From Acidimicrobiia bacterium (GTDB lineage: Bacteria > Actinomycetota > Acidimicrobiia > Spongiisociales > ZC4RG35), in assembly GCA_965209025.1 (NCBI GenBank), contig OZ242375.1, forward strand, positions 997,562 to 1,061,561: DNA of 64,000 nt. Direction: 5' to 3'. The translations under genes were made by a program, and so were the position numbers. Numbering within the stretch: position 1 is the first letter of the stretch; each line of letters begins with the position of its first letter. Shown in pieces: positions 1-64,000 of the stretch. Under the pieces are notes generated by a model. It saw only the letters and a list, made by a program, of their open reading frames with translations, had not been told where the DNA came from and made no database searches.

Positions 1-1
1 C

Positions 2-1036
2 GCCCACATCACAGAGAACAACCTGCGGGAGACCGGTTTGCGACCCCGCGGCAAAGCCCGCTCCGAAGTAGAAACCGCAGTCGAGCTGGAAGAACTACCC
101 AAGACAGCGGAAGGAATGCGGGACGGAGAGATCCCCTATGAGAACGCCCGGATCCTGGCCAAGGCCTCCCAGCAAGGAGACATAGACGAAACAGAACTGG
201 TGGACAAGGCCCGCACCCAGTCACCTGACAAATTCGCAGGGACGGTCCGAAAGCACCAACAACAACGCTCCGAAGACGACGGCATGTCCCGCCTGGAACA
301 CCAACGGTCACAGAGGTTCGCCAAGATCCGCACCGACCGCACAGACGGCATGACCGTTTTGTACGGCCGGTTCGACCCCATCACCGGCGCTCTCATCGAA
401 ACCGCCCTATCGCAGAAGATGAACGAACTGTGGCGAGAAGAAGACCCCCGGGCAAGGTGCTCTCCGGGACAGCGAATGGCAGACGCCCTGGCAGGGTTGG
501 TCACCAGAGAAGACACCAACCAAGATGGTAAACCTCCCCGAGGACCCCGGTTGCTGTTGATCGCCGACTACGACGTCATCGACAAAGAGCTTCGCAACGG
601 CCGTCTCGGGGACGGCACACCCATCCCGATAAAGAAGATCAGAGACCTGGCCTGCCAATCGGACATCCTCCCCGCCATCTTCAAAGGTGTATCCCAGCCC
701 CTAGACCTGGGACGATCACGACGGGCCGCCACACCGGCCCAACGGATCGCCCTCGTAGCCCGGGACAAAGCCTGCGTGGGATGCGGCGCCAACTCGAACT
801 GGTGCCAATCCCACCACATAATCCCCTGGGCAATCCAAGGCAACACCGACATCGACGACATGTGCCTCCTCTGCTCACGCTGCCACCACAAAGTCCACGA
901 CGACCACTGGCAGATACGCAAAACACCAACCGGGAAGTACCACCTCAAACCGCCCCTCAAACACGACCGCCCAACAACCACCCGGCGCACCAGCAACCGC
1001 CGAAACCGCCGAAGCCCCTTCAAACAAAGGGAATAG
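2..1036 (+). CDS. DUF222 (13E12-repeat-like) HNH endonuclease, 5'-truncated by the window edge; probable mobile repeat element
   Basis: Frame is open from base 2. C-terminal RDKACVGCG...CQSHHIIPW...GNTDIDDMCLLCSRCHHKVH HNH motif, preceded by QRMADAL and PLDLGRSRR motifs typical of DUF222. More A-rich than neighbours. Confidence 0.85.
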   Translation, partial: AHITENNLRETGLRPRGKARSEVETAVELEELPKTAEGMRDGEIPYENARILAKASQQGDIDETELVDKARTQSPDKFAGTVRKHQQQRSEDDGMSRLEHQRSQRFAKIRTDRTDGMTVLYGRFDPITGALIETALSQKMNELWREEDPRARCSPGQRMADALAGLVTREDTNQDGKPPRGPRLLLIADYDVIDKELRNGRLGDGTPIPIKKIRDLACQSDILPAIFKGVSQPLDLGRSRRAATPAQRIALVARDKACVGCGANSNWCQSHHIIPWAIQGNTDIDDMCLLCSRCHHKVHDDHWQIRKTPTGKYHLKPPLKHDRPTTTRRTSNRRNRRSPFKQRE

Positions 1037-1063
1037 GTGCCGGACCGGGTAGTCGGGAGACGG

Positions 1064-1546
1064 CTACCGCGGCTGCGAGCGTATCCCCGCCTTGCCCCCG
1101 GCGGCGATGACCGATTCGACTGGATCGATCCAGCCGTCCTCGGAGAGATCCGCAAGGACGCCATCCAGCACCTCACGGTCGATGAGAATCGGAGGGACGA
1201 TCGAGACCAAACCCGACCGATCGAGACTCCCTGCCACCCAGCCCCCCTCCACCAATTTGACAGCTTCGGAGACCGGCCGACCGGACACCACTACGTCCCA
1301 GCCCTCGTCCAGGTCTGCCACCATGGCAGCGAAATCTTCCCCGGACGGGGCCTCACCACTTCCGGTTATGGCCACCGCCCGAACCGTGGGCGGCAACCGC
1401 CCGAGAGCCTCTTTCACCGCGCGGATGGAGATCACCAAGCCTCCGCTCCGCCGGATGGCCCCCGGAGTGACCAACACCGCGGTCTGTCCCAGGACCTGAG
1501 GGGAGGCCGGCGGCTGTGATCGGGAGGATGCTGGCTTGGTTGACAA
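1064..1546 (-). CDS. Degenerate IspD-like (C-terminal half of cytidylyltransferase fold) protein
   Basis: RPVSEAVKLVEGGWVAGSLDRSGL resembles the IspD PVxDTIK...TLDRxxL segment. No N-terminal AGGxGxR motif. Start uncertain. Confidence 0.5.
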   Translation of the reverse strand: MSTKPASSRSQPPASPQVLGQTAVLVTPGAIRRSGGLVISIRAVKEALGRLPPTVRAVAITGSGEAPSGEDFAAMVADLDEGWDVVVSGRPVSEAVKLVEGGWVAGSLDRSGLVSIVPPILIDREVLDGVLADLSEDGWIDPVESVIAAGGKAGIRSQPR

Positions 1547-1572
1547 GAGTCACCTACCCTACCTGTCACCTG

Positions 1573-2277
1573 ATGAGAAGCAACGGCGGTCGTGGTGGGG
1601 CCATACTCCTGGCCGGGGGGAAGGGTGCCCGCGCCGGGTTTCCCGCCAACAAGGCGTATGTGCCCATCGGTGGGCGGCCCATGATCAGCTACTCACTCGA
1701 GACCTTGGACCGTTCCCCCTGGGTGGCCCGACTTGTGCTGGTCATCAGACCAGAGGACCGCCGAGCAGCCGAACAGGTGGTGGAACGGCTCGGGATCACC
1801 ACTCCCTGGCTGATGGCGGACGGGGGCGAGTCCCGCCACGCCAGCGAGTACCGGGGGCTCGAAGCCCTCTCCGGAGAGATCGGGGAGGGACATATCGACC
1901 TTGTAGCGATACATGATGGCGCCAGACCCTTCGTCAGTCCCTCACTGCTCCACCAACTATTCGGTGACGCAGACCGTCACGGGGGCGCCGTGCCCACTTT
2001 GCCGGTGGAGGCGCCCACCCACCGCTTGGCCGGGCAAAGGGAGATCGCCCTGTTGGACCAGGAAAGGCTTCACCGGGCACAGACGCCCCAGGTCTTCGCG
2101 GCGCCGGAGCTTCTTGCCGCCTATCGGCGCGCTCAAGTGGCTGGTTTCGAGGGAGTGGACACCGCCGAAACCGTGGAACGTTTCTCCGAGATGGAAGTAA
2201 GAGCCACGCCCGGAGACCCGAACAACCTCAAACTCACCTTCCCCGAGGACTTCGCGTTGGCCGAGACCATCGCCTGA
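1573..2277 (+). CDS. ispD: IspD/TarI-family cytidylyltransferase
   Basis: LAGGKGAR...NKAY, IHDGARPFV, AQTPQVF and NLKLTFPED motifs. Confidence 0.85.
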   Translation: MRSNGGRGGAILLAGGKGARAGFPANKAYVPIGGRPMISYSLETLDRSPWVARLVLVIRPEDRRAAEQVVERLGITTPWLMADGGESRHASEYRGLEALSGEIGEGHIDLVAIHDGARPFVSPSLLHQLFGDADRHGGAVPTLPVEAPTHRLAGQREIALLDQERLHRAQTPQVFAAPELLAAYRRAQVAGFEGVDTAETVERFSEMEVRATPGDPNNLKLTFPEDFALAETIA

Positions 2278-2333
2278 TCCGGCTGACCACCCACTGAGCG
2301 GCCCTTCGGCCGGGCGACAGAGGTCTTAGGAGG

Positions 2334-2834
2334 TCACATGCCTCCACGCTTGACGCCACCGTACTTCATCCGGGTGTCGCTCATGGCCGCCGCTCGCTTC
2401 GTGTCGTCTCGAATGCCCGCGTCCACCACTTCCCCCACGAAGAGCGTGTGAGTACCGAAGTCAATAGCCCTCCGAACCTCACAATCCATGAAAGCGACGG
2501 CATCCTCGAACACCGGAGCACCGGTTTTCCCGACGCGCACCGCCCGGTCATTGAGAGTCATCCCCTGGCGGACAGCCGGCTTTGAGAATTTCACGAACAC
2601 GCGCTTGTCCTCGGGATCCCAGAGGTTGACCGTGAAGCTTCCCCCTTCGGAGATCAGCCGGTGGGTAACCGCATGGTTTTCCACCCCGATCCCTATCAGA
2701 ACCGGCTCCATGGACAGTTGGGTAATCCAGGACGTGGTCATGCCGTTCCAGGTCTCCCCGGAGGCGGAGCCGACCAAAGCCAATGCGTTCGGTATTTTCC
2801 AAGTGACCTTGTTTACGAGTTGATTTTCCAGCAT
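2334..2834 (-). CDS. Flavin reductase-like protein
   Basis: NGMTTSWITQLSMEP and DFGTHTLFVGEV motifs. Start refined to MLENQ at 2834. Confidence 0.85.
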   Translation of the reverse strand: MLENQLVNKVTWKIPNALALVGSASGETWNGMTTSWITQLSMEPVLIGIGVENHAVTHRLISEGGSFTVNLWDPEDKRVFVKFSKPAVRQGMTLNDRAVRVGKTGAPVFEDAVAFMDCEVRRAIDFGTHTLFVGEVVDAGIRDDTKRAAAMSDTRMKYGGVKRGGM

Positions 2835-2853
2835 CCCCTGTATTCTGGCAGAC

Positions 2854-3348
2854 ATGCGCATCTTGGTTTGCACCTCGGGTGTGCTGCAGGCACCGCCAGT
2901 CATAGATTTTTGTGCCCCTCTGGTGGGCGATGACGGAAAAGTCGTGATCATGACGGTGGTTCAGGTACCCCAATCCCTGCTGGATCAATTTCAACGTCAA
3001 CCTCGTTCGTTTCTCTCCGAGGACCTCCAGGACTCACCAGCGCACGATTCCGCTGCAGAAGCCGAATACGTCCGAGAGCGCGGCCAGCGGGCGGTGGCCA
3101 CGCTGGCGAGCGGGTTCCGATCCGCCGGAATCGATCCGGAAGTCTCCTACGTTTCCGGTCAGGACCTGGCGGAGACGATCATGGCCCAGGCCGAACAAAT
3201 GCAGGCCGATCTGATTGTCATGGGCGCCACCCGCCAATTGTTCGAAGGCGAGGTGTGGGCATCGGTCACGGCCCGGGTCGGGATGGAATGCGAGCGGCCC
3301 CTCCTCCTAATGCCCTCCCGACCCCCAGAAGAAACAAAGCTGCCCTGA
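2854..3348 (+). CDS. Universal stress protein (UspA family)
   Basis: MRILVC N-terminus, ADLIVMGA and C-terminal RPLLLMP USP signatures. Confidence 0.85.
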   Translation: MRILVCTSGVLQAPPVIDFCAPLVGDDGKVVIMTVVQVPQSLLDQFQRQPRSFLSEDLQDSPAHDSAAEAEYVRERGQRAVATLASGFRSAGIDPEVSYVSGQDLAETIMAQAEQMQADLIVMGATRQLFEGEVWASVTARVGMECERPLLLMPSRPPEETKLP

Positions 3349-3354
3349 CTTTCC

Positions 3355-3586
3355 TCCCGTCGGCCTCGGCGCCGACCGCCAACCCAGGGGTTTAATTTTT
3401 GGGTTCCCCTCCCGACCCGCCACCACCGTTCCGGTTGAATTTTTCGGATAGGCGCAGGCCTGTCCGAACCGAGGATTTCGGTCGTCGGCTTGATGCTTCT
3501 CTCCTTGGAGGGCTGTTAAGGGCCGCTCGCCGGGAGACAAGACTTGGTATTGATCGGGGCCTGTCCGGCGGCCGCGATGTTTCTTA
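3355..3586 (-). ncRNA. Candidate 6S/Ms1-like structured RNA
   Basis: Intergenic. Minus-strand promoter TTGAAA-N18-CACACT (3621-3592). Long-range stems 3574-3560 with 3388-3373 and 3537-3529 with 3416-3408 flank an A-rich asymmetric bubble. G-U pairs form only on the minus strand. Confidence 0.55.
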
Positions 3587-3694
3587 CCACCAGTGTGTGC
3601 GGCGCCTGGGACAGTTTTCAAGGCTCCCACCCGGTTTTTCTGGGTTTTTTTCGCGACCTTATCCCTCTATTCCCGCCACCCCTCCAGGAGGGGC

Positions 3695-4507
3695 CTAGTG
3701 CATCCCCCTGGCGGTGTTTATGGCGGCCGCCATCTGCGAGGCCGATCGAGCCATGTCGGAGGAGGTGGTCACTCCCCGCGAACTGTTAATGATCAGACCC
3801 CTCCCGTCCGGGTTGAGCCCCGCCTCCAACACCTCCTCCAACCTCCCGCCCTGGGGCCCCACTCCCGGCACCAGAAAAGTCATGTCGCCAACCAGCTCCC
3901 GAGCGGTGCGCAGGTCCTGGGGGCGGGTTGCTCCCATCACAAGAAGGCAGTTGCCCAAGCTGTTCCACTCCTCAGCCACCATCCGGGCCACCCGCTGCCA
4001 GAGCAACTCTCCTCCGACCTCCAGGGTCTGCAGATCGTCCGCTCCCGGATTGGAGGTGCGGCAGAGGATCACACAACCCCGCTCCCCCCGGTCCAGGAAG
4101 GGCTGAAGGGCGTCCCTTCCCAGCCACGGGTTCAAGGTAACGGCATCGAAGCCGAGCCCGTCGAACAAGAACCCTGCATAGGCCTCGCTGGTGGTGCCGA
4201 TGTCGGCCCGCTTTGCGTCCCCGATCACCGGGATGCCGGGGTGCTCCGATCCCAGATACTCCATGATCCTCTCCAGAGAGGCGATCCCCCCAGAGCCTCT
4301 CGCCTCGTAGAAGGCCAGATTGGGTTTGAACGCGCACACGAAGCGATGGGTCTGGGAGATGACCTGTCGACCCCACTCGAACAGGGCGTCGCCGGACCCG
4401 ACGGGCTCATCCTCGAAGACCAGATCCAGAGCAGGGTCCAAGCCCACGCAAAGCAGGCTCCCCGACTCTTCCATGCGGGCGGACAGCCGTTCGGAGAACT
4501 TGCCCAC
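3695..4507 (-). CDS. pyrF: Orotidine-5'-phosphate decarboxylase (subfamily 2)
   Basis: LCVGLDP, FKPNLAFYE, DAKRADIG and LVPGVGPQGG motifs. Confidence 0.95.
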   Translation of the reverse strand: MGKFSERLSARMEESGSLLCVGLDPALDLVFEDEPVGSGDALFEWGRQVISQTHRFVCAFKPNLAFYEARGSGGIASLERIMEYLGSEHPGIPVIGDAKRADIGTTSEAYAGFLFDGLGFDAVTLNPWLGRDALQPFLDRGERGCVILCRTSNPGADDLQTLEVGGELLWQRVARMVAEEWNSLGNCLLVMGATRPQDLRTARELVGDMTFLVPGVGPQGGRLEEVLEAGLNPDGRGLIINSSRGVTTSSDMARSASQMAAAINTARGMH

Positions 4508-5143
4508 CTAAGCGCCCGGGGCCCAGTGGTGAGGGTCACACCACCACCGCCGCGCCTCCTCAAGTGCCCGCAACGAGGCTTCTTCTCGCCGTGAGGCCGC
4601 CGTCAACAGGTCCATGAAGGGGACCAGGAGGGAGAGTTCCACCCCGGCCTCACCGAAGGCCGTGAAGGTCTCGTTGAAGCCGTAACCCGCCACCGACAGA
4701 CACATCGTCACTTCTCCGCCCGCCTCGCGCAGGGCCCCCGCCGCTTCGAGGCTGGAGCCCCCGGTGGTGACCACGTCCTCCACCAGCACCACCCGCCGTC
4801 CAATGACATCCGCGCCTTCCACCGCCCGCCCCCGGCCGTGCCCCTTGGCTTCCTTGCGGACGAAACAGGAGGGCAGACCCGCCTCGTAGGCCACGGCAGC
4901 GCTGTGCGGTATGCCGCCGGCCGCCACACCCGCCACCACTTCCACCCCACCGTCCAGAGCCCCGATAACCTCTCCCAACCCCTCGATCACCGTCCGCCAT
5001 GCCGACGGGACTCCGATCAACCGCCGGATGTCCATGTAGACCGGAGAACGCATCCCCGAGGCGAATGTGATGGGCCGATCCGGACAGAAGATCAACACCT
5101 CGGCCTCCAACAGAGCGTCTGCAGCCGACCGGTCCGCTGTCAC
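4508..5143 (-). CDS. pyrE: Orotate phosphoribosyltransferase
   Basis: ASGMRSPVYMD, VRKEAKGHG and VEDVVTTGGS PRPP-binding motifs. Confidence 0.95.
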   Translation of the reverse strand: MTADRSAADALLEAEVLIFCPDRPITFASGMRSPVYMDIRRLIGVPSAWRTVIEGLGEVIGALDGGVEVVAGVAAGGIPHSAAVAYEAGLPSCFVRKEAKGHGRGRAVEGADVIGRRVVLVEDVVTTGGSSLEAAGALREAGGEVTMCLSVAGYGFNETFTAFGEAGVELSLLVPFMDLLTAASRREEASLRALEEARRWWCDPHHWAPGA

Positions 5144-6255
5144 GTAAGCTCTTCCGACTCCGCCAGGATCAGCGCCGGGGCAGTCGGCCCGCGGAACACC
5201 AGGGCGCTCCAGTACTGGACCGCCGCCGCTCCCCGATCGAGAAAGTCACGGTAGCTCTGACCGTCCAGCACTCCCCCACAACCAACGATCTCGAATTCCA
5301 CTCCCGACTCGGTGCGGAACGAGTCCAGTTCCTCCACCACCTCCAAAGCCAGGCTGTGGAGGGAAGCTCCCCCCACCCCCACCCCTATCTCGGTCCCCGA
5401 CAGCCGGCCAGGCGCCGTGTTGGTCGCCACTATCGCCTCTGCTCCTCCCTCCACCGCCGCCTGGGCGATCGAGCCGTACCGGCCTCGACCCACATCCGGC
5501 GCCACCTTCACCCACAAGGGACTCGCCCCCCAAAGCTCACCCCGCACCGCCCTACACAGGTCGGCCACCTCCTCGGGAAGGCTCGACAGGTCATACCCCT
5601 GGTCCACATTGGGGCAGCTCACGTTCACCGTCGTCCAAGAGGGACGGACGCCGGCCTCCGCGAAATAGCGCACCGCCTCCGCCGCCTCCTCCACGCGACG
5701 GGCGGGATCGGCCTGGTCCGGATCCGAGGCGATACTGATCCCGTAGACCTCGGGGAGGTCCTCCGAACGATCACCCAAGAAGGCCGCCGCCGCGGCTGCT
5801 CCGGGGTTTCGCAGGCCCACCCGGTTGAGCAGGCTCTGAGCCTCGGTGTGTCTCCAGAGCACCTGTCCGGGGTTGCCCAGTCTCGGCCGGGGGGTGAAAG
5901 TCCCCATCTCCACCGGCCCCAGGAGCGCTCCAGCCGACCGCCACCCGGGGATGATGTTCCGGCCCCTCGCCACCGCCCTCATGGCCTCATCCTCGGTGAG
6001 GAACCCTTCCCCCTTCACCAGTCCCGCAGCCAGGATCAGGGGAGAGTCGAGGATGACCCGGCCCACCCGGCCGGACAGAAGGGAACGCCGTTCCCGGTAG
6101 CGGGCCGCCGCATCACAGAGTCCGGGATGCCGATCCAGGGCCGCCAGCCTCCCGATGACCATCCGGTGCGCGTCGTCGGGTGGGAGGGCGAATAAAAACC
6201 GGCGGAGCGCCCTATAGGTGGCCTCCCCGGCCGAGAGTTCAGCAGAAGTCGTCAT
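5140..6255 (-). CDS. pyrD: Dihydroorotate dehydrogenase (class 2-like)
   Basis: GTFTPRPRLGNP, LLNRVGLRN, NVSCPN, WVKVAPD, VATNT and VGCGGV motifs; within the pyr operon. Confidence 0.85.
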   Translation of the reverse strand: MTTSAELSAGEATYRALRRFLFALPPDDAHRMVIGRLAALDRHPGLCDAAARYRERRSLLSGRVGRVILDSPLILAAGLVKGEGFLTEDEAMRAVARGRNIIPGWRSAGALLGPVEMGTFTPRPRLGNPGQVLWRHTEAQSLLNRVGLRNPGAAAAAAFLGDRSEDLPEVYGISIASDPDQADPARRVEEAAEAVRYFAEAGVRPSWTTVNVSCPNVDQGYDLSSLPEEVADLCRAVRGELWGASPLWVKVAPDVGRGRYGSIAQAAVEGGAEAIVATNTAPGRLSGTEIGVGVGGASLHSLALEVVEELDSFRTESGVEFEIVGCGGVLDGQSYRDFLDRGAAAVQYWSALVFRGPTAPALILAESEELT

Positions 6256-7321
6256 ACAGGTTCGAACCGAATCCCTTCGGGGCTAGGACTTCACCGTCCT
6301 CGAAGACCACCGTATCCCGGATAACCACTCTTCTTATCATTCCAGACACCTCCATGCCGGAAAACGGTGTCCACCCGCACGAAGTGTAGAGGCTCTCGGG
6401 GGTGATAGTCCACCGAACCCCAACATCCACCAGCGTGTATGTCCCCGGCGGGCGGGGATCCAGTCCGAAGATCCGGCGGGGAGCAGCCGACACCAGGTCG
6501 ACCGCCCGCTCAGCGGTGATGCGTCCCTCTTTCACCGCGGTGAACAGAAGCGGAATAGTGGTCTCCAGCCCGGGCACCCCGAAGGCCGTGGGGTTACCGA
6601 GCTTCTCATCCCAGGTGTGGGGAGCGTGATCCGACTCCACCACGTCTATGACCCCTTGCCGGAGGCCTTCCCACAGAGCCTCGCGATCAGACCGGGTGCC
6701 CAGCGGGGGCTTCATCACCCCTCTGGGGCCCAGAGCCGGGAGGTCCCGGTCACAGAACACCAGATGATGGGGACAGACCCCGGCGGTCACCTTGGTCCCC
6801 CGCCTCTTGTGCTCGGCCACCTCGGACACCGCCCGGGCAGTGTCGATGTGACATAGGTGTCCCCGCTTCCCATGCCGGGCCAATGCCGCCAGGAACACGC
6901 TCACCGACTCCCCCTCGGCGTGGGCGGCCAGCACCCCCGGACCCGGCCAGGAAGCCACCTGGCGATCCATCTGGGATGGACCGATGGTCAAACCGCCGGT
7001 TGTGTGCCCGCAATAGAGCTTGATGCCGCACACCCTCCGGGACAGCCGGGCCAACTCGGCGGGCGGCCTCACCCCAGAGGGATGGGCGCCCAGCCATACC
7101 CCGTAGTCGCATCGGGCGTTCCTCCCCAGGTCTTCGAGCTTTCGTTCCAGACCCTGGCTGTCGGTGGTGGGGGGAGGAGTGTTGGGCATGTCCAGAACGG
7201 CCGTGTACCCGCCCGCCAGGGCGGCGGCGGTCTCGGTGGCGAAGTCCCCTTTGTGTGCCCACTCCATCCCCCGCAGGTGGACGTGGGGATCGAGCGCCCC
7301 GACGATCCGCACCAGGCTCAC
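6239..7321 (-). CDS. pyrC: Dihydroorotase
   Basis: DPHVHLR, DMPNT, PHHL, SDHAPH and PGLET amidohydrolase motifs. Confidence 0.9.
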   Translation of the reverse strand: MSLVRIVGALDPHVHLRGMEWAHKGDFATETAAALAGGYTAVLDMPNTPPPTTDSQGLERKLEDLGRNARCDYGVWLGAHPSGVRPPAELARLSRRVCGIKLYCGHTTGGLTIGPSQMDRQVASWPGPGVLAAHAEGESVSVFLAALARHGKRGHLCHIDTARAVSEVAEHKRRGTKVTAGVCPHHLVFCDRDLPALGPRGVMKPPLGTRSDREALWEGLRQGVIDVVESDHAPHTWDEKLGNPTAFGVPGLETTIPLLFTAVKEGRITAERAVDLVSAAPRRIFGLDPRPPGTYTLVDVGVRWTITPESLYTSCGWTPFSGMEVSGMIRRVVIRDTVVFEDGEVLAPKGFGSNLYDDFC

Positions 7322-7373
7322 GGCATTCCTCCCCCAATGCTTCGGGAGACCCCGCCCGAGAACCCGGTGACTG

Positions 7374-8054
7374 TCATCCGGTCACCCGAGCGGCCCGGAC
7401 CAACCCGAGGACCCGCTCCACCGCCTGGTCGGGGTTGAGGTCCGTGGTGTTTATCTCCACCGCATCCGGCATCAGCCGCATGGGAGAGGCTGTCCGGGTG
7501 GCGTCGGTTCGATCCCGACGGGCCAGGCTCTCCTGCACCGCCGACGTCTCCGGGGCGTCACCCAACTCTGCCAACCGTCGGCGGGCCCGCTCATCGGAGT
7601 CGGCGGTCAGATAGACCTTGACCGGCGCGTCAGGAAACACCACCGAACCGATGTCCCGACCCTCCACCACCGCCGACCCGCCCCTCTCCTCCACCCAGCG
7701 CCGCTGTGACTGCACCAATATCCTGCGCACACCGGGGAGCACCGCCACCTTGCTGGCTGCTTCCGTCACCCGGGGGGTCCTGATCTCGCTCTCCACGTCC
7801 TCACCGTCCAGGAAGGTCCGGCCCGCGTCCTGGGAGATCACCCTTCGCCCCACCACCTCCGCCGCCCCCCTCTCGTCATCGAGGTCCGCTCCCGCCCGGA
7901 GTACCGCCAAAGCGGCCGCCCGGTAGAACGCCCCCGTATCAAGCCAACCCAGCCCGAGTTCCCGTGCCAAACGCCGCGCCAGGGTGCTCTTTCCCGAAGC
8001 CGCCGGACCGTCTATGGCTATCACCCCCCGCCACCGGCCTGCGCCGGTGCTCAC
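7374..8054 (-). CDS. cmk: Cytidylate kinase
   Basis: IAIDGPAASGKST, LDTGAFYR and VEGRDIGSVVFPDA. GTG start overlaps the aroA stop. Confidence 0.95.
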   Translation of the reverse strand: MSTGAGRWRGVIAIDGPAASGKSTLARRLARELGLGWLDTGAFYRAAALAVLRAGADLDDERGAAEVVGRRVISQDAGRTFLDGEDVESEIRTPRVTEAASKVAVLPGVRRILVQSQRRWVEERGGSAVVEGRDIGSVVFPDAPVKVYLTADSDERARRRLAELGDAPETSAVQESLARRDRTDATRTASPMRLMPDAVEINTTDLNPDQAVERVLGLVRAARVTG

Positions 8055-9328
8055 AGGCTCTCCAGCATGGTGAAGAAGCCGGGCCATGTCTTGGTGACAC
8101 ACCCGGGGTCCGAGATCTCGACTCCCTCCTGGCGGAGCCCCACCAGCGCGAAGGACATGGCCATGCGGTGATCGTCGTAGGTGCGGAACCGGGCGGGGCG
8201 AAGCGAGCCCGGACGGATCAGGAGATCGTCTCCCTCCACAACCGCATCCGCTCCGGCCCGGGAAATCTCGGTGGCGAGGGCGGCCAGCCGGTCGGTTTCC
8301 TTCAGGCGCAGGGTGCCCAGCCGCCGCAGCCGGCTCGGCGAAGCGGCGAACAGGCACATCACCGAGAGCCCCAGCGCCGCATCGGGCATGCGCCCCATGT
8401 CCCGGTCCACCCCGCGAAGGACTCCGTCGGGCGGACCCTCCACCACCACCCTGGCTCCCTGCCAATGCACCGAACACCCCATCTCCGCCAGCACCTCCAG
8501 CATGCCTGCATCGGCCTGCGTGGATCCGGGCGACAGCCCTTCAATGCCCACCACTCCCCCGGTGATGGCCGCCGCCGCCATCGGATAAACCGCCGCCGAG
8601 GCATCCGCCTCGATCTCGAAGGCCGAAGACCGGTACCCGTTCGATCTCACCCGAAAGACCCCGCCCTCGACCTCCACCGACGCCCCGAAGGCTCTCATCA
8701 CCTCCAGGGTGGTCTGCACATAGGGACCTGAGACCATCTCGCCCCGCGTCCGGATCACCGTTTCTCCCCGGGCCATAGGGGAGACCATCAGCAGGGCTGA
8801 GAGAAACTGGGAGGATCGGGAGACATCAACGGTTAGGTCCCCACCCGGCAGGCCTCCCCCTCCCACCGTCAGGGGCAGGAACCCGTCGCAGGTACTCACC
8901 TCCACCCCCGCCTCGCCCAGGGCGGAGGCCAGATCGCCGATGGGGCGTTCCCGCATCCGCTCGGTGCCGTCGATGGTCACCTCACCGGGAGAAAGGGCGG
9001 CCACCGCGGTGAGAAAACGTGCGGTGGTGCCGGAGGCGGCCACGTCCACCACCCCCTCGGGAGCCGACAACTCGCCGCCGGTTCCCAGCACCAGCCACGG
9101 ATCGTCTGCGTCGTCGATCAACACCCCCAGACCGCGCAGGCCGTTTCGCATCACTTCGGTGTCGTCGGCTTCCAGTGGTCCCTCCAGGCGGCTGGCGCCC
9201 CCTCCGGCCAGGGCCGCCACGACCAGCGCCCGGTTGGTGATGCTCTTCGAACCCGGCGGGCGCACGACCGCCCGTACCGGCCGGTTGCGGGCGGCGATCT
9301 CCATGACCGGGGGGAAGGGGCTGTCCAT
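8051..9328 (-). CDS. aroA: EPSP synthase
   Basis: PGSKSITNR, SSQFLS, RLKETDRL and DDHRMAMSF motifs. Confidence 0.95.
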   Translation of the reverse strand: MDSPFPPVMEIAARNRPVRAVVRPPGSKSITNRALVVAALAGGGASRLEGPLEADDTEVMRNGLRGLGVLIDDADDPWLVLGTGGELSAPEGVVDVAASGTTARFLTAVAALSPGEVTIDGTERMRERPIGDLASALGEAGVEVSTCDGFLPLTVGGGGLPGGDLTVDVSRSSQFLSALLMVSPMARGETVIRTRGEMVSGPYVQTTLEVMRAFGASVEVEGGVFRVRSNGYRSSAFEIEADASAAVYPMAAAAITGGVVGIEGLSPGSTQADAGMLEVLAEMGCSVHWQGARVVVEGPPDGVLRGVDRDMGRMPDAALGLSVMCLFAASPSRLRRLGTLRLKETDRLAALATEISRAGADAVVEGDDLLIRPGSLRPARFRTYDDHRMAMSFALVGLRQEGVEISDPGCVTKTWPGFFTMLESL

Positions 9329-9339
9329 CACCTCCGAGA

Positions 9340-10092
9340 CTATTCGGTCACAGCCGCCCGGTAAAGCGCGGCAACCTCCGGGCCGCCCAGCCTGCGCCAT
9401 CTGCCCGGCCGGAGCGAGGCGTCCCGGAGCGGACCGATCGCTACCCTCGCCAGCCGCAGCACCGGATAGCCCAATGCCTCCATCATCCGCCTGATCTCCC
9501 GGTTCCGCCCCTCCCCCATCTGCACCTCCAACTGCGCCTCCCGGGCGGTGCGGTCCACCAACCGCGCCCGGAGAGCCCGGGCCGGTCCGTCCTCCAGTAC
9601 CACTCCTTCGGTGAGCCGACGAACCACCGCCGGCCGCGGTGTTCCCTTCACCAGCACCCGGTAGGTCTTCTTGATCCCGTGACGGGGATGGGTCACCAGG
9701 TTGGTCAGCGTCCCGTCATTGGTCAGCAGTAACAGCCCCTCGCTCTGCCGGTCCAGCCTTCCCACCGGCCACACCCGCGGGAAGTCGGGCACCAGGTCCA
9801 CAACCGTCTCCGCCGCGTGCGGATCGGACGTGGTGGAAACCACGCCCTGGGGCTTGTTCAGAAGGTAGGTGACCAGGTGCGGGGCCAGCGGCAGACGCGC
9901 CCCGTCCACCTTCACCACCGAATCGGCAGGGTCCACCCGGTCACCCAGACGGGCCCGCCGCCCGTCGATGGTCACCCGTCCCTGGGCGATCAGATCCTCC
10001 GCCGCTCTCCGGGACATCAGACCGGCGGCGGAGACGGCCTTCTGCAGGCGGACAGGTCCCTCAGGAGATGGACGCTCGGGTGGCAAGTCCAT
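9340..10092 (-). CDS. rluB: rRNA pseudouridine synthase (RsuA/RluB family)
   Basis: S4 domain, VGRLDRQSEGLLLLTNDG and EGRNREIRRM. Confidence 0.9.
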   Translation of the reverse strand: MDLPPERPSPEGPVRLQKAVSAAGLMSRRAAEDLIAQGRVTIDGRRARLGDRVDPADSVVKVDGARLPLAPHLVTYLLNKPQGVVSTTSDPHAAETVVDLVPDFPRVWPVGRLDRQSEGLLLLTNDGTLTNLVTHPRHGIKKTYRVLVKGTPRPAVVRRLTEGVVLEDGPARALRARLVDRTAREAQLEVQMGEGRNREIRRMMEALGYPVLRLARVAIGPLRDASLRPGRWRRLGGPEVAALYRAAVTE

Positions 10093-10621
10093 CCATCACC
10101 TCCGGGGAGGGGACCCGCTCAGAGAGCGGAGGCAGCTCATCAAGGCTGTCCAGGCCCAGCATCTCCAGCAACAACTCGGTGGTCCCGTACAGGGCGGGAT
10201 GGCCGGGGACCGACAGCCGCTCCGTCACCTCCACCAGGCCCATCCTCTCCAGGGTCCGCAACGACGACGAGGAATCCACCCCGCGGATCTCGCTTATCTG
10301 GTTTCTCGACACCGGCTGTCGATAGGTGATCACCGCCAACACCTCCTGGGAGGCCGCCGAAAGCCTGTTGATCGACCCGCGGCTCACGAAACGCTCCACG
10401 TACCCGGACAGTTCCGGACGGGTGTAGAGACGCCATCCCCCCGCCACCCGTTCCAGGCGCAGACCCCGGTCGGTCGATTCGAGCCGAACCGAGAGGGCCT
10501 CGACCTCCCGGTCCAGTTCGGACCGTTCGATTCCCAGCACCTCGCACAGCCGCTTGGAAGAGACCGGCGCTTCCGCCACGAACAGAATGGCCTCCAACGC
10601 CGCGGCGTTCGTCATCTCCAT
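10061..10621 (-). CDS. scpB: SMC-ScpAB segregation protein B
   Basis: LEAILFVA, YRQPVSR, IRGVDS and LYGTT motifs. Confidence 0.95.
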   Translation of the reverse strand: MEMTNAAALEAILFVAEAPVSSKRLCEVLGIERSELDREVEALSVRLESTDRGLRLERVAGGWRLYTRPELSGYVERFVSRGSINRLSAASQEVLAVITYRQPVSRNQISEIRGVDSSSSLRTLERMGLVEVTERLSVPGHPALYGTTELLLEMLGLDSLDELPPLSERVPSPEVMDGLATRASIS

Positions 10622-11370
10622 CACACCCGGCCCACCAACGTGCCGGCCACCGGACCCCGCTGAACAAGGATCCTGCCTGCCGGCGTGGACTGGGAGAGAC
10701 TCACCCTCCCCTCCCGGGCCAACTCCAGAAGTCCCATGAACCAGGCGGCCATCTCGATCCGGTCCCCGCAACCGCTGGCCAGGCTGTGAAAGGAAGCGTC
10801 GCCCACCTCCCCGATCAGGCGCCACAACTCCGCCTTCACCTGCTCGGGGTCCGGGATATCCAGGGCAAGGTGATCCAGGTCGGGGATGGCGGAAACCCGC
10901 GCCATGATCTCGGTGGCCACCTGGGCAAGATCCCCCGGATCGAGCCGGAACGCCAAATCGGGGGCCGACTCCATCTTCGACCAGTCGGGACCCGCCTCCC
11001 GGGGCTGGAAGCCGGCGCGCTCTCTGAGACGGGAGACCAACTCCTCTGTCGCTTCCTCGAAGGTCATACGGGCCAGTAGGAACCACAGGTCGCGGTCCGG
11101 GTTCTCCGGAAGGTCCTCGCCGCCCGGGTCGAGACCCGCTCCGAGCATCCGCCGCGCTTTCAACCGACACAGCAGCGCCAGCACTAGAAGGAATTCACTG
11201 ACGTGCTCCAGGTCCACCGGGCCTCCATCGGAGATCTCCGCCAGGAAGCCCTCGACCAACCGCGCCAGGCTCAAGGCGGCGGGGTCGATCCGGTCCGCTA
11301 CGACCAATTCGTAGAAGAGGTCGATAGGTCCCTCGTAGGCCTCGGTGTAGATCTGATAGCTGGAAGTCAC
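10621..11370 (-). CDS. scpA: SMC-ScpAB segregation protein A (kleisin)
   Basis: YEGPIDL N-terminus and FMGLLEL C-terminus; adjacent to scpB. Confidence 0.9.
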   Translation of the reverse strand: MTSSYQIYTEAYEGPIDLFYELVVADRIDPAALSLARLVEGFLAEISDGGPVDLEHVSEFLLVLALLCRLKARRMLGAGLDPGGEDLPENPDRDLWFLLARMTFEEATEELVSRLRERAGFQPREAGPDWSKMESAPDLAFRLDPGDLAQVATEIMARVSAIPDLDHLALDIPDPEQVKAELWRLIGEVGDASFHSLASGCGDRIEMAAWFMGLLELAREGRVSLSQSTPAGRILVQRGPVAGTLVGRV

Positions 11371-11402
11371 CTCAGCCGGGATGCTATCGGGAGACCGGAC
11401 CT

Positions 11403-11885
11403 TTAATGAGGTTTATCGGTCTCGCACAGCGCTTCCCACACCGCTTCCTCGATGCCGGGAGGCCGGACGCCGTGATGGTGGCGAGCGAACTCCACCACCA
11501 GGGGTTCTGCGCTCCACCCGGCGAGTTCCTCCGACCCGATCCGCCCGTGATCCCGGTACATGCGGGCCCGCCGCCAGAGGGGGACCCTCAAGCGGATGGC
11601 GACAGAGGCCAGCGCCCTGCCCACCAGCCCCAGGCGCGCATGACGCTTGCCGATGTCGTGAAGCAGTGCGGCGCGGACCCCGGTCCGGTCGGATCCCAGG
11701 ATGGCATCCGCGAGACGGGCTGCTTGGTACCCGTGCCGCTGATCGGCGGTGGGCTGTTCACAAAACGCCACCCGCTCGGGATCGGCCAGATGGCTCTCCA
11801 CCCAACTCCATTCAGCCGGGGTAAGCGGAGCAGATAGGATCCCCTCCCGGTATCGCCTGGCCAGATGCCCCCAGGTGCCCGGCAA
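11403..11885 (-). CDS. HD-domain protein
   Basis: DQRH...AALLHDIGK...H...HH...D HD-family pattern. Confidence 0.8.
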   Translation of the reverse strand: MPGTWGHLARRYREGILSAPLTPAEWSWVESHLADPERVAFCEQPTADQRHGYQAARLADAILGSDRTGVRAALLHDIGKRHARLGLVGRALASVAIRLRVPLWRRARMYRDHGRIGSEELAGWSAEPLVVEFARHHHGVRPPGIEEAVWEALCETDKPH

Positions 11886-11891
11886 CGCCTC

Positions 11892-12242
11892 TCAGTCCCG
11901 GGCCGATTTGCAGGAAACGCAGTACACCGACTCGGGACGGAACTCCAATCGTGCGGCGTTGATCTGCTTCCCGCACCGCATGCAAGACCCGTATTGGCCC
12001 GTCTCCACCCGCGACAGGGCGCGGTCCACCGAGTCGAGACGCTTCTTCAGCGTCAGGATGACTCCCAGCCGCTCAGTGCGCTCGGCGGTCACCGCCGGGG
12101 CGTCGGAGAATCCATCGCCCTGGTTCAGTCCTCGGCGCAACTCCCCGGACTCGGTTGCGCCCAACTCGTTGAGTTGGTGCACCAGTCCGTGGCGGTGGGA
12201 GATCAGCTCGCTCTTGGCATGGGTGAGATCAATTTCGGTCAT
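11892..12242 (-). CDS. DksA/TraR C4 zinc-finger protein
   Basis: Coiled coil followed by YGSCMRCGKQINAARLEFRPESVYCVSC. Confidence 0.9.
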   Translation of the reverse strand: MTEIDLTHAKSELISHRHGLVHQLNELGATESGELRRGLNQGDGFSDAPAVTAERTERLGVILTLKKRLDSVDRALSRVETGQYGSCMRCGKQINAARLEFRPESVYCVSCKSARD

Positions 12243-13117
12243 CGGCTTCTAGGGTGAGATAGTAGGTAAACCTCGTGCAGATACCCAGGGGAAATACGGG
12301 TATAAACTTCGGTGGTAGAGAGGCTAGCGTGGCCGAGGATCTCCTGCACGGCCCGCAGATCCGCTCCGCCCTCCACCATATGGGTGGCTGCCGAGTGCCG
12401 CAAAACGTGAGGTGAGACCCGGTCGGCAGCCAGCCCGGCCCGAATCGCAGCCTTCTTCACGATCCCCCAGGCGCCGTTGCGGCTGAGACGGGTTCCCCTC
12501 AGGTTCAGGAACACCGCGTCGGTTCGTCCCCTGGCCAGTTCCAAGCGGTCGGGGAGCCAACCGCGGAGAGCCAGGCGAGCGGTCCCGCCCAACAGGGTGA
12601 TCCTCTGCCGTGATCCCTTGCCGGTGACCAGGGCCGTGCCTTCCTCTATGTCGAGCCGTCCGAGGTCGAGGCCCACCGCTTCGCTCACCCGACAGCCCGT
12701 GCTGTACAGGAACTCCAAGAGAGCCGAGTCCCGGCGTCCCGCCACCGTGCCCTCCACCGGCGTGGCCAGCAGGGCGAACACCTCCTCGGTGGTCAACGCC
12801 TTGGGAAGACGGGCCCGTCGCTTCGGAGGGGCTATCCCGACGGTGGGATCACTCGGGGCGCCCTCCTCTTCGCACAGGAAGCGGTGAAACCCCTTCACCG
12901 CCGCCAGTTTCCTGGCCACCGACTCCGGTGAGAGACCCAGGTCCGCCAGCCACTCCAGATAGGCGCCAACCGCGGCGGCGACCGGGTCATCGCCCACAAA
13001 CTGAAGGTACTGACGAAGGTCCCTCCGGTAGGCCATGACGGTGTTGTCCGCCAGGCCCCGCTCGAAAGCCAGGGATGCCAGGTAGTTCTCCACTACGGCG
13101 TGGGAGTCTGCCGTCAT
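12239..13117 (-). CDS. xerD: Tyrosine recombinase XerD
   Basis: STGCRVSE, HVLRHSAATH and LGHASLSTTEVY; canonical nudF-xerD-scpA synteny. Confidence 0.9.
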   Translation of the reverse strand: MTADSHAVVENYLASLAFERGLADNTVMAYRRDLRQYLQFVGDDPVAAAVGAYLEWLADLGLSPESVARKLAAVKGFHRFLCEEEGAPSDPTVGIAPPKRRARLPKALTTEEVFALLATPVEGTVAGRRDSALLEFLYSTGCRVSEAVGLDLGRLDIEEGTALVTGKGSRQRITLLGGTARLALRGWLPDRLELARGRTDAVFLNLRGTRLSRNGAWGIVKKAAIRAGLAADRVSPHVLRHSAATHMVEGGADLRAVQEILGHASLSTTEVYTRISPGYLHEVYLLSHPRSR

Positions 13118-13192
13118 CCGTCTGATTATTGGGCCCGGCACGCCCGCCGGCGAGGATTTAGCAAGCCCGGACAGCCTAAATTATGAACTGGA

Positions 13193-13729
13193 ATGGCCAA
13201 ACGCTTTGTCGTGCTGCCCCGGGGTATCAACGTCGGGAAGGGCAATAGGGTGCCCATGGCACAACTCAGGTCGGTGTTGGCAGACGTGGGTTATACCGAC
13301 GTCGCCACCGTTCTGCAGAGCGGAAACGTGATCGTCACCTCCCCAATAGACAGCCCCCGGGAGGTCGCCCTCGCCATGGAGCGACTTCTCAGCGAGGGGT
13401 TCGATGTGAATGTGCGGTGCATGGTCCGGACCGCGGACCAGGTTCGGGCGGTGCTCAAGCACGATCCGCTGCGGGAGGCCGTCACCAACCCGTCCCGCTA
13501 CCTGGTGAACTTTCTCTCCGACGAGCCCCAACCCGGGCTGGTGACCGAGATCCTGGCTGAGGACCACAGCCCGGAGGCAATCGCCATCGAAGGTGCGGAG
13601 GCATACGTCTGGACACCCGACGGCGTAGCGCGGATGACCCTCTCCTATGGGCTCCTCGAAAAGCGGCTGGGGGTCACCGCCACGGCCCGTAACTGGAATA
13701 CAGTGCAGAAGATCGCCGCCAAGTTGTGA
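13193..13729 (+). CDS. DUF1697 domain protein
   Basis: RGINVG, QSGNV and TARNWNTV motifs. Confidence 0.9.
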   Translation: MAKRFVVLPRGINVGKGNRVPMAQLRSVLADVGYTDVATVLQSGNVIVTSPIDSPREVALAMERLLSEGFDVNVRCMVRTADQVRAVLKHDPLREAVTNPSRYLVNFLSDEPQPGLVTEILAEDHSPEAIAIEGAEAYVWTPDGVARMTLSYGLLEKRLGVTATARNWNTVQKIAAKL

Positions 13730-13773
13730 CCGCCCCCACCCGTCCCGACCGTAGGGTCGGGCCGGTCGGCCGC

Positions 13774-14319
13774 TCAGGCCACCGACCCCGTCATGGCCAG
13801 CCACCGCAGCAGCGCCACCACCGTCTTGGCATCGCGGATCTCGCCCGACTCGATCATCCGGACGGCGTGGCTGATCTTCACCGTGATCACCCGCGCTTGC
13901 CGTTCCTCGGCGCCGTCGGGGCTCCTCTCGCCGCGGACCAGGTCCCGGGCGGCGAACAGCCTGATCCGCTCGTCGGTGTAGCCGGGCGAAGGCAGTATCT
14001 CCCCCAGGTCCACCAGCCGTCCAGCCCGGAGGCCGGTCTCCTCCCACAACTCCCTCGAGGCGGCCTCGGTCGCAGAAATCTCGCCCTCCTCGATCTTTCC
14101 GGCCGGGATCTCCAGCACATCCTCCCCCACCGCCACCCGGTATTGGCTGATCAGCGTCACCTCCCCCTCCCCCCACACCGGAAGGATTCCCACCCCTCCC
14201 CGGTGGCGGATCACGTCGCGGACCACCGTTGTGCCCTCGCCGGTCCGTAGGTGCAGTCTCTGGTAGGCGAGGATCCTCCCCCGCCCCACATTGCGAACGC
14301 CGAGCAGCCGGAAGCTCAC
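13774..14319 (-). CDS. nudF: NUDIX hydrolase (ADP-ribose pyrophosphatase type)
   Basis: QYR...EIPAGK...ASRELWEETG, SPGYTDE and IRDAKT; GTG start overlaps the pyrG stop. Confidence 0.85.
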   Translation of the reverse strand: MSFRLLGVRNVGRGRILAYQRLHLRTGEGTTVVRDVIRHRGGVGILPVWGEGEVTLISQYRVAVGEDVLEIPAGKIEEGEISATEAASRELWEETGLRAGRLVDLGEILPSPGYTDERIRLFAARDLVRGERSPDGAEERQARVITVKISHAVRMIESGEIRDAKTVVALLRWLAMTGSVA

Positions 14320-15968
14320 CGGCGCCGGGGGGTCGCCACCTCCGCTTCGGAAGCCTGGTCGTCCCGTCGGCTTCGATGGGCCGCGGCCTTCTCCATGAAG
14401 CCCCGGAACAGCGGATGAGGCTGGTCGGGACGGGAAAGGAACTCGGGATGCGCCTGGGTGCCGACGAAGAACGGATGGGAGGGCAACTCGATGAACTCGA
14501 CCAGCACCCCGTCGGGAGACACCCCCGACAGCACCATCCCCCCCTCGACAAGGGCCCTCCGATAGCGTGGGTTCACCTCCCAGCGATGCCGGTGTCTCTC
14601 GTACACGAGGTCCGCCTGGTAGAGACTGCGCACCAACGATCCCCTGGCGAGGCTGGCCGGATAGAGACCCAACCGCATGGTCCCCCCCTTGTCCTCCACC
14701 CCTTCCTGGCTGGGCATCAGGTCGATCACCGGGTGGGCGGTGTCGGCGTCGAACTCGGTGCTGTTGGCGCGGTCCAGCTTCAGGCGGTTGCGGGCGAACT
14801 CGATCACCGCGCACTGCAGACCCAGGCAGAGTCCCAGGAAGGGGACCTCCGCCTGGCGGGCATAGGCGATGGCGGAGATCTTCCCCTCGATCCCCCTCCC
14901 TCCGAAGCCTCCCGGCACCACGATCCCGTCCAGGTGGGCCAGCACCCCGGGGACCAGCATCCCGGTGAGGTTCTCCGACAGAATCCACTCGATCTCCAAC
15001 TTCCTGCCCACCGCCGCCGCCGCATGGTGAAGGGCCTCCACCACCGAGGCGTAGGCGTCAGGCAGGTCCACGTACTTCCCGACCATCCCCACCCGCACCG
15101 GGTCGGCCGCCGAGTCCATCCGATCCAGCATCTCCCGCCATCGGTCCAGAGTGGGCGGCAGGGTATGGAGGGAGAGTCGACGGCAGATCACCTCGTCCAG
15201 GCCCTCCTCCTGGAGGAGGAGGGGCATGCGGTAGATGTTGTCGGTGTCCGAGGCGCTGATCACGGCTTCGGGCGGGACGTCGCAGAACAGGCTGATCTTC
15301 TGGCGGATTGATTCGTCGATGGCCTGTTCGGAGCGGACCACGATCACATCCGGGGAGATGCCCTTCGAGCGGAGCTCGGCCACCGAGTGCTGGGTGGGCT
15401 TGGTCTTCATCTCCTCCGATGTCTTGAGAAACGGCGCCAGGGTGACATGGATGTAGGCGATGTTGTCCGGCCCCATTTCCTTGCCGAACTGCCGGATGGC
15501 CTCGAGGAACGGAAGGCTCTCGATGTCGCCGACCGTGCCTCCCACCTCGGTGATCACCACGTCGGCGTTGGACTCCTCGCCCAGCCTGCGGATTCGGGAC
15601 TTGATCTCGTTGGTGATGTGGGGGATCACCTGTACGGTGTCGCCCAGGTAGGCGCCGCGGCGTTCTTTTCTGATCACCGCCAGATAGACAGACCCCGACG
15701 TCACGTTGGAGAGCTGCCGCAGATGCTCCCCGGTGAACCGCTCGTAGTGACCGAGGTCCAAGTCGGTCTCCCCCCCGTCGTCGGTTACGAACACCTCTCC
15801 GTGCTGGAAGGGGTTCATGGTTCCCGGATCGACGTTGATGTAGGGGTCGAGCTTCTGGATGACGACCTGGAGACCCCGGCTCTTGAGCAACCGACCCAGG
15901 GAGGCGGCGGTGATGCCCTTACCGAGGCTGGAGACCACCCCGCCGGTGATGAACACGTACCGGGTCAT
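14316..15968 (-). CDS. pyrG: CTP synthase
   Basis: GGVVSSLGKG, KTKPTQHS, GLCLG and QAHPEF motifs. Confidence 0.98.
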   Translation of the reverse strand: MTRYVFITGGVVSSLGKGITAASLGRLLKSRGLQVVIQKLDPYINVDPGTMNPFQHGEVFVTDDGGETDLDLGHYERFTGEHLRQLSNVTSGSVYLAVIRKERRGAYLGDTVQVIPHITNEIKSRIRRLGEESNADVVITEVGGTVGDIESLPFLEAIRQFGKEMGPDNIAYIHVTLAPFLKTSEEMKTKPTQHSVAELRSKGISPDVIVVRSEQAIDESIRQKISLFCDVPPEAVISASDTDNIYRMPLLLQEEGLDEVICRRLSLHTLPPTLDRWREMLDRMDSAADPVRVGMVGKYVDLPDAYASVVEALHHAAAAVGRKLEIEWILSENLTGMLVPGVLAHLDGIVVPGGFGGRGIEGKISAIAYARQAEVPFLGLCLGLQCAVIEFARNRLKLDRANSTEFDADTAHPVIDLMPSQEGVEDKGGTMRLGLYPASLARGSLVRSLYQADLVYERHRHRWEVNPRYRRALVEGGMVLSGVSPDGVLVEFIELPSHPFFVGTQAHPEFLSRPDQPHPLFRGFMEKAAAHRSRRDDQASEAEVATPRRR

Positions 15969-16014
15969 GTTCGAGGCGTAAGCTTTCGCGGCACGCTAGG
16001 CAAAGATACCACAC

Positions 16015-16150
16015 TCAGTCGGTTTCCTTGCCCTTTCCCTCCCAGACGTACTTTCTCAGGACGTACTTGTGGACCTTTTCCGGTGGATTTCTCGGGCAGA
16101 GCCTCCATTATCTCCACCAGATCGGGCACCCCGAAGTGGGCGAGGCGATC
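16015..16150 (-). pseudogene. Frameshifted remnant of an acyl-CoA synthetase C-terminus
   Basis: DRLAHFGVPDLVEIMEALPEKSTG, then after skipping one base in the A-run (16076-16079) KVHKYVLRKYVWEGK...stop. Matches the A10 LPxTxTGK motif region. Confidence 0.55.
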
Positions 16151-16264
16151 GATGATGGTCGGGCTGGGCCGGGCTCCGGCGGTGGTAACGGTGAGCGGAG
16201 CGTCGAGACGACGGCGGCGGGAGGAGAGGGGTGAGAAGGGTCTCGGCAATCCGGCTCGGGTTGC

Positions 16265-17029
16265 TCAACTCCCGGTCCACACCGGCGGGCGTTTCTCCAC
16301 GAAAGCTCCCATCCCTTCCTGGGCGTCGTTCATGGCCGCATTGGCCACCATCACTCCCTTGGTGTAGGCGTAGGCGTCCTCCTCGGCGATCTCCTCCTGC
16401 CGGTAGAAGGCCGCCTTGCCGAGCGCCACCACTGCCGGGGAGGAGTCGGTGATCCGCCCGAGCAGGGCATCGACGGTGTCGTCCAACTCCGGCGGGCTCA
16501 CCACCCGGTTGACGAGGCCCCACTCACGGGCGGTGAGGGCGTCGATCGGGTCGCCGGTCAAGAGCATCTCCAAGGCCCGCTTGCGTCCCACGGCCCGACT
16601 GAGCGGAACCATGGGAGTCGAGCAGAACAGCCCGATCTTCACTCCCGGGGTGGCGAAGGTGGCCGTGTCCACCGCCACCGCCAGGTCGCAGGAGGCGACC
16701 AGTTGACATCCTGCCGCATACGCGGGGCCTTGCACGCGGGCCACCACCGGCTGGGGGATGTTGTGAATGGCGAGCATCATCTCGGTACAGACGTCGAACA
16801 ACTCCTCCACGAAACCCGGTTCGGGGTCGATCATCTCCTTCAGGTCGTGACCCGCCGAGAAAACCGGCCCTTCCCCGGTGATCACCACCGCCTGGCAGTC
16901 GGGATCGAGGCTTCGCAACGCCTCGATCACCTGCCGTATGGTCTCCATGCCCAGGGGATTCCGGCGACGGGGCTGATTGAGAACGATCCGGGTAACCGGC
17001 GGCTCGTTTTTGACCAACACAAAGCTCAT
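16265..17029 (-). CDS. Enoyl-CoA hydratase (ECHDC3-like)
   Basis: FSAGHDLKE, AAGCQLVASCDLA and TPGVKIGLFCSTP. Confidence 0.9.
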   Translation of the reverse strand: MSFVLVKNEPPVTRIVLNQPRRRNPLGMETIRQVIEALRSLDPDCQAVVITGEGPVFSAGHDLKEMIDPEPGFVEELFDVCTEMMLAIHNIPQPVVARVQGPAYAAGCQLVASCDLAVAVDTATFATPGVKIGLFCSTPMVPLSRAVGRKRALEMLLTGDPIDALTAREWGLVNRVVSPPELDDTVDALLGRITDSSPAVVALGKAAFYRQEEIAEEDAYAYTKGVMVANAAMNDAQEGMGAFVEKRPPVWTGS

Positions 17030-17262
17030 CTCCCTGAGATTAGACGATCCGGTCCGGGCGCGCCTCACCAAGGGTTCACCGTCTCCCACAAGAGAGCAAG
17101 AAATGGTAACTCAACCTCAATCACAGGTTTATGCCCACCGGGTCCAGATGAGGTCGGCTTCGTCCGGCGGCGCCCTTTTCGATGCCAGAACCCGCCCAGA
17201 TTGAAAGTGCTACTTTCAGATTGCGCGCTATTGAAGTCTCCGCCAACTGTGCTGCCGGGCGA

Positions 17263-18864
17263 TCATCCGCCCTGGGATACGGCAGATTCGAGTAGTCCGC
17301 GGGCGGCGCTTCTTCCCGATACGCTGTCCGAATCGCCCGAGATCATCCGCGAAAGCTCCGCCACCCGCTCGTCGCCATCGACCGGGCCCAGCGACGCGGA
17401 GGTCCCCTCCCGCTCGATCACCCAGTGCTGATCGGCGAAGGCGGCCACCGAGGCAAGGTGGGTGACGCACAGCACCTGCGTGCCCCGGGAGACGGCTGCC
17501 AGCTTCCTTCCCAGGGAGAGGGCCACGGCTCCTCCCAGCCCGGCGTCCACCTCGTCGAAGACCATCGTGGGAGCGGCCCCGGTCCCGCCGGCGAGCCGGA
17601 GCGCCAGCACCAGGCGGCTCAACTCCCCTCCCGAGGCGACCCTTCCCACCTCACCGGCCGTGAGCCGTTCGTCGGATGCGAACAGCAACCTGACCCGGTC
17701 GCAACCGTGCGCCGCCGCCTGGGCGTCGGACACTTCGAACCGGAGTACCGGCCTTCCGAAGCCCAGGTCCCCGAGATGGCCCAATGCCGTCTCAGCCAAC
17801 TCTCGGGCAGCCCGCCGCCGGGCCTCCGACAGCGCCTCGCCCCAGCGGAGGACCTCTCCCTCCGCCGCCGCCAGGTCGGCCTCCAGGTCGTCGGCGGTCA
17901 GAAGCATCTCCCGGACCTCCTCTCGGCGCCTCCTCGCCCGGGACCCGAACGCCAGCACCTCTTCCAGCGTCGACCCGTACTTGCGACGCAGATCTCCCAG
18001 CCGGGCAAGGCGTCGCTCCAACTCTTCGAGCGTCCCGGCGTCGGTGTCCAGGCTCTCTCCGGCGGCTTCCGCCTGGTAAGCAGCGTCCTCCATGAACTGC
18101 TCCGCCGAGTCGACCGCCGCCATCAACTCCCCCAGGCCCGGATCGAGCGCCAAGGCCGCACTCAGTTCACCCGAGGTCTCCCCCAGGGACTCGCGCGCCG
18201 CGGCCAGGAACTCCCCCGCGCGGCCCAGGTGGGCGCGCAGAGCCTCCCGGTTGCGAAGACGCCGGGCCTCCGAGACCAGCCGGGCGTCGTCTCCGGGGGA
18301 AAACCCGGCAGCCTCGATCTCGTCGGCCTGGAAGGAGACCATGTCCAACTCCCGCTCCAAGGCCGCCCGGCCCCCGCCCAACTCGGCCCGAACCCCCTCC
18401 AGCCGGCGCCTCTCCTCCCAACTCTTCGCATAGAACGCCATCGCCTCCATGCCCATTTCGTCCAGGGTGGCGTCGAGCAACTCCCGCACCTGTCCCGGCC
18501 GCCGCAGCCGGAGGTGCTCCTGCTGTCCGATGATCTCCACCAGACCACCCACAGCCTCGGAGAGCGACGCGACAGAGGCCACCATCCCGTCCATATACCC
18601 CCGGCTTCTTCCCTTCCTCGGGACGCGGCGGGTCACCGCCATCTCCTCTCCGTTGACGATCCATCGGCCGCCCACCACCGTCTCGGATCCGAACGGCCCC
18701 ACCGCCCCGGCGTCGGCGGCTTCTCCCATCAGGAGCCGGAGCGCGCCCAGGAGGAGGGTCTTGCCCGCCCCGGTCTCCCCGGTCATCACCACCAGGCCCC
18801 GGCCGGGGCGGAACTCCGCCCTCTCGATCACCCCCAGGTTCTCAACGATCAGTTCGTCGAGCAT
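17263..18864 (-). CDS. recN: DNA repair protein RecN
   Basis: TGETGAGKT, SGGELSR, FDEVDAG and VTHL motifs. Confidence 0.95.
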   Translation of the reverse strand: MLDELIVENLGVIERAEFRPGRGLVVMTGETGAGKTLLLGALRLLMGEAADAGAVGPFGSETVVGGRWIVNGEEMAVTRRVPRKGRSRGYMDGMVASVASLSEAVGGLVEIIGQQEHLRLRRPGQVRELLDATLDEMGMEAMAFYAKSWEERRRLEGVRAELGGGRAALERELDMVSFQADEIEAAGFSPGDDARLVSEARRLRNREALRAHLGRAGEFLAAARESLGETSGELSAALALDPGLGELMAAVDSAEQFMEDAAYQAEAAGESLDTDAGTLEELERRLARLGDLRRKYGSTLEEVLAFGSRARRRREEVREMLLTADDLEADLAAAEGEVLRWGEALSEARRRAARELAETALGHLGDLGFGRPVLRFEVSDAQAAAHGCDRVRLLFASDERLTAGEVGRVASGGELSRLVLALRLAGGTGAAPTMVFDEVDAGLGGAVALSLGRKLAAVSRGTQVLCVTHLASVAAFADQHWVIEREGTSASLGPVDGDERVAELSRMISGDSDSVSGRSAARGLLESAVSQGG

Positions 18865-18868
18865 CGCC

Positions 18869-19663
18869 TCACAGTCCGAACCGCTCGGTGACGACAGTGG
18901 AGAAGGCGACCCGCTCGAACGCCACGAACATCACCGGTCGGGGCCCCCGGCGAACCACCACCTCATCGTCCATGCCCAGAGAGGCGGTGGTGCGGCCGTC
19001 CACCGACACCTGAACCGGCCGGTCGCGGGCCACCCGGCAGCGGATCACCGACTCGGGCGAGAGCACCAGCGACCGGGAGAAGAGGGAGTGCGGCGCCACC
19101 GGGGTCATCACCAGCGCGTCCACCCGGGTGTCGAGGAGGGGTCCTCCCGCCGAGAAGCTGTAGGCGGTGGAGCCGGTGGGAGTACTGATCACCAGCCCGT
19201 CCGCCCGGTAGGAGAGCATCGGTTCGGAGTCGACCTCCACTTCCAGTTCGATCAGACGCTGGCTGTCGATCTTCTCCACCACGACATCGTTCACCCCCAG
19301 GTCGGTCAGCCCGTTCAGTTCGGCCATCACCGTCATCCGGGGGACCAACCGGTAGTCGCCCTGTTCCAGGCGGTCGAGGGTCCGGGTGAGGTCGCCGGGG
19401 TCGGCCTCCGCCAGGAAGCCGAGCGTCCCCAGGTTGAAACCCAGCACCGGCCTATCCGCCCGGTAGGCCAGGCTCACCGCCCGTAGCATGGTGCCGTCGC
19501 CGCCGGTGGCGATCACCAGGTCGGTAGGCCTGTCCGACGGATCCAATCCCTCCCCGCCGTCCACCCACACCTCCCACCCGCGGTTGCGAGCCTCGGCCAC
19601 CAGGTTTCGGGTAAACCTCACCGCCGTCTCTCGGACCCGGTTGGGAACCACGCCGATTCTCAC
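18869..19663 (-). CDS. nadK: NAD kinase
   Basis: GGDGTML, GTLGFL and DGLVISTPTGSTAYSFSAGGP. Confidence 0.95.
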   Translation of the reverse strand: MRIGVVPNRVRETAVRFTRNLVAEARNRGWEVWVDGGEGLDPSDRPTDLVIATGGDGTMLRAVSLAYRADRPVLGFNLGTLGFLAEADPGDLTRTLDRLEQGDYRLVPRMTVMAELNGLTDLGVNDVVVEKIDSQRLIELEVEVDSEPMLSYRADGLVISTPTGSTAYSFSAGGPLLDTRVDALVMTPVAPHSLFSRSLVLSPESVIRCRVARDRPVQVSVDGRTTASLGMDDEVVVRRGPRPVMFVAFERVAFSTVVTERFGL

Positions 19664-20424
19664 CGCTCCTCCCATCCTTCCACCTCGGCTGCCCCTTTCA
19701 CAGACCATACGAAGAACTCCCTGTTCCCGGACTTGGCGCCCCGCAGCGGGGAGGCCACCACCCTCCCGGGACCGAGGCCGGCGCCCATGAGGCAGGCTCC
19801 CACCTTGCGGATCACCTCCGAGTGCACCCGGGGATCTCGCACCACACCCCTCTTTCCGACCGAGCGGCGGCCGGCCTCGAACTGGGGCTTCACCAGGGTC
19901 AAACAGTCCGCTCCCTCCTCGGCCAACTCACTCAGCCGGTCGACCACCGTACACAACGAGATAAAGGATAGGTCGGCCACCACCACTTCGAAGAGCCCCA
20001 GCCGTGAGGAATTCACGTGGCGGATGTTGGTCCGGTCAATCACCTCCACGCGGGGATCCCGGGCCAGCTGGGGATGGAGTTGGCCGTAACCCACGTCCAG
20101 GGCGGTCACCCGGCGCGCCCCTCTCTGGAGAAGAACATCGGTGAACCCGCCGGTGGAGGCCCCCACGTCCAGACATCGCTTCCCCGCAGGGTCGACTCCC
20201 AGCACCTCGAGGACGTGATCGAGCTTGTCTCCCCCGCGGGAAACGAAGCGGGGCCCCTCAGTCGTGAGCGAGATGCCGGTGGCGGTCCCCACCAGGGTGG
20301 CGGGCCGCGGGGAGAGCACCCCTTCCACCCGCACCCCGCCCGCGGTGATCAACCGCTGAGCCTCGGTGCGACTCCCGGCCTGTCCTCTCTCCACCAACTC
20401 CTGGTCGAGCCGCCGCCGATTCAG
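19660..20424 (-). CDS. tlyA: TlyA rRNA 2'-O-methyltransferase
   Basis: FVSRGGDKL, DVGASTGGFTD, DLSFISL and LVKPQFE. The S4 RRLD motif implies a start near CTG 20424. Confidence 0.93.
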   Translation of the reverse strand: MNRRRLDQELVERGQAGSRTEAQRLITAGGVRVEGVLSPRPATLVGTATGISLTTEGPRFVSRGGDKLDHVLEVLGVDPAGKRCLDVGASTGGFTDVLLQRGARRVTALDVGYGQLHPQLARDPRVEVIDRTNIRHVNSSRLGLFEVVVADLSFISLCTVVDRLSELAEEGADCLTLVKPQFEAGRRSVGKRGVVRDPRVHSEVIRKVGACLMGAGLGPGRVVASPLRGAKSGNREFFVWSVKGAAEVEGWEER

Positions 20425-20609
20425 CTTCCCTCTCCTTCCCTTCCCTCCAGCAACCCCTCCAACAGGTCGGCCAACCGCTCGGCGGGCGCCAGCCCATCGG
20501 CGCCCTCCGCCTGGGTCAACTCCTCGAGCGCCCTGCGCGCCTCGGCCAGCCGGGCATCGCCGTCCTCGGCGCCGGAGGGGATGCTCTCGGTAAGGGAGTT
20601 CTCATTCAT
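20421..20609 (-). CDS. Small acidic hypothetical protein
   Basis: 62-aa helical ORF whose stop overlaps the inferred tlyA start. Confidence 0.55.
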   Translation of the reverse strand: MNENSLTESIPSGAEDGDARLAEARRALEELTQAEGADGLAPAERLADLLEGLLEGREGEGS

Positions 20610-20658
20610 CCCCCTGATTATGGCAACGCCCGCCCCCGCCCCGCCGTCCATAAACCGC

Positions 20659-21495
20659 TCAGCGGTCCGGAGACCACCACAGGGTGGCGAGAGTCCTGGG
20701 GCCCTCTTCGACATAGAGGCGGTCGTCTCTCGCCACGACATGCCCTTCCAGGAGCGGGCGCAGTTCAGCCCGTCTCGCCCGGGGAACCGCCACCCGCCGA
20801 CCGTAGTAGGCCAGGACCTCCTCCCAGGTCCGGAACCACAGGTCCGGCGCCCTCTCCCAGCGCACCACCCCCACCTCGGCGCCCAGTTCGGAGACGATCA
20901 CCTCCACCAGGTCCTCCACCGACGGGCCCTCGGGGCGGTCGAGATCGTGCATGGCCCGGTAGAGGTAATTCATGTTGGTCCAGGGGTGGACGTTGGTCAT
21001 CTCCACCACCGCCCCCCGGCGGCAGTGACCTCCCAGAGCCCTGATGAAGGGTCCGATCTCCGCCACGTCGTACACCACATGACTCGACAGCACCACGTCT
21101 GCCACAGGGGTGGAGGCCGCCGCATCCGGCCAGGCGCCCACCACCACCTCCACTTCCAGCGCCTCCGTGTCGGCCTCCTCCCGAAGACCGGCCGCCATTC
21201 CGGGGTTCTTCTCCACCGCGGTGACCCGGTGTCCCGCCCGCGCGTAGGGCAGACAGCTCCGGCCGGTCCCCGCCCCCACGTCGACCAGCGTCCCGTCCGG
21301 ACCCAGCATCTCTGTGACCAAAGAGGTGGTGGGGGTGGTCTCCCGTCGGGTGCGGCTCTCCTGGGTCCGCCGTCTCCACAGCTCCGGCGGCCACCCGTAG
21401 GGCGACTCGTCGGCCTGCTGCAGAACGCTCTCGGGTATCGCCCAGGACTCCAGGTCGGCCTTCCAGCGAGCGGACGGGGAACCGGAGTCGTACAT
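20659..21495 (-). CDS. Class I SAM-dependent methyltransferase
   Basis: VDVGAGTG motif I, then VTAVE and ADVVLSSHVVY. Confidence 0.9.
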   Translation of the reverse strand: MYDSGSPSARWKADLESWAIPESVLQQADESPYGWPPELWRRRTQESRTRRETTPTTSLVTEMLGPDGTLVDVGAGTGRSCLPYARAGHRVTAVEKNPGMAAGLREEADTEALEVEVVVGAWPDAAASTPVADVVLSSHVVYDVAEIGPFIRALGGHCRRGAVVEMTNVHPWTNMNYLYRAMHDLDRPEGPSVEDLVEVIVSELGAEVGVVRWERAPDLWFRTWEEVLAYYGRRVAVPRARRAELRPLLEGHVVARDDRLYVEEGPRTLATLWWSPDR

Positions 21496-21504
21496 GAGGC
21501 GATC

Positions 21505-22362
21505 TTAGGCGGGCCGCTCCCCGCATCCGGTGAACAGGTCATCCTCCCGGTATGGGGTCTCCACCCTGCTGAACACCCGGATGAAGGTCTCCCAGCCGAT
21601 CATCCGGAGCAGGTACTCGTCGGGAATCGACAGCCATGAGCTGTCGGTGGGAATCTGACTGCGGTGAGCCTGGAGAGCCGCCATCTTGGTGGGTACGCTA
21701 TCCCGCACGTCCAGCGTGCAACTGATGTCCCGGTCGGGAGTGCCGGCATTGTGGGCCCTCTCCAGGTCCTCTTCGCTCATCTCCCCCCGGGAGAACTCGA
21801 GCTCCGCGTAGGCGACCACCCTGCTCCTCGGCCAGACCGACCAGTAGAGCTTGAGCGGCTCCCAGAACTCCTCCCCCTCCTCCAGGGGGAACCGTCCCAG
21901 GTCGGAGGCGCCGAAGAAGGCGGCGGTCCCCACCCGGTGGACGTTGATGTGATCGGGATGGCCGTAGCCCCCGAAGGCGTCGTAGACGGTCATCACCTCC
22001 GGCCGGTAACGGCGGATCAACCGCACCATCCGGCCGACGGCCTCCATGAAATCGGCCTGCCAGAAGCTGTCGGGGTGGGAGTTGCCCTCCCATCCCATCA
22101 TGCCCGAGTCGCGGTAACCCAAGAAGGCATGGTGCCTAACCCCCATGATGGAGAGGGATTCCGCCAACTCCTCGGCTCTAACCTCCGCCAGCTTCGGGGC
22201 GATCTCCTCGGGATTGGAGTAGTTGTGCACCTCCCCCTCGGCGCCATCGGTGGCGGTCACCACAACCACCTGCTCCCCGGCCTTGGCGTACCTGATCAAG
22301 GCTCCGCCGGTGGACATCACCTCGTCGTCTGGGTGAGCATGGAACGCCAACAGTCCGGACAC
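21505..22362 (-). CDS. PIG-L family deacetylase (MshB/Mca-like)
   Basis: HAHPDDE, YRDSGM and GGYGHPDH motifs. Confidence 0.9.
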   Translation of the reverse strand: MSGLLAFHAHPDDEVMSTGGALIRYAKAGEQVVVVTATDGAEGEVHNYSNPEEIAPKLAEVRAEELAESLSIMGVRHHAFLGYRDSGMMGWEGNSHPDSFWQADFMEAVGRMVRLIRRYRPEVMTVYDAFGGYGHPDHINVHRVGTAAFFGASDLGRFPLEEGEEFWEPLKLYWSVWPRSRVVAYAELEFSRGEMSEEDLERAHNAGTPDRDISCTLDVRDSVPTKMAALQAHRSQIPTDSSWLSIPDEYLLRMIGWETFIRVFSRVETPYREDDLFTGCGERPA

Positions 22363-22486
22363 GCCAGCCCACAATAGCACCATGAGAGGGGTGTTAATCT
22401 GCTGGATCCCCGGTTCCACCTCCCCGTGTTTCCCCCGCGAGTCCTTTGTAACCCCGACTCCGTAAAATGGGTCATAGCCGACACTT

Positions 22487-24565
22487 ATGTACCAGGTTCT
22501 TCAACCCGACGGAGCAGTCGCCCTGCCTGAGGTCGCCCAGCGCTACTCGCCCGAGTTGCTGACGCGCATCTATTCGGATATGGCGGCGGGGCGGACGCTG
22601 GACCGGAGGATGATGGCCCTCCAGCGTCAGGGGCGGATGGGCACCTTCGCTCCCATGGAAGGCCAGGAAGCGGTTTCGGTCGGATCGGCGCTGGCGCTGG
22701 CGCCCGAGGACTGGATCTTCCCCTCCTACCGGGAGCACTCGGCGGTGCTCGGTCGGGGGCTCCCCCTCAAAGCGCTCCTGGAGTTGTACCGGGGCCACGG
22801 CTATGCGAACTGGGATGCCCGCGGCCACCGGATCGGCCTCTACACCATTCCCATCTCCACCCAACTCCCCCATGCGGTGGGACGGGCCTACTACGGAGCC
22901 CTCAGCGGCGACCGGGGCGTGACCGTCGCCTTCTTCGGGGATGGGGCAACCTCCGCCTCCGACTTCCATTCCGGCATGAACTTCGCCAGCGTCTGGAATC
23001 TGCCGGTGGTCTTCGTCTGTTCCAACAACCAGTACGCCATCTCCATGCCGGTCTCCTCCCAGACCGGATCGGAGACCCTCTCACAGAAGGCCGTCGCCTA
23101 CGGATTCGAGGGGATCCGGGTGGACGGCATGGACGCGCTCGCAGTCCACAGCGCGGTGGCGGAAGCCGCCCGAAAGGCCAGGGATGGCGGTGGCCCCACC
23201 TTGATCGAAGCGGTGTGTTATCGCTTCGGTCCCCACGCCACCGCCGACGACCCCGGCCGCTACCGGTCCGCGGAGGAGGAGCGCTCCTGGAGGGCCCTGG
23301 ACCCCCTGATCCGCATGCGTGCCCATCTGGAGAGCCGCGGCATCTGGGACGATCAGATCGAGAAAGACGCCGTGGTGGAAATAGAAGCGGCCATCGACGA
23401 GGTGATGGCGGACATCGAGGGAAGGCCGCCTCCCCCGCGGTCGAAAACGATCACCCAGGTGTACGAGCGCATCCCTGAATCACTTGCCGAACAGTTCCGG
23501 TCCTCACAGGAGGCCCGGGACGCAGGACCCGTCGACCTCTCCGCCCAGATGTGGAGGATTGGTGAGGATGCACCTCCCGACCCCGAGCCCTCGGAGCGCT
23601 GGAACATGGCCCAGGCGCTCAACGCCGCCCTGGGGGAGGCGATGGAGCGATATCCGGAGGCGATCATCCTGGGAGAGGACGTCGGGCGAGCGGGAGGGGT
23701 GTTCCGTATCACCGAGGACCTGCAGGTCAAGTACGGCGCCGAGCGGGTGATAGACACACCGCTGTGCGAGACGGGAATCGTGGGCACCGCCATCGGGATG
23801 GCCATCGCCGGGGCCCGGCCGATCGTGGAGATCCAGTTCGACGGCTTCGTTTACAACTGCTTCGAGCAGATCGCCACCCACCTCTCCCGGATGCGCTACC
23901 GCACCCAGGGAGGCCTCGACCTGCCGATCGTGGTCCGCTTTCCCAACGGGGCGGGTATCAACGCCCACGAGTTCCACAACGAAAGCCCCGAGGCCCTCTT
24001 CTGCCACCTCCCGGGGCTGGTTGTCATCTGCCCCTCCACCCCCACCGACGCCAAGGGCCTCCTGGCCGCGGCCATCGACTCACCCGACCCCGTGATATTC
24101 GCCGAGCCCAAGGTCCTTTACCGGGCAGGCCGGGAGTCGGTGCCCAGTGGCTACTACACCATCCCCATCGGCCGGGCCGCCACCCGGAGGGCGGGCCGCG
24201 ACGTGACTGTCGTCACCTACGGCGGGATGGTCCCCGTGGCGCTCAGGGCCGCCGAGGAGTTGGAGTCGGAGGTCTCGGTGGAGGTGATCGACCTCCGCAC
24301 CCTCTATCCGTGGGACACCGAAGCAGTGCTCTCCTCGGTCTCCCGCACCGGACGGCTGGTGGTGGTGCAGGAACCGCCTCACACCGCCGGCATGGCAGCC
24401 GAGATCTCCGCCACGGTCGCCGAGGAGGCCATCTACGACCTGGCCGCTCCGGTGGTGCGGGTCACCGGATTCGACGCTCCCCTGCCTCCTTACGCATACG
24501 AGTCCTACGGGGTGTTGGGCACCGAGGACGTGACCGCCGGCATCATGCGCTCTCTGGCCGAGTGA
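22487..24565 (+). CDS. Fused E1 alpha+beta 2-oxoacid dehydrogenase
   Basis: TPP motif GDGA...NN and YRFGPHATADD (alpha) fused to GEDVGRAGGVF, DTPLCE and EPK (beta). Confidence 0.9.
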   Translation: MYQVLQPDGAVALPEVAQRYSPELLTRIYSDMAAGRTLDRRMMALQRQGRMGTFAPMEGQEAVSVGSALALAPEDWIFPSYREHSAVLGRGLPLKALLELYRGHGYANWDARGHRIGLYTIPISTQLPHAVGRAYYGALSGDRGVTVAFFGDGATSASDFHSGMNFASVWNLPVVFVCSNNQYAISMPVSSQTGSETLSQKAVAYGFEGIRVDGMDALAVHSAVAEAARKARDGGGPTLIEAVCYRFGPHATADDPGRYRSAEEERSWRALDPLIRMRAHLESRGIWDDQIEKDAVVEIEAAIDEVMADIEGRPPPPRSKTITQVYERIPESLAEQFRSSQEARDAGPVDLSAQMWRIGEDAPPDPEPSERWNMAQALNAALGEAMERYPEAIILGEDVGRAGGVFRITEDLQVKYGAERVIDTPLCETGIVGTAIGMAIAGARPIVEIQFDGFVYNCFEQIATHLSRMRYRTQGGLDLPIVVRFPNGAGINAHEFHNESPEALFCHLPGLVVICPSTPTDAKGLLAAAIDSPDPVIFAEPKVLYRAGRESVPSGYYTIPIGRAATRRAGRDVTVVTYGGMVPVALRAAEELESEVSVEVIDLRTLYPWDTEAVLSSVSRTGRLVVVQEPPHTAGMAAEISATVAEEAIYDLAAPVVRVTGFDAPLPPYAYESYGVLGTEDVTAGIMRSLAE

Positions 24566-25116
24566 TGGACGACTCCCCGGTCATCTCGGTCTTCGGCTCC
24601 TCGGCCATCACCCCCGACCAGGCCGACTGGCGGGCGGCTCGGCACCTGGGGCGGATCCTGGCCCAGGCGGGCGCCAGGGTGGCGACCGGCGGCTACGGCG
24701 GGACCATGGAGGCGGTCTCGGAGGGCGCCTCGGCCGGGGGCGGCGAGGTGATCGGGATAACCGCCCCGAACGTGTTCCCCCACCGGGCGGGACCCAACCG
24801 CTTCGTCCGCACCGAGATCCCCGCCCACGACATATATGAACGCGACCGGTTCCTCCTGGGCATGGCCGCGGCTACCGTCACCCTTCCCGGCAGCATCGGC
24901 ACCATCGTGGAGTTCAGCGAGGCTTGGAGAGAAGCCCTGCTGGCCCCTCCGGACCAACGCAAGCCCCACGTGGCGGTCGGGGAGAGCTTCCGGAGGCTGG
25001 CCGACTTGATGGTGGCCGAGTTCGGCGTCGATCCCGAGGCGATGACCTGCGTTCCCACCGCCGCGGAGGCAGCCCGCGTCGTGCTGGAGCGCCTGGGGCT
25101 CCCACACCCTCGATGA
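24565..25116 (+). CDS. LOG-family nucleotide phosphoribohydrolase-like protein
   Basis: VFGSS, TGGYGGTMEA and PGSIGTIVE motifs. Confidence 0.85.
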   Translation: MDDSPVISVFGSSAITPDQADWRAARHLGRILAQAGARVATGGYGGTMEAVSEGASAGGGEVIGITAPNVFPHRAGPNRFVRTEIPAHDIYERDRFLLGMAAATVTLPGSIGTIVEFSEAWREALLAPPDQRKPHVAVGESFRRLADLMVAEFGVDPEAMTCVPTAAEAARVVLERLGLPHPR

Positions 25117-25988
25117 ACGAGGTCATCATGGCGGGCGGCGGCTTGGTATTCCGCTTCTCCTCCACCGGCCAGCCCGAGGTGCTGGTGGTTCACCGTCCCC
25201 GCTATGACGACTGGTCGCTTCCCAAGGGGAAGAACGATCCGGGTGAGAACTCCCGGGCAGCGGCTGTCCGGGAGGTGTGGGAGGAGACCGGCTACCGGTG
25301 CGGTGTGATCGCCCCGGTCGGCCGGCATGAGTATCCCGCCATGGGCGGATGGAAGCAGGTCGACTACTACGCCATGACTCCCCGGTCGGACACCGGCTTC
25401 CAGCCCGACAGTGAAGTGGACGAGATCCGCTGGATCCCGGCTTCGGACACCCGTCTTCTCACCTATGCTTTCGATAGACGACTCGTGGAAGACGCCGACT
25501 ATCCGACCTTGAGCGCCACCCGGACCCTGTTCTTCGTGCGCCACGCCGCGGCGGGAAGCCGCCAGCGGTGGACCCGGCCCGACCACATCCGGCCGCTCAC
25601 CCCGAAGGGCTGGCGACAGTCCCATGCCCTGGCCGAGCGGCTGGCTGGAGAGGGTGTCGAGAGACTGGTGTCAAGCCCCTACGTCCGGTGCATGCAGACC
25701 CTCGAACCCCTCTCGGAGGTCCTCGGCATCCCTGTGGAGGAGCATCCGGCGCTGACCGAAGGGGAAGGCGGGGGAAAGACCCTGCAGCTATTGGATGAGC
25801 TCTCCCGGGGGAACGCGGCGCTCTCCAGCCACGGAGACGTGATCCCCTCGACCATCTTCCGGCTGGCCGACGGCGGGATGGAACTGCAGGACTCCATCTA
25901 CCACTGCCGGAAGGGCTCGATCTGGGTGATCAGCGTGGTCGATGGCGTGGCGGTCTCCGCACGCTACGAGCCGCCGCCCGAGGTGTAA
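25113..25988 (+). CDS. NUDIX + histidine phosphatase fusion (MutT1-like)
   Basis: HRPRYDDWSLPKGK...REVWEETG followed by RHA...SSPYVRC...SHG. Confidence 0.9.
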   Translation: MNEVIMAGGGLVFRFSSTGQPEVLVVHRPRYDDWSLPKGKNDPGENSRAAAVREVWEETGYRCGVIAPVGRHEYPAMGGWKQVDYYAMTPRSDTGFQPDSEVDEIRWIPASDTRLLTYAFDRRLVEDADYPTLSATRTLFFVRHAAAGSRQRWTRPDHIRPLTPKGWRQSHALAERLAGEGVERLVSSPYVRCMQTLEPLSEVLGIPVEEHPALTEGEGGGKTLQLLDELSRGNAALSSHGDVIPSTIFRLADGGMELQDSIYHCRKGSIWVISVVDGVAVSARYEPPPEV

Positions 25989-26069
25989 TCAACCGGCTCC
26001 GCCGGTAAGCCCGGGCGAGCCTCCTCTCGGGGTGGCGACCCGGTCGGTATAATCCTCAGAGCGCGTTTT

Positions 26070-26750
26070 ATGGCATCCGGACAGACCGTACTGAGAAGAA
26101 CTCCCCTCGGCCTTCAGATATCCCAAGAGGTGCGCCGCCAGATCCTTTTCGGTCACCTGTCCCCTGGTGACCCCCTGACGCAACAGGACCTCTGCGACCG
26201 GTTCGGCACCAGCCGGATGCCGGTCAGGGACGCCATCAACATGCTGGTGATGGACGGTCTGGCCACCCGTCCCAACAACCGCGACGCGGTGGTGGCCGAC
26301 ATCACTCACGAGGACATCCTCGACGCCTTCGAAGTGAACGCCCACCTCCATGCCCTGGCGGCGGTGCGAGCCATAACGCGGGGCGCCTCCGAGGAACGAA
26401 AGCGTCTGCAAAGCATCCACGAGGAGATGGGAAAGGCGGTCCGGGAAGGAGACCTGGCTCTCAGCGCCCAACTGAACGGGAGGTTCCACCGTCAACTCAA
26501 CCGCATGTCGCACTCCAATCCAATCATCACCGCCCTCAAGCGGGTAACCGCTTTCGTTCCCGACGACTTCGTGAAAGAGGCGCCGGATTGGGCGATCCGG
26601 GGTTATCGGGAACACGAGTCGATCATGTCGGCCTTCTTCTCGGGCGATAAGCAGAAGCTCTATGAGTTGATCACCCACCACGTCATGTCGGTGGGCGACC
26701 ACCTGGTCGAGGTCCTTTCCCATCACCGGCGGGACCCTATCACCGGATAG
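26070..26750 (+). CDS. GntR (FadR/FCD) transcriptional regulator
   Basis: wHTH TSRMPVRDA; FCD NGRFH and EH; TATAAT at 26048-26053. Confidence 0.9.
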   Translation: MASGQTVLRRTPLGLQISQEVRRQILFGHLSPGDPLTQQDLCDRFGTSRMPVRDAINMLVMDGLATRPNNRDAVVADITHEDILDAFEVNAHLHALAAVRAITRGASEERKRLQSIHEEMGKAVREGDLALSAQLNGRFHRQLNRMSHSNPIITALKRVTAFVPDDFVKEAPDWAIRGYREHESIMSAFFSGDKQKLYELITHHVMSVGDHLVEVLSHHRRDPITG

Positions 26751-26787
26751 TCACCCGCCCCTTCCGACCCTTCCTTCGGGGGTCAAT

Positions 26788-26853
26788 CAGGGTGATACCC
26801 CATGGAAACCAGGGTGATACCCCATTGACAGGGCACCGGGGCGGCCCCATGGT
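26788..26853 (+). promoter_or_regulatory. Tandem 16-bp operator plus sigma70-type promoter of the ABC exporter
   Basis: CAGGGTGATACCCCAT at 26788 and 26810 (22-bp period), abutting TTGACA-N17-CATGGT. Confidence 0.7.
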
Positions 26854-26944
26854 TAGGGCATGAGCAACGCAGCCACGCTTGAACGGCCTGATAGGGGCCG
26901 TGGCCGATTACCGAAACCGACCGGATCCGGCAAGAATCCTGAAC

Positions 26945-27700
26945 ATGTCATCATCTAACTCCACCTCTCCATCCGATCACCCGGCGGTCCGGATGGTGGA
27001 CGGCGTCAAGATCTACGGGGAGGGTGAGACCGCGGTCCGCGCCCTCAGGGGGGTCTCCCTCAGCATCGAGCGGGGCCGCTTCACCGCCATCATGGGGCCC
27101 TCCGGATCGGGTAAGTCCACCCTGCTCCACACCCTGGCCGGCCTCGACACCCTCGAAGAGGGGGAAGTGTTCATCGACGGGACGGCTCTCTCCACCCTCA
27201 AGGACCGGGCGCTCACCCTCCTGCGAAGAGAGAAGGTGGGATTCGTCTTCCAGACCTTCAACCTGATCCCCACCCTCAACGCCTCCGAGAACATCCTGTT
27301 GCCTCTCTCCATCGCCCGGGAGGACGTCGAGCGCGACTGGTACGACCAGATAGTGGAGACACTGGGACTGGGCGACCGCCTCAATCATCGTCCCAGCCAA
27401 CTCTCGGGCGGCCAGCAGCAGCGGGTGGCGGTGGCCCGGGCCTTGATGTCGCGGCCCATCATCGTCTGTGCCGACGAGCCGACCGGCAACCTCGACTCGC
27501 GGGCCTCCGACGAACTCCTCGGGTTTATCAGGAGCGCCGTGGACGAGATCGACCAGACCGTGGTGATGGTCACCCACGACCCGCTGGTGGCTGCCTTCGC
27601 CGACGAGGTGGTGTTCCTGGACGACGGTCGAATCACCAACCGGATGGCCGACCCCAACGCCGACGCCATCTTCGACCACCTGAAGTCCCTGGGCGAGTAG
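26945..27700 (+). CDS. ABC transporter ATP-binding protein (MacB/LolD type)
   Basis: GPSGSGKST, LSGGQQQR and DEPTGNLD. Confidence 0.95.
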   Translation: MSSSNSTSPSDHPAVRMVDGVKIYGEGETAVRALRGVSLSIERGRFTAIMGPSGSGKSTLLHTLAGLDTLEEGEVFIDGTALSTLKDRALTLLRREKVGFVFQTFNLIPTLNASENILLPLSIAREDVERDWYDQIVETLGLGDRLNHRPSQLSGGQQQRVAVARALMSRPIIVCADEPTGNLDSRASDELLGFIRSAVDEIDQTVVMVTHDPLVAAFADEVVFLDDGRITNRMADPNADAIFDHLKSLGE

Positions 27701-30247
27701 ATGCTCCGAACCGCGATTAAAGGGATGTGGGCCCACAAACTGCGGCTCACGCTCACCGCTCTCTCGATCGTTTTGGGCGTGGCGTTCGTGGTGGGCAGTT
27801 ATGTGTTCACCGACACCATCCAGGACGGCTTCGACAAACTCTTCGGAGACGCCTTTGCCGGTGTGGACGTTCAGGTGGAGGCCGAAGTGCTCGATTTCGC
27901 ACAGCAGGGAGCAGAGAGCTTCCCCTCCTTCGACGAGGGACTGCTGGATCAGATCGCTTCGGTCCCCGGCGTGGAGACGGCGGTGCCATCGGTGAGCGGA
28001 TTCGCTCAACTGCTCGATGCGGAGGGCAATCTCCTGGGAATCTCAGGACCCCCGAAGTTCGGCTTCTCGTGGGTAGATGACTCCACGGTCAACCGGTTCT
28101 CCATCCTGGAAGCCGATGGCCGACCGCCCACCGCCGCCGGGGAGGTGGCGGTGGATACGGGCACCGCCTCGAGACACGGCATTTCGGTCGGCCAGGAGGT
28201 GGACGTCGCCTTCGAGAACGGGAAGGGCCGCTTCCGGGTGGTGGGCCTGGCCTCATCGGTGAGCCAGACCGACTTCGGGACCAGTTCCCTGCTCTTCTTC
28301 GAACACCGGGAGACCCAACGCTTGCTGGGACTGGAGGGACAGCTCACCGCCATCGTTCTCCGCGCCGACGAGGGCGTCACCCCCGAGGAGTTGCTGCAGA
28401 GGGTCGAAGCCGTGCTGCCCGAGGGCCTGACCGCCGCCACCGGAGAACAACTTGAACAGTCGGTGGTCGAAGAACTGGAGACCGGCCTGGGGTTCTTCAA
28501 CACGGCCCTCCTGGTGTTCGCGGCGGTGGCCATCCTGGTGGGCGCCTTCATCATCCAGAACACCTTCCGCATCATCGTGGCGCAGAGACTCCGGGAACTG
28601 GCGCTGCTCCGGGCCATCGGAGCCACCTCCCGGCAGGTGATCAGGATGGTGACCACCGAGGCCGCCCTGGTGGGGCTGGTGGCGTCGGCGTTGGGGGTGG
28701 GCACCGGGATCCTCCTCGCATACGGTATGAGGGAAGCGCTGGACCTGTTTGGCTTCTCCTTCCCCCGCGGCGATCTGGTGGTGGAGACCCGCACCATCGT
28801 CCTGGGGATGGTGGTGGGAGTGGTGATCACGATTGCCTCCGCCCTGCTGCCCGCCATCCAGGCATCCTCGGTGCCCCCGGTGGCCGCTCTGCGAGTGGGC
28901 GCGGGCCACACCAAACGGGCCTCGCTTCGCAGGCGGGCGATAATCGGGATCTCGGTCACGTGCCTGGGCATAGCCGGCCTGGTGGTCGGGCTGGTCTGGT
29001 TGGGGATCACCTGGGTGGGCGCCGGCGCTCTCCTCCTGTTCCTGGGGGTGGCCATCCTGGCGCCGTTGGTGGCCCGCCCCGCCGGGTCGTTTCTGGGCTG
29101 GCCGCTCCCCCGTCTGTTCGGCGTGCCGGGTCTACTGGCCAAGGAGAACACCCGCCGCCAGCCTCGCCGCACCGCCGCCACCGCTTCGGCGCTGATGATC
29201 GGAATCGCCCTGGTGTCTTTCGTGGCGGTGCTGTCCAGTTCCATCCGCGACTCGGTGAAACAGTCTCTCCTGGAGAGTTTCGCCGCCGACCTGACCATCA
29301 CCTCTGTCAACTTCAACACCGGGGTGAGCGACGACTTCGTGGGTGAGATCTCCCAACTGGACGATCTGGCCGCCGTCTCGCCTATACGGATAGGTTTCGT
29401 ACGGATCACCACTGCCGACGAGTCGGTGGAGGTTACAACCAACATCGCGGCCATCGATCCCGCCACCGTGGAGCAGGTGTGGGCCACCGGCGCCGACCCC
29501 GGCATCGAGGCGGTGGTGGAGGGAATGATCGTGGAGACCAACCAGATGGAAGAGTGGGGCTGGGCCGTGGGCGACACCCTCAACCTGGAGTTCCCCTCGG
29601 GAGAGAGCACCGAGCTCGAGATCACCGGAACCCTGGCCTCGGAGGCATTCGGAGGGATCCTCATCTCCGAAGAGCGATACCTGCAGTACTACGACGTGAC
29701 CGCACCCGCCGTGGTATTCGTGGCAGTGGCAGAAGGGGTGGCGCTCGAGGAGGCCCAGGGACAGGTCCAGGATCTGGCGGCGGACTATCCACTGGTACAG
29801 GTCCAGAGCAAGAGTGACTTCGTCGCCGACTTCGAGAACCAGATCAACCAGTTGGTGACGATCTTCAACGGACTCCTGGCCCTGGCCATCGTCATCGCCA
29901 TCCTGGGGATCACCAACACCCTGGCACTCTCCATCACCGAGCGCATCCGGGAGATCGGGCTGTTACGAGCGGTGGGAATGGTCCGCCGCCAGGTGCGCCG
30001 CATGGTCCGCTGGGAGGCCGTGATCGTGGCGGTGTTCGGGGCGGTGCTCGGGGTGATCCTGGGCGGCGTCCTGGGCTGGGCGGTGCGACTCGCCCTGGCC
30101 GACGACGGCCTGGAAGTCTTCAGCCTGCCGGTGACTCAACTGCTCATCTACGTGGCCCTGGCCGGAGTGGCAGGAGTCATAGCCGCCATCCTCCCCGCAC
30201 GGTCGGCAAGCCGCATCAAGATCCTGGACGCCATCGCCTACGAGTAG
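27701..30247 (+). CDS. FtsX-like ABC permease (double MacB/FtsX repeat)
   Basis: Two RxRElxLLRAxG motifs, multiple TM helices and extracytoplasmic domains. Confidence 0.93.
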   Translation: MLRTAIKGMWAHKLRLTLTALSIVLGVAFVVGSYVFTDTIQDGFDKLFGDAFAGVDVQVEAEVLDFAQQGAESFPSFDEGLLDQIASVPGVETAVPSVSGFAQLLDAEGNLLGISGPPKFGFSWVDDSTVNRFSILEADGRPPTAAGEVAVDTGTASRHGISVGQEVDVAFENGKGRFRVVGLASSVSQTDFGTSSLLFFEHRETQRLLGLEGQLTAIVLRADEGVTPEELLQRVEAVLPEGLTAATGEQLEQSVVEELETGLGFFNTALLVFAAVAILVGAFIIQNTFRIIVAQRLRELALLRAIGATSRQVIRMVTTEAALVGLVASALGVGTGILLAYGMREALDLFGFSFPRGDLVVETRTIVLGMVVGVVITIASALLPAIQASSVPPVAALRVGAGHTKRASLRRRAIIGISVTCLGIAGLVVGLVWLGITWVGAGALLLFLGVAILAPLVARPAGSFLGWPLPRLFGVPGLLAKENTRRQPRRTAATASALMIGIALVSFVAVLSSSIRDSVKQSLLESFAADLTITSVNFNTGVSDDFVGEISQLDDLAAVSPIRIGFVRITTADESVEVTTNIAAIDPATVEQVWATGADPGIEAVVEGMIVETNQMEEWGWAVGDTLNLEFPSGESTELEITGTLASEAFGGILISEERYLQYYDVTAPAVVFVAVAEGVALEEAQGQVQDLAADYPLVQVQSKSDFVADFENQINQLVTIFNGLLALAIVIAILGITNTLALSITERIREIGLLRAVGMVRRQVRRMVRWEAVIVAVFGAVLGVILGGVLGWAVRLALADDGLEVFSLPVTQLLIYVALAGVAGVIAAILPARSASRIKILDAIAYE

Positions 30248-30258
30248 CACGCGTGGGG

Positions 30259-31023
30259 TCAGGTTTCCTCAAGCATCTCGGCGTAGCGGGCGGACCGCTC
30301 GGCCGGCGTCCATAACGAGCAGTCGTCGCACTTGGAGCGGTTGCTGACCTCGGTCTGGTAGTAGAGACAGCAGGCGTTGCGCTCCCACACCCACCGCAGA
30401 CCCCGCCCGATCCGGACCACACGACCCGACCGCCGCAACTCGCCGCGTGCAGTGGCGAAGAAGCCCTCCACCATGTCGCGGATTCGCTCGATACGGTCGG
30501 CGAGCGGCCCGACGAACGCTCCGAAGCTCGCAGCGCACGATGAACCGACATTGGCCCACAACAACGGCTCGCCGATACGCATGGATCGGTGCACAGCTTC
30601 AACAAACCGCGCCAGGTGCTCATCGATCAAGACGCGATGCAACACGGCAAAGTCACCCTCGGCTCCTACCAACTCGGCCCGATCCAGCCGGACCGCGTTG
30701 AGACGGTGATGTTCCATCCCGATGGCGGTGGACTGCGGTCGGACCGAAAGCACATCGCCCGACAGGACGAATGACCCGATAGCCGCGGTGGCGATCCGGA
30801 AGGCGTATCCCTGAACGAAGAGCGACATCGCCACCATGTCGTCGCTACCCCACTCCCCGGCGGTCGGCCGCACGACCGAGAACAGACGTTGCGGATCGGC
30901 GATCAGACGGTCGCATGCCAGCCATCTCCGGCTGTCCTCCGCCGTGCCGACCGCGATGCGTAGATAGTCGACGGTGGCCAGCAACTTCTCGACGACGTCG
31001 TGGCCTCGATCTCTCACTCGCAC
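30259..31023 (-). CDS. FhuF-like ferric-siderophore reductase (2Fe-2S)
   Basis: C-terminal RNACCLYY...CDDC FhuF cluster motif. Confidence 0.75.
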   Translation of the reverse strand: MRVRDRGHDVVEKLLATVDYLRIAVGTAEDSRRWLACDRLIADPQRLFSVVRPTAGEWGSDDMVAMSLFVQGYAFRIATAAIGSFVLSGDVLSVRPQSTAIGMEHHRLNAVRLDRAELVGAEGDFAVLHRVLIDEHLARFVEAVHRSMRIGEPLLWANVGSSCAASFGAFVGPLADRIERIRDMVEGFFATARGELRRSGRVVRIGRGLRWVWERNACCLYYQTEVSNRSKCDDCSLWTPAERSARYAEMLEET

Positions 31024-31091
31024 TCCCCTTCGGTTTGTTGCGATTGTCCCGGCTTGCCGAAACCAGATTTTAATCTCCCCCTCTTTTACTT

Positions 31092-31115
31092 GTAATCGAA
31101 CATATGTTCGATTAC
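31092..31115. promoter_or_regulatory. LexA SOS box
   Basis: Perfect 24-bp palindrome GTAATCGAACATATGTTCGATTAC containing CGAAC-N4-GTTCG, about 45 bp upstream of imuB. Confidence 0.9.
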
Positions 31116-31159
31116 CCTATACGGATTCCCAACTGAATCCGGTCTGGAAAGGAGGTTCG

Positions 31160-32605
31160 ATGCGGGTTGCGTGTCTGCTTGTCTCTCATCTGAGAGTCAA
31201 GTCCGAGTTGCGACGCGACGGGCGTCTGGAAGGCCGGCCAGCGGTGATCGTCGACCGGACGGGGACGGTCCCCCTGGTCGTGGACCACACTGCCCAGGCC
31301 TTTCTGGCGAGAGCCGGGATGACACTGGAGCAGGCCATCTCCAACCATGCGAACTGTGTCGTCCTGGAAGCCGACGAGCCCTACTACCGGGAGGTGTTCG
31401 ACGATGCGCTCGGGTCCCTGATGGAGGTCGGCCATCGCGTGGAGGGTCCGGAACTCGGCACGGTCTATACGCGTCTCGATGGCCTGGCGGCCCTGTACGG
31501 CGGCGAGGACCGTCTGGTGTGCATGCTTCTAGGCGCCGTTCCCCACGACCTGGAACCCGCAGTGGGAGTGGGGAACGCCAAATTCCCCGCCTTCGTGGCG
31601 GCCCGGACCGGGAAGGCGATGGGAGTGAACCGGGTGCCCGCCGATGCCGGGAGGTTCCTCGCTCCCCATCCGGTCGACCTGCTCCCCGTCTCGGCGGAGA
31701 TTAAAGCCAACCTGCACCTTCTGGGTCTTCACACCATGGGGGAAGTGGCCGCGCTGCCCGAGGGGTTGCTGGCAGACCAGTTCGGCCTGGAGGGATTACA
31801 GGCTTGGTCGCTCTGCAACGGCATAGACGAGCGTCCCCTGGTTCCCCTGCAAATCACCGAGACCATCACCGAGCACACCTCCTTCCCCGACCATTCGGCC
31901 TCCCTGGAACTCTTCTTGGTGACGGTGGACATCCTGCTCAGAAAGGCCTTCTCCCGGCGCCGGATGCTGGGGAGACAGGCAGCCGGCGTGACCCTGGACT
32001 GCAGAGCGGAGAGCGCTCCGTCGTGGAGGAAAGCCATTCATTTCAAGCGAGGCGTCCACGGATGGGAGAAGGCTTGTGCGATCATCAGGCGCCAACTGGA
32101 GATGGACCCTCCCCGGATCCCCATCGAAGAGATCCGGCTGACCCTCACCGATCTCAGCGGAGCGTCGGGAACACAACTGGGGCTCTGGGCAGACCCGAGG
32201 AAGGTCAGATGGCGCCGGATCCGAGACACAGAGAGAAAACTCCGATCCCGGACGCGAGGAGGCCACATCCTGCACCGGGTGGTGGAGGTGGCGCCCTGGC
32301 ATCCGGCGCCGGAGATGCGGTCGGTCCAGGTGCCCGTCGACCGATCGGGCGACTATGCCATCAGACCGGTGGCGACCCCCACCCAGGTCTCCGTCCGGGA
32401 AGGAGACCGTCGCTGGCCGGTGGCCGTGCTCCTGGGTGACCGGTGGCGCCCGGTGGACCGGGTAGCCGACCTCTGGACCTTCGACCTGTGGTGGTTGCCG
32501 CAACCGATCACCCGGACCTATTACCGGCTGGGAGGAGAGAACGGGCGAGGGGTCACTCTCTTCTACGACCAGCGGGGGGAATCCTGGTACAGACAGGGCG
32601 GCTAG
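31160..32605 (+). CDS. imuB: ImuB (inactive Y-family polymerase) with C-terminal DUF6504-like domain
   Basis: Y-family fold (GMTLEQA; LGLHTMGEVAALP) without catalytic carboxylates; C-terminal DLWTFDLWW...RTYYRL; AAGGAGG RBS. Confidence 0.8.
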   Translation: MRVACLLVSHLRVKSELRRDGRLEGRPAVIVDRTGTVPLVVDHTAQAFLARAGMTLEQAISNHANCVVLEADEPYYREVFDDALGSLMEVGHRVEGPELGTVYTRLDGLAALYGGEDRLVCMLLGAVPHDLEPAVGVGNAKFPAFVAARTGKAMGVNRVPADAGRFLAPHPVDLLPVSAEIKANLHLLGLHTMGEVAALPEGLLADQFGLEGLQAWSLCNGIDERPLVPLQITETITEHTSFPDHSASLELFLVTVDILLRKAFSRRRMLGRQAAGVTLDCRAESAPSWRKAIHFKRGVHGWEKACAIIRRQLEMDPPRIPIEEIRLTLTDLSGASGTQLGLWADPRKVRWRRIRDTERKLRSRTRGGHILHRVVEVAPWHPAPEMRSVQVPVDRSGDYAIRPVATPTQVSVREGDRRWPVAVLLGDRWRPVDRVADLWTFDLWWLPQPITRTYYRLGGENGRGVTLFYDQRGESWYRQGG

Positions 32606-32622
32606 CCGGGGAGGGTGGGAGT

Positions 32623-35600
32623 ATGGCTTCGGGCTACGTGGAGCTTCACGCAAAGAGCTTCTATTCCTTCGGGACAGGAGCGTCGCACGTCCACGAACTG
32701 CTGGCCCGGGCCGCCGAGTACGGGTATCCGGCCATGGCCCTCACCGACACCAACCTGTGCGGCGCCCTGGAGTTCGCCCGCCTGGCCAACAGCCTGGGTA
32801 TCAGGCCCGTCACCGGCGGAGAGTTGACCCTCACGGACGACACGCGGCTCGTCCTTCTGGCCGGGACGCGCAAGGGATACGCCAACCTGTCCCGGCTGTT
32901 CACCCTGGCCAACCGCGCGGACCGCCAGAACCCGCGCCTCGATCCCGTGCACCTGCCGGCGCACTCGGAGGGGCTGGTCCTCCTCGCCGGGGGGCGCGAC
33001 AGCCGCCTCTCCCGACTGGCGCTCTCCGGCCGGGCCTCCGAGGCCCGGGAGCTTCTCGGTGGGTACCGGGACTGGTTCGGCCCCGACCGGGTGTACGTGG
33101 AGGTGCAGCAGAACCTCCTGGAGGGCGACACCCGGCGCAACCGGGAACTCGAGTCCCTGGCTCACGCCGAAGGCGCGCCGGTGGTGGCCACCAACGACGT
33201 CCACTACCACGCGCCGGAGCGCTACCGCCTCCAGAACGCGCTGGTGGCCGCCAGGCACAACATCACCATGGACCAGGCTCTCCGGTACATCAGGCCCAAC
33301 CACCATCTCACTCTCAAGCCTCCCGAACAGATGGGGCGACTGTTCCGTCACCTCCCCGAGGCGGTCTCCAACACCCTGAAGATCGCCGAGCAGTGCTCCT
33401 TCGATCTCAGCACCGATCTCGGCTACCGCCTCCCCGAACCCGAGGTGCCGGAGGGGCACACGCCCGACAGCTACCTTCGGGAACTCTGCCGCCAGGCCGC
33501 TCTCCGCCGCTACGGATTTCTCTCCCCGCCGGTCCGGGAACGCCTGGAAGAGGAGTTCCGGCTGATCGAGATGCATGGTCTTTCCGGCTTCCTGCTGCTG
33601 TATCGGCAGATCGTGCTCATCGCGCAGAAGATCATGGAAGATGAGGGTTTGGCGCGCCCCGGGACGCCCCTCGAAGAACAGCCGCCCGGGAGAGGGCGAG
33701 GGTCGTCGGTGGCCCTTCTGGTGGGGTATCTGATCGGCATTAGCCACGTCGATCCCCTCCGGTGGAACCTCACCCTGGACCGGTTCATCTCCGACGACAC
33801 CACCCTCCTCCCCGACATCGACCTCGACTTTCCCCGTCACCTTCGGGACAAGCTCATCGAGCGGATCCACCGGCATTTCGGCCCCGAATACGCGGTGTTG
33901 ACCGGAGCCGTCTCCACCTACACCGTCAAGGGCATCATCCAGGACCTGGGCAAGGCGTTCGGACTGCCCAGCCAGGAGTTGACCCTCCTATCCAAACAGA
34001 TCCACTCCCACCATGCGGCAGACCTGAGAGCGGAGATGCTGGAACTTCCCGCCTTCCGGGACCGGGTGGACGCCTACGGTTGGAAGAACCTGATCGAGAT
34101 CTCCCCCCAACTGATGGGGGCGCCCAAAGGCCTCAGCCAGCACCCCGGAGGGATGATCCTCAGCAGCACTCCCATCCCGGAGATGGTCCCCGTCCGGGAA
34201 GGGGCCATCGAGGGCCGCTACATAATGGACTGGGACAAGGACAATGTCGCCGACGCCAACTTCGCCAAGATAGACCTCCTCTCCCTGCCGGCGCTCGACC
34301 AGCTTCACGAAGCCCTGGATCTGATCGAAGAGCGGACCGGCGAACGGCCGGACCTTTCCAGGATCGATCCCGAGGATCCCGAGGTCTACGGGATGATCAC
34401 CCAAGGCCGTTCCAAGGGGGTGTTCCTGCTCCAGTCGCCGGCTCAACTGAAGATGGGACGGCGCCTCCGGCCCGAGAACCTCCTGGACCTGGCCTACCAG
34501 GTGGCGCTGATCCGCCCGGGCGTGGGCGTGCAGGGAAGCGCCGTCTCGCAGTTCCTGGAGCGATACCGCCACGGCGCCTCCTGGGACTACGACCATCCCT
34601 TGGAGAGGGGCGCCCTCGAGCGGGGATTCGGGGTCATCGTCTGGCAGGAACAGGTGGTCCAACTCATCATGGACGTGGCGGGGATGACCGCCGCCCAGGC
34701 CGATGAGATACGAAGGTCCTTCGCTCGTTCCAACAACCAGCACCTGATAGCCATGCACTGGAAAGAATTCCTCCAAGGCGCCCGGAGGCGGGGCGTCCCG
34801 GAACGAACTGCGCGGAAGATCTTCTCCAAGATCAACGGCCACTACATGTTCCCCGAATCCCACAGCCACGCCTTCGCGGTCACCGCCTACCAGGTGGCCT
34901 GGCTCAAGCGCTACCACCCCCTGGAGTTCTTCACGACCCTCATCAACAACCAGCCCATGGGGTTCTACCCGCTGGAGACCCTCAAGCAGGACGCCAATAC
35001 ATTCGGCGTGCCGTTCCTCGGTCCCTGCGTCAACCGGAGCGGCGTCAAGTGCGTTCCCGAAGAGGGCGCCGTGCGGTTGGGCCTGGGAATCGTCAAGGAC
35101 GTGGGAGACCGGTCCGCCGAGACCATCGTCTCCGAGAGGAAGCGCAACGGTCCCTATGGCGGCGCCGGGGACCTGATCCGGCGCACCGGCTTGAAGCCCC
35201 AGGCCGTGGTCTCCCTGGTGATGGCGGGCGCCCTGGACGGCCTCTCCCCCAATCGCCGCACCGCCATCTGGGACGCGGGGCTGTCGGTCCGCCCCTCCCG
35301 CAACGGACAGACCGTTCTGGACACGTCCCGGGGGAACATCAAGCCCGACCTGGCCGACTTCACGGACTACGAGAGGATGGCCAGCCACTACCAGGTCCTG
35401 GGGATCCATCCGGGAGGCCACCTCATGGAGTACCTCCGGGAAACATTGGACGCGGAGGTGCTGACCACCGCCGAGGTTGAGAACCGCGCCGAGGACGAAG
35501 AGGTGCTGGTGGCGGGCTGGCCCATCGCCCGACAGCACCCGCGCGGGATAGGCGGCACGGTGTTCGTGACCATCGAGGACGAGACCGGGGACGTGCAGGT

Positions 35601-35769
35601 GATCATCTGGCCGGACGTCTTCGCCCGATACAAGAAGCAACTCCGGAGCCAGGTGATCCTGGTGCGGGGCGTGATCTCCCGATGGGACGGCACCACGTCG
35701 GTGATCGTCTCGGCCCTGGAGGCGGTCGACGTCCCGGTCTCGATGCCCGCCGCCCATGATTGGCACTGA
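32623..35769 (+). CDS. dnaE2: Error-prone DNA polymerase DnaE2 (ImuC)
   Basis: YVELHAKS PHP domain, GRGSS, PDIDLD, FPESH, NNQPMGFY, OB fold and AHDWH tail. Confidence 0.93.
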   Translation: MASGYVELHAKSFYSFGTGASHVHELLARAAEYGYPAMALTDTNLCGALEFARLANSLGIRPVTGGELTLTDDTRLVLLAGTRKGYANLSRLFTLANRADRQNPRLDPVHLPAHSEGLVLLAGGRDSRLSRLALSGRASEARELLGGYRDWFGPDRVYVEVQQNLLEGDTRRNRELESLAHAEGAPVVATNDVHYHAPERYRLQNALVAARHNITMDQALRYIRPNHHLTLKPPEQMGRLFRHLPEAVSNTLKIAEQCSFDLSTDLGYRLPEPEVPEGHTPDSYLRELCRQAALRRYGFLSPPVRERLEEEFRLIEMHGLSGFLLLYRQIVLIAQKIMEDEGLARPGTPLEEQPPGRGRGSSVALLVGYLIGISHVDPLRWNLTLDRFISDDTTLLPDIDLDFPRHLRDKLIERIHRHFGPEYAVLTGAVSTYTVKGIIQDLGKAFGLPSQELTLLSKQIHSHHAADLRAEMLELPAFRDRVDAYGWKNLIEISPQLMGAPKGLSQHPGGMILSSTPIPEMVPVREGAIEGRYIMDWDKDNVADANFAKIDLLSLPALDQLHEALDLIEERTGERPDLSRIDPEDPEVYGMITQGRSKGVFLLQSPAQLKMGRRLRPENLLDLAYQVALIRPGVGVQGSAVSQFLERYRHGASWDYDHPLERGALERGFGVIVWQEQVVQLIMDVAGMTAAQADEIRRSFARSNNQHLIAMHWKEFLQGARRRGVPERTARKIFSKINGHYMFPESHSHAFAVTAYQVAWLKRYHPLEFFTTLINNQPMGFYPLETLKQDANTFGVPFLGPCVNRSGVKCVPEEGAVRLGLGIVKDVGDRSAETIVSERKRNGPYGGAGDLIRRTGLKPQAVVSLVMAGALDGLSPNRRTAIWDAGLSVRPSRNGQTVLDTSRGNIKPDLADFTDYERMASHYQVLGIHPGGHLMEYLRETLDAEVLTTAEVENRAEDEEVLVAGWPIARQHPRGIGGTVFVTIEDETGDVQVIIWPDVFARYKKQLRSQVILVRGVISRWDGTTSVIVSALEAVDVPVSMPAAHDWH

Positions 35770-35874
35770 TCGGAGGAGACGACGACGCTCTCTGCGAATC
35801 CATCCACGAACCGGAATGTCACACCCTCGCCTTATCGTGATCCAGTACCCAACCTGCGTCAACGGAGGCGCAAT

Positions 35875-36138
35875 ATGGACATCGTCACCATCTGGATCCT
35901 GTGCGGGGCGGTCAGCGCCTTCGTCGCCTCGTACAAAGGGCGCAGCGGGTGCGGATGGTTCCTGCTGGGAGCGCTGCTCGGCCCGTTCGGGCTGATCCTG
36001 TCCCTGGTCATCCCGTCCAACGCAGCCAGAATTGAAAGAGAGGCGATTCAAAGCGGCGCGTACCAGAAGTGTCCGTATTGCGCCGAGTTGGTCAGGACCG
36101 AGGCGGTGAAGTGCCGCTACTGCGGCTCGGGCCTTTAA
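35875..36138 (+). CDS. Small membrane protein with zinc ribbon
   Basis: KGRSGCGWFLLGALLGPFG TM segment and KCPYCAE...KCRYCG. Confidence 0.8.
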   Translation: MDIVTIWILCGAVSAFVASYKGRSGCGWFLLGALLGPFGLILSLVIPSNAARIEREAIQSGAYQKCPYCAELVRTEAVKCRYCGSGL

Positions 36139-36141
36139 AGA

Positions 36142-36176
36142 CCTTCGCTCCCTGACATCTCATCAGGGAGCGAAGG
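36142..36176. terminator. Hairpin between convergent genes (probable bidirectional terminator)
   Basis: 14-bp perfect inverted repeat CCTTCGCTCCCTGA / TCAGGGAGCGAAGG. Confidence 0.75.
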
Positions 36177-36201
36177 GTTCCCCTCCCATGGTTTGCCTAA
36201 C

Positions 36202-37395
36202 TCAGGAGTCGTCGGCGGGAAGTATCAGGTTGAGCACCACGCCCACCACTGCGGCCAATGCCAGGCCGGAGATGGCGACTCCGCCGATCTGGAGGTTCTC
36301 GAGGCCCGAAGTCCCCAGACCCAGCACCAGGATCACCGCCACCACGATCAGGTTGCGGCTCTTGTGCATCTCCACCTGGCTCTCCACCAGGGTGCGGAGG
36401 CCCACTGCGGCGATCATCCCGAACAGGACGATTGAGAGGCCTCCCAGCACGGAGAGGGGAATGGACTGCAGGACCGCCGCCACCTTGGGGATGATCCCCA
36501 GGATGATGGCCACGATCGCCCCGATGCGAAGGACGGCAGGGTCATAGACCTTGGTCACCGCCAGGACTCCGGTGTTCTCCGAGTAGGTGGTGTTGGCGGG
36601 ACCGCCCACCAACCCGGCCAGGAAGGTGGCCGCTCCGTCACCCATGAGGGTGCGGTCCAGGCCCGGCTCTTCGAAGAAGTCCTTTCCGACCACCCGACCG
36701 TTGGTGATGATGTCCCCGACGTGCTCGATCATGGTGACGAACGCCACCGGTGCGATCAGGACGATGGCGCCCCACTCGAAGGTGGCGAAGGTGAAGTCGG
36801 GCAGGCCGAACCAGTCTGCATCCGCGATGCCGTCGAAGTCCACTTCTCCGGCGATGGCGCCCACCACGTAACCGACCACTGCCCCCGACAGGATGGGCAG
36901 CATCTTCCAGAGGCCCTTCATGAAGATGGCCGCAGCCACGGTCACCAGCAGGGTGAGAATGGCCAGCCACCAGTTGGCGTTGGACATGTCGACCGCCACC
37001 GGCGCCAGGGTGATTCCGATGATTATGATCACCGGCCCGGCAACCACTGGGGGGACCAGCCTCTTGATCTTGTCCGATCCGATGAACCGGACGATCACCG
37101 AGACGATCGCGTAGACCACGCCGGCGGCCGCGATACCTCCCACGGTGGCCGACATGGAGAATCCCTCGTCGTTGAGGGCGGCGACTATCGGCGGGATGAA
37201 TGCGAATGACGAGCCCAGGAATACTGGGACCATCAGCTTGGTGAGAACATGGAATATCAGGGTTCCGATGCCCGCCGCCAAGAGGGCAACCGATGCGTCC
37301 AGTCCGGTCAGAAGCGGCACCAGCACGGTGGCGCCGAACATGGCAATCGTGTGTTGGACTCCCAATACGACTTTGCGTTGGGTGTTGAGTTCCAT
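36202..37395 (-). CDS. uraA: Uracil permease (NCS2/NAT family)
   Basis: QH..AMFGATVLVP, LGSSFAF, EHVGD and NTTYSENTGV; GGAGG RBS. Confidence 0.9.
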   Translation of the reverse strand: MELNTQRKVVLGVQHTIAMFGATVLVPLLTGLDASVALLAAGIGTLIFHVLTKLMVPVFLGSSFAFIPPIVAALNDEGFSMSATVGGIAAAGVVYAIVSVIVRFIGSDKIKRLVPPVVAGPVIIIIGITLAPVAVDMSNANWWLAILTLLVTVAAAIFMKGLWKMLPILSGAVVGYVVGAIAGEVDFDGIADADWFGLPDFTFATFEWGAIVLIAPVAFVTMIEHVGDIITNGRVVGKDFFEEPGLDRTLMGDGAATFLAGLVGGPANTTYSENTGVLAVTKVYDPAVLRIGAIVAIILGIIPKVAAVLQSIPLSVLGGLSIVLFGMIAAVGLRTLVESQVEMHKSRNLIVVAVILVLGLGTSGLENLQIGGVAISGLALAAVVGVVLNLILPADDS

Positions 37396-37534
37396 AGTTT
37401 CCTCCTCTCTGGGGAACCGTACGTGAATAGCCCCTGACTCCCTTAACTCTCTAAGCAGGAGAAGCCAGAGCGGTGGAATAGGCATGCCCGCTTCCTCATG
37501 GCATGCGTTTCCATCCATAGTAAACTGTGATTCG

Positions 37535-38776
37535 ATGAGGACCCGGCATATCCGCCTAACTTCTCACGTCGACAGCCACGGACCCCAGCCTCCCCCTATC
37601 CGATGGGGAGCCGCCACGGCATCCGCCCGGGGTCCGGTCATCGCTACTCTGAGCAACCTCGATCATCGCAACGTGGTGGGCACCCACGGCGGCTCCTACT
37701 CCGTCTACCGGGCAGTCTCCATCGCCCAGGGAAAGCTCGATCGCCACTACCGGGCCGATCTGACCAACACCGCACCCACCCATCGGATCGGGCCGTACCC
37801 CGCTTGGAGAGAGCAGGGAAAGATCGTCTCCCTGGACCCTTGGGGAGCCGTGACCGCAGAGTCCTTCCCGGATCTGCTTGCCGAGGGATACGACATCCGC
37901 CCCACCATTGCGATCACCACGGCTCACATCTACATACCCGAGTTGGAGGATGCCATAGAAGAGGGCCGTATCGTCCCCGACGGGTCCCTGTGCCTGCCCG
38001 ACGGCTCATGCCGGGTCACCAAGGCAGCCATCGAACCGGTGTGGCACCTTCCCAGCGTGGCGGAGAGGCTCGACGTCCCCGAACGCGACCTCAGGCGGAT
38101 TCTCTTCGAGGAGACCGGGGGGATGTACCCGGAGTTGGTGACCCGCTCGGACCGGGAGGTCTTCCTGCCGCCCATCGGGGGCCAGACCGTATACATATTC
38201 GGCGACCCGGCCAACCTGGCCGACCCCGACAAGACCCTGGCGGCCCGCGTCCACGACGAGTGCAACGGTTCGGATGTGTTCGGATCGGACATCTGCACCT
38301 GCCGGCCCTATCTGGTGCACGGTATCGAGGTCTGCATCCAGACCGCCTCCCGGGGAGGAGCCGGGATCATCGTCTACAACCGGAAGGAAGGCCGGGCGCT
38401 GGGCGAGGTCACCAAATTCCTGGTGTACAACGCCCGCAAGCGCCAGGAAGGCGGGGATCGCGCCGACGCCTATTTCGAACGGACCGAGTGCGTGGCGGGG
38501 GTGCAGGACGCCCGCCACCAGTTGCTGATGCCCGATTCATTGCACTGGCTGGGCATCAAGCGGATCGACAAGCTGGTGTCCATGTCGGACGACAAGTACG
38601 GAGCGATCACCGGATCGGGCATAGAGGTGGGCGAACGCCTCTCTCTCCCGCCCGAGTTGGTGCCCGCCGACGCCTGGGTGGAACTGGACGCCAAGGTGGC
38701 AGCCGGCTACTTCACCGACGGCTCCGTTCCCAGCCCCGGAGATTTGGCCGAGACCAAGGGACGCCCCCTTCTTTGA
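37535..38776 (+). CDS. URC1-like GTP cyclohydrolase II-family protein
   Basis: IRWGA...RGPVIAT N-domain plus RVHDECNGSDVFGSDICTC and EGRALGEVTK. Confidence 0.9.
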   Translation: MRTRHIRLTSHVDSHGPQPPPIRWGAATASARGPVIATLSNLDHRNVVGTHGGSYSVYRAVSIAQGKLDRHYRADLTNTAPTHRIGPYPAWREQGKIVSLDPWGAVTAESFPDLLAEGYDIRPTIAITTAHIYIPELEDAIEEGRIVPDGSLCLPDGSCRVTKAAIEPVWHLPSVAERLDVPERDLRRILFEETGGMYPELVTRSDREVFLPPIGGQTVYIFGDPANLADPDKTLAARVHDECNGSDVFGSDICTCRPYLVHGIEVCIQTASRGGAGIIVYNRKEGRALGEVTKFLVYNARKRQEGGDRADAYFERTECVAGVQDARHQLLMPDSLHWLGIKRIDKLVSMSDDKYGAITGSGIEVGERLSLPPELVPADAWVELDAKVAAGYFTDGSVPSPGDLAETKGRPLL

Positions 38777-39939
38777 CCCTCTCCGAGGTGGCCCGGCTCC
38801 GCCATCCCGACACCATCAGGCGCCAGTCGGAGAGGATGCTCGCCCTCGCAACGGAAGGCAAGCTGGAGAGGTGGGAGATCGACCTCGACAGGCTCCCGGA
38901 TCTGGGCAGGACGGTAAGCGAGTTGACCCGGGACCGGTACCCGGACCTGGCGGTGCCCATGCATGGACGCCGTCTTCACTTCAAGGTGGGCGACATCGAT
39001 CTCTGGGAGGCGCTCCCCCGCCCCGCCGACCGGGATGAGGCAGCCAGGTCCGAGGTCGAACTCATCGTGGTATCGGTCTTGTTGGACGCAGGGAGCGGGC
39101 CTCGGTGGCGTTACGCCGACACGCGGATCCAAGGTGAGTTGCGACGGTCCGAAGGGCTGGCGGTAGCCAGTTTCCGTGCCTGGGAGCGAGGTGTGTTCTC
39201 CAACCGCGGTCTTCCCCGAGCGGACTCCGAGGCGCTATCGGGCGTCAGCGCCGCTTCGTTGGCCGAAGCCTTTCAGGTGAGAGAGGACAATCCTTTGGTG
39301 GGGACCGAAGACCGGGCCGCGTTGCTGCGATCCCTGGGAAGGGTCTCGTCCCGATGGCCGGGCCGGCGGGTGGGAGGTCTCTTCGATCTGCTCTCCGGCC
39401 ATGCTTCCCCGGAAGGGCGCCTGTCGGCGGTGGCCCTGTTGGGGATTCTCCTGGAGCAGTTGTCGCCCCTGTGGCCCGACTCCACGATGCGCGACGGCCA
39501 ATACCTGGGGGACGTCTGGCCATATCCCCCGCTGGGGCTGGTCCCCTTTCACAAACTCACCCAGTGGCTGGCGTATTCCTTGATAGAACCTCTGAGCACC
39601 GCGGGAATCACCGTCACCGAGGTGGACCGCTTGACCCCCCTGGCGGAATACCGGAATGGGGGTCTGCTCATCGACGGGGGCGTCCTGGCCCCCGTGACTC
39701 CCGGGTGGCAGACCACCAGCCATCCGGTCTCCTCGTCCCTGGTGGTGGAGTGGCGCGCCCTCACCGTCGCCCTGGTCGGCCGCCTGGCCGGGATGGTCCG
39801 GGGGGAGTTGGGCGCAGGACTCTCCATGGGCCAGGTTCTCGAGGGCGGAACATGGGCGGCCGGAAGGCGCCTGGCCGCCGCGGCCCGGCCCGACGCCAGC
39901 CCGCCGCTCAAAGTGCTCAGCAACGGGACTATCTTCTGA
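38773..39939 (+). CDS. URC4/DUF1688 protein
   Basis: SVLLDAGSG, RSEGLAVAS, FHKLTQWLAYSL, LAEYRNGGL and EWRALTV. Confidence 0.9.
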   Translation: MTLSEVARLRHPDTIRRQSERMLALATEGKLERWEIDLDRLPDLGRTVSELTRDRYPDLAVPMHGRRLHFKVGDIDLWEALPRPADRDEAARSEVELIVVSVLLDAGSGPRWRYADTRIQGELRRSEGLAVASFRAWERGVFSNRGLPRADSEALSGVSAASLAEAFQVREDNPLVGTEDRAALLRSLGRVSSRWPGRRVGGLFDLLSGHASPEGRLSAVALLGILLEQLSPLWPDSTMRDGQYLGDVWPYPPLGLVPFHKLTQWLAYSLIEPLSTAGITVTEVDRLTPLAEYRNGGLLIDGGVLAPVTPGWQTTSHPVSSSLVVEWRALTVALVGRLAGMVRGELGAGLSMGQVLEGGTWAAGRRLAAAARPDASPPLKVLSNGTIF

Positions 39940-39941
39940 GC

Positions 39942-40589
39942 ATGACCTCCCACGCCGTCGGCACCCGGGTCAACGTGATCGACCATCCCCTGGTCCAGCA
40001 CAAGCTGACCCTGATGAGAAAGCGCGAGACGAGTTCCAGCGCCTTCCGCCGACTCGCTTCGGAGATCTCGGGCCTTCTGGCCTACGAGGTGACCCGCCAC
40101 CACCCCGTGACGTTCACCCGGATCAATACTCCCCTCAAGGCCATGTCCGCGCCCCTCCTGGACGGTAAGAAGCTGGTGGTGATCTCCATCCTGCGAGCCG
40201 GCACCGCCATCGCCGACGGCATCATTGACGCCATCCCCTCGGCGCGGATGGGACACATCGGGCTGTACCGGGACCGGAAGACCCAGATGACGGTGGAGTA
40301 CTACTTCAAGGCGCCCCGGAACATGTCCGATCGCACCGCGCTGGTGGTGGACCCCATGCTGGCCACCGGACACTCGGCGGAAGCGGCGATCACCCGGGTC
40401 AAGGGCACCAACCCGAGAGAGTTGGTCTTCATATGCCTGATAGCCGCTCCCGAGGGGGTGGACTACCTCCACACCTACCACCCCGACGTCCCGATCTACT
40501 GCGCGGCGGTGGACGAAGGCCTGGATCCCTCGGGGTACATAGTGCCCGGCTTCGGCGACGCCGGCGACCGCATCTTCGGCACCAAGTAG
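39942..40589 (+). CDS. upp: Uracil phosphoribosyltransferase
   Basis: HPLVQHKL, ILRAG, DPMLATG and YIVPGFGDAGDRIFGTK. Confidence 0.97.
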   Translation: MTSHAVGTRVNVIDHPLVQHKLTLMRKRETSSSAFRRLASEISGLLAYEVTRHHPVTFTRINTPLKAMSAPLLDGKKLVVISILRAGTAIADGIIDAIPSARMGHIGLYRDRKTQMTVEYYFKAPRNMSDRTALVVDPMLATGHSAEAAITRVKGTNPRELVFICLIAAPEGVDYLHTYHPDVPIYCAAVDEGLDPSGYIVPGFGDAGDRIFGTK

Positions 40590-40739
40590 AGCCACCGGAC
40601 CATCCTGGGCGAGTCGTAAGCCTCCCGCCCCGTTACCGCGTACCTGAAGTAATATCAGCGCTGTTCCGGTCTTGGGTTTGCGGGTCGGCCCGGAGGTCCA
40701 GTCTCGGGATCTGAATACGCGGTCTGAGAGGAGACGGAA

Positions 40740-41915
40740 ATGTCGGAGATCAATCCTGTGGTCGTGGTGGGGGCGGCTCGGACCGCCATAGGGACATACG
40801 GAGGCTCGCTGAGCGGCATCGATGCCTACAAGCTCGGCGCCGTCACCATCAAGGAGTCGTTGAGCCGGGCCGGAGTGGAGCCCGGAGAGGTCGACGAGGT
40901 GGTCATGGGACAGATCGGACAGGTGGGCCCCGATGCCTACAACGCCCGGCGTTGCGCGCTGGAGGCGGGTCTTCCCACCCACACCACCGCCATGAACGTC
41001 AACCGCCTGTGCTCGTCGGGCCTCCAGGCGATCATCACCGGCGCCCAGCAGGTGATGCTGGGATCGGCCGACATCGTGGTGGCCGGGGGCGATGAGAACA
41101 TGAGCAGCCAGCCGTTCCTGGACTACCAGGCCCGCGACGGTTGGAAACTGGGCCCTCGGAAGGTCATCGACGGCACCCTGTCATTGGTGAGCGATCCCTT
41201 CGGCGGGTATCCGATGGGCGCCACCGCTGAGAAGGTGGCCGAACGCTATGGCGTGAGCCGCGAAGACCAGGACCGCTTCGCCGCCGAGAGCCAGCGCCGG
41301 GCAGCAATCGCCATCAAAGACGGCCTCTTCGAAGAAGACATCGTGGGAGTGGATCGTCCCAAGGACACCCCGTTCCTGGTCGACGAGCATCCCAGGCCGA
41401 ACACCACCGTGGAGCGCCTTGCGCGGCTCCGTCCGGTGTTCCAGAAGGGCGGCTCGGTGACCGCCGGGAACTCATCGGGAATCAACGACGGCGCCGCCTC
41501 GGTGGTCCTGATGAGCCAGAAAACAGCCGAAGCCCGGGGCGCCGAACCTCTCCTGCGCCTGGTGGCTTGGGCGGTCAGCGGCATCGACCCGGAGGTCATG
41601 GGCTACGCCCCGGCGCTAGCGGTCCCCAAGGTGCTTGAGAAGGCTGGCCTGACCCTCGACGACATCGACCTGATCGAACTCAACGAAGCTTTCGCCGCTC
41701 AGGCGGTGGCAGTGATCCGTGACGCAGGCCTCGACCCCGAGAAGACCAACGTGGACGGCGGCGCCATCGCGCTGGGTCATCCCGTCGGAGCCACTGGGAC
41801 GATTCTCGCCATCAAGCTCATGCGAGCCCTCGAGCGGATCGATGGCCGCCGCGGCATCGTAACGATGTGCATCGGCGGAGGACAGGGCATGGCAGCCATC
41901 TTCGAACGCCCCTAA
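40740..41915 (+). CDS. Thiolase (acetyl-CoA acyltransferase)
   Basis: NRLCSSG, NEAFA, GHPVGATG and CIGGGQG. Confidence 0.95.
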   Translation: MSEINPVVVVGAARTAIGTYGGSLSGIDAYKLGAVTIKESLSRAGVEPGEVDEVVMGQIGQVGPDAYNARRCALEAGLPTHTTAMNVNRLCSSGLQAIITGAQQVMLGSADIVVAGGDENMSSQPFLDYQARDGWKLGPRKVIDGTLSLVSDPFGGYPMGATAEKVAERYGVSREDQDRFAAESQRRAAIAIKDGLFEEDIVGVDRPKDTPFLVDEHPRPNTTVERLARLRPVFQKGGSVTAGNSSGINDGAASVVLMSQKTAEARGAEPLLRLVAWAVSGIDPEVMGYAPALAVPKVLEKAGLTLDDIDLIELNEAFAAQAVAVIRDAGLDPEKTNVDGGAIALGHPVGATGTILAIKLMRALERIDGRRGIVTMCIGGGQGMAAIFERP

Positions 41916-41932
41916 CGTTCTTCTTGAGGTTC

Positions 41933-41954
41933 TCTTCCGCCCCGAGGCGGAAGA
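41933..41954. terminator. Hairpin between convergent thiolase and BKACE genes
   Basis: TCTTCCGCC-CCGA-GGCGGAAGA. Confidence 0.6.
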
Positions 41955-41995
41955 AGCGAAAGGGTCGCCGGGTCACCCGGCCGGAGTCATCTTGC

Positions 41996-43000
41996 TCAGG
42001 CCACTCCCAGCAGGTCGCGATAGCGGGCGCCGGACATGGGAGTGCGGCCTAGGTTTTCGGCTATGGCTATCACGGCCTCCAGTTGTTGGAGGTTGGAGGC
42101 GATCAGCTCGTCACGGTGCGGGTAGCGCCAGACGGTGTCCTCCATTCCCAGGCGGACGTGGAGTCCCATCAGCATGGCCAGGGTGACCAAGTAGACCGAG
42201 GGACGGCCTGCCGCGCACACCGAGATGATCGAGTTGGGGTTGATGTCGAAGATGGAGTCAACGATGCGGGTGAGGCCCTGGATCATTTGGCGAGGGTTGT
42301 GCATGGGGCTGCCACCGGGAAGTGCGGGCAGGACCACCCAGTAGAGGGGCTCTTCCAGAAGGCCCGATTCGATCAGGTAGCGGCGGGCGTTGTCCACGTC
42401 GGCGTCGGTGTAGACCGCGATCTCGGGCTTAACTCCCGCCTCCATCAGGACGCGGGTCTTCTCGATCACCACCGCCGGGGGCTTTGCGAACAGGGTGTCG
42501 CCGCAGAAGGTGGCGGTGGTGTTGACCGGCGACCCGGTGATCAGGCCCGAGTTGCTGATCTTGATCATCTCGTTCCAGTCGTCGGGACCGATCGCTACTT
42601 CGCCCGCAGAGACATACAGGTCCTCGAACTCGTCACGGAGCGGTTCGATGATGGTGACGAACCGGGCCAGATCCAGAATGGACCACTCCGCCTCGTTACG
42701 AACATGAATGTGCAGGGCCGTAGCACCCGCCCGCATGCAAGCCCTCCCTGCCTCCATGATCTCCTGTTCGCTGATGGGCTGCGCCGGGTTGTGGCGGGTC
42801 ATGAAGAACCCACCGGTCAGCGCAACCGAGATGGCCACCTCCTCTGAGATGGGCCATCGCGGCGACACGTCCACATCGGCGTATGCGGAGGTGAAGGGAT
42901 TGGTGATGTCGGGCATCCCGTAGGGCTTCAACACCGCGCGGGTCTTGCTCCGCTCCATGTATGCGTTGACTCTGTCCCAGTTGATTCTGTCTTTTGCCAT
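41996..43000 (-). CDS. BKACE (beta-keto acid cleavage enzyme, DUF849)
   Basis: ISVALTG, HIHVR Zn motif, KPEI and HVRLGMED. Confidence 0.9.
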   Translation of the reverse strand: MAKDRINWDRVNAYMERSKTRAVLKPYGMPDITNPFTSAYADVDVSPRWPISEEVAISVALTGGFFMTRHNPAQPISEQEIMEAGRACMRAGATALHIHVRNEAEWSILDLARFVTIIEPLRDEFEDLYVSAGEVAIGPDDWNEMIKISNSGLITGSPVNTTATFCGDTLFAKPPAVVIEKTRVLMEAGVKPEIAVYTDADVDNARRYLIESGLLEEPLYWVVLPALPGGSPMHNPRQMIQGLTRIVDSIFDINPNSIISVCAAGRPSVYLVTLAMLMGLHVRLGMEDTVWRYPHRDELIASNLQQLEAVIAIAENLGRTPMSGARYRDLLGVA

Positions 43001-43018
43001 GTTTTGAATGCGCTCCTT

Positions 43019-43783
43019 TTACTCGAGACGCTGGGCCCGGAAGCCCCCGTCCACATGCACCAGTTCCCCGGTGATGAAACTTGCCTGTTCCGACAACAAA
43101 AACACGATGGCCTCGGCCAACTCCCCGGTGGCCCCCAGCCGTCCCAGGGCATGCTCCGAAGCGGCCGCCTCCGCGTCCACGATTCCCTGGGCGGCCGCCC
43201 GCTGGAAGAGCGGGGTCTCCACCATCCCGGGGATCACCTGGTTGACCCTTATCCCCGCCGGGGCCCATTCCACCGCCAGCACCCTGGTGAGGCCCCCGAT
43301 CCCCGCCTTCGACGTGGTGTAGGCGGCCCGGCCGGGAAACCCGAAGTCCTGTGCTATCGAACCCACGGTGACGATCGATCCCCCTCCCCCATCCCTCATG
43401 GCCCTCCCCGCCGCTTGACACCAGTAGAAGGTCCCGTTCAGGTGCACCCCGGTTACCTTCTCCCAATGCTCGACCGCCAACTCGAAGCTGTCCCCCACGA
43501 TCTGGATCCCCGCGCAGGTGACCAGCATCCTGATCGGGCTGTTCCACCTCTCGATCTCCGCGGCGGCGGCGTTCACAGCCGCCGGATCGGTTACGTCGCA
43601 GCGCACGAAGCGGACCCGGCCCTCCCCGAAGCGTTCGATCAACTCTGCGGACTGGGCCTCGTTGAGGTCAACCAGCGCGCAGGCCACATCCGGGCGGCGT
43701 TCCAGCAGCAACTCGGCGGTCTTCCAGCCGATGCCGCTGGCCCCGCCGGTTATCACGGCCACAGAAGAAACTTGATCGCTCAT
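43019..43783 (-). CDS. Short-chain dehydrogenase/reductase
   Basis: TGGASGIG, YTTSK and VDGG. Confidence 0.93.
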   Translation of the reverse strand: MSDQVSSVAVITGGASGIGWKTAELLLERRPDVACALVDLNEAQSAELIERFGEGRVRFVRCDVTDPAAVNAAAAEIERWNSPIRMLVTCAGIQIVGDSFELAVEHWEKVTGVHLNGTFYWCQAAGRAMRDGGGGSIVTVGSIAQDFGFPGRAAYTTSKAGIGGLTRVLAVEWAPAGIRVNQVIPGMVETPLFQRAAAQGIVDAEAAASEHALGRLGATGELAEAIVFLLSEQASFITGELVHVDGGFRAQRLE

Positions 43784-44886
43784 TTCTCTCCCTTCTCTGA
43801 GTATCGGTCGGACAACTCCCTGGCGATCAGGGTGCGGTGGATCTCGTTTGCCCCGTCCACGATCTGGTTGAGTTTCGCCTCTCTCATCAGCCTCTCCACC
43901 TTGCCGGACGTCAGGTATCCCCGCCCCCCCATGAGTTGAGTTGCGGCGGTCGTCACGCTCATGGCCAGGTCCGTCACATACACCTTGGCCGCCGAGATCT
44001 GAAGCGACGCCCTTTCGCCGGCGTCGACCCGCGACGCGGCGTGATCCAGATAGATCCGGCCGGTCTCCACCGCTATGCCCATCCCGGCGAGGCTCTGCTG
44101 GACCGCGCCCTGGCGGTTGAGGGGCTTTCCGAACCGGCGGGTCCGGGCGGTGTATACGAGGGCCAACTCCAGGGCCTCGGTGGCGCACCCCAGTGCCAGC
44201 CCGGCGGTGAGCAATCGACTCCTTCCCAGATGCGGCCACAGGTCTCTCATCTCCCCTATCCGGTCCTCGGGGGCCACGAGGCACCCGTCGAACTCGACCT
44301 CGCACAGGTGCACTCCTCGCAGGGCCATGGTCGGGCCCAGTCGCCGTACCTGGGTTCCCCGCGCACCGGGATCGACCGCGTAGATCGACGGATCGGCGTC
44401 CGGAGTCTCCCGGGCGGCCACCAGCAGGAAGTCGACCTGATCGGCGTTGGGAATGTAGGTCTTGGTCCCGGTCAGCCGGAAACCGCCGTCGCGCTTCTCG
44501 GCAATGGTCGTAAGGGCCGCCAGGTCATTACCGGAGCCGGGCTCGTTCAGAGCCAACACCGAAGCGGCCCGACCTTCCACGATGGGAAGCCCGCGCCTGT
44601 TCCACTGCAGATCGTTGGCGACCTCCGCCAGGTACCCGGCGATCAGTGCGTTGGTGAGCAGGAACCCGAAAGGCCGGTACACACGGCCCAGGGCGGCGGC
44701 CACCGCCACGATCTCCGCCCACGGCCGGGGATGCCCGCCCCGGTCGGCGGTAGTCATCATCCCCAGCAGTCCGAAGCGGCGCCCCACCTCCCAGAGCGCT
44801 TCGGGCGGAACATGGCCTTCCTCCTCCCAGGCGTCCACCCGGGGCTCCACCTCGGAGCGAAGATGATCCAGCAGGTCCCCGGTCAC
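43780..44886 (-). CDS. Acyl-CoA dehydrogenase
   Basis: ALNEPGSGND, GTKTYI, QLMGGRG and IVDGANEIH. Confidence 0.9.
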   Translation of the reverse strand: MTGDLLDHLRSEVEPRVDAWEEEGHVPPEALWEVGRRFGLLGMMTTADRGGHPRPWAEIVAVAAALGRVYRPFGFLLTNALIAGYLAEVANDLQWNRRGLPIVEGRAASVLALNEPGSGNDLAALTTIAEKRDGGFRLTGTKTYIPNADQVDFLLVAARETPDADPSIYAVDPGARGTQVRRLGPTMALRGVHLCEVEFDGCLVAPEDRIGEMRDLWPHLGRSRLLTAGLALGCATEALELALVYTARTRRFGKPLNRQGAVQQSLAGMGIAVETGRIYLDHAASRVDAGERASLQISAAKVYVTDLAMSVTTAATQLMGGRGYLTSGKVERLMREAKLNQIVDGANEIHRTLIARELSDRYSEKGEK

Positions 44887-45914
44887 TCGATCCTCCTGGT
44901 CACACCCTTGGAAAGGCAGAATCCCGAGAAGAACACCGAGTGGGAGGCGTTTCCCTCGGTGCCGCCCCCGACCACGATCCGCAGATCGTCGGGCGTCTCG
45001 CAAATCAGCACCCGGTCTTCATCCACCGTCCAATCTCCCTGCGGGATGTTGCCCTCGGGCGGGTAGTCGGACAGCGGGACCTTCCCCATCTCCCACAGGT
45101 GCTCTGCCAGGCGCTTCTTGCTCCACCCGTCCCGGGCGAACACCCCGGCGTGGGCGGGGCTCATCAACAGGGTGAGCGTCCCCCGGGAGAAGAACTGGCT
45201 GGTGGCGGTGGAGCGGAGGGTCTTGGCCAGCATCTTGGCCAGGGAGTCGGGCGTCCACCACACCGCGGTGGAGTTGATCACCGACTCGATGCCCGCCACC
45301 GAGACGGTGGACTCATCCGGCCGGTACCCCAACTGGACGTGCAACGGCTCCCAGGGACTCGACTCCTCGTCCTCGGGGACCACCAGGCTGTACTTCGCCG
45401 GGCTTCCGTGGGTGGCCTGGTCCACCCCGATGTAGGCGCCCCCCAGGTTTCGCATGGCCAGCCGCAGTGCCCGGCCGATGGTGGCGTTGGCCCGGTTGCC
45501 GGGACCGAGCAGGTTGCGGTCGGTGTTCATGGAGAGTTCTCGGCGGATCGGCCCGTTCACCACCACCAGGGGTGTGGCCGGGTTGGTGGTGGATTGGATG
45601 GCGTGCAGGTTGAAGATGGGTTCGCACATGGCCGAGACCGAGGCCACGATCACGGGCATGTAGGAGGGAAGGCATCCGGCCATCACCGCGTTGATGGCCA
45701 ACTTCTCCACGGTTGCCACCCCCCGCTTGGGGTCGATGATCCCGATCTCTTCACTCGGGTGGCGTCCACTCCCGGCCACCATGGCGGCCACCCGCCCGGG
45801 CGTGGGGGGTATCACCGGCAGTCCGTCGGAGAGGTCCTCTCCGTGGAACCAGTCCTGGATCGCGTCCAGGCCCAGATCGGTCGGACAGTCAAGCTCCCGG
45901 GACAACAACTCCAT
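44883..45914 (-). CDS. UGSC-associated conserved hypothetical protein
   Basis: DGLPVIPPT, ATVEKLAINAVMAGC and NRANATIGRALRL, a family I recall being encoded beside UGSC genes. Confidence 0.75.
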   Translation of the reverse strand: MELLSRELDCPTDLGLDAIQDWFHGEDLSDGLPVIPPTPGRVAAMVAGSGRHPSEEIGIIDPKRGVATVEKLAINAVMAGCLPSYMPVIVASVSAMCEPIFNLHAIQSTTNPATPLVVVNGPIRRELSMNTDRNLLGPGNRANATIGRALRLAMRNLGGAYIGVDQATHGSPAKYSLVVPEDEESSPWEPLHVQLGYRPDESTVSVAGIESVINSTAVWWTPDSLAKMLAKTLRSTATSQFFSRGTLTLLMSPAHAGVFARDGWSKKRLAEHLWEMGKVPLSDYPPEGNIPQGDWTVDEDRVLICETPDDLRIVVGGGTEGNASHSVFFSGFCLSKGVTRRIE

Positions 45915-45936
45915 CTAGACGCAGTCCTCCGGCCGC

Positions 45937-46476
45937 TCAGGCCAAGGGTTGCCGGACCGCTTCGATGAGGGGGACGATCTCATGATCAACCGCCAACTCC
46001 ACATACGGCCGCAACTCCTCGGTGGTCATCACCTCGGTCTGGTGCGGGAAGATCACCATGGGCAGATCGGGCACTCCCCGACTGGCCAGGGTGGCCTTGG
46101 CCAACTCCTCGAAGGCCTCGGTGATCAGCACCACCGTTCCCAGCCCCCGCTTTCTCAACTCGGTCCCGTCGTGGCAACTCCACGCTGTGCAAGCCCCTCA
46201 GTTGCCGAGTCCCAGCACCGCGAAGTGGCTGTAACCCACCACCTGATCGATCACCTCCTGGGGCGTGGGCTCGGAGTGCTTGATCTTCCAGTGCCGAACG
46301 TCCCTGATGAACGACAGGCGCCGGAGGCGCTCGTCCACCAGTGCGGCGATGCGGGTCATCGACTCCCAGCGGGAGTTGAGGATGCCCACATTCAGTTCCA
46401 CAGCTTCCACGGGCTTGAGGGGATCGGCGCCGTCCAACCGGCGGTATTCCTCGGCTCGGGGGTCCAACAGTCTCAT
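45937..46476 (-). CDS. UGSC-family selenoprotein (in-frame TGA at 46200-46198 read as Sec)
   Basis: Continuous frame MRLLDP...GLGN-U-GACTAWSCHDG...EKRG-like LRKRGLGTVVLITEAF. Hairpin CGTGG-AGTTG-CCACG begins 14 nt after the UGA. Confidence 0.85.
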
Positions 46477-46796
46477 CTCTGTTCCTCCGGTATCTCGAGA
46501 TCGGCGAGCATCAGGTGCTGGTGGGCGCCGAACACGTCCTTGCAGGCCGGGTCGGAGGAGGCGATGTCCTTCACCATGGTGACCTTGAACGCCAGGGCGT
46601 TGTCCAAGAAGTAGATGCCCAGCACCTGGTCGTTGGTGAGCCCGTACAGCGGCGCCAGCACCTCGGCGGTGATCCTCCCCGAGTCCTTCACCTGCCGGTA
46701 AGCCTCTTCGGAGTCGAAGAACACGTCGAAGGTGGTGTTGAAGGGATCGCAGTTCTTGGACCGGAGGGTCTTGGCGAAGTCGCGAAGCCGAGGCAT
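46473..46796 (-). CDS. DUF4387 protein
   Basis: LRSKNCDPFNTTFDVFF and DVFGAHQH; immediately downstream of the AtuA-like gene. Confidence 0.85.
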   Translation of the reverse strand: MPRLRDFAKTLRSKNCDPFNTTFDVFFDSEEAYRQVKDSGRITAEVLAPLYGLTNDQVLGIYFLDNALAFKVTMVKDIASSDPACKDVFGAHQHLMLADLEIPEEQR

Positions 46797-48190
46797 CAGC
46801 GGCCCCTCGGGAAGTCGACCACCTGGTAGGGGAAGAGTTCCAGGGGGTCTTCCACTTCCAGGAGATGCCATACATTGAACGAGAACGCCGGGCCGACATT
46901 GATGGTGGGGGGAGCGAACCGGGTTGCCAGGTTCCCCGCCGACGTCTGGCGGTTCGGGTAGGGCTTTATCCACAGTTCCATGCAGATAAAGTAGGCCAGG
47001 TTCTCGGCCAGTTCCTGGGTTTCGGCGATGACGTCCACCAAAAGGCCGATCTCATGGGGCGTCCGTCCCCGGAGCGGCTCGTTGGGACCCAGCACGCCGT
47101 TGCGCCCGTACTGGTCGAAGGTGATCTGGTAATGCTCTCCCTCATCCAGGTGCCCGAAGCGCGGTGACCCGGAGATGGTGGAGCGGATGTTGTCCAGGAA
47201 CCAGTCCAGGCAGTCGATGAAAGCCGGTTCCCGCACTCCGAACACGGCAATGGTGCGGTACCCCTCCCGGCGGGCGCCCTCCAGCTTGATCGTGTAGGGC
47301 GTGTCAACCCAGATGGCCCCCTCCGAGCGCACCCCCGAACCGGGGACCTCGGTGTAGGTGGCGTCGGTCAGGTCGAGATATCCTCCCGGGTTCTTCTCCA
47401 TGAAGGGGTTGTCCCGCTCGTACATGGAGTGGCTGGCGATGGACCGGGCCGTGGCGGCCTGGGTGTCCGACACCGGGTAGACGGTGATGGCGTCGGGCTC
47501 CAGGACTCCGTAGATCGGCTCGGACGGGTCGCCGGGATGGAGCGCCAGGCCGGCGCACTCCAGAACCTTGGCCATGTGGGTGGTGGACCCGCGAGGGAAT
47601 CCGGCCGCCAGCGGAGGAGCCATGTATATCCCCACATCGAGGGCCCGCCCGGTGATCACTCCGTCCACCCCGGCCTCCAGGGCTGCCATGATCGGCTCGG
47701 GCCCCATCTGCGCCACTATGTGTTCGGACGCCTCGACGTCTTCGGGAGTCAGCATCTCCGAGAGGTGGGGCGACTCCACGGCCCGGGGGGCCTTCGCCCC
47801 GCTTCTGATCCGCTCGGCCAGCATCTCCCTGTCAACTTCTCCGTCGATCACTGCGATCCGGAGCGGCAGGTCCTCCTCCGAGGTGATCTCGTCCACCCGA
47901 TCGAGGCACTCGTCCAACTGGGTGCGCCCCCCGGCGATCCCCACCGAGAACACGAACGGAACGCCTTGTTCCTTGGCGAAGCGCATGTAGGGTCGGACGT
48001 TCTCCCGGAAGTTTTCGCTGGTGAACTGGGTGCCGCTCCCCAGCATGTAAGGGCCGAAGTCCATCCCGGTGCCCTGCGAGCACACCGCGTCCACTCCCCG
48101 GCGGGCCGTCTCGGCCAGGAACTCATCCACCCTGGGGTGGACGGGGATGTGGTTCACGAAGGAGAGGATGCGGAAGTCGTCTCTGGGCAT
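46796..48190 (-). CDS. AtuA-like (DUF1446) protein
   Basis: GMDFGPYMLG, IVAQMGPEP, ITGRALD, AKVLECAG, HSMYE and YTIKLEGA. Confidence 0.85.
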   Translation of the reverse strand: MPRDDFRILSFVNHIPVHPRVDEFLAETARRGVDAVCSQGTGMDFGPYMLGSGTQFTSENFRENVRPYMRFAKEQGVPFVFSVGIAGGRTQLDECLDRVDEITSEEDLPLRIAVIDGEVDREMLAERIRSGAKAPRAVESPHLSEMLTPEDVEASEHIVAQMGPEPIMAALEAGVDGVITGRALDVGIYMAPPLAAGFPRGSTTHMAKVLECAGLALHPGDPSEPIYGVLEPDAITVYPVSDTQAATARSIASHSMYERDNPFMEKNPGGYLDLTDATYTEVPGSGVRSEGAIWVDTPYTIKLEGARREGYRTIAVFGVREPAFIDCLDWFLDNIRSTISGSPRFGHLDEGEHYQITFDQYGRNGVLGPNEPLRGRTPHEIGLLVDVIAETQELAENLAYFICMELWIKPYPNRQTSAGNLATRFAPPTINVGPAFSFNVWHLLEVEDPLELFPYQVVDFPRGR

Positions 48191-48211
48191 GGAAGGACCT
48201 TTCATCAAAAG

Positions 48212-49501
48212 CTAGCCGAAGAAGAAATTCACCGGCCCCAGAGTGAGGGGTGGGAAGAAGGCGATGATCAGCACGTCGACGATGAGCACCGCGATGAAGG
48301 GCAGCACGGCCCTGATCAGGTCGGCAGAGGGGATCCCGGCGATCTTGGAGTTGACGAACAGGAGAACTCCGTAGGGGGGAGTGAGGAGGCCGACCGCGAT
48401 GGCGCCCATGAAGGTGACACCGTAGTGGATGGGATCCATCCCCACCTCGGGTGAGGTGGCGATCGGCTCGAGGATGGGATAGAGCACCAGCACGATGGGG
48501 ACTGTCTCCATGAAAGTGCCGATGATCAGGAGAAGGAGGATCATCATCAGGATCACCACCGCCGGGGTGCTCGAGAATCCCAGCATGAACTCGGTGAGCT
48601 GCTGGGGCACCTTGGCCAGGGTCAGGAACCGCCCGAAAGCCTGGGCCGTGGCGACGATGATGAACAACACCGCGGCGAACTCGGCCGATTCCTTGAGAAT
48701 TTTGAAGAAGGTCTTCCATCCCATCTCCCGGTATATGAAGATGGCTACCAGAAGCGAATACACCACCGCCACCGCCGCCGCTTCGGTGGCCGTGAAGACT
48801 CCGGCCAGGATCCCTCCCATGATCACCACCGGGAAGACCAGGGCGGGCAACGCCTTGTAGGTGGTTGTGCCCATGCGCTTGATGCTGAACCTCTCGGGAT
48901 CGGCCTTCACGCCCGAACGCGGGCGCCTTATCCAGGCCACCGTGGCCAGGGAGACCGCGATCAGTATTCCGGGGCCATACCCTCCCACGAACAGCTTGGT
49001 GATCGAGACACTGGTGGCGGCCCCCGCCAGGATCATCGGCACGCTGGGAGGGACGATGATCCCTATTGAACTCGAAGCGGCGGTGACCCCCGCCGCGTAG
49101 GGAGTGGGATACCCACCCTTTTTCATCTCCGGCACCAGCACCGAGCCGATGGCTGCGGAGTCGGCGGTGGCCGAACCGGAGATCCCCCCGAAGAACATGG
49201 ACCCGAACACGTTCACATATGCCAGGCGGAGCCGGCTGAAACCGAACAGAAGGTCAACCCAACCGATCAAACGCCGGGAGACCCCCCCTGCCAGGATGAG
49301 GTTGCCGGCCAGAACGAACAGAGGGGCTGCGAAAAGCACCAACGAGTCGATCCCGTTGATGGAGTTGCGCACCACGTCGATGAGGGAGGCCGAAGGGTGC
49401 AGCAGCACCCCCACGATGGTGGCGCCGCCCAGCGCCGCGAAGATCGGCACCCGCAGCAGAAGCAATAGGAACAGCGTCCCGAACACCGCCAACAACAGCA
49501 T
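48212..49501 (-). CDS. dctM: TRAP transporter large permease
   Basis: FGGISGSATAD, IVPPS and GLLTPPYG; about 12 TM helices. Confidence 0.95.
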   Translation of the reverse strand: MLLLAVFGTLFLLLLLRVPIFAALGGATIVGVLLHPSASLIDVVRNSINGIDSLVLFAAPLFVLAGNLILAGGVSRRLIGWVDLLFGFSRLRLAYVNVFGSMFFGGISGSATADSAAIGSVLVPEMKKGGYPTPYAAGVTAASSSIGIIVPPSVPMILAGAATSVSITKLFVGGYGPGILIAVSLATVAWIRRPRSGVKADPERFSIKRMGTTTYKALPALVFPVVIMGGILAGVFTATEAAAVAVVYSLLVAIFIYREMGWKTFFKILKESAEFAAVLFIIVATAQAFGRFLTLAKVPQQLTEFMLGFSSTPAVVILMMILLLLIIGTFMETVPIVLVLYPILEPIATSPEVGMDPIHYGVTFMGAIAVGLLTPPYGVLLFVNSKIAGIPSADLIRAVLPFIAVLIVDVLIIAFFPPLTLGPVNFFFG

Positions 49502-49504
49502 GGC

Positions 49505-50008
49505 TCAGACCTCGGAAGTCGCCGCGGAGGACGGCTCTTCGGAATCGGATGACCGGAACAAATCGACGATCTCGTCCACTCCCAGGATCAGCGCCAGGGC
49601 GGCGCCCACCGGCGCCGCCGCGTACTGCCAGGAGCGGGAGATCTTGGTGATCGGCATGGTCTGGCCCGACACCTTGGTGGCCAGAAGGGTCCCGTAGTAA
49701 ACGAAGAAGATCAGCATGGCCCACTTGAAGACGATGGAAACCACCGCTATCCAGCGGCGTTCCCGCACGACGTCGATGATCAGGTGCTTGCCCTTCATGG
49801 TGGTGGCCAGCCCCACGAACACCAACCAGATGAGCATGATTCTGGGCACCTCCTCGGACCACACGATCGAAGAGTTGAAGACGTACCGCATCACGACCTG
49901 CACGAACATCAGAAGCGACAGGCCGCCCAGCAGCACGGCTAGGAGCAGTCGGAGCACCGAAATGGTGCTCCGACTGCCTTTGCTAATTAATCCGGCTACC
50001 GAGCTCAC
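49505..50008 (-). CDS. dctQ: TRAP transporter small permease
   Basis: QVVMRYVFN..WSEE; 4 TM helices. Confidence 0.93.
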   Translation of the reverse strand: MSSVAGLISKGSRSTISVLRLLLAVLLGGLSLLMFVQVVMRYVFNSSIVWSEEVPRIMLIWLVFVGLATTMKGKHLIIDVVRERRWIAVVSIVFKWAMLIFFVYYGTLLATKVSGQTMPITKISRSWQYAAAPVGAALALILGVDEIVDLFRSSDSEEPSSAATSEV

Positions 50009-52029
50009 GGAGCAGCCGCACGAATGCGGTCCGCCCACTCGGCCAACTCGGGCCGTTCGTCATAGACGCCCGCAACCGCAGCGCGGAAGGCGTCCTTGTC
50101 TACGTCGTTGACCTCCCAGCCCTGGTTCTGCAGTTCTGCGAGGTAACCGGCGTCCAGCTTGGCCGCTTCGGCCCGCTGATGCGCGGCGGCCTCGATGGCA
50201 GCCTGCTGCACCAACTGCTGTGCGGCCGGACCCAGGCCGTCCCACAACTCGCCACCCATGAACATGAGAAGCGCCGCATAGATGTGCTCGGTGAGCGACA
50301 GGTACTTGACCGGCGTCTCGTAGTACTTCTGGGTGACCGCCGCGAAGATCGGCGCGCCGGTCCCGTCAACCACCCCGTTCTGCAACGAAGTGAAGATCTC
50401 CGGACCCGGCAGCGGCACCGGATTGGCGCCCACCAACTCATAGGTACGGATATAGATGTCAGACTCCGGCACTCGGAACTTCAGGCCCGCAGCATCGGCG
50501 GGCGTGACGATCGGACGCTGGCTGTTCATCATCGAACGCAGACCGAACTGGCCGATGGCCAGGGCCTTGATGTCCACTTCCTCGGCCAAGCCCAGGAGTT
50601 CGCGTCCCACCGGACCGTCAAACACCGCGTCAACGTGGTCCTGACCGTCGAACAGGAAGGGCAGGTTCACAACTCCCATCTCGGGAACGAAGCTCTCCAG
50701 GAGTCCGGCGAACACCACACCGGCGTCGATGGAGCCCAACTGGGCGCCCTCGACCAACTCGCGCTCGGAACCGATCTGCGACGACGGGAAGACCTCCACG
50801 GTCATGCGGCCGCCCGAGCGCTCCTCGACCAACTCCTTGAACTTGACGGCCGCCACGTCGGCATAACCGTCCGGAGCGCCCGAATGCCCGATATTGATGG
50901 TGATCTCGGGCAGGAGGGAGACGTCCACGGCGCCGGTCGGGCTCACCGCACGGATGCGATCGGCCCACTCGGCCAACTCGGGACGCTCGTCATAGACGCC
51001 CGCCACCGCGGTGCGGAACAGGCCCTTGTCGACGTCATTGACCTGCCAGCCCTGGTCCTGCAACTCGGCGAGGTAGCCGGCGTCCAACTTGGCTGCTTCG
51101 GCCCGCTGATGCGCGGCAGCGGCGGAAGCCGACTGCTCGATCAGGTCCTGGGCCTTGGGGGTCAGGCTGTCCCACAGCTCACCCGACATGAACATGAGGA
51201 GCGCCGCGTAGATGTGCTCGGTGAGCGACAGGTACTTGACCGGCGTCTCGTAGTACTTCTGGGTGACCGCCGCGAAGATCGGCGCGCCGGTCCCGTCAAC
51301 CACCCCGTTCTGCAACGAAGTGAAGATCTCCGGACCCGGCAGCGGCACCGGATTGGCGCCCACCAACTCATAGGTACGGATATAGATGTCGGATTCGGGA
51401 ACCCGGAACTTCAGGCCCGCCGCATCCGAGGGGGTGTAGATCGGCCGCTGGCTGTTCATCATCGAGCGCAGGCCGAACTGGCCGATGGCCAGGGCCTTGA
51501 TGCCCACACCCTCAGCCAAGCCGAGGAGTTCGCGTCCCACCGGACCGTCGAACACCGCGTTCACGTGGTCCTGTCCGTCAAACAGGAACGGCAGGTTCAC
51601 CACTCCCATCTCGGGAACGAAGCTCTCCAGAATCCCGGCGAACACCACACCGGCGTCGATGGAACCCAACTGGGCGCCCTCGACCAACTCACGCTCGGAA
51701 CCGATCTGTGACGACGGGAAGACTTCCACGGTGATCTGGCCACCGGAGCCTTCTTCGACCAACTCCTTGAACTTGACGGCCGCCACGTCGGCATAACCGT
51801 CAGGAGCGCCCGAATGCCCGATGTTGATGGTGATCTCGGGATAGTCGGGCTCTGCCGGCGCCGGTTCATCGGCCGGCTCCTCGGGAGTCTCGGCCGGCTC
51901 CTCGGGAGCTTCGGGGGCGGCAGTGGTGGTGGTTGCTGCCGCGGTGGTTGCTGTGGTCTCTTCCTCCCCATCTCCGCAGGCTGCGGCCAAGAGAGCCAGG
52001 ACTCCCAGTACTGCTATGAATTTTCTCAC
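50005..52029 (-). CDS. dctP: TRAP substrate-binding lipoprotein with two tandem DctP domains
   Basis: Lipobox LAAAC, T/A/P/E-rich linker, two ~300-aa DctP domains each with GLKFR and LQNGVVDG. Confidence 0.92.
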   Translation of the reverse strand: MRKFIAVLGVLALLAAACGDGEEETTATTAAATTTTAAPEAPEEPAETPEEPADEPAPAEPDYPEITINIGHSGAPDGYADVAAVKFKELVEEGSGGQITVEVFPSSQIGSERELVEGAQLGSIDAGVVFAGILESFVPEMGVVNLPFLFDGQDHVNAVFDGPVGRELLGLAEGVGIKALAIGQFGLRSMMNSQRPIYTPSDAAGLKFRVPESDIYIRTYELVGANPVPLPGPEIFTSLQNGVVDGTGAPIFAAVTQKYYETPVKYLSLTEHIYAALLMFMSGELWDSLTPKAQDLIEQSASAAAAHQRAEAAKLDAGYLAELQDQGWQVNDVDKGLFRTAVAGVYDERPELAEWADRIRAVSPTGAVDVSLLPEITINIGHSGAPDGYADVAAVKFKELVEERSGGRMTVEVFPSSQIGSERELVEGAQLGSIDAGVVFAGLLESFVPEMGVVNLPFLFDGQDHVDAVFDGPVGRELLGLAEEVDIKALAIGQFGLRSMMNSQRPIVTPADAAGLKFRVPESDIYIRTYELVGANPVPLPGPEIFTSLQNGVVDGTGAPIFAAVTQKYYETPVKYLSLTEHIYAALLMFMGGELWDGLGPAAQQLVQQAAIEAAAHQRAEAAKLDAGYLAELQNQGWEVNDVDKDAFRAAVAGVYDERPELAEWADRIRAAAP
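50020..51840. repeat. 930-bp-period internal tandem duplication in dctP
   Basis: For example 50281-50460 is identical to 51211-51390. Confidence 0.92.
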
Positions 52030-52169
52030 TGGTTACCTCCGTTGGCGAATAGATTCGTCTTGGGATATCGCTTCCCCGGCTCTGTTCCGCGGGGATGCTT
52101 TGTATACCATAATACAGAACCAACCAGGCCCTCGGTCCGCAGACACCTGGACACTCCGCATTGCCACCA

Positions 52170-53396
52170 ATGAAAAATAACACCTCACCAGACCTTCTAT
52201 CCGAGTTCGCAAAGGTGGTCGTGGACGAGGCCGACCCTTTTCCCTTCTACACCCGGGCCCGACGCCATGCTCCGGTCTTCTGGAGCCCCAGAATCGAGGG
52301 ATGGGTGGCTTCCCGGCGCTCGGAAGTGGCCGAGGTGCTGGAGGACGAGAGCCGATTCGCTCCCCTGATGGGCGGTCCGGGCTCTTCCGCCATCCATGGC
52401 AGGGTCATACTGCACATGGAAGGGCGCGAGCACCGGCGCCACTCCGGTCTCCTGAGTCGCTGGATCCGCCACCGGGGCAAACTGGCCGGGGAGTTGCGGG
52501 AGATGACCGAGCAGATCACCGCTCGACTGCTTGACGAATTACCGTGGGACCGCCCGGCCGAACTTCATCAGGGCCTCAATACGTCGCTTCCCATGGATGT
52601 CACGGCCACCATGATGGGCATCCCCGACGTGGCGCGATTCCGCGGATGGTACGACGCCATCGGGAAAGCCAGCGTCACCAACATCAGAAACGATCCGGAG
52701 ATCACCCGCCAGGGAGTCGAAGCCCGGGAGGCACTGGGTGAGTACCTGGCGCCGATCATCGCCGAGAAACGCCGCCGCCCGACCCATGACCTTCTCTCCG
52801 AACTGTGCCAAGCAGAGATCGACGGAGAACCTCTCTCCACGGAACTGATCGCCTCCACCTGCTCGCTGCTGCTGGCGGCCGGAGTCGAGACCACTTCGCG
52901 GGGTCTGTCCAACCTGATGTGGGTGCTGTTCTCGGACCGTGATCTGTGGGAGGAGATCAGGGAGGACCGCGATCTGGTGACCCTGGCCTGCGCCGAGATC
53001 CTCCGTTTTCTCGCTCCCGCCCATGCCCTGGTGAGAAAAGCCAAGCTCGATACCGAGTTGGCCGGAGTCCGCATCGGGGCAGGCGACAAGATCATGGTGC
53101 TCCTGGCGTCGGCCAACCGGGACGAGACCTGGTTCGAGTCTCCCGATGAGTTCCAACTGCACAGATTCGCCGACAGCGCCTTCCGCCAGTTCACGCCGCG
53201 CGCCGACATCCTGCCTTTCGGCGCGGGTAAGCACCACTGCACGGGGTCGCTCCTGGCCCTGATGGAGATGGAGGTGGTGATCAACCGCTTCATGGACCGG
53301 GTCCGCTGGGCCGAGTGGGTGAACGGTCCTCCCCCCCTGACCGGCTACTCCCTCCGCTCCCCCGCCGAAGTGAGGGTCAACCTGATCCCCGCTTAA
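52170..53396 (+). CDS. Cytochrome P450
   Basis: I-helix AAGVETT, ExxR (EILR) and heme motif FGAGKHHCTG. Confidence 0.95.
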   Translation: MKNNTSPDLLSEFAKVVVDEADPFPFYTRARRHAPVFWSPRIEGWVASRRSEVAEVLEDESRFAPLMGGPGSSAIHGRVILHMEGREHRRHSGLLSRWIRHRGKLAGELREMTEQITARLLDELPWDRPAELHQGLNTSLPMDVTATMMGIPDVARFRGWYDAIGKASVTNIRNDPEITRQGVEAREALGEYLAPIIAEKRRRPTHDLLSELCQAEIDGEPLSTELIASTCSLLLAAGVETTSRGLSNLMWVLFSDRDLWEEIREDRDLVTLACAEILRFLAPAHALVRKAKLDTELAGVRIGAGDKIMVLLASANRDETWFESPDEFQLHRFADSAFRQFTPRADILPFGAGKHHCTGSLLALMEMEVVINRFMDRVRWAEWVNGPPPLTGYSLRSPAEVRVNLIPA

Positions 53397-53517
53397 AGCG
53401 GCCCGGATCGCCCCGGAAGGGGAACTCCGGGGCCCAGAAGCCTTCACACAGTTTTCCGGCGGTCGTCTTCTGGTGAGCCCCCCAGTTCGCAACCGAAGGG
53501 AGGTTGCTGTAGCCGCC

Positions 53518-54024
53518 CTATCCGTAGGGGTCGGCGAAGGGGCTTTCGACCTGGAACGGCCTTCCCACCTGCCCAAACTCGATCAACTCGATGGAGATGC
53601 CATCGGGGTCCCGTAGGTAACAGGTGAGGGCTCCTTCATACCTTCCCCAAGCGCAGCGAACCGGCTCGGGAGAGCGGAACTCGGCTCGTCCCCGCATCCG
53701 CTGATAGTCGCGGTGAATGTCGTGGGTCTCCAGGCTTAAGTGGGTGTTCCCGGCGTTGTAGGTCGCCATGTCAACCCTTCCCGGCGGTGGGTTGTGATAC
53801 TGAAGCATCTCCAGCACGGTGCCGCCGGGTAGCGCCCAGAACGCTCCCGACATGTCGCAATCGGGATAACCCACTATGTCACCCACATAGTCGTCGATCT
53901 CCGCAGCCACCCAGGTTCCCTGCATGAAGGGATCAGACTCGAGAAAGTAGCTCCACCACGGCACCGAGACCTCCAGATCCGCAACTGTTATCCCGATGTG
54001 GTCAACGGACTTGAAACTCATCAC
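53518..54024 (-). CDS. VOC/glyoxalase-family protein
   Basis: DHIGITV, LEMLQY, THLSL and YLRDPDGISIELIE metal ligands. Confidence 0.9.
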   Translation of the reverse strand: MMSFKSVDHIGITVADLEVSVPWWSYFLESDPFMQGTWVAAEIDDYVGDIVGYPDCDMSGAFWALPGGTVLEMLQYHNPPPGRVDMATYNAGNTHLSLETHDIHRDYQRMRGRAEFRSPEPVRCAWGRYEGALTCYLRDPDGISIELIEFGQVGRPFQVESPFADPYG

Positions 54025-54263
54025 CTACCTCCCAAAAGGGCACTGCTGAACACCTGTCTGGCGGGGATGGGGACCTCCGCCATCAACACACTCGGCATCC
54101 TAGTGAACGGCCCTTCTCGGCCCGGGAAGGGCCGTTCACTTCCCTGCACTGGCCTCGGCAGTTAACCTCCGACAATGGACCGATCCTCACCGGCACTTGA
54201 TCTTCGTGATCACGTATCGCCGGCCTCGAGCATGCCGGACCAGAGAACAGGATCCTTCGACCG

Positions 54264-55283
54264 GTGAACCCAACTGCCAAGGGCACTCTATGGGCCGTCT
54301 GCGCAGCTGTCTCCCTCTCTTGGTTGCCCCTGTTCTTTCTTTATACCCATACCGGCAACGATCCCTTCGTGTGGCGCTCATGGCTCATCCTCTTCCAGTC
54401 GGGGGTATTGGGGCTGGCCTTGGTCGTGATGCCGGCCAACGACAAGGACTGGAGAGCGAAGATCCGTGGGTTCCTGTTCTACTGGGGAGACGGCGGTGAG
54501 CCGGTCCGGGTCCGGAACCTGCTGGAATTGCTGAAAACACCCGCCTTCTGGATGGTCATCGGCTTCGCCGTGGATCTGACCTTCTGGGTTTGGGCAGCTA
54601 CCCTGATCGACCCGCTGGTGGCGACCCTCGTGTTCCAGTTGTTCCCGATCGGGATGGTGTGGATGGCAGCCAGGCTGGGCAGGAAGATCTCCGCCGGACG
54701 CCGAACCGCGCCGCATGTCATAGCAGGAAAACACTGGGCCCTCATGGCGTCTTCCTTCCTCGGCGCCGCCCTGGTCGTCTGGTCGGAGACCGGGGAGGTC
54801 AGGACTCTGAATTGGCTGGGCATAGCTCTGGCCCTGGCCGCCACCGCTTTCGGAATCGGAAGTTTCTGGGGGACCGTTTCCACCGGGCGTCTCATGACAT
54901 GGCCCGACGACGACCCGAACGACCTGGTTTGGGCCGCTTCTCTCTCGGCCGTGGTGGGACGGTTCTTCGCCCTCCCCCTGACGCTTCTGGGAAGCGTCCT
55001 CTTCTTTCCCTCCACCGACGACCGCTTCGACCTCACCTGGACCACCCTCGGGTTTCTGAGCCTGATAGGAGTGTTCAACATGGCCGGGGCGGTCAGCCAC
55101 CGCTACTCGCTGTATGTGACATCCAGGTTGAGTGTCCAGCGGATCATGTTCTTCTCCCCGCCCCTTCAGATGTTGTGGCTCTGGGTTTTTGCCGATGTCT
55201 CCATCGCCAAGCCCCAGGTCCTCCTGGTCGGCACCGCCATCGTACTCCTGTCCAACCTGGGTCACCAGACCAAGTCCGCTTGA
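54264..55283 (+). CDS. DMT/EamA-like membrane protein, paralog 1
   Basis: About 10 TM helices, 339 aa; paralogous to the next three ORFs. Confidence 0.75.
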   Translation: MNPTAKGTLWAVCAAVSLSWLPLFFLYTHTGNDPFVWRSWLILFQSGVLGLALVVMPANDKDWRAKIRGFLFYWGDGGEPVRVRNLLELLKTPAFWMVIGFAVDLTFWVWAATLIDPLVATLVFQLFPIGMVWMAARLGRKISAGRRTAPHVIAGKHWALMASSFLGAALVVWSETGEVRTLNWLGIALALAATAFGIGSFWGTVSTGRLMTWPDDDPNDLVWAASLSAVVGRFFALPLTLLGSVLFFPSTDDRFDLTWTTLGFLSLIGVFNMAGAVSHRYSLYVTSRLSVQRIMFFSPPLQMLWLWVFADVSIAKPQVLLVGTAIVLLSNLGHQTKSA

Positions 55284-55471
55284 ATCCCGTCTGCGTCATC
55301 ATCCCTCTGATCTCATGGCAAAGGGCCCGAGACACGCGGTCCCGTTCCCCCATCGGGCGGCGCCGGACAACTAGCCTTCATGAGGACGAAGCCTCGCCGG
55401 CGAGTGCCCACCGGGGTCATCTAGTCAACAACCCCTAGCAGGCCAGAGCAGAGAAGAGGACCGTTCGACCG

Positions 55472-56491
55472 GTGAACCCGATCACCAAGGGGACAATGTG
55501 GGCTGTGGGGGCGGCGGCCACCAGTTCCTGGCTACCTCTTTTCTACATCTTCACCCATGTCAGCGACGACCCATTCGTGTGGCGCTCCTGGCTGTTCGCC
55601 TTCCAGGCGGCGGGGTTGGTCCCCGTGCTCCTGCTGGTTCCCGCCTCGAAGAGGAACTGGAGGAAGAAACTCCGCCGACTGCTCTATTACTGGGGGGATC
55701 GCGGCGAGCCGGTCCGGGTCCGGAATCCGATAGAGGTGCTGCGCACTCCGGCGTTCTGGATGGTGATCTCCTTCGCTCTCGACCTGACATTCTGGGTTTG
55801 GGCGGCGACTCTCATCGACCCGCTGGTGGTGACCATCATCTTCCAGTTGTTCCTGATCGGCCTTGTGTGGATGGCGGCCCGGCTCGGCAGGAAGATGTCA
55901 TCCGGACAGCAGGCCTCCCCTCATGTCATGAGCGGGAAGTACTGGACGCTGATGGGCCTCTCCTTCCTGGGCGCCGCGCTCGTCATCTGGTCGGAGACCG
56001 CCGAGGTCGGAACCCTGAACTGGCTGGGCATAGTGGTGGCCTTCGCCGCAACCGCCACCGCGGTCGGCAGTTTCTGGGGGACCATCTCCCTCGGCCGCCT
56101 CGTCGCGTGGCCGAGCACCGACCCCAACGACCTGGTGTGGCACTCGTCTTTCTCAGGGGTGGTCGGGCGGTTTCTGGCCCTCCCCCTGACCCTGGGCGGG
56201 AGCGCGCTGTTCTTTCCCCCCACCGAAAACAGTTTCGACCTCCTCTGGTCCACGCTGGGCTTCCTGGCCCTGACAGGAGCGTTCAACGCGGTTGGGGCAT
56301 CCAGCCACCGGTTCTCCTTCTACGTCACCACCAGCTTGAGCGTCCAGCGGATCATGTTCTTCTCTCCGGTTCTCCAGATGCTCTGGATTTGGATCTTCGT
56401 CGACGTCTCCATCGCCAACCCCTCGGCCCTCCTCTTCGGAGCGGGGCTAGTGCTCCTCTCCAACCTGGGAACCCAGGCCAAGACACTATGA
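55472..56491 (+). CDS. DMT/EamA-like membrane protein, paralog 2
   Basis: Shares DPFVWRSW, WVWAATLIDPLV and LSVQRIMFF. Confidence 0.75.
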   Translation: MNPITKGTMWAVGAAATSSWLPLFYIFTHVSDDPFVWRSWLFAFQAAGLVPVLLLVPASKRNWRKKLRRLLYYWGDRGEPVRVRNPIEVLRTPAFWMVISFALDLTFWVWAATLIDPLVVTIIFQLFLIGLVWMAARLGRKMSSGQQASPHVMSGKYWTLMGLSFLGAALVIWSETAEVGTLNWLGIVVAFAATATAVGSFWGTISLGRLVAWPSTDPNDLVWHSSFSGVVGRFLALPLTLGGSALFFPPTENSFDLLWSTLGFLALTGAFNAVGASSHRFSFYVTTSLSVQRIMFFSPVLQMLWIWIFVDVSIANPSALLFGAGLVLLSNLGTQAKTL

Positions 56492-56525
56492 CCTCACCCG
56501 TTAACCCGCCAGGACCCTTCGACCT

Positions 56526-57554
56526 GTGAAGCCAACCACCCAGGGGACGCTGTGGGCCGTCAGTTCGGTGGTCTTGGGCTCCTGGTTGCCCCTTCTGTAC
56601 CTCTACACACATGTGAGCGACGACCCGTTTGTCTGGCGGTCCTGGTCGTTCGTCTTCCAGACGCTTTTGTTGGCCCCGGTGATCCTCCTGGTTCCCGCCA
56701 CCGATAAGGACTGGAGGCAGAAAGCCAAAAGACTCCTGTACTACTGGGGCGACGCCGGCGAACCGGTTCGGGTCCGAAATCCCCTGGAAGTGCTGCGAAC
56801 CCCGGCGTTCTGGATGGTGGTCTGCTTCCCCTTGGACCTGGCCGTCTGGGTCTGGGCTGCAACCCTCATCGACCCCTTGGTGGTGAACACGATCTTCCAG
56901 TTGTTCGTGATCGGAATGGTGTGGATGGCCGCCAGGCTGGGGAAGAAGATGTCCGCTGGTCGGCGCAACTCGCCCCATGTCATAAGCGGGAGGTACTGGG
57001 CCCTGATGGTCCTCTCCTTCTTCGGGGCCGCCCTGGTGATCTGGTCGGAGACCGGGGAGGTCGGCGCCCTCAACTGGTTCGGTGTCGTCCTTTCTCTCGC
57101 AGGCGCCGCCACCGCAGTCGGGACCTTCTGGGGATCCATCTCAACCGGGCATCTGATGGGATGGCCGGGCGGCAACTCTCACGACCTGGTGTGGAACGCC
57201 ACCTTTGCGGCTGTGGCCGGTCGGATTCTCGCCCTCCCCCTGGCCCTCCTGGGAAGTGTGCTGTTTTTCCCTCCAACAGAGAACAGCTTCGAGATCAACT
57301 GGGCCATGTTGGGACTCCTCAGCCTCCTCGGAGTCTCCAATGCGGCCGGCGGTCTGGGCTACCGGTACTCGCTGTACGTAACTTCCAGTCTTAGCGTCCA
57401 GCGGATCATGTTCTTCAACCCCGCCTTCCAGATGCTCTGGATCTGGGCTTTCGCCGATGTCTCCATCGCCAACCCCCAAGCGCTGCTGCTCGGCACCGGG
57501 ATCGTGCTCCTCGCCAACCTGGGATCCCAGGCCCAAACCAAGGATCCGCTCTGA
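56526..57554 (+). CDS. DMT/EamA-like membrane protein, paralog 3
   Basis: Same shared motifs. Confidence 0.75.
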   Translation: MKPTTQGTLWAVSSVVLGSWLPLLYLYTHVSDDPFVWRSWSFVFQTLLLAPVILLVPATDKDWRQKAKRLLYYWGDAGEPVRVRNPLEVLRTPAFWMVVCFPLDLAVWVWAATLIDPLVVNTIFQLFVIGMVWMAARLGKKMSAGRRNSPHVISGRYWALMVLSFFGAALVIWSETGEVGALNWFGVVLSLAGAATAVGTFWGSISTGHLMGWPGGNSHDLVWNATFAAVAGRILALPLALLGSVLFFPPTENSFEINWAMLGLLSLLGVSNAAGGLGYRYSLYVTSSLSVQRIMFFNPAFQMLWIWAFADVSIANPQALLLGTGIVLLANLGSQAQTKDPL

Positions 57555-57696
57555 ATCCGACGCCTGCTTTATCCCGACCATGCCGCCCGCGGGAGGGGCC
57601 GGAAGGCTAACCTCGGAAGCACCGAAGGCCCGTGGGCGGTTGCCCAACCGGACTACGTCGCCCGCCAGCCAGACCAGAGACAGGACCCCTCGACCC

Positions 57697-58716
57697 GTGA
57701 ACCCAACCACCAAGGGGACCCTATGGGCCGGGAGTGCGGCTTTCGGCCTCTCCGTGGGACCGGTGCTCTACCTCTTCACCCACACCAGCGACGACCCCTT
57801 CGTGTGGCGCTCCTGGTCGTTCGTCTTCCAGGGGGCGGGTCTGGCCGCGTTGCTCTTCGTGCTCCCCGCAAAGAACAGGGACTGGAGGGGAAAAGCCGCC
57901 GGGCTGCTGCTGTACTGGGGCAAGGACGGGGAGCCGGTTCGCATCCGGACACCTTGGGAGGTGGCGCGAACGCCGGCATTCTGGATGACGATCGGATTCG
58001 CTCTCGATCTGGCCTTCTGGGTCTGGGCCGCCACCCTGATCGACCCTCTGGTGGTGACCATCATCTTCCAACTGGCCTTCATCGGCATGGTCTGGGCGGC
58101 CGCCAGGCTGGGCAGGAGGATCTCCTCCGGAGACCGAGAGTCTCCCCATGTCATCAGCGGGAAGCACTGGACCCTGATGGCTTTCTCCTTTTTGGGCGCC
58201 GCACTGGTGATCTGGTCGGAGACGGGGGAGGTCGGCGCCCTCAACTGGCAGGGCATAGCCGTGGCGGTGGTCGGCACCGCCACCGGCGTCTGGAGTCTGT
58301 GGGGGACTATTTCCGTCGGCCGCCTGATGAGCTGGCCCGGAGACGACCCGAACGATCTGGCCTGGAACTCCACCTATTCCGCGGTCGCGGCGCGGGTCAT
58401 CGGCCTTCCCCTGACCCTCCTGGGAAGCGCCCTGTTCTTCCCGCCGACCGAGAAGACCTTCGAGCTCTCCTGGGCCACCGTGGGGTTTTTGACCCTCATC
58501 GGAATCTTCAACGCTGGCGGAGCCCTCAGTTACCGGTACTCGATGTACGTGACCTCCAGTTTGAGCGTCCAGCGGATCATCTTCTTCACCCCGGTGCTCC
58601 AGATGCTCTGGATCTGGCTCTTCGCCGAAGTCTCCATCGCCAACCCCGTGGCGCTGCTGATCGGCACCGGGATCGTGCTCCTCTCCAACCTGGGATCCCA
58701 GACCGAATCTGCTTGA
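57697..58716 (+). CDS. DMT/EamA-like membrane protein, paralog 4
   Basis: Same shared motifs; start placed by homology (GTG AAC CCA). Confidence 0.75.
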   Translation: MNPTTKGTLWAGSAAFGLSVGPVLYLFTHTSDDPFVWRSWSFVFQGAGLAALLFVLPAKNRDWRGKAAGLLLYWGKDGEPVRIRTPWEVARTPAFWMTIGFALDLAFWVWAATLIDPLVVTIIFQLAFIGMVWAAARLGRRISSGDRESPHVISGKHWTLMAFSFLGAALVIWSETGEVGALNWQGIAVAVVGTATGVWSLWGTISVGRLMSWPGDDPNDLAWNSTYSAVAARVIGLPLTLLGSALFFPPTEKTFELSWATVGFLTLIGIFNAGGALSYRYSMYVTSSLSVQRIIFFTPVLQMLWIWLFAEVSIANPVALLIGTGIVLLSNLGSQTESA

Positions 58717-58810
58717 GGCATCCCACACCTCCTGGCGACACCATTGCCGTCACCGGCGAACGACTGGGCCATCGCGCCTCCGCCGGCCCCGGTTGTATCG
58801 TTCTGAGACG

Positions 58811-60334
58811 ATGCCTGCGCTGATCACCGACCTCCTGGAACGCTCTGCTCGGCTCTATCCCGAGCGACGGGCGGTGGGGATCGTGGGCGGTCCGTCTCTC
58901 AACTACTCCGAGCTTCACCGGCGGGTGGGGAGGGTGGCGGCCGTCCTGGCCCGGACGGGGGTGGGCCGAGGAGACCGGGTGGGGGTGATGGCGTCCGCCG
59001 GCCTGGCGTTCTTCGACGCCTACCTGGGCGCCGCCTGGCTTGGCGCCTCCGCGGTCCCCGTCTCGACGCGACTGGCGCCGGCGGAAGTCGCCCGGCAACT
59101 GGCCGACGCCGAGCCACGGGCGGTGATCGTCGATTCTGACCACGGGGAGACAGTGGCGCAGGCATTCGCCGGCGAGGCCACCTTGATCGAACACGACAGC
59201 CCGGGGTTCCGCCGACTCCTCTCCTCCGCCGAACCGGCCCCCGCTTCGGCCCAGCCGGAGGACACCGCCCTGATCATCTACACCAGTGGAACAACCGGCG
59301 ACCCCAAGGGCGTGTGCCTCTCTCACGCCGCCCTGACGTTCAACGCCTTCGTCACCGCCGTCGCCCAGGAATTCAGGCCCTCGGATGTGTATCTCTCCGC
59401 GACGCCCCTCTATCACGCATCCGCCGGGTTGCGGGTGATCACCATGCTGGTGGACGGACAGACCCATGTGGTGCTCCCCTCCTTCGACGCCGAAGGGGCG
59501 ATGTCGACCCTAACCGACGAGGGGGTAACAACAACAATCATGGTGGCCACCCAACTGCAGAGGATTCTGGATTCACCCTGCTTCGACCCCCAGAGTTTCG
59601 CCTCGATGCGGCTCTTGCTCTATGGCGCATCCCCCACCGGGTCCGACCTGGTGGAAAGGATGATGGAATCCCTCCCGTGCAGCCTCTACCACGGTTACGG
59701 GCTAACCGAAGCTGCGGCGGCGTGCGCCGGCCTCGGAGCGGAGGATCATCGCCAGGGGAAAGGCACGGACCCGTCAGGGCTCTCCTGCGGCCGTCCCATC
59801 GTGGGCGTGGACATGAAGATCCGGGGACCCGATGGCCGGGAGGCCCCGCCGGGAGAGGTGGGAGAACTTCTCATCCGCACCCCGAAGCTGATGTCCGGCT
59901 ACTGGCGCCAGCCGGAAGCCACCGCCAGGGCAATCCGGGAAGGCTGGCTTCACACCGGGGACCTGGCGCATCGAGATCGCCAGGGGTACCTTTATCTGGC
60001 AGGCAGGATAAAGGAGCTGATCATCAGCGGCGGCGTCAACATCTCCCCGTCCCAGATCGAGAACACACTCTCCCATCACCCCGCGGTGGAGGAGGCGGCA
60101 GTGATCGGCCTCCCCGACCGCCTGTGGGGGGAGGCGGTGACCGCGGTGGTGGTTCCCCGCAGGGGCGCCACCCCCACGCTGGAGGAGTTGGCCCGATGGG
60201 TGGGAAGCCGCCTCGCCTCCCATATGAAACCCAAGCGCCTGGTGCTGACCGACCGCTTACCCCGGGGGGATACCGGCAAGGTCCAAAAACATCTGCTGGT
60301 GGAGAGGCACGCAGGGGATCGGGCCGATTCATGA
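58811..60334 (+). CDS. Acyl-CoA synthetase (AMP-binding)
   Basis: YTSGTTGDPKG, YGLTE, TGD and LPRGDTGK. Confidence 0.93.
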   Translation: MPALITDLLERSARLYPERRAVGIVGGPSLNYSELHRRVGRVAAVLARTGVGRGDRVGVMASAGLAFFDAYLGAAWLGASAVPVSTRLAPAEVARQLADAEPRAVIVDSDHGETVAQAFAGEATLIEHDSPGFRRLLSSAEPAPASAQPEDTALIIYTSGTTGDPKGVCLSHAALTFNAFVTAVAQEFRPSDVYLSATPLYHASAGLRVITMLVDGQTHVVLPSFDAEGAMSTLTDEGVTTTIMVATQLQRILDSPCFDPQSFASMRLLLYGASPTGSDLVERMMESLPCSLYHGYGLTEAAAACAGLGAEDHRQGKGTDPSGLSCGRPIVGVDMKIRGPDGREAPPGEVGELLIRTPKLMSGYWRQPEATARAIREGWLHTGDLAHRDRQGYLYLAGRIKELIISGGVNISPSQIENTLSHHPAVEEAAVIGLPDRLWGEAVTAVVVPRRGATPTLEELARWVGSRLASHMKPKRLVLTDRLPRGDTGKVQKHLLVERHAGDRADS

Positions 60335-61434
60335 TTGCCCCGGCCCTCTCCTCGATACCCACCCCAGCCCTGGTGGTGGACCGGGCCGTGATGGAGAACA
60401 ACATCGTGGAGATGGCGCGGCGGATGCGGGAGTTGGGAGTGGACCTCCGCCCTCATTGGAAAACCTCCAAGATGGTGGAGGCCGCCCGCCTCCAGGAGCA
60501 GGCGGGCTGTGCGGGGTTCACCTGCGCCACCCCCGCCGAGGTGGAGTGCCTTCTCGACCACGGCTACGCCGACCTCACCTGGGCCCATCAGCCGGTGGGA
60601 CCCTCCAAGGTCGCCTTCGCCGTTGCGGCCAACCGAAGGGGTACGGTACGGGTGGCCCTCGACTCCCTGGAGGCGGCCGCACCCCTGTCGGAAGCCGCCC
60701 GGGCGGCGGGAGTGGAGGTCCCCTATTTGATTGAAGTGGATACGGGACTGGGCCGGGCAGGGGTGGCGCCCGACCAGGTATTGAAGTTGGCGGGGCGGAT
60801 GGCGGGCCTGGCCGGCCTGAGGTTCGAAGGGATAATCACTCACGCAGGACACCTGAGCGGATTCGGCGCCGACCGCTCGAACCTCGTGGCAGAGGGACTA
60901 GCTGTGGGAAGGACCATGGTGGGAATTGCTCAGGCGCTTCGGGAAGCCGGCTTTCAGGTGACGGTGGTTTCGGTCGGCTCCACGCCCGGTTCCACCTCCA
61001 CACCCACGGTGTCGGGAATAACCGAGGCCCGACCCGGGACTTATGTATTCAACGACGCCAACCAGGTCACCCTGGGGAGCACCGACCTGTCGGGCTGCGC
61101 GCTCACCGTGGCCGCCAGGGTGGTGAGCACTCCCCGGCCCGGGGAGGCGATCATCGATGCCGGGAGCAAGTCAATGAGCTCAGACGGCCCCACCTCGGGA
61201 GCCGGGTTCGGAAGGGTGCTCTCCGAGGACGGCAGCTACGCCGACCTCGAGTTCTTCAAGGCCAACGAGGAGCACGGCTTTCTGAAAGGACCGGGAGTAA
61301 GGGCGCTTCGGGTGGGTGACATGGTGCGCATCGTGCCCAATCACGCCTGCACCACGGTGAACATGTGGAGCCGGGCGCTGGTGGTGGGTGAAGAAGGCGA
61401 CCTGGAGGAGTGGAAGGTCAGAGCCCGCCGCTGA
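60331..61434 (+). CDS. DSD1/D-threonine aldolase-family PLP enzyme
   Basis: LRPHWKT, EVDTGLGRAG, EARPGTYVFND, EEHG and PNHAC. Confidence 0.9.
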   Translation: MIAPALSSIPTPALVVDRAVMENNIVEMARRMRELGVDLRPHWKTSKMVEAARLQEQAGCAGFTCATPAEVECLLDHGYADLTWAHQPVGPSKVAFAVAANRRGTVRVALDSLEAAAPLSEAARAAGVEVPYLIEVDTGLGRAGVAPDQVLKLAGRMAGLAGLRFEGIITHAGHLSGFGADRSNLVAEGLAVGRTMVGIAQALREAGFQVTVVSVGSTPGSTSTPTVSGITEARPGTYVFNDANQVTLGSTDLSGCALTVAARVVSTPRPGEAIIDAGSKSMSSDGPTSGAGFGRVLSEDGSYADLEFFKANEEHGFLKGPGVRALRVGDMVRIVPNHACTTVNMWSRALVVGEEGDLEEWKVRARR

Positions 61435-61462
61435 CTGCGCGCACCGGCCGGGCGCAGTTCGG

Positions 61463-62608
61463 TCACCCGACCCAGGCGGCCAAGCCTTCCAGCAGGCGGT
61501 CGATGTCGTCTCGGGTGTTCCACATGTGAGCCGAGACCCGCACCGAGTTGCCTCTCAATGAGACGTGCACCTTCCTCTCGGCCAACTCCGCCACCAGGGA
61601 CCTTGGATCGGCGCCTTCCGGCAGTCGCAGTCCGACCAGGTGGGCGCTGCGAACCCGGGGGCTGGGAGCCGTCAGCCCCAGTGCGCCGGCTTCCTCCGCC
61701 AGGTGGTCGGTGAGCAACCGGGTGTAGGCCTGGAGCCGGTCTGCCCCCACTCCCGTCATAATCTCAAGGCCACTGCAGGCCGCCTCCGACAGCCAGAGGT
61801 TCCAGGTCTGTCCGGCGTCGTAGCGCCGGGCTCCCGAAGCCAGTTCCCAGCGGTACTCGTTCACCCGGGAGAAGTCTTCGCTCCCCGCCCTTGCCATCCA
61901 GTTGGCGTCGAGCGGCCTTCCGTCCCGGTTCTCCGGCGAGGCCCATAGATACGACATCCCCGGAGCGCCCAGCAGCCACTTGTACCCGACGCACACCACG
62001 AAGTCGGGCCGGATCGCCCCGGCGTCGAAGGGGGCCATGCCAAGACTCTGCGAGAGGTCCACCACCAACCTGGCGCCGACCTCCCGGGCAGCCTTGCCCA
62101 CTACCGCCAGGTCCAGGCGCGTCCCGTCGGTCCAGTGACATGCCGGCGCCGACACCACCGTGATGCTCTCGTCCAGGCGGTCCAGCACCGCGGCGGTCCA
62201 GTCGTCGTCTAAAGGACGCTTTACGAACACCGGCTCTGCGCCCCTCTCCGTATAGGGATACACCATGGCGGGGAACTGCTCGTCCAGCATCAGCACCTTG
62301 TCGCCGGGGCCCGTACCCAGCGCCGAAGCGGCGGTGGCCACGCCGTAGCTGGCTGAGGGAATCAGCGCCACCCCGTCTGGATCTCCGCCCACGACACCGG
62401 AGAACAGTTCTCTAATCCGGTCGCCGGGTGTGAAGAAGTCCGAGACCTCCACTTCGGAGAGCGGACGGTTGACCGCGGCAGCCACGGCCTCCGCAACCGG
62501 GATGGCCCGAGCCCCCAGGTACGCGCTGTTCAGCCAGGCAATGCCGCCGGAGAGACTGAACAGGTGCCGCGCCGGGAGTTCCAGGCCCGAATAGGTTGCC
62601 CCCATCAC
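61463..62608 (-). CDS. Class V aminotransferase-fold PLP enzyme
   Basis: WLNSAY, VDLSQSLG and GYKWLLG; no C-terminal catalytic Cys. Confidence 0.85.
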   Translation of the reverse strand: MMGATYSGLELPARHLFSLSGGIAWLNSAYLGARAIPVAEAVAAAVNRPLSEVEVSDFFTPGDRIRELFSGVVGGDPDGVALIPSASYGVATAASALGTGPGDKVLMLDEQFPAMVYPYTERGAEPVFVKRPLDDDWTAAVLDRLDESITVVSAPACHWTDGTRLDLAVVGKAAREVGARLVVDLSQSLGMAPFDAGAIRPDFVVCVGYKWLLGAPGMSYLWASPENRDGRPLDANWMARAGSEDFSRVNEYRWELASGARRYDAGQTWNLWLSEAACSGLEIMTGVGADRLQAYTRLLTDHLAEEAGALGLTAPSPRVRSAHLVGLRLPEGADPRSLVAELAERKVHVSLRGNSVRVSAHMWNTRDDIDRLLEGLAAWVG

Positions 62609-62609
62609 A

Positions 62610-62852
62610 TCAATTCCCGTCGTTCGGGTAAACCAGGGTTATCTTCTCGAAGGCCAACCCCTTCGAGTTCAGGGTGGAGGCAATCATCGAGGTGAACATC
62701 TCCTTGGGGATCAAGCAGTCATCACATGCTTCGGGTCCCGCCACGATCTCCACACACAGGCCGTCGCCATCCGCCAACCCCACCTGCAACGAGTAGCCAT
62801 CGGCCTCCAAGCCCGACGAAAAGGGGTGCAATGCCGACACGACGGACTCCAT
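62610..62852 (-). CDS. Small NifU-C-like CxxC protein
   Basis: LEADG...ACDDC resembles the NifU C-terminal L..DGG..G.C..C pattern. Confidence 0.6.
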   Translation of the reverse strand: MESVVSALHPFSSGLEADGYSLQVGLADGDGLCVEIVAGPEACDDCLIPKEMFTSMIASTLNSKGLAFEKITLVYPNDGN

Positions 62853-62977
62853 ATCGGGCTGGCGCTTTCCGCTCACAGTCCCCCTAGAGTAGCCTTCAGG
62901 ACTCCCCTTCAAAAGGCCTGATTCTCCTGGGCAACAACGTCTCCCCCTTCCCGATACGCACCGCATTCGGCCATGGA

Positions 62978-63595
62978 GTGGCCGCCTTTCTGCGATCTCC
63001 CGTCCCCCTGCTGATCCGCTCCCTGGTTCTGATGGCCGTGCCGAGCCTGGTGCTCCTGGTTTGGCAGTCCGCCGAGAACCTCAGAGAGACCAACACGCTC
63101 TTCTTCTGGTTCTACCTGCTGATCTGGCTGGGGGGTTTTGTGGTGACCGGCTATGCGGGCTGGCCATTGGCCCGTACCGCTCTCTCCGCGGTGTCCCCCG
63201 ACTACGTCCTCGCCGACGACGACTGGTGGGTGCGGGACGGGTTCGTGAGGACCACGGCGGTTTTCTGCTTCACGGTGGCAGTGGGGACGGTGTTCCTGGT
63301 GGTGCCCGCCATCTTGGTGCTGATGATCTACAGCCTCTATCCCTTCGTGATAGTGGACAAGAAGGCCAAAGGGTTCGGATCGCTGGCCTTGAGTTCTGAA
63401 CTGGGCAAGGGAAACCGGATGCCGCTTCTGGGCCTGATGCTGGCGGCTCTGTTGTTCTACGCCCCCGCCATTTACCTGTTCTTCCAGGTTGCGGGCCTTC
63501 CGGGCATACTGGCGCTGTGGGTGCTGGGAGCTCCGGCACTCTCCCTGGTGGCGACCATCATGGCCGCCGCCTACCGGATCCTCACCTCCCCCTGA
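62978..63595 (+). CDS. Hypothetical membrane protein
   Basis: About 5-6 TM helices; YPFVIVD...SLALS..L.KGN pattern. Confidence 0.7.
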   Translation: MAAFLRSPVPLLIRSLVLMAVPSLVLLVWQSAENLRETNTLFFWFYLLIWLGGFVVTGYAGWPLARTALSAVSPDYVLADDDWWVRDGFVRTTAVFCFTVAVGTVFLVVPAILVLMIYSLYPFVIVDKKAKGFGSLALSSELGKGNRMPLLGLMLAALLFYAPAIYLFFQVAGLPGILALWVLGAPALSLVATIMAAAYRILTSP

Positions 63596-63716
63596 GTCGA
63601 GCCGCTGCCGGTTTGGGGGGTGAACAAGCCTGGGAAGGGCAATGTGGAAACAGTTGCGCGAAACGGTCTCAGCCTCTAAGGTAAATACACAACAAAACTA
63701 CAAGTAAGGAGGACAG

Positions 63717-64000
63717 ATGCTCGCACGTCTACAGAAGTTTGGCGGGTTCTTGGCGGGTATGGTCATTCCCAACATCGGGGCGTTCATCGCCTGGGGATTG
63801 ATCACCGCCTTTTTCATTCCCACCGGATGGACTCCTAACGAGGATCTAGTCGAACTGGTAGGTCCCATCATTGTCTACCTGCTGCCCGTATTGATCGGAT
63901 TCACAGGCGGCAAGATGGTATACGGCCACCGGGGAGGCGTGATCGGCTCCATTGCCACTATGGGGATCATCGTGGGCGCAGACTTCGCACTGGCAAGCGG
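63717..64000 (+). CDS. mtlA: PTS mannitol transporter EIIC(B), truncated by the window edge
   Basis: Translated by hand: [38 protein letters not shown]...[13 protein letters not shown]; AAGGAGG RBS. Confidence 0.92.

Follow-up and report, generated by a model that had tools for sequence, protein, structure and literature searches.

An in-frame UGA in a UGSC-family gene of an Acidimicrobiia catabolic operon: a probable selenocysteine codon

In the window (the whole stretch of 64,000 nucleotides that was analysed, from an Acidimicrobiia bacterium), one gene on the minus strand is interrupted by a single TGA codon. This raises the question of whether the gene is broken or the codon is read as selenocysteine, and what the resulting protein may do together with its neighbours. 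The explanation that we consider probable is that a selenocysteine-containing protein of the UGSC family and an adjacent partner protein form a two-part reductase within an organic-acid operon. The gene, the codon and the candidate signal downstream of it are the following.

45937..46476, minus strand: predicted gene for a UGSC-family selenoprotein, 179 codons followed by a TGA stop; U-G-A-C motif beginning with Sec93
46198..46200, minus strand: in-frame UGA, putative selenocysteine codon (residue 93); Cys column in homologues, TGA in 22/22 related loci
46170..46184, minus strand: candidate minimal SECIS hairpin, CGUGG, loop AGUUG, CCACG; 5-bp stem

Translation of the region 45937-46476 (minus strand) gives a single frame of 179 codons, running from the ATG at 46476 to the stop at 45939-45937, and its sole internal TGA is at 46200-46198. 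The read-through product of 179 residues is ...VLGLGN-U-GACTAWSCHDGTELRKRG..., and the predicted tryptic peptide across Sec93 is ...GLGN-U-GACTAWSCHDGTELR. ORF calling with table 11 cuts the frame into two ORFs. The initial annotation had proposed that both are pieces of one gene split by the TGA, and the translation agrees: the pieces indeed share a frame. However, the listed ORF 46198..46899 belongs to the gene only in part, as the portion 5' of 46476 is an open frame due to high GC content, an artefact that overlaps, out of frame, a Pfam-supported DUF4387 gene. The proposed overlap of the start codon with the upstream stop was also observed: the ATG shares bases with the TGA of the upstream gene (ATGA), and GGAGGA is found about 9-14 nt 5' of it. 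Over the 86 codons past the TGA, variable sites number 20, 9 and 51 at codon positions 1, 2 and 3, as is typical of a coding sequence that purifying selection maintains.

The read-through protein scores 101.6 bits with the Pfam family UGSC (PF24696, cut-off 25 bits), and its residues 3-164 align to model positions 2-164 of 172. The NCBIfam equivalog model NF041046 (UGSC) gives 71 bits, under its cut-off of 125; a relative from SAR324 (P0004) scores 53.2, and a second copy in the same genome (P0275) passes with 138.6. Thus the protein is inside the Pfam family and outside NCBI's equivalog. A word-index search at near length with the read-through protein gave no match, and a full HMMER search over representatives found 399 relatives. 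Codon 93 aligns with the first cysteine of the relatives' C-G-[S/A/G]-C motif. The column of the TGA is cysteine in 138 of the 150 best homologues (139 of 151 rows with the query included), and column 96 is cysteine in 139 of the 151 aligned rows, again with the query. At the middle position of the motif, 103 of the 151 rows have S, 23 have A, as does the window protein, and 16 have G. Both the suggested membership in the UGSC family with a UxxC/CxxC site and the suggested U-G-A-C motif, here Sec93 to Cys96, were thus borne out.

The TGA is retained in all 22 related loci, with protein identities of 49-99%, including a locus of a SAR324 genome at 49%. An orthologue is present in 12 of 16 congeneric genomes, with one TGA in each. 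Three DNA sequencing runs from three studies span 46198-46200, and no difference is listed there; together with the 22 assemblies, this speaks against a sequencing error at the TGA. The TGA is also spanned by contig X20 (46082-46296), assembled from an RNA library; such a contig does not demonstrate transcription.

One possibility is that the TGA is a genuine stop, which a mutation, a gene fission or an error of assembly introduced; the locus would then be either a pseudogene or a pair of separate small genes. This would account for the two ORFs given by table 11 and for the fragments of public gene callers, which end exactly ahead of the TGA column in 5 of the 150 best homologues. On the other hand, it does not agree with the retention of the TGA in 22 loci, with the purifying selection past it, with cysteine in this column of 138 homologues, or with the alignment of one Pfam domain across the codon. 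Moreover, the AF2 model of the read-through protein is a single domain (pLDDT 93.2). We regard the reading of the TGA as a genuine stop as close to refuted. Despite the interruption, the gene is intact and encodes a UGSC-family protein of 179 residues.

The genome holds the full bacterial selenocysteine machinery. The genes selA (402.6 bits), selB (289.8 bits) and selD (381.8 bits) and tRNA-Sec (79.5 bits) each score above the curated cut-offs, which settles the search for this machinery that the initial annotation had called for. ARAGORN also reports a tRNA-SeC with anticodon tca in the genome, and the selD gene has one in-frame TGA itself.

The UGA might also be read through as tryptophan or cysteine, either by a near-cognate tRNA or because the genetic code has been reassigned. 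Indeed, one homologue, P0004, has W in the TGA column. However, the simplest source of this W is a gene caller that translated TGA under code 4, since the codon at this position of the matching SAR324 locus is TGA. Furthermore, TGA is a usual stop in this neighbourhood, ending 10 of the 14 Pfam-supported genes, the UGSC gene among them, and thus the code is not reassigned. With the selenocysteine machinery present and the nucleotides downstream of the UGA conserved in a manner that fits a cis-acting signal, such decoding is very improbable.

Criteria of the bSECISearch type call for a hairpin that follows the UGA at a short distance and has a G among the first bases of its apical loop. The hairpin 46170-46184 consists of CGTGG (46184-46180), the loop AGTTG (46179-46175) and CCACG (46174-46170); 13 spacer bases and the 5-base arm place the first loop base 19 nt past the UGA. 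The sequence, loop and spacing are as originally described, but neither the geometry nor the energy of this SECIS-like hairpin goes beyond chance. When every Watson-Crick hairpin of 5 bp or more that fits this loose geometry is counted, 613 of 3891 sampled TGA triplets of the genome (16%) are followed by one. RNAfold on a 69-nt stretch showed no gain over shuffled sequences (z = +1.2, 179 of 200 shuffles folding at least as well), and the hairpin is not the preferred fold. The Rfam scan of 45800-46600 at E<=10 yielded no SECIS family and only four sub-threshold unrelated families.

What sets the region above chance is its conservation, the hairpin being almost unchanged at synonymous sites. 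In the alignment of the window with 11 congeners, the longest invariant nucleotide run of the UGSC gene is 38 nt (gene positions 271-308) and includes both the TGA (277-279) and the hairpin. It contains 12 consecutive invariant third codon positions, a number reached by 73 of 100,000 shuffles. The hairpin sequence is identical in the SAR324 homologue, at 49% protein identity. The stem is paired in 80 of 80 cells over 16 distinct sequences, with one double change from G-C to A-U (in L048); 28 of 500 shuffles reach as much pairing and compensation. An alternative 7-bp stem, mutually exclusive with the 5-bp hairpin, fits the alignment equally (111 of 112 cells paired). Taken alone, the hairpin is weak evidence for a SECIS element. 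Judging from the codon, its conserved surroundings and the machinery of the genome, we infer that SelB and Sec-tRNA read codon 93 as selenocysteine, probably guided by this short conserved hairpin.

The U-G-A-C proteins form a separate clade of UGSC, with support 100/100 and a stem of 1.22 changes per column. Zhang & Gladyshev (PLoS Genet 2008, PMC2398784) list UGSC, with its UxxC motif, among the major selenoprotein families, and a 2026 review still places it among selenoproteins with largely uncharacterised functions (PMC13188914). The family itself is long known; what the locus adds is the distinct U-G-A-C clade in a conserved operon. The neighbouring genes are listed below.

48212..52029, minus strand: TRAP transporter genes (Pfam and NCBIfam matches)
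50005-52029, minus strand: ORF of 674 aa, containing two complete DctP solute-binding domains (Pfam/NCBIfam, PDB chains)
49505-50038, minus strand: DctQ (Pfam/NCBIfam)
48212-49501, minus strand: DctM (Pfam/NCBIfam)
46796..48208, minus strand: AtuA/DUF1446 gene, homologue of the large subunit of CmlAB-type lyases (Pfam PF07287, 72.4 bits); start codon uncertain
46473..46796, minus strand: DUF4387 gene, homologue of the small subunit of CmlAB-type lyases (Pfam PF14330, 92.9 bits); stop overlaps the UGSC start
44883..45914, minus strand: 343-aa partner protein of an unnamed family; invariant DGLP and MAGC (Cys81) motifs; GGAGGA 5' of the ATG
41996..45003, minus strand: downstream same-strand genes ACAD, SDR and BKACE (Pfam matches)
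43780-45003, minus strand: acyl-CoA dehydrogenase (ACAD) ORF (Pfam); true start uncertain
about 43019-43780, minus strand: SDR (Pfam)
41996-43000, minus strand: BKACE, beta-keto acid cleavage enzyme (Pfam; PDB 2Y7D, E 7.2e-22)

The gene order is TRAP transporter, CmlAB-type lyase, UGSC, partner, ACAD, SDR and BKACE, and it is the same in all sufficiently long related loci, SAR324 included. In the doubled binding protein, the DctP domains cover residues about 68-362 and 365-670 when compared with PDB chains. DUF1446 is listed as a domain of unknown function (PMC4682846). The AtuA protein matches chain A (citramalate lyase subunit A) of PDB 9ERQ over residues 36-459 with E 1.7e-74, and the DUF4387 protein matches chain B (subunit B) with E 1.9e-16. 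Citramalate lyase CmlAB is described as cleaving citramalate directly into pyruvate and acetate (bioRxiv 10.64898/2026.01.16.699985). PDB relatives of the DctP binding protein and of BKACE gave no usable clue to the substrate. A non-exhaustive literature search found nothing that ties UGSC to AtuA/CmlAB-type lyases, joins BKACE with a TRAP transporter, or joins citramalate lyase with AtuA. The U-G-A-C protein and its partner are a fixed part of this translationally coupled catabolic operon, which would serve an imported organic acid. Given this fixed place, the pair most likely catalyses one of the steps by which that acid is degraded. The operon has no obvious requirement for a reductive step, which counts against the reading of the pair as a reductase.

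The partner has 7937 relatives at E<=0.001, and no Pfam or NCBIfam family was found for it. Of 28 UGSC loci sampled from other members of the phylum, 25 have a partner within 1.5 kb, and a search over the same distance showed an AtuA or DUF4387 gene at none of them. Natural fusions also exist. Two proteins (P0019 and P0043) consist of a UGSC domain followed by a C-terminal domain 40% identical to the partner (E 2e-70 and 4e-71), and 11 of the 150 best UGSC homologues are at least 400 residues long. Conversely, among 106 long relatives of the partner, 45 carry PF24696, 36 carry PF07992/PF00070, called thioredoxin reductase by some sources, and two carry AhpC/Redoxin domains. The same genome contains a second pair, on contig C3, where a 487-aa partner is followed by a canonical U-G-S-C protein; the N-terminal domain of this partner contains CETC and has thioredoxin-like features (score 0.93). 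The suggestion that the UGSC protein works with the adjacent 343-aa protein is thus backed by both fusions and adjacency, which support a two-part enzyme with the UGSC protein as the predicted small subunit and its neighbour as the large one.

The only cysteine of the partner among invariant or at least 90% conserved columns (99 sequences) is Cys81, and several arginines are conserved besides it. The AF2 model of the partner has pLDDT 93.4. When compared with 48,161 solved chains, it matched none at Z>=5 (best Z 4.5), and the partner profile had a single match among PDB sequences, with E 0.66. In the UGSC model, U93 and C96 begin helix 94-109, immediately after strand 85-91, and the strand-helix units are ordered as in a flavodoxin/receiver-like alpha/beta domain. 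Its structure matches, with Z up to 12.6, are generic (quinone reductases, EF-Tu G domains, receiver domains), no thioredoxin chain is among the matches listed, and the profile against PDB sequences produced insignificant matches only (best E 0.03).

From the reductase-type and redoxin domains of the long partner relatives, the CETC domain of the paralogue and the place of U93 and C96 at the start of a helix, we infer that the pair acts as a redox enzyme. Firstly, Sec93 and Cys96, at the N-terminal end of a helix, would alternate between a selenol/thiol pair and a selenylsulfide. Secondly, electrons would pass from a source of the thioredoxin or thioredoxin-reductase type to Sec93/Cys96 and on to the active site of the partner; the source is assumed, because the partner copy in the window has no thioredoxin or reductase domain. 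Finally, the active site of the partner would reduce an anionic substrate.

The position of the pair directly downstream of homologues of a citramalate-cleaving lyase may suggest another chemistry. The two proteins could be a two-subunit iron-sulfur hydro-lyase similar to class I fumarate hydratase/mesaconase, in which Sec93, Cys96 and Cys81 of the partner would hold the catalytic cluster and the hydroxy acid produced would go to the CmlAB-type lyase. Such an order is known from an engineered E. coli route, described as having CmlAB act after the class I fumarase FumA, the converter of mesaconate (bioRxiv 10.64898/2026.01.16.699985). There are exactly three conserved Cys/Sec positions across the two proteins. 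Class I fumarate hydratases are the only Foldseek matches of the partner at E<=0.001 (best E 4.9e-4, probability 0.90), the next match being a two-subunit enzyme of M. jannaschii with E 0.03, and VIA-align lists 6mso_A (Z 4.0) and 7xky_A (Z 3.9). However, these similarities are shallow: the Foldseek TM-scores are only 0.25-0.29 (0.28 for the best match) with rmsd of 14-18 A, and the VIA-align matches are confined to some 95-105 residues in the C-terminal part (95 at Z 4.0), below the level that the tool treats as meaningful. The three cluster-binding cysteines of class I fumarate hydratase are not conserved in the partner, where Cys81 is the sole conserved cysteine in the 99 sequences. We know of no precedent for selenocysteine as an Fe-S ligand. 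The fusions with thioredoxin-reductase-type or redoxin domains (38 of 106) and the CETC domain of the paralogue point to dithiol chemistry instead. Hence a hydro-lyase is unlikely.

A reductase of a different kind is also conceivable. In the glycine, sarcosine, betaine and D-proline reductases, the GrdB/PrdB logic is that of a UxxC selenoprotein and a larger subunit with a critical cysteine, with electrons coming from thioredoxin. The pair in the window has this logic in common with protein B of these enzymes, and Cys81 is set in the invariant M-A-G-C motif. If the partner were pyruvoyl-dependent, it would cleave itself between Gly80 and Cys81, and the pyruvoyl group formed there would bind an amine as substrate for attack by the selenol. 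Self-processing sites are typically in a strand-loop, whereas the modelled Cys81 lies between helices 69-79 and 83-96. No Grd or Prd chain appeared when PDB sequences were searched with the two profiles. In the Pfam scan at E<=10, which may filter out weak relatives, UGSC was the only family listed for the selenoprotein, and the partner had no meaningful match. As the operon also has no amine-related genes, we consider a pyruvoyl-dependent enzyme improbable, and return to the two-part reductase in which Sec93 and Cys96 exchange electrons with the partner.

It is possible, and we suggest this tentatively, that the proteins of the U-G-A-C clade and their partner together catalyse a selenium-dependent step in one particular organic-acid pathway that is horizontally mobile. 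The operon is common to sponge-associated Acidimicrobiia and a SAR324 cell, and most sampled UGSC-partner pairs have none of its lyase genes in their short flanks. The pathway would lead from the TRAP importer with its doubled binding protein to the CmlAB-type, CoA-free C-C lyase, and then to SDR, BKACE and acyl-CoA dehydrogenase. If true, this would be the first metabolic assignment for the roughly 20-year-old UGSC family, and it could be made because the substrate could be found via the binding protein of the transporter and the lyase. Tying the clade to a transporter and to enzymes with partly understood chemistry thus offers a practical path to that substrate. The gene at 45937-46476 itself would escape standard annotation, because the TGA splits its frame and its score is under the cut-off of the NCBI family.

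As in other members of the UGSC family, the protein in the window is a single domain of about 175-180 residues with Sec/Cys first in U/C-x-x-C and a full-length Pfam match; it differs in having U-G-A-C and not U-G-S-C. A Trx-like fold was expected for UGSC in PMC2398784, whereas the model here is flavodoxin/receiver-like.

Both chains of CmlAB of Raoultella planticola (PDB 9ERQ/9EVF) are matched by the AtuA-family and DUF4387 proteins. The lyase in the window is likened to CmlAB by homology, and the text consulted on CmlAB makes no mention of a selenoprotein.

Proteins in which UGSC is fused to a conserved domain, 'Unknown_1', are reported from the Global Ocean Sampling data (PMC2398784, Figure S1A). 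As there, UGSC is fused to an uncharacterised conserved domain in relatives of the proteins considered here, whereas the window has two separate adjacent genes. 'Unknown_1' is probably the same domain as the 343-aa partner. Finally, the pair on contig C3 consists of the same two adjoining protein families; in the window, however, the partner is bare (343 aa), UGSC comes first, and the pair lies within a ten-gene catabolic operon.

The gene at 45937..46476 on the minus strand almost certainly encodes a true selenoprotein, a member of the UGSC family. Its frame runs from an ATG at 46476 to a TGA stop at 45939-45937 and contains a single internal TGA (46200-46198). When this triplet is read as sense, the product has 179 residues (...VLGLGN-U-GACTAWSCHDG...). 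The start codon and the stop codon of the upstream gene form an overlapping ATGA. Translation thus bears out the initial annotation, which described one frame of 179 codons split by a single TGA and starting on the upstream stop. The ORF 46198..46899, taken there as a piece of the gene, does continue the same frame across the TGA, but its portion upstream of 46476 lies out of frame over the Pfam-supported DUF4387 gene, which puts the actual start of the UGSC gene at 46476.

The internal TGA is unlikely to be a sequencing error. Of 16 further genomes in the genus, 12 have the orthologue, each with one TGA. When a single genome per species was scanned, 22 loci were recovered, of which fifteen share 85-99% identity and six 66-70%, the last being from a SAR324 single-cell genome at 49%. 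The aligned codon is TGA in all 22; these loci probably overlap the genus set, and the two counts are not independent. Three DNA runs, each from a different study, gave contigs that cover positions 46198-46200, with no difference among the best-supported rows listed. In the alignment of the window with 11 congeners, variable sites at codon positions 1, 2 and 3 number 20, 9 and 51 after the TGA (86 codons) and 12, 6 and 58 before it (92 codons); the pattern after the TGA indicates that the downstream half is coding and under purifying selection. Since TGA is the terminal codon of 10 of 14 nearby Pfam-supported genes, the UGSC gene included, the genetic code is not reassigned.

The selenocysteine machinery, on which the initial annotation depended, is present in the genome, all components scoring above cut-offs: adjoining selA (402.6 bits) and selB (289.8 bits), selD (381.8 bits; G000:C1:1605992-1606912, minus strand) and a tRNA-Sec with anticodon tca (79.5 bits). 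The selD gene encodes a selenoprotein too: its in-frame TGA falls in an AG-U-GCK motif, and an 8-bp hairpin comes next. On contig C3 there is a second UGSC gene, in which the motif is the canonical AD-U-GSC and which scores above the NCBIfam cut-off (138.6 bits).

The read-through protein matches the Pfam UGSC family (PF24696; 101.6 bits, residues 3-164), confirming the proposed assignment, and scores only 71 bits with the NCBIfam UGSC model (cut-off 125). In a HMMER search against 1.84 billion representatives, 399 relatives reached E<=0.001, and just 2 of them E<=1e-30. As had been anticipated, the TGA column is occupied by cysteine in most of the best 150 of these relatives.

State of the TGA column in the alignment of the best 150 of 399 relatives
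Cys: 138/150
Sequence stops just ahead of the column: 5/150
Ser: 3/150
Trp: 1/150
Gly: 1/150
Gapped: 1/150
Sequence begins past the column: 1/150

The second cysteine, three residues further on, is conserved to the same degree. At the middle position of the motif 103 of 151 rows have Ser, 23 have Ala and 16 have Gly, and the alanine rows place U-G-A-C inside the range of the family. The UGSC proteins have long been known, passages of PMC2398784 treating them as one of the major families of selenoproteins, marked by a UxxC motif; the relevant passages of two reviews, one being PMC13188914, list them with function still without assignment. The structural model (pLDDT 93.2) is an alpha/beta domain with five strands, in which U93 and C96 lie at the beginning of helix 94-109, immediately past strand 85-91. 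The folds it matches are generic ones: flavodoxin, G domain and receiver.

The candidate SECIS hairpin CGTGG/AGTTG/CCACG (46184-46170) has the sequence and position initially proposed, its loop starting at the 19th base past the UGA. By itself the hairpin is weak evidence. In the genome 613 of 3891 sampled TGA triplets (16%) precede a hairpin of 5 bp or more in this same loose arrangement, the 69-nt stretch has no folding advantage over shuffles, and no Rfam family matched the hairpin region. Support for it comes from conservation. In the window and 11 congeners, the gene has no invariant nucleotide run longer than the one of 38 nt that takes in both the TGA and the hairpin, and the 12 successive invariant third positions of this run were reached by only 73 of 100,000 shuffles. 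In the wider set the UGA-hairpin spacer changes at synonymous sites, and the 15-nt hairpin is unchanged except in one related locus, L048, where two synonymous changes replace a G-C pair with A-U. The SAR324 gene (49% protein identity) has 22 identical bases, from GCACAG to CCACGA. The hairpin is paired in 80 of 80 cells; its one double change is only suggestive because 28 of 500 shuffles reach the same.

A competing 7-bp stem is also compatible with the alignment. On the minus strand GGCAACU (46206-46200, which takes in the U of the UGA) may pair with AGUUGCC (46179-46173), which comprises the loop and a portion of the 3' arm of the candidate SECIS, so that the two structures exclude each other. 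Over 16 sequences this stem is paired in 111 of 112 cells; two of the changes give wobbles and none is a double change. The stem may act as a switch or may be a coincidence.

The neighbouring gene and the first ORF of the strand run are as follows.

44883..45914, minus strand: 343-aa partner protein
50005-52029, minus strand: DctP ORF, 674 aa, with two complete binding domains (residues ~68-362 and ~365-670)

The partner matched no family in Pfam or NCBIfam scans; 7937 of 8000 candidates scored are relatives at E<=0.001. That UGSC and the partner form a two-part unit, as initially suggested, is well supported. In two homologues, P0019 and P0043, a Cys-form UGSC domain is followed by a domain 40% identical to the partner (E 2e-70 and 4e-71). 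A UGSC match occurs in 22 of 301 sampled genomes of the phylum, and the partner lies within 1.5 kb in 25 of 28 UGSC loci outside the window's genome, the other three being one sub-threshold hit and two loci ended by contig ends. The second UGSC gene is likewise paired: a 487-aa partner lies directly upstream of the U-G-S-C selenoprotein (G000:C3:237145-239125; locus L036, 8146-10126, minus strand). This partner has an N-terminal CETC domain with thioredoxin-like features (language-model look-up score 0.93, a lead only). The neighbours of this module are unrelated (NUDIX, MGMT, sigma factor). A few kb away are two tandem IS21-type units (G000:C3:231564-235938; L036, 2565-6939, plus strand), in each of which a transposase (rve, Mu-transposase C) precedes an IstB ATPase, and a GmrSD-type restriction gene adjoins them.

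The domains on record for 106 long partner relatives are UGSC in 45, pyridine-nucleotide disulfide oxidoreductase (in some sources thioredoxin reductase) in 36, AhpC/Redoxin in 2 and others in 4; the remaining 19 have none. No solved chain among 48,161 resembles the partner model (pLDDT 93.4) at Z 5, and Foldseek gave weak matches to class I fumarate hydratases (E 4.9e-4, TM 0.28). Invariant residues include D30, G31, P33, M78, A79, G80, C81 and R148; R141 and R151 are nearly invariant. Our best inference is a putative selenol/thiol redox centre that would be supplied by a thioredoxin-type system and would serve the active site of the partner.

The genes of the strand run are ordered DctP, DctQ, DctM, AtuA-family, DUF4387, UGSC, partner, acyl-CoA dehydrogenase (ACAD), SDR and BKACE, and this order is kept in all related loci of sufficient length. 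At the ORF level ACAD and the end of the partner gene share up to 121 nt (44883-45003, minus strand), the start of ACAD being uncertain; public gene calls join the two domains in P0166 (393 aa) and P0377 (936 aa). A cytochrome P450 gene (52161-53396, plus strand) is divergent from the operon, a position conserved in Acidimicrobiia loci whose flank extends that far; it has no match in the SAR324 locus.

The operon occurs in the same order in SAR324, a different phylum (L058, 822-8425; 37-66% identity per gene), where ACAD has a single, weak match (21% identity) ~1.8 kb past BKACE. The double-length DctP is matched in Acidimicrobiia loci; locus L057 and the SAR324 locus align over just ~900 nt. 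Within 1.5 kb of 28 other UGSC loci, neither an AtuA nor a DUF4387 gene was seen. In a tree of 65 rows the four operon-linked UGSC proteins form a clade (support 100/100, stem 1.22 changes per column) separate from the second copy of the window's genome. The SAR324 protein is placed within Acidimicrobiia (99/90; its row is flagged as compositionally deviant and the bootstrap is not fully settled), and this nesting suggests that the operon as a whole was transferred horizontally.

What is new and most useful about the locus is the putative role of UGSC and its partner in the pathway of this operon. In sequence, the AtuA-family protein (E 1.7e-74 to chain A) and the DUF4387 protein (E 1.9e-16 to chain B) resemble the two chains of a solved citramalate lyase, CmlAB of Raoultella planticola (PDB 9ERQ/9EVF).
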